Source: Chiloscyllium plagiosum (taxonomy: Eukaryota). From it: a stretch of 34,053 nucleotides of DNA. The position numbers and the translations under genes were made by a program. Positions 1 through 34,053 of this stretch are shown here, piece by piece (within the stretch, counting starts at the first letter, position 1; the number at the start of each line of letters is the position of its first letter). Under the pieces are notes generated by a model. The model was not told where the DNA came from. It made no database searches and worked only from the letters and a program-made list of their open reading frames with translations. The stretch covers positions 12,716,334 through 12,750,386 of the forward strand of contig NC_057711.1 in NCBI RefSeq assembly GCF_004010195.1, given 5' to 3'.

Positions 1-522
1 TAAACTCCAGAGGATACAGGCCCGGCCTATCTAATCTTCCTTTATAATAAAGCAATCCAGTCAAGTTGGCAGTGGTCAGAATGAAAGAGTTCCTTTTCTA
101 CGTGAAAGAGTGTAAGTAATTTTCAAGTTCCTGATGAGCAGGTCTCCATTTGAGGTGAATATGACAATGAAACATTAATTTCACATAAGTCGTTAGAATG
201 AAATCATTTTAAGAGATTCTCCCACAAGAGGAAACATCCTTTCAACACCCACCCAGTCAAGTTCCCCTCAGGGTCTTGTGTGTCACTATTAAGTCACCTC
301 TGACTCTTGTAAACTCCAGAGGATACAGGCCCGGCCTATCTAATCTTCCTTTATAATAAAGCAATCCAGTCAAGTTGGCAGTGGTCAGAATGAAAGAGTT
401 CCTTTTCTACGTGAAAGAGTGTAAGTAATTTTCAAGTTCCTGATGAGCAGGTCTCCATTTGAGGTGAATATGACAATGAAACATTAATTTCACATAAGTC
501 GTTAGAATGAAATCATTTTAAG
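1..522. repeat. Direct tandem duplication, 309-bp period
   Basis: 1-213 reads identically to 310-522. The unit contains a CR1 3' fragment plus unique sequence, and the left copy runs off the window. Confidence 0.9.
385..406 (-). CDS. Candidate terminal coding exon (RKGTLSF*)
   Basis: Plausible acceptor ttacactctttcacgtag| 158 nt after the micro-exon donor. Phase 2 gives AG|A AAA GGA ACT CTT TCA TTC TGA and a 296-aa protein. The real last exon may instead lie outside the window. Confidence 0.3.
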
Positions 523-564
523 AAAACACAGCAACACTTTTAATAGCAGAAGGCGGAGTCATAC

Positions 565-595
565 CTTTCTCTCTGTGGGGTAAAAACCACAGTAC
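565..595 (-). CDS. SIGLEC15: Siglec-15-like receptor, cytoplasmic micro-exon (GTVVFTPQRE)
   Basis: Strong acceptor tttttccttctttccag|GT and donor GAAAG|gtatga around 31 nt of non-repeat sequence. Phase 1 in matches the TM exon, phase 2 out. Confidence 0.75.
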
Positions 596-699
596 CTGGA
601 AAGAAGGAAAAAGGACAAATTATTTGAAACATTTCAGGTAGCAGGCTTTCACTATAATGTCAATAATTTGTTTGGGAAACTTTCTCATTTGAATGTTTG

Positions 700-985
700 G
701 ACTCGCCATATAAACACAGTGGCTACAAGAGCAGGTCAGACATGAGGAATCCTGCAGCAACTAATTCTTCCCCTGATGATGGAATCCTCCCCACTTGCCT
801 GGTGCAGCTCCAACAACAGCTCGACACCATCCAGGACAAAGCAGCCACCGCTTGATTGGCTCCACATTCACAAACATGCACTCCCTTCACCACTGACGCT
901 CAGAAGCAGCAGTGTGTACTATCTCCAAGATGCACTGCAGAAATTCATGACGGCTACTTAGACAGCACCTTCCAAAACCACTTTG
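700..985 (+). mobile_element. Degenerate CR1/L2-group LINE 3' fragment
   Basis: Shares cagcagtgtgtac..aagatgcactgc..cagcaccttccaaa blocks with copies at about 16520-16900 and 19710-20270. Confidence 0.6.
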
Positions 986-1679
986 AATAGAAGGTCAAGA
1001 CCTGATCAAGGGTGTCCCAGGATGTTGTGGGAAGCTAGGGAAGAAATTGTGGGGCTCCTAGCAGAGATGTTTGTATCATCTACAGCCATGGGTGAGGTGT
1101 AGGAAGAGTGGAGGCTGGTTAATGTTGTCCTTTTACTGAAGAAAGACTGTAAGGAGAAGCCTGGGAAACATAGACAGGTGAGTCTGACATCAATGGTGGG
1201 TAGGTTATTGGAGGGGACTCAGACACAGGATTGACATGGATTTGGAAAAGCAAGGGCTGATTAGGGATAGTCAGCATGGCTCTGTCCACGGGAAATCATG
1301 TCTCACAAACACGACTGAGTTTGTTGAGGATGTGACCAAGAAGATGTATGAGGGTACAGAGGCAGATGTTGTCTATACAGACTTTAGTAAAGCCTTTGAC
1401 ATGGCTTTCCATGGTGGACTGGTTAGTAAAGTTAGATCACATGGGATTCAGGGAGGAATGGTTTGATGGTAGGTGACAGAGGGTGATGGTAGAGGGTTGT
1501 TTTTCAGACTGGAGGCCTGTGACCACCAGTGTTCCACAGGGATCAATGCTGGATCTGCTGTTGTTTGTCATTTATACAAATGATTTGGATGTGAGATTAG
1601 GAACCATGGTTTGTAAGTTTGCAGATGACACCAAAATTGGTGGCACAGTGGACAGTGAGGAAGGTTATCTCAGAGTACA

Positions 1680-1781
1680 TCCTACTCCACAACCACCTGA
1701 TGAAGGAGCAGCGCTCCGAAAGCTAGTGTGCTTCCAAAAGAAAAACCATTGGACTATAACCTGGCGTTGTGAGATTTTTAA
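1680..1781 (+). mobile_element. Short Penelope-type terminal fragment with hammerhead core, inserted in CR1
   Basis: Interrupts the RT frame. Flanked by ctcagagtaca (1669-1679) and ctcggagtaca (1782-1792). Related to 31140-31236. Confidence 0.7.
1694..1728 (+). ncRNA. Minimal hammerhead ribozyme core
   Basis: cac-CTGATGA-a-GGAGC-agc-GCTCC-GAAA-GCTA-gtg: 5-bp helix II, cac/gtg helix I. Confidence 0.6.
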
Positions 1782-2468
1782 CTCGGAGTACAATGGGATC
1801 TTGATCAGCTGGGCCATTGGGCTGAGGAGTGGCAGTTGGAGTTTAATTTACATAAATGTGGGGTGTTGCACTTTGGCAAGACAAACCAGGGTAGGACATA
1901 CACAGTTAAGGGCCCTGGGGAGAGTCGTCAAACAGAGAGACCATGGGGTTCAAGTACATAATTCCTTGAAAAGTGGAGTCGCAGGTAGACAGGGTGGTGA
2001 AGAAGGCATTAGGCACACTTGCCTTCATTGATCAGAGCACTGAGTATAGGAGTTAGGACATCACTTTGTGGCTACAGGATGTTGGCGAGGCCACTTTTGG
2101 AGTACTGTGTACACTTCTGGCTGCTTTTCTATGGGAAGGATTTAAATAAATTGGAGAGGGAGCAGAGAAGAGTTACACGGATTTAACTGGGAATGGAAGG
2201 TTTGAGTATAGGGAGAGGCTGGGTGGGCCGGGACTTTATTCCCTGGAGTGTCGGAGGGGTGACTTTATAAAAATTTATAAAACCATGAGAGGCATGGATA
2301 AGATGAATAGCAAAGGCCTTTTCCCTCAGGTAGGGGAGTTCAAAACTAGGTTTTAAGGTGAGAGGAGAAAAACTTAAAAGGGACCTGAGGGACAAATTTT
2401 TCACACAGAGGGTGGATCGTATTTGGAATGAACTGCTAGAGGAAGTAGTCGATGCAGGGTACAGTCAC

Positions 2469-4260
2469 TGAGAAAGGACACGAAGGGAAAGCATAAAATT
2501 AAAGAACCCAAAGAATATTAGAAATAAAGCAAAAGGAAAAAGTATTAAGTAAGATAACTTTGCTGGGTAAAGCAGAACGGTTAGCTCTGTACAAGAACAA
2601 ATTTAGGCAGCTACGAAAGTTGACAATTAGTCATTAAGGAAGAACAAAAAGCTTTGACAGATCACTTCAAGTACCGACAAGGAAAGACAAAGGGGGGTTT
2701 GAATAGAGAGTTTACTGGGTAAAAACAATGACTGCAAATGAGGAAACTGTTGAAGTCCACATTGATGCCCTGGGGTTGAAGTGTTCCGAGGCGGAAGATG
2801 AGGCATTCTTCCTCCAGGTGTCTGGTGGTGAGGGAGCGGTGCTGGAGGAGGCCCAGGACCTCCATGTCCTCGGCAGAGTGTGAGGGGGAGTTGAAATGTT
2901 GGGCCACGAGGCGGTGCGGTTGATTGGTGCGGGTGTCCCGGAGATGTTCCCTAAAGCGCTCTGCTAGGAGGCGCCCAGTCTCCCCAATGTAGGGGAGACC
3001 GCATCGGGAGCAACGGATACAATAAATAACATTAGTTGATGTGCAGGTAAAACTGTGATGGATGTGGAAGGCTCCTTTAGGGCCTTGGATGGAGGTGAGG
3101 GAGGAGGTGTGGGCGCAGGTTTTACAATTCCTGCGGTGGCAGGGGAAGGTGCCAGAATGTGAGGGTGGGTTGTAGGGGGGGCGTGGACCTGACCAGGTAG
3201 TCATGGAGGGAACAGTCTTTGCGGAAGGCGGAAAGGGGTGGGGAGGGAAATATATCCCTGGTGGTGGGGTCTGTTTGGAGGTGGCAGAAATGTCGACGGA
3301 TGATTTGGTTTATGCGAAGGGTGAAAGGTGAGCACCAGGGGCTTTCTGTCCTTGTTACGGTTGGAGGAGTGGGGTCTGAGGGCGGAGGTGCGGGATGTGG
3401 ATGAAATGCGTTGGAGGGCATCTTTCACCATGTGAGAAGGGAAATTGCGGTCTCTAAAGAAGGAGGCCATCTGGTGTGTTCTGTGGTGGAACTGGTCCTC
3501 CTGGGAGCAGATATGGCGGAGGCAGAGGAATTGGGAATATGGGATGACATTTTTGCAGGAGGTAGGGGGGGAAGAGGTGTAATCCAGGTAGCTGTGGGAG
3601 TCGGTCGGTTTGTAAAAAATGTCGGCGTCAAGTCGGTCATCATTAATGGAGATGGAGAGGTCCAGGAAGGGGAGGGAAGAGTTTACTGACCAAGCATGTG
3701 AGGTGGAAAACAATGAGGGTTTAAGACATATATAAAAACTGTCAGGTTTAAACAAGGACAGGTAACGAGTATGTGACCAAACTTTAGGGGATATCAACAC
3801 TTAATATCATCACCCGAGTCAGTACAAGGGCAGTTTTATCATCACGATTCTAGTAATGGGATCAAAAGATTAACAAGTTCATCACAAGCACAGCAGGAGT
3901 GTGGGGAGGACATCATGTTCATCAGCATGAGTTTGATTGACAGGTTTAATGGGCAAAAGTTGTATAAATACTAAAGATGGTGACTGCCATTTTCGGAATA
4001 GTCTGAGAGAGCGCGAGGTTGGTCAGTGCTGGTAAAAGGTTTTAGAACCTCTATTTAGACTAGGGTTTGGTGTCTTGTTAGTCTGTAACTGTGATACTGT
4101 AGTAGATGTTTAAATAAATGTGCCAAATCTTTACTGGACTACTTGTAAGAATTTTCTTCCAGGCAATTGAACGATCTCAGGGAAAGAACCAGGGAAGGTT
4201 GAGTAGACTCCAGTAGGGAGTCCTCCCCTATCCACTGAAGCTCTTGGGGAGGCTTCAACA
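2469..4260 (+). mobile_element. Putative solo LTR (about 820 bp net) inserted in the CR1 3' end and itself interrupted by Penelope
   Basis: TG...AACA ends, tcac/ttac 4-bp flanks, TATAAATA near 3963, AATAAA near 4113. CR1 sequence resumes directly after 4260. Confidence 0.6.
2718..3677 (-). mobile_element. Penelope-like retroelement, RT C-terminus plus GIY-YIG endonuclease, frameshifted
   Basis: LPFLDLSI..FYKPTDSHSYLDY and NVIYCIRCSRCGLPYIGETGR..RFREH. Perfect 11-bp flanking duplication agagtttactg at 2707-2717 and 3678-3688. Confidence 0.92.
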
Positions 4261-4410
4261 TTACAGAATTGAAAAAACATTTGGACAGGTACGTAAATAG
4301 GAAAGGTTTAGAGGGATACGGGCCAAGTTCAGGCAAATGGGACTAATTTAGTTTGGGATCATGGTCAGTGTGGACTGAAGGACATGTATCTGTGCTGTAT
4401 GTCTCTATGA
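4261..4410 (+). mobile_element. CR1 3' terminus, continuation of 1000-2468
   Basis: catttggacaggtac..gggccaag..gtgctgtatgtctctatgac, the same 3' tail seen at about 20700-20840. Confidence 0.8.
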
Positions 4411-4667
4411 CAGCAGATACATGGGACACCACCCCCTGCAAGCTCCCCTCCAAGCCGCTCACCATCCTGACTCGGCCTTTCCCTCTCTTTTCCTCTTCCC
4501 TTGCTGTTCCCTCCCCTTTCTTGTGACGATTCTTGTGTCACTTGAGGTGGGAAACCTCTGATCCTTTGTATTGTTCCATGACACCCCAAATCAGATACAT
4601 TTTCAAACCTGAACTCAATGTAAGTGCCGACAGTAAAATCCCCAGCTGTTAAATTACAATGACCTAC

Positions 4668-5051
4668 CCTGCTTTCTCCACCAGAACGCGAGGGCAATAA
4701 CGATCAGAACAATTGCAAGGAGGCTTCCAACCAAGGCACCGATGATTACTTTGAGCACTGATCGGCCTTCTGTCAAGCTGGCAAAGTAGATGAGTTGCGT
4801 GGAATTGCCGAAGGTGTTCGTGGTCACACACGTGTAGTTCCCTCCCAGCTTTGGGTCATGTAACTCCCCCACAACCTGATACCGCCCTGGGCCTCGTACA
4901 ACTGGAGTATCGCTGGCATTCACGGGCAGTCTGCTCTGTTGGGGATCGATCCACATGATGTTTGGAGAGGGCTCTCCTTGAACGTGACACACAAGGGTAA
5001 ACTGTGTGCCATTGACAACCCGGGTAGACATGTTGAGGATGACAGGTGGAC
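4668..5051 (-). CDS. SIGLEC15: Siglec-15-like receptor, Ig C2-set plus transmembrane exon
   Basis: Acceptor ctctcttttcag|GT, donor CAGG|gtaggt, 384 nt, phase 1-1. Encodes PPVILNMS..LVCHVQGEPSPNIMW..GNYTCVTTNTFGNS, then hydrophobic VIIGALVGSLLAIVLIVIALAFWW and stop-transfer RKQ. Confidence 0.9.
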
Positions 5052-5203
5052 CTGAAAAGAGAGAGGATTGATCATCGAGTTAAAGTGAGGCACTGGCTCG
5101 TGATTATTGCTGTTGAGTCACAATCAGAACTCGTGGGTAATGCATCAATGTCATGTTTATTAAGTAAGAGGGAAGCTCTCACAGGGTGAGAATGAGGAAG
5201 CAA

Positions 5204-5405
5204 GTCATAGTCATAGAGATGTACGGCACGGAAACAGACCCTCCGGTCCACTCCATCCATGCCGACCAGATATCCCAACCCAATCTAGTCCCACCTGCCA
5301 GCACTCAGCCCATATCTCTCCAAACCCTTCCTATTCATATACCCATCCAGATGCCTTTTGAATGTTGCAGTTGTACCAGCCTCCACAACTTCCTCTGGCA
5401 GCACA
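5204..5405 (-). mobile_element. CR1 3' terminus
   Basis: gtcatagtcatagag tail repeat. Minus translation VLPEEVVEAGTTATFKRHLDGYM. Confidence 0.85.
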
Positions 5406-5471
5406 CTCCACACTTGTATGTGCCTGGACATTATGTGGGAGACCAAAAGGCAAAATGATATGAAAACAATA

Positions 5472-5687
5472 CAGGCTTCCCCCACTATCCGAAAGTAGGG
5501 ATCTTTTGTAAGCCAAAATGGTGTAAAGGGAAGAAGCATTAATTTATATGGGAAAAGTTTCACCATTTTTTTGTAAAAGCGAAAATTATCTTCGGATTTC
5601 TTTCGGTTAGCGAAAACAGGTACTAACGCAGGTTCTTCGTAAAAACGAAGTGCGTAAAGTGAACTTTCGAAAAGTGGGGGATACCTG
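5472..5687. mobile_element. Tc1/mariner-Tigger(pogo)-type MITE
   Basis: 25-bp TIRs caggcttcccccactatccgaaagt and revcomp caggtatcccccacttttcgaaagt (4 mismatches), TA on both flanks (5470-71, 5688-89). Confidence 0.8.
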
Positions 5688-5699
5688 TACTCCAGGCTG

Positions 5700-6010
5700 A
5701 CTCTGAACCTGGGACAATGCAATGACAAGACAGTACCAAGCGAGTGCTGTCCTGTCAATGCTCCTCAGATGAAATCTCAACCTGTCTTCTTGGGTGCACA
5801 TACAGGATCCCACAGCCAGCGTTTGAAGCAGAGCAGGATGGCCTGCCGACACTCCCCACCTTTATTTACTCCTTCATCAAGATCACAAACAGACACAGTG
5901 TTTTTAGTTGTGAGCTTATTTGTGGAGGCTTGCTGTATACAAATTGGCTGCTGTTTTGCCCCAACAGCCCCGAGTACATTTCAAGAATGACATTGTGGAT
6001 TGTACTAGAG
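5700..6010 (+). mobile_element. Old DeuSINE/SacSINE1-like remnant
   Basis: Diverged blocks gatcccacagcc..gaagcagagcagg and gcttgctgtatacaaattggctgc resemble the Deu domain as I recall it. Confidence 0.45.
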
Positions 6011-6169
6011 ACTCTTGAAGGAAAAGGGGGAGGTAGAGGTTTTCAAAGAGGGCATTCCAGTTGGAAGCAGGTCGGCTCCCAGGCAGGACAAGAGTATTCA
6101 ATTAGATCATTGTTCAGTTTGGATTAGAGCTGGGAATTTGGTGCAAATGTGTTGTAGTCAGATGGTGAA

Positions 6170-6480
6170 AGAGTGTTGATGGAGCTGGGTCCATTCAGGC
6201 AAGTTGGGGGTGGGGGGGTGGTTACTCAGTCACATTCATGACTTGTGCCTTGTAGATGGTGGACAGGCTTTGGGGAGGCAGGAGTTACTTGCTGTGGGAT
6301 TCCTAACCTCTGACCTGTTCTTGTAGCCACTGTATTTAAACAGTAGTGCAACGCAGTTTTTGGTAAGTGATAACCGTGGGATAATCAATAATGATGGAAA
6401 TACCATTTAAAGTCAAAAGGCGTTGGTTAGATTCTCTCTTGTTGGAGATGGTCATTCCCTGGCATTTGTGTGGCACCAAT
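6170..6480 (-). mobile_element. CR1/L2-group LINE fragment
   Basis: Reverse-complement similarity to 19710-19990 (atctacaaggcacaagtca, accatctccaacaagagaga). Confidence 0.6.
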
Positions 6481-7464
6481 ATTAATAGGGTTTGGATTGA
6501 ATGGAGTGTTAAACATAAAGCTGATGATGTTACAGAAATACAGCCACAGAGGGACCTGGCTAAAGAACACAATTGTGGGAGCCAGGGTTCATGATGAGTT
6601 GGTGGCAGAGTGAGTCATAATGAGAGATATGCAGCATGGAAACAGATCCTTCCATCCGACTCGTCCATACCGACCAGATATCCTCAATAAATCTAGTCCC
6701 ATTTGTCAGCGTATGGTCCATATCCCTCCAAACCCTTCCTATTCATGTATCCATCCAGATGCCTTTTAAATGTTGTAATTGTACCAGCCTCCTCCACTTC
6801 CTCTGGCAGCTCATTCCATACACATCACCGTGTGTGTGAAAACCTTGCCCCTTAGGTTCCTTTTAAATCTTTCTCCTCTCATCCTAAACCTATGCCCTCT
6901 AGTTTTAGACTCCTCCATGTGGGGGAAACACCTTGTCTACTTACCCTGTCCATGTCCCTCATGATTTTATAAACCTCTATAAGGTCACCCCTCAGCCTCC
7001 AACGCTCCAGGGAAAACAGCCCCAGCCTGTTCAGCCTCTCCCTATAGCTCAAATCCTCCAACCCTGGCAACATCCTTGTAGATCTTTTCTGAATTCTTCC
7101 AAGTTTCTCAATATCCTTCCTATAACAGGGAGATCAGAATTGCACACAGTATCCCAAAAGTGGCCCAACCAATGACCTCCCAACTCCTGTACTCAATACT
7201 CTGACCAGTAAAGGAAAGCATACCAACCGCCTTGTTCACTATCCTATCTACCTGTGACTCCACCTTCAAGGAACTATGAACCTGCACTCCAAGGTCTCTT
7301 TGTTCAGCAACACTCCCTAGGACCTTACCAATAAGTGTATCAGTCCTGCTCTAATTTGCTTCCCCAAAATGCAGCACCTCGCATTTATCTAAATTGAACT
7401 CCATCTGCCACTCCTGGTCCACCTGATCAAGATCTTGTTATAATCTGAGGAAACCTTATTCGCT

Positions 7465-7687
7465 AGGAGAAAGTGAGGACTGCAGATGCTGGAGTGCCAG
7501 AGTTGAAAAATGTGGTGCTCGAAAAACACCACAGGCCAGGCAGCATCCGAGGAGCAGGAGAATCGATGTTTCGGGCATTAGCCCTTCTTCAGGAAATGTC
7601 TGAAGAAGGGCTTATGCCCGAAACGTCGATTCTCCTGCTCCTCGGATGCTGTCTGGCCTGCTGTGTTTTTCCAGCACCACATTTTTC
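7465..7687. mobile_element. Palindromic Penelope-associated non-autonomous element with hammerhead cores
   Basis: About 90-bp inverted arms (7503-7592, 7600-7689) with a 7-nt loop. 14-bp flanking duplication aaaccttattcgct at 7451-7464 and 7688-7701. Confidence 0.8.
7600..7627 (+). ncRNA. Minimal hammerhead ribozyme core
   Basis: CTGAAGA-a-GGGC-ttat-GCCC-GAAAC-GTC: catalytic boxes, 4-bp helix II, GUC triplet. A mirror core sits on the minus strand of the other arm. Confidence 0.6.
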
Positions 7688-10434
7688 AAACCTTATTCGC
7701 TGTCGACTACACCTCCAATTTTGGTGTCATCTGCAAACTTATTAACTATACCTCTTTTGCTCACACCCAAATCATTTATATAAATGATGAAAAGTAATGA
7801 ATGCAGCACTGATCCTTGTGGCACACCACTGGTCACAAGCCTCCAGTCTGAAATGCAACACTCCATCACCACCCTCAAGCCAGTTCTGTATCCAAATGGC
7901 TAGTTCTCCCTGTATTCCATGAAATCTAACCTTGCTAACCAGTCTCCCATGAGGAATCTTGTTGAATGCCTTACTGAAATCACATAGATCATGTTCACTG
8001 CTCTAACCTCATCAATCCTCTTTGTTACTTCTTCAAAAACACAATCAAGTTTGTGAGATATGATTTCCCACGCACAAAGCCATGTTGACGATCCCTAGTT
8101 AGTCCTTGCCTTTCCAAATAAATGTAAATCCTGTCCCTCAGGATTCCCTCTAATATCTTGCCCACCACGAACATCAGGCTCACCGGTTTCTAGTTCCCTG
8201 GCTTTCTTTACCACCCTTCTTAAACAGCGGCACCACATTAACCAACGTCCGGTCTTCCAGCACCTCAATTGTACAAATATCTCAGCAAGAGGCCCAGCAN
8301 NNNNNNNNNNNNNNNNNNNNNNNNNNNNNNNNNNNNNNNNNNNNNNNNNNNNNNNNNNNNNNNNNNNNNNNNNNNNNNNNNNNNNNNNNNNNNNNNNNNN
8401 NNNNNNNNNNNNNNNNNNNNNNNNNNNNNNNNNNNNNNNNNNNNNNNNNNNNNNNNNNNNNNNNNNNNNNNNNNNNNNNNNNNNNNNNNNNNNNNNNNNN
8501 NNNNNNNNNNNNNNNNNNNNNNNNNNNNNNNNNNNNNNNNNNNNNNNNNNNNNNNNNNNNNNNNNNNNNNNNNNNNNNNNNNNNNNNNNNNNNNNNNNNN
8601 NNNNNNNNNNNNNNNNNNNNNNNNNNNNNNNNNNNNNNNNNNNNNNNNNNNNNNNNNNNNNNNNNNNNNNNNNNNNNNNNNNNNNNNNNNNNNNNNNNNN
8701 NNNNNNNNNNNNNNNNNNNNNNNNNNNNNNNNNNNNNNNNNNNNNNNNNNNNNNNNNNNNNNNNNNNNNNNNNNNNNNNNNNNNNNNNNNNNNNNNNNNC
8801 TTCTCATGTCCTCTCTTTGCTCTTAACTCTCTCTTTAAATCCTTCCTAGCTAATCTGTAATGCTCCACTGTCTCATCTGAACCATCTCACCTCAATGTCA
8901 CACAAGCCTCCTTCTTGCACTTAACAAGAGACACAATTTCTTTAGTAAACCACAGTTCCCTTACCTTATCACTTCCTCCCTGCCTGACAGGGACGTACCT
9001 ATCAAGGACACGTAATATCTGTTCCTTAAACCAGCTCCACATTTCGATTGTTCCCATCCCCAGCATTTTGCTACCCCATTCTATGCCTCTTATGTCTTGT
9101 TTAATTGCCCATTGATAACTCTTGTCATGTGGCATGCACCTATCCCTTTACATGCCGAAATCAAACACTTGGCCTGGTTCTTTACTAAGCACCAGATCCA
9201 GTGTGGCCTCCCCTTTTGTCAGCCCTTCGACATACTGTGTCAGGAAACCCTCCTACACACATTGGACAAAACCTGATCCATCCGAAATACTAGCGTTATT
9301 GCATTTCCAGTCAATGTTGGGGAAGTTAAAGACCCCATAATGACCATCCTGTTCCTTTCACTCCTGCCCAGAATCAATTTTCCAATCTTCTCCTCCACAT
9401 CCCTGGAACTTTGTGGACACCCAAAAAAAACTCCTAGCAGTGTGATCTCTCCTGCTTCTAACCTTAACTCATGCCTCCTCAATTCTTTCAGCCACCGTTA
9501 TACTGTCCTTGACTAACAAAGCCACATCTCCCCCCTTTTACCTTCTCTGACCTTAATGAAAGGTCTAAACCCTGGAACCTGCAACATCTATTCCTGACCC
9601 TGCTCTATCCATGTCTCCGAAATGGCCACAACATCGAAGTCCCAGGTGCAAGCTCATCTACCTTGTTCTGAATACTCCTGGCATTGAAGTAGACACATTT
9701 CAAGCCTGGCTTGCTGTCTGCCAGCACACTCCTGTGTCTGTGAAATCCTATCCCTGTTCTCCCTACTCTCATCCTCTTGTGCACTGAAACTACACCTCCT
9801 GTTCCCTCTCCCCTGCTGAGCCAGTTTAAACCCACCCAAGTAGCACTAGCAAATTTCCCACCCAGGATATTAGTACTCCTCTGGTTTAAGTGACGACTGT
9901 CCTGTTTGTACAGGTCCCACCTTCTCCAGAATGAGCCCCAATTATCCATAAACCTTAAATCCTCCCTCCTGCGCCATCCCTGCAGCCACGTGTGCAGCTG
10001 ATAGCTGTCCCACACTATCGCCTGGCACCAGTAACAAACCAGAGATAACAACTCTATTTGCTCTTAATCTCAGCTTCCACCCAAGCTCCCTGAAATCCTG
10101 CCTTACATCCCTATTCCTCTTTCTACCTATGTCTTTGGTACCTACATGGACCACGACTTGGGGCTTGTCACCCTCTCCCTTCAGGACCCCAAAGATACAA
10201 TCCGAGACATCACGATTGTAGCACCCCAGTGCATGCCCTTAGTAAGTGGTGAGGTTATTGTACAACACCAAGTCACATTTATCAAACCCTATCCACTAAG
10301 TAAAAAATGTCCAAGCGTGCCGCGTCATGTGACAGGAGCCAATCACAAGGGACACTATCACCCATCTGTCGGACGGACCAGAAGTCTAACCGAACCCATC
10401 ACATCCGGCCGCTGCAGTTTACTGCCTGGTTGAA

Positions 10435-11070
10435 CTTACCTGTCCCCTACATCAAAGGCATCTCGGAAATGACTGCCAGACTGCTCAGACTCCTTAACAT
10501 CATGGTAACCCACAAACCCACCAACACACTAAAAACAGCAGCTAATGAACCTGAAAGACCTTATACAGACAACAAGCAAAACTAATGTCATTTACAAAAT
10601 ACTGTGCAAGAACTGTAACAAACACTACATTGGACAAACAGACAGAAAACTAGCCACCAGGATACATGAACATCAACTAGCCACAAAACAACATGACCCT
10701 CTCTCACTAGTATCCTTACAAACAGATAAGGAAGGACACCAATTTAACTGGGCCAACACATCCATCCTAGGACAAGCCAAACAGAGACATGCACGAGAAT
10801 TCTTAGAAGCATGGCATTCCAACCGGAACTCTGCCAACAAGCACATTCACTTGGATCCCATTTACCACCCCCTGAGAAAGAGAACAGGAAATGACATCAC
10901 CAACCCAAGGAAACCCAAACATATAATTAGAAAGCAGGAAACACCAGCAGTACTTCAGGCTCACTGAAGATGTTACCTAGTATGGTGATGAAACATCAGA
11001 AAATGAACCTTCCAGCTCAGTGAGCAAACCTACATCCGAAATCTCAACCTGAGCTACCGATCTTCTCAAA
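10435..11070 (+). mobile_element. Penelope-like retroelement 3' part (second family), GIY-YIG plus terminal repeat
   Basis: LPVPYIKGISE, NVIYKILCKNCNKHYIGQTDRKLATRIHEH, REFLEAWHS. Hammerhead-like CTGAAGA-tgttacc-tagtat-ggtgat-GAAAC at 10964-10997. Confidence 0.9.
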
Positions 11071-11075
11071 CTTAC

Positions 11076-11477
11076 CTGTTATTTTCAGGATGGTCCCAAG
11101 ATTGTTTTCTTTCATGTAAGCAGGTAATGCTGGGCGTTTGACTTCCACACGACAGAAATACTCGCTGGTGTCATCCAGCCTGGCTTCTTTTATCTCGACT
11201 GAAGCATTACCAATCCTGGGGTCTCCAACCAGTCTATACCGGTCATTAATATTCGTGTGAACCATATTTTCAAAATCCCCCTGACCCTTGGCTCTGTTTG
11301 TTGCGTTGAAGAGAACTGTCCCTGTATAAAACACCCCTATTTTCCAGATGACCGTGATCTCAAAGGTAGTGTAGCTGGCATAGGGGAACGTGAAATAGCA
11401 AGGCAGAACGACAGCACTTCCAACTGTTCCATGTACCCTCCTCGGTGCATTCACTGTCAACAGCTCTCTGTTACTTT
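11076..11477 (-). CDS. SIGLEC15: Siglec-15-like receptor, Ig V-set domain exon
   Basis: Acceptor ttttctgcag|AA, donor ACAG|gtaagt, 402 nt, phase 1-1. Encodes VVLPCYF..VIWK..DRYRLVGDPRIGNASVEIKEARLDDTSEYFCRVE, resembling the Siglec-15 D-F strands (RFRLLGNPR..D..YFCRVE). Orthologue versus paralogue is unresolved. Confidence 0.9.
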
Positions 11478-11604
11478 CTGCAGAAAATACAACAGACAGT
11501 GAGTCAATCAATTACATCACACAAATGACATTACTTCTGGTTTGGCATTCATCTGTGAGGGAGTCAAAGACATTAAAAAGTTCTAAACCTTGAAGAAGAG
11601 AGGG

Positions 11605-11850
11605 AACATAAAAAAAACAGGAAAAGTAGTAGGCCATTTGGCCCTTCGAGCCTGCTCCACCATTCAATATGATCATGGCTGATCACCCAACTCAGTCTCT
11701 TGTCCCTGCTTTCTCCCCATACCCATTAGATCCAAGAACTATATCTAACTCCTTCTTGAAAACGTTCAATGTTTTGCCCTCAATCTGTGGCAGTGAATTC
11801 CACAGGCTCACCACCTTCTGGGTGAAGACATTTCTCCTCATCTCGGTCCC
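11605..11850 (-). mobile_element. CR1-group LINE 3' end
   Basis: gtaggccatttggcccttcgagcctgctcc..atcatggctgatc is the reverse complement of the tail at about 19080-19140. Confidence 0.7.
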
Positions 11851-11859
11851 TGTCACCTA

Positions 11860-12730
11860 AGGGACATGGATAGAGGATTGGCTGACTGGCAGAAGGCAGA
11901 GTGTGGGGATAAAAGAGTCTCTGTCAGGATGGCAGCTGGTGACTAGTGGTGTTCAGCAGGGATCAGTGTTGGAACCACAGCTATTCATGTTATATATTAA
12001 CAATCTGGACAAAGGAACGGAGGGCATTGTTGCTAAGTTTGAGGATGACACAAAGCTAGGCGGAGGGTCAGGTAGTGTTGAAGAAGTAGGGCTTGGACAG
12101 CTGAGGAGAGCGAGCAAAGAAGTGGCAGATGGAAGACAATGTGGGAAAGTGTGAGGTTATGCATTTTGACGGAAGAATAAAGGCATAGACTGTTTTCTAA
12201 ATGGGGAAAGGCTTAGGAAATCTGAGGCACAAAGGGACTTGGGAGTCCCAGCTCAGGATTCTCTTCAGGTGAACATGCAGGTTCAGTCGGCAGTTAGGAA
12301 GGCGAATGCAGTGTTAGCATTCATATCAAGAGGGCTAGAATACAAGAGCAAAAATGTACTACTAAGTTTGCATAACACTCTGGTCAGACCGCATTTGGAA
12401 CGTTGTGAGCAGTTTTGGGCTTTGTATCTAGGGAAGGATGTGCTGCTATTAACAGGGGTCCAGAGGAGCTTTACGAGAATGATCCTGGGGTGATGTGCTT
12501 GACATATGAGGAGCAGTTGAGGACTCAGGGTTTGTACTCAATGGAGTGTAGAAAGATGATGGAGTCCCATTGAAACTTACAGAATACTGAGAGGCCTGGA
12601 TAGAGTGGTTGTGGAGAAGATGTTTCTGCTAGTAGGACAGACAAAGACTTGAAGGTAGAGAGTGAAGAGTTGACCCTTTAGAACTGAAATGAGGAGACAT
12701 TTCTTCAGCCAGAGGGTTACAAATCTGTGA
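11860..12730 (+). mobile_element. CR1 LINE RT fragment
   Basis: SGVQQGSVLEPQLFMLYINNLD..KFEDDTKLGG, LVRPHLE. Confidence 0.88.
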
Positions 12731-12894
12731 AACAAGATAAGTAGTTATTTAGGAGTCAGCAAGGACATGGTCCCTGCTGTCAGAGTTGTTCTGTGATTGT
12801 AAGAGCTGGCTGCTAGGCAGTCTCTTTCTGAGCTAATTATGATTGAGAAGTCCAGGAATCAATAGAAAAGACTATATTTTACATTACATTTTCA

Positions 12895-13160
12895 GTGAGT
12901 GTATATTGTACATAATTCTGGTCACCGCACTATGGGAAAGATGGGACTGCACTAAAGACAGTGCAGAGGAGATCCACCAGGATGTTGCCTACGCTGGAGA
13001 TTAGGTTGGACTGGGGCTGTTTTCCACAGACCAGAGAAGGCTGGGGGGTGGAGGTTGACCTGATTGAGGTGTACACAGTTCTGAGGGACATGGATAGGGA
13101 GAAATATTCCCTTTCAGCAGAGGAATCAGTAACCAGGGGGCACAGTTTTAAGGTAAGGAG
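12895..13160 (+). mobile_element. CR1 C-terminal fragment
   Basis: VQRRSTRMLP, DLIEVY, TRGHSFKV. Confidence 0.7.
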
Positions 13161-13174
13161 CAGTAACCCATGGG

Positions 13175-13460
13175 ACTGGGGAGTGGTGTTGTTGCTGGAC
13201 TGTTAATCCACACACTCAGATCATATTCTGGGTTCAATTCCTGCACAGACGATAGAATTTGAATTTTTAAAAAAAATCTGAAATTAAGAATCTCAATCCA
13301 ATGTCGATTGTCAGGAGAAATCCACCTGGTTCAGTAATGTCCTTTAGGAAAGGAAACTGTCACCTACATGTGACTCCAGACCCACAGCCAAGTGGTTGAC
13401 TCTTAACTGCCCTCTGGGGCAATAAGGGATGGGCAATAAATGCTGGCCCTCATCCCATGA
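13175..13460 (+). mobile_element. SINE with LINE-derived 3' tail
   Basis: ggttcaattcc B-box-like, tail gggcaataagggatgggcaataaatgctgg shared with the LINE end at about 16845-16900. An antisense relative lies at about 30150-30360. Confidence 0.55.
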
Positions 13461-15383
13461 ATAAGTAAAAATATAGGAGGTGGAGAGGGGTTTTGAGGGA
13501 AACATTTTTCACCCAGAGCGTGGTGGGTATTTGGGACCCACTGTCTGAAGGATCTTAAAGGATGGTAAGACATTAAAGAATTATTCAGATGTGCACTTGA
13601 AATGCCATAGCGCATAAGCAAAGAGCCAGGGGTCTTGTGGCACAGTGGCAATGTTCCTCCCTTTGTGCTAGGAGGCCCACGTTCAAATTCCACCTGCTCT
13701 GGCATATTGCCTGTGAACAGATTAGAAAATAATCTAATCAAGGGCCAAGGACCAAGTTCTGGAAACAGGGATTTGAACTGCTTGATGTTTGATGACCAGC
13801 ACAGGGTCACAATGGGCTGAAGGGCCATGCTGTGAAAACTCTATGACTTCCTTCATTGTAATTCAGCCACAGCCTCCTCCTGTCGGGCTGAGAGAGAATA
13901 TCTGGTCAATGGGAAGTAGCTGTCTGAGTTATAGTCTTGTGATATCACAACAGACTATACAATGCTCAAAGCATTTCACACACGATCGAAGCTTGGCACA
14001 TGCCCAGGATTTTGGCGGAACTTACAGAATTAAAAAAAAACCCAGAACATTTGAGAATATTTTTGGAATCCCATGAAATTAAAATGTTTCCGTGACCACA
14101 AAGTGTCGATCAATTTATGTAGGCGGGCTGGATCATGTTGAGGTTTCCCCAGCATCTCTCTGTGATCACAACGTGACTGTGAATCAGAGCCAGTTCTGGG
14201 ATCTCTCCCCAGGCCAGAGTGTCATGCTTCAGCCTCTCACCACCTGCTCTGTGTGTGTGCGTGTGTATANNNNNNNNNNNNNNNNNNNNNNNNNNNNNNN
14301 NNNNNNNNNNNNNNNNNNNNNNNNNNNNNNNNNNNNNNNNNNNNNNNNNNNNNNNNNNNNNNNNNNNNNNNNNNNNNNNNNNNNNNNNNNNNNNNNNNNN
14401 NNNNNNNNNNNNNNNNNNNNNNNNNNNNNNNNNNNNNGCCAGATAGCAAGGCCCCCTCTTGGGCACACAGTGGTCTGCAGCACAGCAAAAGGCCCATTGG
14501 CCCATCAAATCTGCCTGATAGGTGTGTTCTAAAGACTGAGCCTTGTCAGGATAGCAGGCCTGAGGAGGCTGGGATGATTTGAAATGTGGATTTCTTGTGT
14601 TTGTTCTGATGAGAAACTTCAGCAACATGCATCTCTTTTCAGAAATATATCCAATTATTTAATCTCCAGCACTCCCCTTCTAATTCCCCCTCCTGAACTC
14701 TTTGCTAATTATCAATGTTCTCTCGTTAAGGAGCCAGTGGGATTATGCCACTCTATTCAGCCCATACAAAACCCTCATCTTTGTGGACCCTTGTGTTAAA
14801 TCTCACAATAAACTCCTCAGGTCAAAGAAGAACAACTCTCACTGTAACCCCCACCCCTGAGCTGTCCCAGTCCAGCTTCCGCCCAGGTTCAATTCCACCC
14901 CCCCACCCCTTTTACCTCCTCCAAAGCAAGGTTGAAGATGTTCCATCAAGTCCAAGGCTGACACTCTTTCATGCCAGGGTGCTGGGTCCTGAGGTGAGTG
15001 AACAGCCCAATACTGAATCCCCATGCCCTGCCACAGGTTGGGATCCATAAAAACTGAAGCAGCCCATTCAGCCTGCCTCAGCATTCCACACATTCATGGC
15101 TGATCAAACACTTCAGTGCCTTTTACCAACCCCATCCCCATAACCCTGTACTCCACTGGTAATCTGAAACCTTAAACATATAACTGATCCTCCACAGTCC
15201 TCTAAATACCAAAGGTTCCCAACTTTCTGAGTGAAATAATTGCCCTCATCTCCGGCCTAAATGGCCCCTCCTTTATTTTTAAACTGTGCTCCCTGGTCGG
15301 AGACTCCCCTACTGGCGTCAACTCTGTCTGTCCCTTTAGGTATGAAATGAGATCAGATTGTATTTTTCAATGTCTAGAGAATA

Positions 15384-15685
15384 CGGCGGCATGGCGGCTC
15401 AGTGGTTAGCACTGATGCTTCACAGCACCAGGGTCCCAGGTTCGATTCCAGCCTCGGGCAACTGTCTGTGTGGAGTTTGCACATTCTCCCCGCGTCTGCG
15501 TGGGTTTCCTCCGGATGCTCCGGTTTCCTCCCACAGTGCAAAGATGTGCAGGCCAGGTGAATTGCTCATTGTGTTAGGTGCATTAGTCAGAGGGAAATGG
15601 ATCTGGGTGGGTTACTCATCGGAGGGTCAGTGTGGAATTGTTGGGCCGAAGGGCCTGTTCCCACACTGTACGGAACCTAATCTAA
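15384..15685 (+). mobile_element. HE1-type tRNA-derived V-SINE, near full length
   Basis: A box tggcggctcagtgg, B box ggttcgattcc, V-domain tgtggagtttgcacattctccccg..cctcccacagt, CR1-like tail. Inserted in an older minus-strand CR1 fragment (about 15050-15740). Confidence 0.88.
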
Positions 15686-15754
15686 TACTGGCCCAGTTTG
15701 CTCAATCTCTCTTCATTGACTGTCCCACCATCCCAGAGATGTGATATAGATCCT

Positions 15755-16330
15755 GGAATCATACAGCATGGAAACAGACCCTTCGGTCCATGCTGACCAT
15801 AATCCCAAACTAAACTAGTCTCACTTGCTTGTGCTTGGCCCATATCCCTCCAAACATTTCTTATTCATGAACTTATCTAAATATCTTTCAAACAATGTAA
15901 CTGTGCCCACATCCACCACTTCCTCTGGAAGTTAATTCCACACACGAACCACTCTCTGTGTAAAACAATTTCCCCTTGTGCCTTTTTCAAAGCTTTCTCC
16001 TCTTACCTTAAAAATATATTCGTGGTCTTGAAAACCCATACCCTAGGGAAAAGACACCTTCCGGTCATCTTATTTATACCCCTCATAATTTTATAAACCG
16101 AAAGAAGTCCCAGCCTATCCAGCCTCTCCTTATAACTCAAACCCTCCATTCCCTGTCCTGAAGCCTCTCCAGCTTAATAATATTCCTCTTATAAGAGAGC
16201 ATCCAGAACTGGACGCAGTATACAGTATTCCAGAAGAGGCCTCACCAACGTCCTGTACAACCTCAACATGATCGACACTCAAAAGCATGAGCAATAAAGA
16301 CAAGTATGCTCAACACCTTCTTAACCAGGA
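15755..16330 (-). mobile_element. CR1 3' fragment
   Basis: catacagcatggaaacagacc..tccaccacttcctctgg, similar to 6620-6900. Confidence 0.8.
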
Positions 16331-16519
16331 AAAAGTGATGAAGGGCTGATTGAGGGCTCCTGTCGAAGGGCTTATGCCGGATATGTTGATTTTCCTGCTG
16401 TTCGGATGCTGCCTGACCTGCTGAACTTTTCCAGCAACACACTCTCTGGTCTACAATACTGCTCAAGGCCCTACTTTAAATTGTATAAGTCACGTGTGTG
16501 GATGTTTGCCAAAGCTGAC

Positions 16520-16905
16520 ACCCACTCCCTCTGTCTCCAGCGCTCAGCAGAAGCAGTGTGTACCATCTATAAGATGCACTGCGGAAATTTACCAAAACTC
16601 CTTAAAGAGCACCTTCCAAACCCACAGCCACTTCCATCCAGAAGGTCAAGACCAGCTGATACATGAACACCATCCCCTGCAAGTTCCCCTCCAAACCACT
16701 CACAATCCTGACTGGAAATGTATCACTGTTCCTTCAGTGTCGCTGGAGCAAAATCCTGGAATTCCCTCCCTAAGGGCATTGTGGGACAACTCACAGCAGG
16801 TGGACTGCAGCGGTTCCAGAAGGCAGCTCACCCCCACCTTCTCAAGGGCAACTAGGGACGGACAATGAATGCGGGCTCAGCCAGTGATGCCCACGTCTCC
16901 CAAGT
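16520..16905 (+). mobile_element. CR1/L2-group LINE 3' end
   Basis: gcagtgtgtaccatctataagatgcactgc..caaaatcctggaattccctccc..gggcaactaggg. Confidence 0.7.
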
Positions 16906-16919
16906 ATATAGAAATATAA

Positions 16920-17145
16920 GGAGGTGAGTGGGATGCTTGGGTTCTTTTACACACTCTTTCAGATCTTTATGCTGGACACCCACCAGGGCTCTGTCAGAGA
17001 TGGTCATGATGCTTGGCACCTTGGTGGATGTTTACGCAGAGTAAGTAAGAGACTCCCATTGGTTGATGGGAATGTTGCAGATTTTCAGTGATGCTTTGAG
17101 GACGTACCTAATGGGTTTTCTCTGTCCTCTTGATGTGCCCGTGCT
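16920..17145 (-). mobile_element. Old RTE-clade LINE C-terminal remnant
   Basis: Minus translation RGQRKPIRYVLKASLKICNIPINQWESL resembles the RTE GGQxKRxKDxLKxSLK..WExLA motif. Confidence 0.55.
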
Positions 17146-17399
17146 AAAGCCTTGGGCAAGTTGGCTGTTCAGTCAAGCCTGTTGCCAAAGTAACTTCACC
17201 TGATGTGACTGAAATTTCCAACCAGGAGGGAAATGGTACCTGGGGGGAAACCAGTGAAATAATTGGACATTGCAGATGTGATAGGGAGGAAGTCAAAGAG
17301 GGATGTGGTCCAGGGCAAATAAACAGACCTGCACGCAAACACGGGGACATAGTCATAAAGGGTTGTGTGGGAGATGGAAAGGGGAGTGTTGAGTGAGTC

Positions 17400-18015
17400 A
17401 TAGAATCATATGATCCCTACAGTGTGGAGTCAGGCCAATCGGCCCATCGGGTCTACATTGACTCTCCAAAGAGCATCCCAAACAAACCCACCCTATCCCC
17501 ATGATCCTGCATTTCCCATGGCTACTCCACTGAGCTTAAACATCATTGGACACTAAGAGGCAATTTCCCATGGCCAATCCACCTAATCTGCACATCTTTG
17601 GACTGTGGGAGGAAACTCAGGCAGACACAGGGAGAATGTGCAAACTCCAAACAGACAGTCATCCAAGGTTGGAATTGAGCCCGGGTCCCTGCCACTGTGA
17701 GGCAGGCCTGTGTGCAAGCAGGCCATTCAGCCCATCGAGGCCATACCAACGTTCTGAAGGAAATCCCAACCAAACCCACTCCCTCACCGTATCTCTGTGG
17801 CTGTGCAGTTCCCATGGCTAATCCAACTAGCCTGCACATCCCTGGACACTGGGCAATTTCCCATGGCCAATCCACCTAACCTGCATATCTTTGGATTGTG
17901 GGAGGAAAATGGAGCACCCAGTGAAAAGTATTTGCAAGCTCCACACAGACAGCTGCCTGAGGGTGGAATTGAACCCGGGTCCCTGGCGCTGTGAGACAGC
18001 AGCCTGAGCCACACT
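17400..18015 (-). mobile_element. Two adjacent HE1-type SINEs
   Basis: Twice: gcaatttcccatggccaatccacctaa..ctgcacatctttggactgtgggaggaaa..ggaattga(g/a)cccgggtccctg. Confidence 0.8.
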
Positions 18016-18029
18016 CTCAGACAGCACAT

Positions 18030-19150
18030 TCCAGACCTCCATCAGGCAGACGCAGCATGGATTCAGGAAACAAAGGTCCTGTTTGACAAACTTACTGGAG
18101 TTCTTTTGAGGATGTAACAAGCGCAGTGGAGGGAGGGGGACTTGTATACTTGGTGGATGTTGTATACTTGGATTTTCAGAAGGTGTTCGATAAGGTGCCG
18201 CATAAAAGACTCATCCATAAGATAAGAATGTATAGAGCTGCAGGGAATGTACTAGCCTGGATAGAGGACTGAGTTAACCAATAGAAAGCAGAGCATTGGG
18301 ATAAATGAGTGTTTCTCTGGTTGGAGATCAGTGGTGAGCAGGGTGCTGCAGGGATCAGTGTTGGGCCCACAACTGTTCATGATATATATAAATGATTTGG
18401 AACATGAGACCGAGTGTAACGTATCCAAGTTTGCTGATGACACCAACTTGAGTGGAAAGGCAAACTGTGCAGAGGATGTGGAGGGTCTGCAGACAGATTT
18501 AGATAGGTTAAGTGAGCAGGTAAGGGTCTGGTAGATGGAATACAGTGTTGGTAAATGTGAGGTTATCCACTTTGGAAGTAAAAATAGTCGGTCAGAGTAT
18601 TGTTTAAATGGTGAAAGATTGCAGCATGCTGTTGTGCAGAGGGACTTAGGAGAGCTTGTACAGGAATTGCAAAAGTTGATTTGCCGCTGCAACAGGTAAT
18701 CAGGAAGGCAAATGGAATATTGGCTTTCATTGCTAGAGGGATTGAGTTTAGAATTTAGAAGAATGAGAGGGCATCTCATAGAAACACATAAAATCATGAA
18801 AGGGATAGATAAGAGAGAGACAGGCAAGTTGTTTCTGTTAGTGGGTGAGACTAGGACTAGGGGACATGGCCTCAAGATTAAAGGGAATAGATTTAGAACA
18901 GATATGAGGAGGATCTGCTTTTCCCAGAGAGTAGGGAATCTATGGAATTCTCTAGTTAAGGAAGTAGTAGAGGCAGCTTGATTAAATATATTCAAGACAC
19001 AATTGGATAGGTTTTGCATGGTTGGGGAATTAAGAGTTATGGGGATAATGCAGGTAGGAGGAGCTGAGACAATGGATATATCAGCCATGATCTTAATGAG
19101 TGGCAGACCAGGCTTGATGGGCCAAATGGCCTACACCTGCTTCTATTACT
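18030..19150 (+). mobile_element. CR1 LINE RT to 3' end, internally deleted
   Basis: QGSVLGPQLFMIYINDL..SKFADDTNL, TRGHGLKI, GNLWNSL. Confidence 0.9.
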
Positions 19151-19323
19151 ATGAAGATATTTCTTCTCATTTCCTCTATCTGGTCCCCTCAGGACCCCTC
19201 ATGATATTGGACTTCAATTAGAACTCCTTTCAGCCTTCTCTCTCCAATCCCAAACTTCTCTAATTTAACCTCATCCCTGAAAATCCTCATGTCTGGAACT
19301 CTCCTACCAACGGTGAAAAGACT

Positions 19324-19354
19324 GGGGTGGGGCGGGGCGGGGCGGGGCTGGGCG
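19324..19354 (+). repeat. (GGGGC)n GC-box / G-quadruplex-capable tract in intron 1
   Basis: ggggtggggcggggcggggcggggctgggcgg. Confidence 0.7.
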
Positions 19355-19709
19355 GAATGGAATATTTTCTGGAGGCTTTCATTCTTGATCTACACAGCAG
19401 CTGAGTAAACCAAACAAAACTTCAGAAAAAACAAAAACCATCTGCGGATGCTGAAAATCCAAAGCAATGACAGAAATTGCCGGGAAAACTCAGCATCTGT
19501 GGCAAAGACTCTTGTTCAGAACTACACTTACCTCTGCTCTTTTTTTGCTGAGTTCTCCCAGCAATTTCTGTTTTTTTTATATTTCAAACCTCCTCCCATA
19601 TTGTCCATTTAGGAAGGAGAAACATATTGGGTTGAAAACATTCACTCTCTCGCGCTCTCCTAGAGAGGCTGCTGCTCCTCCCCAATGTGTGCAGAACATT
19701 CTCACATAT

Positions 19710-20270
19710 TTTATTGCTTGACCCAGGGTCAAGCAATAACCATCTCCACCAAGAGTGAAGCCATTGATTTCCCCTTGGCAATCAATGGTGTTTTCATCAT
19801 TGAATTCCCCACTGTCAATATCCTGGGGGTTACCATTGAGCAGAAACTCAACTGGAAATATAAATATGTGGCTACACGAGGAATACTGCGGCGAATAATT
19901 CACCTCCTGACACCTGGATGCCTGTCCACCATCTACAAGGCACAAGTCAGGAGTGTGATGGGTGCCACTTGCCTGGATGGTTGCAGCCCCAGCAACATTG
20001 AAGAAGCTCAACACCAGCCAGAACAAAGAAGCCCAGCTTATTGGCACGACATCCACAAACACCCAGTCCCTCCCCCACCACCAGTAGTGTGAACCAACTA
20101 CAAGGTGCAGTACAGAAATTTACCGAAGACCCCAAGACAGCACCTTCCAAACCCACGATCATTTCCATTTGAAGGAGAAGGGCAGAAGGTACATGGGAAC
20201 ACCACCACCTTCAAGTTCCCCTCCGAACCACTCACCATCCTGACTTGGAAATATATCACCCTTCCTTCAG
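19710..20270 (+). mobile_element. CR1/L2-group LINE fragment
   Basis: NILGVTIEQKLNW, LSTIYKAQVRSVM. Confidence 0.75.
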
Positions 20271-20289
20271 TCACAGAGTCATAGAGATT

Positions 20290-20840
20290 TACAGGACATT
20301 GGTGAGGCCACTTTTGCAGCACTGCGTTCAATTCTCATCTCCCTGCTATAGGAAAGATGTTGTGAAACTTGAAAGGGTTCAGAAATGATTTACAAGGATG
20401 TTGCCAGGGTTGGAGGGTTTGAGCTACAGGGAGAGGCTGAATAAGCTGGGGCTCTTTTCCCTGGAGCGTCGGAGGCTGAGGGGTGACCTTAGAGAGGTTT
20501 ACAAAATCATGAGGGCATGGATAGCCAATGTCTTTTTTCCCCAGGGTAGTGGAGTCCAAAATCAGAGGCCATATGTTTAAGGTGAGAGGGGAAAGATTTA
20601 AAAGGGACCTAAGGGGCAACATTTTCACACAGAGTGGGGTGTGTGTATGGAATGAGCTGTCAGAAGAAGGAGGCTGGTACAATTCCATAATTTAAAAGGT
20701 GATAAGTGTATATGATGAGGAAGGGTTTAGAGGAATATAGGCCAAGTACTGGCAAATGGGACGAGATTAATTTAGGATGGTAGGCATAGGTGAGTTGGAC
20801 TGAAGGGTCTGTTTCTATGCTGTACATCTCTATGACTCTC
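20290..20840 (+). mobile_element. CR1 3' fragment
   Basis: MLPGLEGLSYRERLNKLGLFSLERRRLRGDL, tail ctctatgactct. Confidence 0.88.
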
Positions 20841-21154
20841 ATTCCGAGGTCTGCAGACTGACATCAAGAATGCAGTTTCAGTTCCAGCACTGGCTGAGGT
20901 TATCATGAGGGTGCCACATTCTCAGCCCTCACCCTAAGCGAGGTGACCCTCAGGATAAACTCACCGCCAGTCCACCTCTCTCTCTGTCTCTCTCTCAGGC
21001 CTGTGGGGCTATGGACACACAAACACACAGTGGTTCAAGAAGGCAGCCCCAACACTTTCCCATGGACAATTAGGAATGGCCCATAAATGCTGGCCGACCC
21101 AGTGACCCCCCTACCTGCCATGAATGAGTAAAGGAGGCAATACTGGTTACATAC

Positions 21155-21206
21155 CCGCGATCGGCAGCAGCAGCAGGAGAGATAGCAGCAAATGAAGTGT
21201 TTTCAT
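21155..21206 (-). CDS. SIGLEC15: Siglec-15-like receptor, coding exon 1 (signal peptide MKTLHLLLSLLLLLPIA)
   Basis: Minus strand reads gaccATG AAA ACA CTT CAT TTG CTG CTA TCT CTC CTG CTG CTG CTG CCG ATC GCG G|gtatgt: good Kozak context, basic n-region plus Leu-rich h-region, 52 nt, phase-1 donor that joins in frame to the V exon. Too short for the ORF track. Confidence 0.85.
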
Positions 21207-21269
21207 GGTCACCCAGCGCTCGGATACAGAAAGATCTCTCTCTCTTCTCTCTCTCCCTTAGTAGTGTAC

Positions 21270-21415
21270 TCAAAGCAGGAAGTCCCGGTGCTGCAGCTTC
21301 CTGCTGCACAGAGAAAACCGAAAGCAGAAATTTTTGCTAAGAGTCTCCTCGACAGGATGGAAAGTCCCTCCTTAATCATATGAGGCAGCGCCGGCGGCGG
21401 GGAAAATTCCTTTAA
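21270..21415 (-). promoter_or_regulatory. Proximal promoter motif cluster: ETS, IRF-E, NF-kB
   Basis: CAGGAAGT 21276-21283, CTTCCTG 21297-21303, GAAAACCGAAAGC 21313-21325 (IRF-E consensus), GGAAAGTCCC 21359-21368 (= GGGACTTTCC on minus), GGGGAAAATTCC 21399-21410. All lie 70-205 bp upstream of the ATG in non-repeat, locally CpG-containing DNA. Confidence 0.7.
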
Positions 21416-21999
21416 TGCGGTGCAGTACAGAGGGAGGCCTGTGTACATTTACCGAACACAGACTCCCCCCCCCCCCCCCCAGTTACCGGGACACTTCACC
21501 TCAACCTGAGACTGCCCTGTAACTCATCCAGCAATGTGTCACATCACTAACTCCTCCAGACAGGATGAACCTGCTCCAGGCTGGCTTGCTGGTGTTTCCA
21601 TTTAAAGAAAAACATCATTCAGCCTTTGTCCTGAAATGAATTGTAACTGGAAAGGATTCAATTTCCTCTGAGTTGGAACAAGCCGCTGTCAAGTTATTTT
21701 CTGGTGACTGAATTCTTAGCCTTTCGACAAATTTTATGAGCACCATGCCTATCACAGGTTGACCCCAATGAGAAACAGGAGTAGGCCACTCCGCCTGCTG
21801 TGCCATTCAGTATTATCATGGCTGATCATCCAATTCAGTTCCTGCTTTCTCCTCCCCTAGCCTTTGATCCCTTTAGCCTCAAGGGCTATAACACTCACCT
21901 GCCCTGAGGTGCCAGCACATCGACTTAATGTATACGTAAAATAACCTGGCTCAGAAGGCCAGAGTTCAAATCTCACTCGACTTAAAGGTGTCTCAGAAG

Positions 22000-22295
22000 A
22001 TGGTGGCTCAATGGTTAGCACTGCTGCCTCTGGGTACCAGGGAACTGGGTGTGATCCCAGCCTTGGGTGATTGTCTGTGTGGAGCTTGCATGTTCTCCCT
22101 GTGTCTGCATGGGTCCAAACATGTACAGGTTATGGTGGATTGGCCTTGCTAGATTGTCCATTGTATTCAGGGATATGTAGGTTAGGTGCAGTAGTCAGGG
22201 GTAAACACAGGGGAATGGCTCTGGGTGGGTTACTCTTCGAAGGGTTGGTGTGGACTTGTTGGGTTGAAGGGCCTGTTCCATACTGTAAGGATTCT
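22000..22295 (+). mobile_element. HE1-type SINE
   Basis: tggtggctcaatggttagcactgctgcctc..tgtctgtgtggagcttgcatgttctccc..gaagggcctgttcc. Confidence 0.8.
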
Positions 22296-22523
22296 GTGTC
22301 TGGACACTTTAATTCGATGAAACAATAACTGTCAGATAGTGAGTTTCAGGCTGTTTTTCATTTGTCCCCTAAATCTCTTGGGGAGGTCTGAAAAACCCAA
22401 ATTTTGATCCTGTGCTGGGTGGAAGTCACTGTACAGACTAGGTGGGGCAGCCCCACTGGGTTTTCCCCAAACAGGGAGTCTCTGTTTGAGAGAACTGACA
22501 CCACAGGCCATCCCTTCATCTCC

Positions 22524-22665
22524 TAGGCAAAAGTGAGGACTGCAGATGCTGGATATCAGCATCTAGATTCCTGATGAAGGACTTTTGCCCGAAACGTCGA
22601 CTTTCCTGCTCCGCATGCTGCCTGACCTGCTGTGCTTTTCCAGCACCACTCTAATCTAGACTAGG
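22524..22665. mobile_element. Penelope-associated short element with hammerhead core (same family as 7465-7687)
   Basis: aggcaaaagtgaggactgcagatgctgga end, CTGATGA..GAAACGTC at 22571-22598, 14-bp flanking duplication atcccttcatctcc at 22510-22523 and 22666-22679. Confidence 0.75.
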
Positions 22666-23307
22666 ATCCCTTCATCTCCCTCGGGTCTGTTCAATCCCAG
22701 GACTCCTGGTCGATCTTTAACGGTCCTGAATTTGTACATAACCAGACCGTTTTTTAGCTTCACATCGTTACTTTGTGTTTAAGTGGTCAATCGATGCAGA
22801 GGATCCAAGCTTTACAAGGCAAAGGTACCTCCCAAGAGTTGAACGGGCTGATGATTTCATTCATCGAATTGTTTCATGACCCATTTCTCAGGTCTTTGGC
22901 CAGAGACCCAGGCTGTTGGATTGAGGTGCCTCAACAATCACTGTATTGTTTCTCCTCAATCCTCAGCCAATTCCTCCTGCATCTGTTTCATCTGTAACTG
23001 AAACTGAGTTATAAGTGGCGACATAGCAAGGTAGATGCTGGAAATGTTTGATTTGATTTGATTTGAGTAATGATTGTCACATGTACCTAGGCATCGTGAA
23101 AAGTTTTGTTTGCAGTTCAGGCAGATCATACCATACAAAGTGCATGAGGGTAATAGAACTGAGCGAGGAATACAATGTTAGGGCTGCAGACAAGGTGCAC
23201 AAAGAGTGAGATTAACATTAAATTTGGAATTTGAGGGGTCCATTCAGAAGTCTAATAACAGCAGCAAAGAACCTTTACTTGAACCTATTGGTCCATTTGT
23301 TTAAGCT

Positions 23308-23422
23308 AGGAGAAAGTGAGGACTGCAGATCAGAGTCAAAAAGTGTGGTGCTGGAAAAGGACAGACAGGATCTGAGGAGCAGGAGAGTCGATGTTTCAAG
23401 CATAAGCTCTTCATCAGGAATG
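23308..23422. mobile_element. Penelope-associated short element, single arm (same family)
   Basis: aggagaaagtgaggactgcagat..tcttcatcaggaa, 12-bp flanking duplication tttgtttaagct at 23296-23307 and 23423-23434. Confidence 0.75.
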
Positions 23423-25894
23423 TTTGTTTAAGCTGTTGTATCTCCAAATAAATCCTATATTTGCCAGTAGGGGAACAGAAGTGAGGTGTGACTTGAACAC
23501 TGAGGAAACCGAAAACCTCCAAATCCATTTGAACTTCGTGTTGAGATCCTGTTTTCTTTGGAGCTAGGGTTTAATGCTGCAATGACTGAAGATTTATGTT
23601 TAGAGTGCATGGATATGTTCTAGAGGGTAGGAAGATCTATGAAACTTTCAAATGTAAACATTTGAGAGGGAAACAGCCTGCGTGTGCCTAAAAATACAAA
23701 ACACTGTTTGCAATGGATGTTTGTCGGTATAATCCTAACCCTAAGGTTCAAGGAGGCAGATCTCCACCAGCATCTCCAGGGAAACGGAGGACAGACAATA
23801 AATGTTGTCTCAGCCAGTGACGCTCACATCCCGTGAGTGATTATCAAAATGAGAAGCACTTCTCAAACCTGTGCCGATTGGCTCATTTACAGATGGAGGC
23901 CCCCTCCTGATTGGCTGTTTTCAGCTGGACCATCCAATCAGGAGTGCTGGGCAATGCCATCATGCTGTTGGGCCAATCAGAGGGCTGTCCCTCTGGAAAA
24001 CTCGGCAGTCTGGACAGGAGGGGTGAGTGGTGCTGAGGTGGGGTGGGGGAGAGCCTGGGGGAGGGGAGGGTTGAGGTGGTGTGGGTGTAGAGCAGTGGTT
24101 GTAGGGGGTTTGTTGGTGTTGGAGGTGCAGGGGATGGTAGGGTGGTGGGGTGGCGCAGTGTTTGGGGGAAGTATTGGCGGGATGGAGGGGTGTGGGGAGT
24201 TCTGAGGGAGGTGAGGGTGTGGATCACCCAGTGACCGGTGAAATTCTGGAAGGCCAAGGATGGTAAAGCTCAGCGATGAATGGTAGCATGCTGTTGGAGG
24301 GGTTGGAGTGAATTCTTTCAAAGAGGAATTGCAAGGCAGCAGACTCCCCTCCCAACCTCTCCCTCGGGTCTAAGGGTGGGGCCCTGGCCCGCCACATGGA
24401 AGCTGTGGTCATACCTTGGGCCGAGTGGGAGGGGCCACATATTGGCAAAAGCCAGCAGCCTGTACAATGGGCTGGTGAGTTTTGGAAATCCTGAGAGGCA
24501 GGCAGCCATTCCTGCTTCACCACTGACCCTGGAGCTTCGCGGAAAGTAGGGCAGTGACAGCTAATTCCCTGGAATACTGCAGCTATTGTTACTCCCACTG
24601 AGCCGGACTGGGAAAAGATTCAGAGCAGTGCTTCAGCTGGGTGAGGTGTTCTGGATTTTGGAATTGTTGAACCCTTTGATATTTTCGGACCTAAGGACTT
24701 TCTCTAATCCCCGCGTGAAAACATTTAACGTCTTAGTCTCAACCGCTTTCTGTGGCAGAGATTTCCACAGGCTCCCCACTCTCTAGGTGAAGACAGTTCT
24801 CTTCATCTCAGTCCTAAATGGCCTATACTGTATTCTTAGACTGTGACCCATGACTCTGCACTCCCTAGTACAGGGAACATTCTGCATTTACCCCGTTTAA
24901 TCTTGTTAGAATTTTACAGATTTCCCTCATCTTGCTAATGCCAGGGAAATTGATTCAATAGAGATCAAAACCTTCCCGTAAGATCTCAGGAAACTTTATC
25001 ACAGGCATCCTTATAGACAGGAATAATAACACTCAAAAAATGGAATGCTAACAAAGAGATTATTTCTACATTCCTATCATATTTAATTCTGATCTCAATG
25101 TGCAATGATATATTTGTGTGATCACTAAGGCCACCTATTTCCAACTGCATAACACCATCTGATTCTATCCCCTTCGTTGCTCAGAGCTTTTTCAATTAGT
25201 GACAAACTGAAATAAAGCACCTGACTGGGTGCTTGGAGACAGGAGATGGGTGCAGTTCTCATCAGGCAGCTTAATTCACGTGATAGAGGGAGAGGTGGGG
25301 TTGATGCAAGGTCAGGAAAATTGGCAGAAGATCATGGGAAGAGTTCCCCGTGTCTTTGGATAGCGGGCAAAAGGTTGCTACCACCGGATAGAGAGAGGTC
25401 GACTCTCACTCTACACCATCCAGAATCAATAAAGCATTTGTCATATGTGTTCTACAATGCCAACCAGTACCAGGCTGGCATAGATGGCTGCCACCATCCT
25501 CTTGACTGGGTCCACGAACCAACTTGGTTTCCAATGATGGAGGGAAAGTGTTCGAAAGACTCAATGAAAGCACGCTCTTATCTTCAACAGGATATTGTTT
25601 ATTGCAGGATAACAAACAGGTGCAAGTCATATTAATAAATTCTACATTGTTCTTTTCTCATTTTTAAACAATTACACATTGTTACTAGGTCTACGAAGAA
25701 TGGCTTAGCAAGCTACTCAGATTCCGAGGGGAAAGTTAGTAAATGCTAGCTGAGCCAGTGACACCCACATCCCCAGAATGAATATTTAAAAATATCAGAA
25801 TGAGACCCATTAGCCATCAAGTTAAAAGAATTTCTTCACTCAAAATCCATTGAAGTCGAGAAATCGGTTCCGTAATAAAAGCAGACGATGGTGG

Positions 25895-26831
25895 TGTTGA
25901 GATTACATGTCTATATTTCTGGATTATATGAAGAGCTGAAAGATAATGAACTGATTGGACACTTTCAGCACTGCAAGGTATTTTGTTTTAAACCAAGGAT
26001 TTGAGGGGAACACGTGCGTGTTTTGGAAATGAGTTCAACATTTTAATCTGGGCTGTGTTCCCTGGCCAATTACAGAAAGTGACTTTGGAAAAGTAGCTTT
26101 TAGGGAGATAAGAGATCGGGTTTATTTCCCTTAATTGCTAGAACATCTAGCTTTGGAAGAGAGTATGGATGCTAAAATGCTGATGGTTGCTTATCAACAG
26201 TTTCTGCTCTTGCCTAGGGCTAAGAAAAGCTCCGTAAAGCATCAGTAAGACTGCAAGGTTACTTAGTTTAAGTACTTGGGAATGTGTTAAAGATTCCACA
26301 CCTCAATATTCCAACTCTCTTGTAAAGCCTTAAAAGCTGAACCGTCACCACTGTCCAATATTCAAAGACTGGGATACAGCATGATTTCCATCCAAACTTC
26401 CATCAGTTTGATTTCATCAACAGTAGAGGGTGATATTTGGTTAAATTCTCCATTTTGATTTTCAGGACTTTGTCCAATAAGACTGATTTTCTTTTGCCCT
26501 TTCAAAGTATCATATCTGTAGAGTCTTTAGTGTCCTTTGTGCTGTGTGAGAGTTTCTTTAAGATTGAAAGGGGATACAGTTTTATAGATTTATGACACAG
26601 CTCTCTGGATTGTATCTTAGATGTTAACATGTCTTATCACTTGTTTTAGGAATGAGTTTTATTTTATATCAAATTGAATATTTTGTGTTCATTAAAGAAG
26701 TTGAATGATTGTCTCTTTTACTTTGGAAGTACAATTGGCTGCGTTGGTGACTGAATCAACACATTGCTACAAACACTGTGACTTATGGAGTAGTGGATTA
26801 GCAGTGCATTCCTCCCATCGCATTCATGGCA
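25895..26831 (+). mobile_element. Possible old solo LTR
   Basis: AT-rich non-coding block with TG../..CA candidate ends and ATTAAA near 26691. No target-site duplication found, so boundaries are uncertain. Confidence 0.3.
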
Positions 26832-27277
26832 CTAGCACAATTAATAACTTCACACCAGAATTTGATAGAAAACTTTCTGGGCAGAGAGTGAGGAGATATA
26901 AATCCAAGGTGATTGTGGGAATTAGCAGCCAAATCAGTGACAGTCATATTGACTGCTGGACCAGCTTTGAAGGACTGAATTCCTGCTCCCCTTCAGGTAT
27001 TCCATTTTGATACTGACCTCCCGTGAGTTTGCCAACACACATTTCGCCCCTCTATCAATGACATCTGAATATCTTCCTTTTTTGTACATTCACTGTGTGT
27101 GGGCATCACTGGCTGGGCCAGCATTTATTAACTGTCCCTAGCTGCCCTTGTGAAGGTGGTGGTGAGCTGCCTTCTTGAACCGCTGCAGTCCATGTGCTGT
27201 GGGTAGATCCACAATGCCCTTAGGGAGGGAGTTCCCGGATTTTGACCCAGCGATAGTGAAGGAACAGTGATATATCA

Positions 27278-27600
27278 GGATGGCACAGTGGGTCGGTATT
27301 TAGCATTGCTGCCTCACAGGGCTGCAGATTCGAGTCCAGCCTTGAGTAACTGGACAGTAGAGGGTGATATTTGGTTAAATTCTCCATTTTGATTTTCAGG
27401 ACTTTGTTTGCACATTCTCCACGGTGTCTGCCTGGTTTTGCTGAGCTTCCTCCCACAGTCCAAAGACATGCAGGTTAGATGGATTGGCCATAGGAAATAC
27501 AGGGTTGTGGGAAATAGAGTGGAGTGTTCTTCAGAGGGTCAGTGCTGGGCCTATGGGCTGAATGACCTCTTCCCACACCATAGGGAGTCTATAATTCTAT
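27278..27600 (+). mobile_element. HE1-type SINE carrying a 54-bp locally copied insert
   Basis: A/B-box remnants and V-domain ttgcacattctcc..cctcccacagtccaaagac, with insert at 27354-27407. Confidence 0.75.
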
Positions 27601-27719
27601 ATTTCCAAGTCAGGATGGTGAGTGGCTTGGAAATGGTTGTGTTCTGTTGCTGCCTTTGTTCTTCTTGGTTCTAGTGGGTTTGAAATGTGATGTAAAAGGT
27701 AATACAGAATAAACGGGAA

Positions 27720-28400
27720 TATACTGAGAGGGGTTAATGAAGTGAGAGATCTTGGTGTATAAGTGCATAGGTACTAAAGGGAGCAGTACAGGTAGATAAG
27801 GTTTTAGAGAAGGCAAATGGAATGCTCTCCTTTGGCAGAGGTATAGTATACAAAGGAAGTGATGTAATGATGAAACTGTACAAGACACTGGTGAGGCCCA
27901 ACTGGAGTATTGTGTACAAATCTGGTCACCGCATTAAGGAAGGGTGTCATTGCTCTGGAGAGAGTGCAGAGAAGATTTAACAGAATGTTGCCAGGGCTGG
28001 AGAGCTGTACGTCTGAGGAGAGATTAGAGAGATTGGGGTTGTTTTCCTTGGAACAGAGAGGGGTGACATGATTGAGGTCTACAGAACTGTGAGGGGTAGT
28101 GGTAGACTAGACAGGGGGGACCTGTTTCCCTTGACAGAGTTCAAAACCCGGGGTCACAGATTCAAACTAAGGGGCAGAAGCATTAGAGGGGACATGAGGA
28201 AGATGCAGAGGGTGGAGGCTGTCTGGAATTCACTGCTTGAGCTGCTGGTGGAGGTAGAGACTCTGAACTGTTTTAAAAAGCACCTGGATCTGCACTGGAA
28301 GTGCTGTAAACTGCAGGGTATGGGCTGTGTGCAGGGCGATGGGATTAGAAAGAGTCAGCATGGGCAAAATGGGTTGAAGGTTCCCCTTCTATGCAATACC
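27720..28400 (+). mobile_element. CR1 3' fragment
   Basis: LVRPQLEYCVQ-type sequence, IEVY, TRGHRFKL, WNSL. Confidence 0.8.
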
Positions 28401-28599
28401 ATGTCAATGTTTCTAAATGAATACAGACTAGCACTGATTTGCCTCTGTACCATCTGGCCCATTCTCCAGCAATTCTGAATAAAAACAATCTTTGGTGGGA
28501 TGTGAGTGTCACTGACAAAGCTAGAACACAAATAAGGAACAAGAATAGGCCATTTGGCCCTTCCAACCTGTTCTGCCATTCAATAAGATCATCGTTTTT

Positions 28600-29585
28600 A
28601 GTTTAGATTCCCAACAGTGTGGGAACAGGCCAGTTGGCCCAGCAAGTTCACACCGACCCTCCAAAGAGTAACCCACCCCAGCAAGTTCACACCGACCCTC
28701 CAAAGAGTAACCCACCCAGACCCATTTCCCTCTGACTAATTCGCCTAACACTATGAGCAATTTAGCATGGCCAATTCACCTAAGCTGCACATAGTCATAG
28801 AGTCAAAGTTCGGTCCAACCCATCCATGCTGACCAGATATCCCAACCCAATCTCGTCCCACCTGCCAGCACCCAGTCCAATCCCTCCAAACCCTTTCTAT
28901 TCATATACCCATCCAAATGCCTCTTAAATGTTGCAATTGTACCAGCCTCCATCACGTCCTCTGGCAGCTCATTCCATACATTTGTACCACCCTCTGAGTG
29001 AAAACATTGCCCCTTAGGCCTCTTTTATATCTTTTCCCTTTCACCCTAAACCTATGCCCTCTAGTTCTGGACTCCCCGACCCCAGGGAAAAGACTTTGTA
29101 TATTTATCCTATCCATGCCCCTCATAATTTTGTAAACCTCTAAAACGTCACCCCTCAGCCTCCGACGCTCCAGGGAAAACAGCCCCAGCCTGTTCAGCCT
29201 CTCCCTGTAGCTCAAATCCTCCAACCCTGGCAACATCCTTGTAAATATTTTCTGAACCCTTTCAAGTTTCACAACATCTTTCCAATAGGAAGGAGACCAG
29301 AATTGCACGTAATATTCCAAAACTGGCCTAACCAATGTCCTTTACAGCCGCAACATGACCTCTCAACACCTGTACTCAATACTCTGACCAATAAAGGAAA
29401 GCATACCAAATGCCTTCTTCACTATCCTATCTACCTGCAACTTCACTTTCAAGGAGCTATGAACCTGCACTGCAAGGTCTCTCCCCGCAGACACGGGAGA
29501 GTGTGCAAACTCCACAAGGTTGGAATCGAACCCAGGTCCCTGGTGCTGTGAGGCAGCAGTGCTAACCACTGAGCCACCATGCTGC
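28600..29585 (-). mobile_element. HE1-type SINE split by a CR1 3' fragment (about 28791-29480)
   Basis: SINE 3' half 28600-28790 and 5' half 29480-29585 flank CR1 ORF VRPVLEYYVQFWSP..LGLFSLERRRLRGD. The SINE 3' half has a 39-bp tandem duplication at 28638-28715. Confidence 0.82.
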
Positions 29586-29599
29586 TTATTAATAATCCG

Positions 29600-30150
29600 A
29601 TTTTAACCACAACTCTGCATCCCTGCATAATCCCCGATAATCTTTCATCCCCTTGGTCATCATTAATCTATCTACCTCAAAAAGACTTAAAGAGCCTGCA
29701 ATCCGCTGCCTTTTGAGGAAGGGAATTCTTTGTGAGGATCCTCTGTGAGAAAATAAAATTGTTTTCTCATCTCTGTTTTAAATAGGTGTCCCTTATTTTT
29801 AACCTAGGACCCCCAGTTCTGGATTGTCCCCCAAAAGGAAACATCCTTTCAACATCCACCCAGTCAAGTTCCCCTCAGGGTCTTGTATGTTTCAATTAAG
29901 TCACCTCTGACTCTTCTAAACTCCAGAGGATACAGGCCCGGCCTATCTAGTCTTCCCTCATTAGGCAATCCACACAGTCCAGGTGTTTGGCTAGTAAACC
30001 CTGAGCTGTTTCCAGCACATTAACATTGTAATGTAACTGCAGGGATGGGTACTGTACCCAAGTGCCCTGTGTAGCTGAAATGTAAGCTCCCTACTGTTCC
30101 ATTCAATTCCCCCTCAATAAAATGTGATGTTCTATTAACTCTCCTGATCA
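29600..30150 (-). mobile_element. Old CR1 3' fragment
   Basis: ctcatctctgttttaaat..ggaaacatcctttc..tcacctctgactcttctaaactcca, also similar to 214-350. Confidence 0.65.
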
Positions 30151-30357
30151 CTTGTTCCCATCCCTAAATGCCCCTGAACTGAATGCTTACTCAGTCATTT
30201 CAGAGTGCAGTTAAAAGCCAACCACATTATTGTGGGTCTTGAGTCACATGGAGACCACACCAGGGAAGGGTGGCAGATTTCCTTCACTAAAGGCCATTAG
30301 TGAACCAGGTGGGTTTTGAACGACAGTCGGTGCTAGTCCCGCTGTCAATATTACTAA

Positions 30358-31236
30358 GATGTGGAGGTGCCGGTGTTGGACTGGGGTGGACAAAGTTAAA
30401 AATCACACAACACCAGGTTATAGTCTAACAGTGCAGTAGGAATTTATAAAATGTCACATGGATTATAAAACATATAGACTGCCTACAGATTGTGTGCTTT
30501 TTGAACAAAATAGAATGTATCTGCAAATACAATTCTCCAAATGCAAATTTACCCCATAGACTTATATGTGTGTGTGCGTGCATGTTAGGGAGACCGTGTA
30601 TGTGTGTGTGAGTGCATGCATGTGAGGGAGACCGTGTGTGTGTGTGTGAGTGCGTGCATGTGAGGGAGACCGTGTGCGTGTGTGTGTGCGTGCATGTGAG
30701 GGAGACCGCGTGTGTGTGTGNNNNNNNNNNNNNNNNNNNNNNNNNNNNNNNNNNNNNNNNNNNNNNNNNNNNNNNNNNNNNNNNNNNNNNNNNNNNNNNN
30801 NNNNNNNNNNNNNNNNNNNNNNNNNNNNNNNNNNNNNNNNNNNNNNNNNNNNNNNNNNNNNNNNNNNNNNNNNNNNNGAGAGAAAGAAGATTGGAGAACA
30901 TATACACTCTAACCTCACAATTTCAATGCATTGTTTGAACAGAGATGTCACCATTTTTTTGTAAAACCTTAAGTTATCTTGCGAATGTGACTTGAAAGAA
31001 GTTCTGGGATTTACATATTAATGAACTGAAATCTGCAAACCATTCTAAAAGATGAAAGACTTAACACCAATCTAGGCTTGTTCAATACAATGCATCAGTG
31101 TTTGACACTATGATCGTTTGCTATAAATTCTGTGTCCTATGATCCTGCTCCACTAGCTACCTGACCAAGGAGCAACGCTCTGAAAGCTTGTATTTCCAAA
31201 TAAATTTGTTGAACTATAACCTGGTGTTGTGTGATT
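30358..31236. mobile_element. Penelope-associated element with inverted ends and internal TG-rich minisatellite
   Basis: aatcacacaacaccaggttatagtctaaca (30401-30430) is inverted at 31207-31236. Degenerate hammerhead ctgaccaaggagcaacgctctgaaag near 31161. Related to 1680-1781. Confidence 0.65.
30568..30720. repeat. About 34-38-bp gcatgtgagggagacc(gt)n minisatellite running into a gap
   Basis: Four visible units of gcatgt(g/t)agggagaccg followed by TG runs. Confidence 0.85.
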
Positions 31237-32071
31237 ACTAAGACTCACCTTATGTTACAGAATTCTAACTAATTGGTGTGAAATTCCATCAGCTGTTTTG
31301 GTGGGATTTGAAACTGTGTCCCAGGTTATTAACTGGGACCTCAGACACCAAGCTAATGGACCCCCACCAATACACCACACAGCCAGTGAGAATCAAACTG
31401 TCTCAAAACTCTGGACTGAGATTGTAACTATCCCACAGCCTCAGTCATGGGTCAGGTTCCAGGTGAAGGCTGTGTCTTTGGTCATCTTTCTGTCAATTTG
31501 GGTTGGACCTCATCATGGGAGATAGCAGCAGGAAGCTGTTGTCTTCCACAGACTGTGCTGCTTTAGCGAGACATTGGTGTAAGCATATGGCGTATCAACA
31601 CTGACAACTCTGTGCTCCCGCGGCCCACATGAAAGATATCCGTGTTGGTTTTCACCAAAAAAAAGGAACGGCACTATAAGTTGCCCTTAAAGGGGTTTGT
31701 GTTGAAGGAGGTGCTGCATTTCCTAGTGCATGCAGGGTTGCCATGCCAACGATCATGGCGTTGTGTGTCTTGGTGCTCCAGGAGTTACAACACACAGGTC
31801 AGAAGACTGCATTGTGCAGAGTGTAATTGGAGACAAGCCTGTCAAGACTTCAGGCTGACCGTGAACAGCGACGCTGTTGTAAATGGATGTCGCCTTCAGC
31901 TGGCAGGCAAGGAAGACAGAGAGGGTCAGTCATTCAAATAAACATGAGCTGTGTAGGATATGAAAATAGCTGTCGACATTAAACTGGGAACGGGAATTAG
32001 ACAGTCAGCTGCTGAACCTTCTCCTGTTCAATTCAAATTCAGTTCAAGTCCACGGAGCTGCTTCTTGCTCC

Positions 32072-34053
32072 TTAACCCTCTGTCTCCTCATACTCCCTCA
32101 CTCACTCTCTGTCTCCTCATACTCCCTCACTCACTCTCTTCTCCTCATACTTCCTCAGTCACCCTCGGTCTCCTCATACCCCCTGTCAGCCTCTGTCTCC
32201 TCATGCTTCCTCAGTCACCCTCTGTCTCCTCATACTTCCTCAGTCACCCTCGGTCTCCTCATACCCCCTGTCAGCCTCTGTCTCCTCATGCTTCCTCAGT
32301 CACCCTCTGTCTCCTCATACTTCCTCAGTCACCCTCGGTCTCCTCATACCCCCTGTCAGCCTCTGTCTCCTCATGCTTCCTCAGTCACCCTCTGTCTCCT
32401 CATACTTCCTCAGTCACCCTCGGTCTCCTCATACCCCCTGTCAGCCTCTGTCTCCTCATGCTTCCTCAGTCACCCTCTGTCTCCTCATACTTCCTCAGTC
32501 ACCCTCGGTCTCCTCATACCCCCTGTCAGCCTCTGTCTCCTCATGCTTCCTCAGTCACCCTCTGTCTCCTCATACTTCCTCAGTCACCCTCGGTCTCCTC
32601 ATACCCCCTGTCAGCCTCTGTCTCCTCATGCTTCCTCAGTCACCCTCTGTCTCCTCATACTTCCTCAGTCACCCTCGGTCTCCTCATACCCCCTGTCAGC
32701 CTCTGTCTCCTCATGCTTCCTCAGTCACCCTCTGTCTCCTCATACTTCCTCAGTCACCCTCGGTCTCCTCATACCCCCTGTCAGCCTCTGTCTCCTCATG
32801 CTTCCTCAGTCACCCTCTGTCTCCTCATACTTCCTCAGTCACCCTCGGTCTCCTCATACCCCCTGTCAGCCTCTGTCTCCTCATGCTTCCTCAGTCACCC
32901 TCTGTCTCCTCATACTCCCTCACTCACCCTCTGTCTCCTCATGCTTCCTCAGTCACCCTCTGTCTCCTCATACTCCCTCACTCACCCTCTGTCTCCTCAT
33001 GCTTCCTCAGTCACCCTCTGTCTCCTCATACTCCCTCACTCACCCTCTGTCTCCTCATGCTTCCTCAGTCACCCTCTGTCTCCTCATACTCCCTCACTCA
33101 CCCTCTGTCTCCTCATGCTTCCTCAGTCACCCTCTGTCTCCTCATACTCCCTCACTCACCCTCTGTCTCCTCATGCTTCCTCAGTCACCCTCTGTCTCCT
33201 CATACTCCCTCACTCACCCTCTGTCTCCTCATGCTTCCTCAGTCACCCTCTGTCTCCTCATACTCCCTCACTCACCCTCTGTCTCCTCATGCTTCCTCAG
33301 TCACCCTCTGTCTCCTCATACTCCCTCACTCACCCTCTGTCTCCTCATGCTTCCTCAGTCACCCTCTGTCTCCTCATACTCCCTCACTCACCCTCTGTCT
33401 CCTCATGCTTCCTCAGTCACCCTCTGTCTCCTCATACTCCCTCACTCACCCTCTGTCTCCTCATGCTTCCTCAGTCACCCTCTGTCTCCTCATACCCCCT
33501 GTCAGCCTCTGTCTCCTCATGCTTCCTCAGTCACCCTCTGTCTCCTCATACTCCCTCAGTCACCCTCTGTCTCCTCATACCCCCTCAGTCAGCCTCTGTC
33601 TCATACTCCCTCAGTCACCCTCTGTCTCCTCATACTCCTCAGTCACCCTCTTGTCTCCTCATACTCCCTCACTCACCCTCTGTCTCCTCATACTCCCTCA
33701 CTCACCCTCTGTCTCCTCATACTCCCTCACTCACCCTCTGTCTCCTCATACTCCCTCACTCACCCTCTGTCTCCTCATACTCCCTCACTCACCCTCTGTC
33801 TCCTCATACTCCCTCACTCACCCTCTGTCTCCTCATACTCCCTCACTCACCCTCTGTCTCCTCATACTCCCTCACTCACCCTCTGTCTCCTCATACTCCC
33901 TCACTCACCCTCTGTCTCCTCATACTCCCTCACTCACCCTCTGTCTCCTCATACTCCCTCACTCACCCTCTGTCTCCTCATACTCCCTCACTCACTCTCT
34001 GTCTCCTCATACTCCCTCACTCACCCTCTGTCTCCTCATACTCCCTCACTCAC
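32072..34053. repeat. 29-bp pyrimidine-rich minisatellite with higher-order structure
   Basis: Base unit actccctcactcaccctctgtctcctcat, with zones of 85-bp, 58-bp and 29-bp period. Continues to the window edge. Confidence 0.97.

Follow-up and report, generated by a model that had tools for sequence, protein, structure and literature searches.

According to the literature cited here, Siglec-15 is a conserved activating Siglec whose transmembrane helix carries a lysine (Lys) that has been kept from fish to mammals (PMC7226832). This Lys is required for binding to the adaptors DAP10 and DAP12 (PMC6941304), and its replacement by alanine abolishes the binding of both (PMC7226832). The ligand is contacted by Y87, R143, Y154 and E155, and also by W44; the cysteines (Cys) are paired as Cys64–Cys142 and Cys95–Cys104, and Arg143 is needed for sialic-acid binding (PMC10264397). 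The cytoplasmic tail contains the sequence YENL, an endocytosis motif (PMC10603120), and loss of Siglec-15 in mice results in mild osteopetrosis (PMC11652361).

Here we describe a receptor of this kind from the cartilaginous fish Chiloscyllium plagiosum, in which the helix has no such Lys. It is encoded on the minus strand of a 34,053-nt stretch of contig NC_057711.1—‘the window’, by which we mean the whole of the DNA that was analyzed—by an intact, spliced gene, uninterrupted by stop codons, with four exons in the window. We put at roughly 0.6 the probability that the protein is a binder of sialylated glycans, as seems likely, that does not signal through DAP12, and that a Lys-bearing sister gene, probably adjacent, is the activating arm of the same cluster. 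All 289 of the exon-encoded residues (289/289) are identical to those of the RefSeq ‘Siglec-15’ of C. plagiosum, XP_043576993.1 (P0179). The window gene is this already annotated gene, and the cartilaginous-fish origin proposed in an initial annotation, which was made from the DNA letters, is confirmed.

The features of the gene are collected in Table 1. The phases of the signal-peptide, V-set and cytoplasmic exons are compatible, and exon 3 is covered by read contigs with 0–2 differences. The joint between exons 3 and 4 is spanned by transcript-type contigs from three runs, at whose end the match to the genome stops at 565, and by one raw read; two of these runs have no recorded kind and one is guessed to be RNA, so that none is on record as RNA. 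The raw read comes from a single-cell run, of which ∼2% was read. The RefSeq model for C. plagiosum reads through the donor at 564 to form its C-terminus, whereas those for C. punctatum and Hemiscyllium splice to a further exon. Because the contig matches stop at 565, and the depth in 433–595 is explained by about 28 nt, these data indicate that molecules splice from the donor at 564 to an exon beyond the window and do not follow the read-through form of RefSeq. The last exon, which in relatives encodes the tail tyrosine (Tyr), lies outside the window. The V and C2 domains have two Cys each, and the ectodomain has seven N-glycosylation sequons. Neither a second gene of the family nor an alternative, Lys-bearing helix exon was found in the called sequence of the window, three N gaps excepted.

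Table 1. Coordinates of the window gene and its features (position 1 is the first letter of the window)
Feature	Position	Strand	Basis
Exon 1, coding part (17 codons + 1 nt): start codon ATG, signal peptide	21155..21206	-	GT donor; matches P0179 residues 1–17
Exon 2 (402 nt): Ig domain of the V-set type with C44 and C126 as its only Cys	11076..11477	-	AG/GT ends
Arg127, aligned with sialic-acid-binding Arg143 of Siglec-15	11149..11151	-	invariant column in alignment A3
Exon 3 (384 nt): Ig domain of the C2 type, then stalk and membrane-spanning helix	4668..5051	-	AG/GT ends; Pfam Ig_3 E 9.6e-10
Lys252, outer helix edge, 25 residues before cytoplasmic Arg277	4750..4752	-	translation and orthologue alignment
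Uncharged transmembrane core V253–W276, 24 residues	4678..4749	-	translation, hydropathy, AlphaFold2
G256-x-x-x-G260 motif	4726..4740	-	translation
Leu262–Leu263, aligned with the DAP12-binding Lys of relatives	4717..4722	-	alignment and distance counts
Exon 4: first cytoplasmic exon, 31 nt	565..595	-	AG/GT ends; splice joint to exon 3
Intron start read through to a stop by the RefSeq model	540..564	-	last 18/18 residues match the end of P0179; absent from contigs

The remainder of the window contains features of other kinds. In 1–524, an identical copy of the first 200 bases follows 309 bases later, as a tandem duplication or an assembly artifact, and this repeat lies just inside the intron that precedes the unseen last exon. 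A 29-bp tandem array of ∼69 copies occupies 32075–34053, and smaller arrays occur at 28638–28717 and 30567–30720. The broken frames at 1000–3700, putatively reverse-transcriptase-like by their motifs, have a very high read depth that stems from other copies, with some poly(A) loose ends near 1730. On the plus strand, 31633–31941 is a Cys-rich open frame of 102 codons with no match in Pfam. Upstream of the gene, 0 of 95 frames in the window reached the Pfam cut-off and so offered no neighbor gene for synteny with the human locus at 18q12.3.

Judged by its sequence matches, the V domain is nearer to Siglec-15 than to other Siglecs or to PILR, and the protein belongs to the Siglec-15 family in the wide sense. 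Exon 2 matches the Pfam V-set (E 5.1e-08), and its best PDB match is Siglec-15, 7ZOZ (E 2.5e-14), as the initial proposal of a Siglec-15-like receptor would have it. Siglec-5 (2.7e-09), PILR-alpha (3e-05) and sialoadhesin (7e-04) also match; CD22 and MAG are absent from the 22 PDB matches to the V domain. A structure model superimposes on 7ZOZ with an rmsd of 2.2 and a TM-score, by target, of 0.89, and an HMM search retrieves SIGLEC15 proteins. The two-domain Foldseek ranking was set aside as evidence of family, as PD-L1 and other V+C proteins dominate it and it does not discriminate. The CD33-related Siglecs, CD22, MAG and Siglec-1 have an extra Cys in each of the V and C2 domains, and these form an inter-domain disulfide. 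These extra Cys are absent from the window protein.

The SIGLEC15 proteins used for comparison were the human structure 7ZOZ and proteins of golden mole, bird, frog, lungfish, coelacanth and teleosts; human residue numbers were transferred via the golden mole protein, P0076. The window protein has the domain layout of canonical SIGLEC15—one V-set domain, one C2-set domain, a helix and a short tail. Also as in Siglec-15, it has the F-strand Arg, the Cys of the B–F disulfide (Cys44 and Cys126 align with Cys64–Cys142), the alignment equivalents of Y87, Y154 and E155 (Tyr68, Tyr138 and Glu141) and, in most orthologue models, a single tail Tyr at the same spacing. It differs from SIGLEC15 in having Leu262/263 for the helix Lys (K274), in lacking the Cys95–Cys104 pair (replaced by Ala76 and Asn88) and Trp44 (replaced by Leu24), in its seven ectodomain N-glycosylation sequons, and in not being its sister in trees of V+C2. 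There are only two Cys in the V domains of 16/16 orthologues, compared with four or five in those of 11/11 SIGLEC15 proteins. In alignment A3 (MAFFT; 12 orthologues, six SIGLEC15 proteins and one Lys-less relative from coelacanth), Trp occupies the W44 place in none of the 12 orthologue rows and in all six SIGLEC15 rows. With the Trp44 equivalent missing, and the cloned zebrafish Siglec-15 binding glycans poorly (PMC7226832), lectin activity of the window protein would seem probable rather than assured.

The helix proceeds from K252 through the 24 uncharged residues V253–W276 to R277–K278, exactly as the initial annotation had read it. It is the stronger of only two 21-residue windows, in all six frames of the window, with a mean hydropathy of at least 2.3; AlphaFold2 makes residues 245–278 a single helix. 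It is no chance reading, for the helix ends an exon that also encodes the Ig C2 domain. The initial annotation had further noted a GALVG motif, and had placed Ser261 at the Lys position. The motif and the Ser (4723–4725) are where they were said to be; the equivalence is not upheld. The MAFFT alignment and two distance counts rule out Ser261 and arrive at Leu262 (4720–4722) or Leu263 instead. In the alignment, the Lys of the six canonical SIGLEC15 proteins falls on Leu262, and the Gly two residues before it (K-2) on Gly260. Counted from the last C2 Cys, 20 shark-type Lys proteins have their Lys at +36/+37 and seven non-teleost SIGLEC15 proteins have it at +37/+38 (+42/+43 in teleosts); in the window protein, these distances correspond to Ser261 (+35), Leu262 (+36) and Leu263 (+37). 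Whichever register is chosen, the aligned sequences place no basic residue at the Lys position. The human motif that the initial annotation quoted, GALGFK, played no part in the present alignment. GxxxG itself is not a defining feature: the strict form occurs in only 11 of 16 orthologues, and small-xxx-small in 15.

Homologue searches, one profile search and cluster look-ups retrieved one orthologue per species in 16 species: 12 sharks, three rays and one chimaera. The F-strand Arg is present in every one (16/16), and a K, R, D or E in the helix core (-19 to -1 from the cytoplasmic edge) in none (0/16). The latter count sustains the earlier proposal of a non-activating receptor, and from its sequence the window protein is likely to be non-activating. 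The companion proposal, that it is of a decoy or adhesion type, is incomplete, for it overlooked the tail. Y-x-x-V occurs there in 11 of the 16 orthologue models, eight of which fit the strict ITIM consensus, while two begin with Thr and one with Gln.

That the protein is purely an adhesion or decoy lectin, with no working signal in its tail, we consider very unlikely. The RefSeq tail of C. plagiosum, which ends 21 residues past the helix and has no Y-x-x-hydrophobic motif, would suit such a protein. So would the four other orthologue models without the motif (S. canicula, where the model ends; Mustelus, with Phe; Mobula, with Y-x-x-A; and the chimaera, with no tail Tyr motif) and the restriction of the strict consensus to 8/16. 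But the contigs leave the genome at donor 564 and run on, and what they show is therefore not the short model. Of the five exceptions, moreover, two look truncated. In the rest the Tyr keeps a fixed distance from the C2 Cys: +70 to +72 in 12 of the 14 orthologues for which it was counted, compared with +71 to +75 in five SIGLEC15 proteins. The Tyr motif of the orthologues would thus be likely to confer endocytic or weakly inhibitory signaling. Two orthologues, P0010 of sawfish and P0011 of Mobula, have tails of ∼240–250 residues made up of acidic repeats.

Activation might conceivably proceed by a different route, in which Lys252, on the outer margin of the helix, pairs with an adaptor such as FcR-gamma or DAP10, or through a partner chain. 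A basic residue (K/R) is found at this place in 12/12 shark orthologues, the predicted helix (245–278) begins before it, and in Siglec-15 the Lys-to-Ala change may leave a minimal interaction with FcR-gamma (PMC7226832). Yet the 24 uncharged residues that follow Lys252 suffice to span the membrane. Its position is -25, compared with -11 to -18 for the adaptor Lys of the family, and the proteins of sawfish, skate and chimaera do without it. Lys252 is likely to lie at the outer membrane surface, and we regard activation by this route as highly improbable.

A Lys-bearing family member exists in the same species, where the initial annotation had proposed to look for one: XP_043560161.1 (P0226), named ‘CXADR-like’, on a contig equally long as that of the window gene. 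It belongs to a sister group within cartilaginous fishes in which 20 proteins of 19 species, including a chimaera, have Lys at -14; these 20 were picked because they carry it. The same homologue searches retrieved no Lys gene for Hemiscyllium, Mobula birostris or Amblyraja, and Pristiophorus has one for which there are no contig data. In 12 of 16 species the Lys gene and the window orthologue are on equally long contigs, and in C. punctatum and S. torazame they have consecutive gene identifiers (in the latter on a 141-kb scaffold). The Lys gene is likely, then, to adjoin the window gene; in C. plagiosum the basis for this is the equal length of the contigs alone.

The Lys gene and the window gene are alike in family, in being nearest relatives in the V+C2 trees, and in the length and position of the helix. 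The Lys gene differs in usually having two V domains, in its mid-helix Lys and in its tail, which is 4–9 residues long in all 18 elasmobranch proteins; it is 29–40% identical to the domains of the window gene. The F-strand Arg is found in any V domain of only 4/19 Lys proteins, among them the second V of P0226. Nine other members of the sister group have uncharged helices, six of them with two to five Tyr motifs, and ITIM-tailed twins of the Lys gene exist. In trees, members with the Lys and members with an uncharged helix fall together species by species or lineage by lineage, and the branches of Heptranchias and Callorhinchus are very short; such pairing would be as expected from homogenized receptor pairs. 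Primate Siglec-5/14 and Siglec-11/16 are paired activating and inhibitory receptors. The sister clade, with its Lys-bearing and ITIM-bearing genes grouped by species or lineage, matches the pattern of primate paired Siglecs of this type (for the concept, see PMC7916943). The window gene does not, being no near-identical twin of the Lys gene but an old, separate branch of the cluster.

Members of the cluster are hidden from name searches by inconsistent database names, such as CXADR-like, Siglec-12, CD276-like and kalirin-like (P0204, P0206, P0216, P0222 and P0226). In four ray proteins of the sister group (P0220, P0216, P0095 and P0223), the mid-helix Lys gives way to an Arg close to the helix's outer end, possibly for a second type of adaptor. 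Bony vertebrates have Siglec-15-like proteins without Lys, too: P0015, P0121, P0237, P0047 and P0019, from axolotl, caecilian, paddlefish, coelacanth and lungfish. In all five the Arg and the second pair of Cys are retained, and the tails of three contain two or three Tyr motifs; the lungfish model (P0019) has seven V domains.

Trees of V+C2 were built from 47 rows, with the helix left out, under LG+G4 and a mixture model. Most of the 150 representatives are long multi-Ig proteins and were excluded, as were 12 near-redundant or partial rows and, from V+C2, three more without a C2 match; CD22, MAG and Siglec-1 are outside the sampling. The taxa of nine of the 15 Lys-less ‘L’ rows and of both outgroup rows are provisional, and hence so is the root. 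On V+C2 the window clade has support of 100/99, and its union with the shark sister group 86/66 under LG+G4 and 96/98 under the mixture model. Joining the window clade to SIGLEC15 is rejected by AU tests on V+C2 (p 0.006 and 0.023), in agreement with the earlier view of a paralogue rather than a one-to-one orthologue. The phylogeny relative to Siglec-15, which had also been proposed at the outset, is therefore divided in its outcome: the protein groups outside the SIGLEC15 clade on V+C2, and the single domains do not reject that clade. The tree of V alone does not recover the window clade and its shark relatives as sister groups. The relationships suggest that the window gene belongs to a cartilaginous-fish radiation that, as a whole, stands in many-to-many homology to SIGLEC15 of bony vertebrates and the Lys-less relatives of the latter.

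It is unlikely, though less so than the two alternatives above, that the window gene is the true counterpart of SIGLEC15, kept or returned in a Lys-less state, with Lys gained on the bony-vertebrate stem and separately in the shark sister gene. The layout of one V, one C2 and one Tyr is the same, there is one gene per species in 16 species, and the spacing of the tail Tyr is as in SIGLEC15. Neither V alone (AU p 0.076) nor C2 alone (p 0.053) rejects the grouping, and, counted on the tree of ectodomains, gaining Lys twice takes fewer steps than losing it repeatedly. The helix, which has the K-2 Gly in common, is the most SIGLEC15-like among the groups compared. With the Lys masked, that of the window clade scores 24.8 against SIGLEC15 helices (shuffled, 17.3) and that of the shark Lys proteins 17.1 (shuffled, 14.6), a difference whose direction a second comparison shares, but these shuffle scores count related sequences as independent and so overstate significance. 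Homogenization of ectodomains in the sister clade likewise makes the step counts unreliable. The V+C2 tests reject the grouping, and the window gene has neither Cys95–Cys104 nor Trp44, features that SIGLEC15 shares with the Lys-less relatives of bony vertebrates. The spacing of the Lys from the C2 Cys, finally, is the same in the shark proteins as in non-teleost SIGLEC15. The Lys gene itself and bony-vertebrate SIGLEC15 do not form one ectodomain clade either (AU p 0.008 on V+C2). Had the Lys helices of sharks and bony vertebrates a common origin, a higher similarity would be expected; that found is lower than for the window clade, and spacing alone would argue for shared origin.

We return, then, to a receptor that would bind and would not activate. 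Arg127, with Tyr68, Tyr138 and Glu141, would form a Siglec-type site, weakened perhaps by the absence of the A-strand Trp. With a Leu where the Lys would be, no salt bridge to the Asp of DAP12 should form. The single tail Y-x-x-V, a positional match to YENL, could drive internalization of bound ligand, and may give weak damping of the ITIM or ITSM type. The overall role would be that of an endocytic or dampening lectin, with activation left to the Lys-bearing neighbor. Concerning DAP12 in sharks, we found nothing in the literature searched; DAP12, TYROBP, DAP10 and SIGLEC had no match in the supplement of PMC3964593, which as searched may lack the immune tables.

In the initial annotation, the missing Lys was linked to the missing bone of sharks, or to a state before coupling to DAP12. 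The bone argument needs sharks without a Lys-type member; C. plagiosum and 18 other cartilaginous fishes have one, so that the missing Lys says little about bone. Chondrichthyans, furthermore, are considered to have lost bone and not to predate it (PMC12404806). The lineage of the window gene may still keep the state before Lys, with Lys having arisen separately in SIGLEC15 and in the shark sister gene. Going further, the hallmarks of Siglec-15 would be split between probably neighboring genes, one with the Arg (16/16) and no Lys, the other with the Lys and mostly no Arg (4/19). That sialic-acid binding and DAP12 were joined in bony vertebrates, Lys having been gained twice, is a tentative idea that we regard as doubtful. 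If it is true, the shark gene is a natural pre-DAP12 version with which to ask how the Siglec-15 pathway of osteoclasts arose.

We found no earlier description of the helix of the shark protein, or of this cluster, in the open literature; subscription papers (e.g. Angata 2007) were outside the scope. Under the RefSeq name Siglec-15, sharks, rays and a chimaera have a protein that departs from the rule of the kept Lys and whose gene belongs to a cluster containing relatives with a Lys and relatives with an ITIM. This does not explain the absence of bone in sharks. It changes the choice of shark gene for comparisons with the mammalian receptor known from osteoclasts and as a checkpoint, and gives a test case for when the sensing of sialic acid became tied to DAP12.
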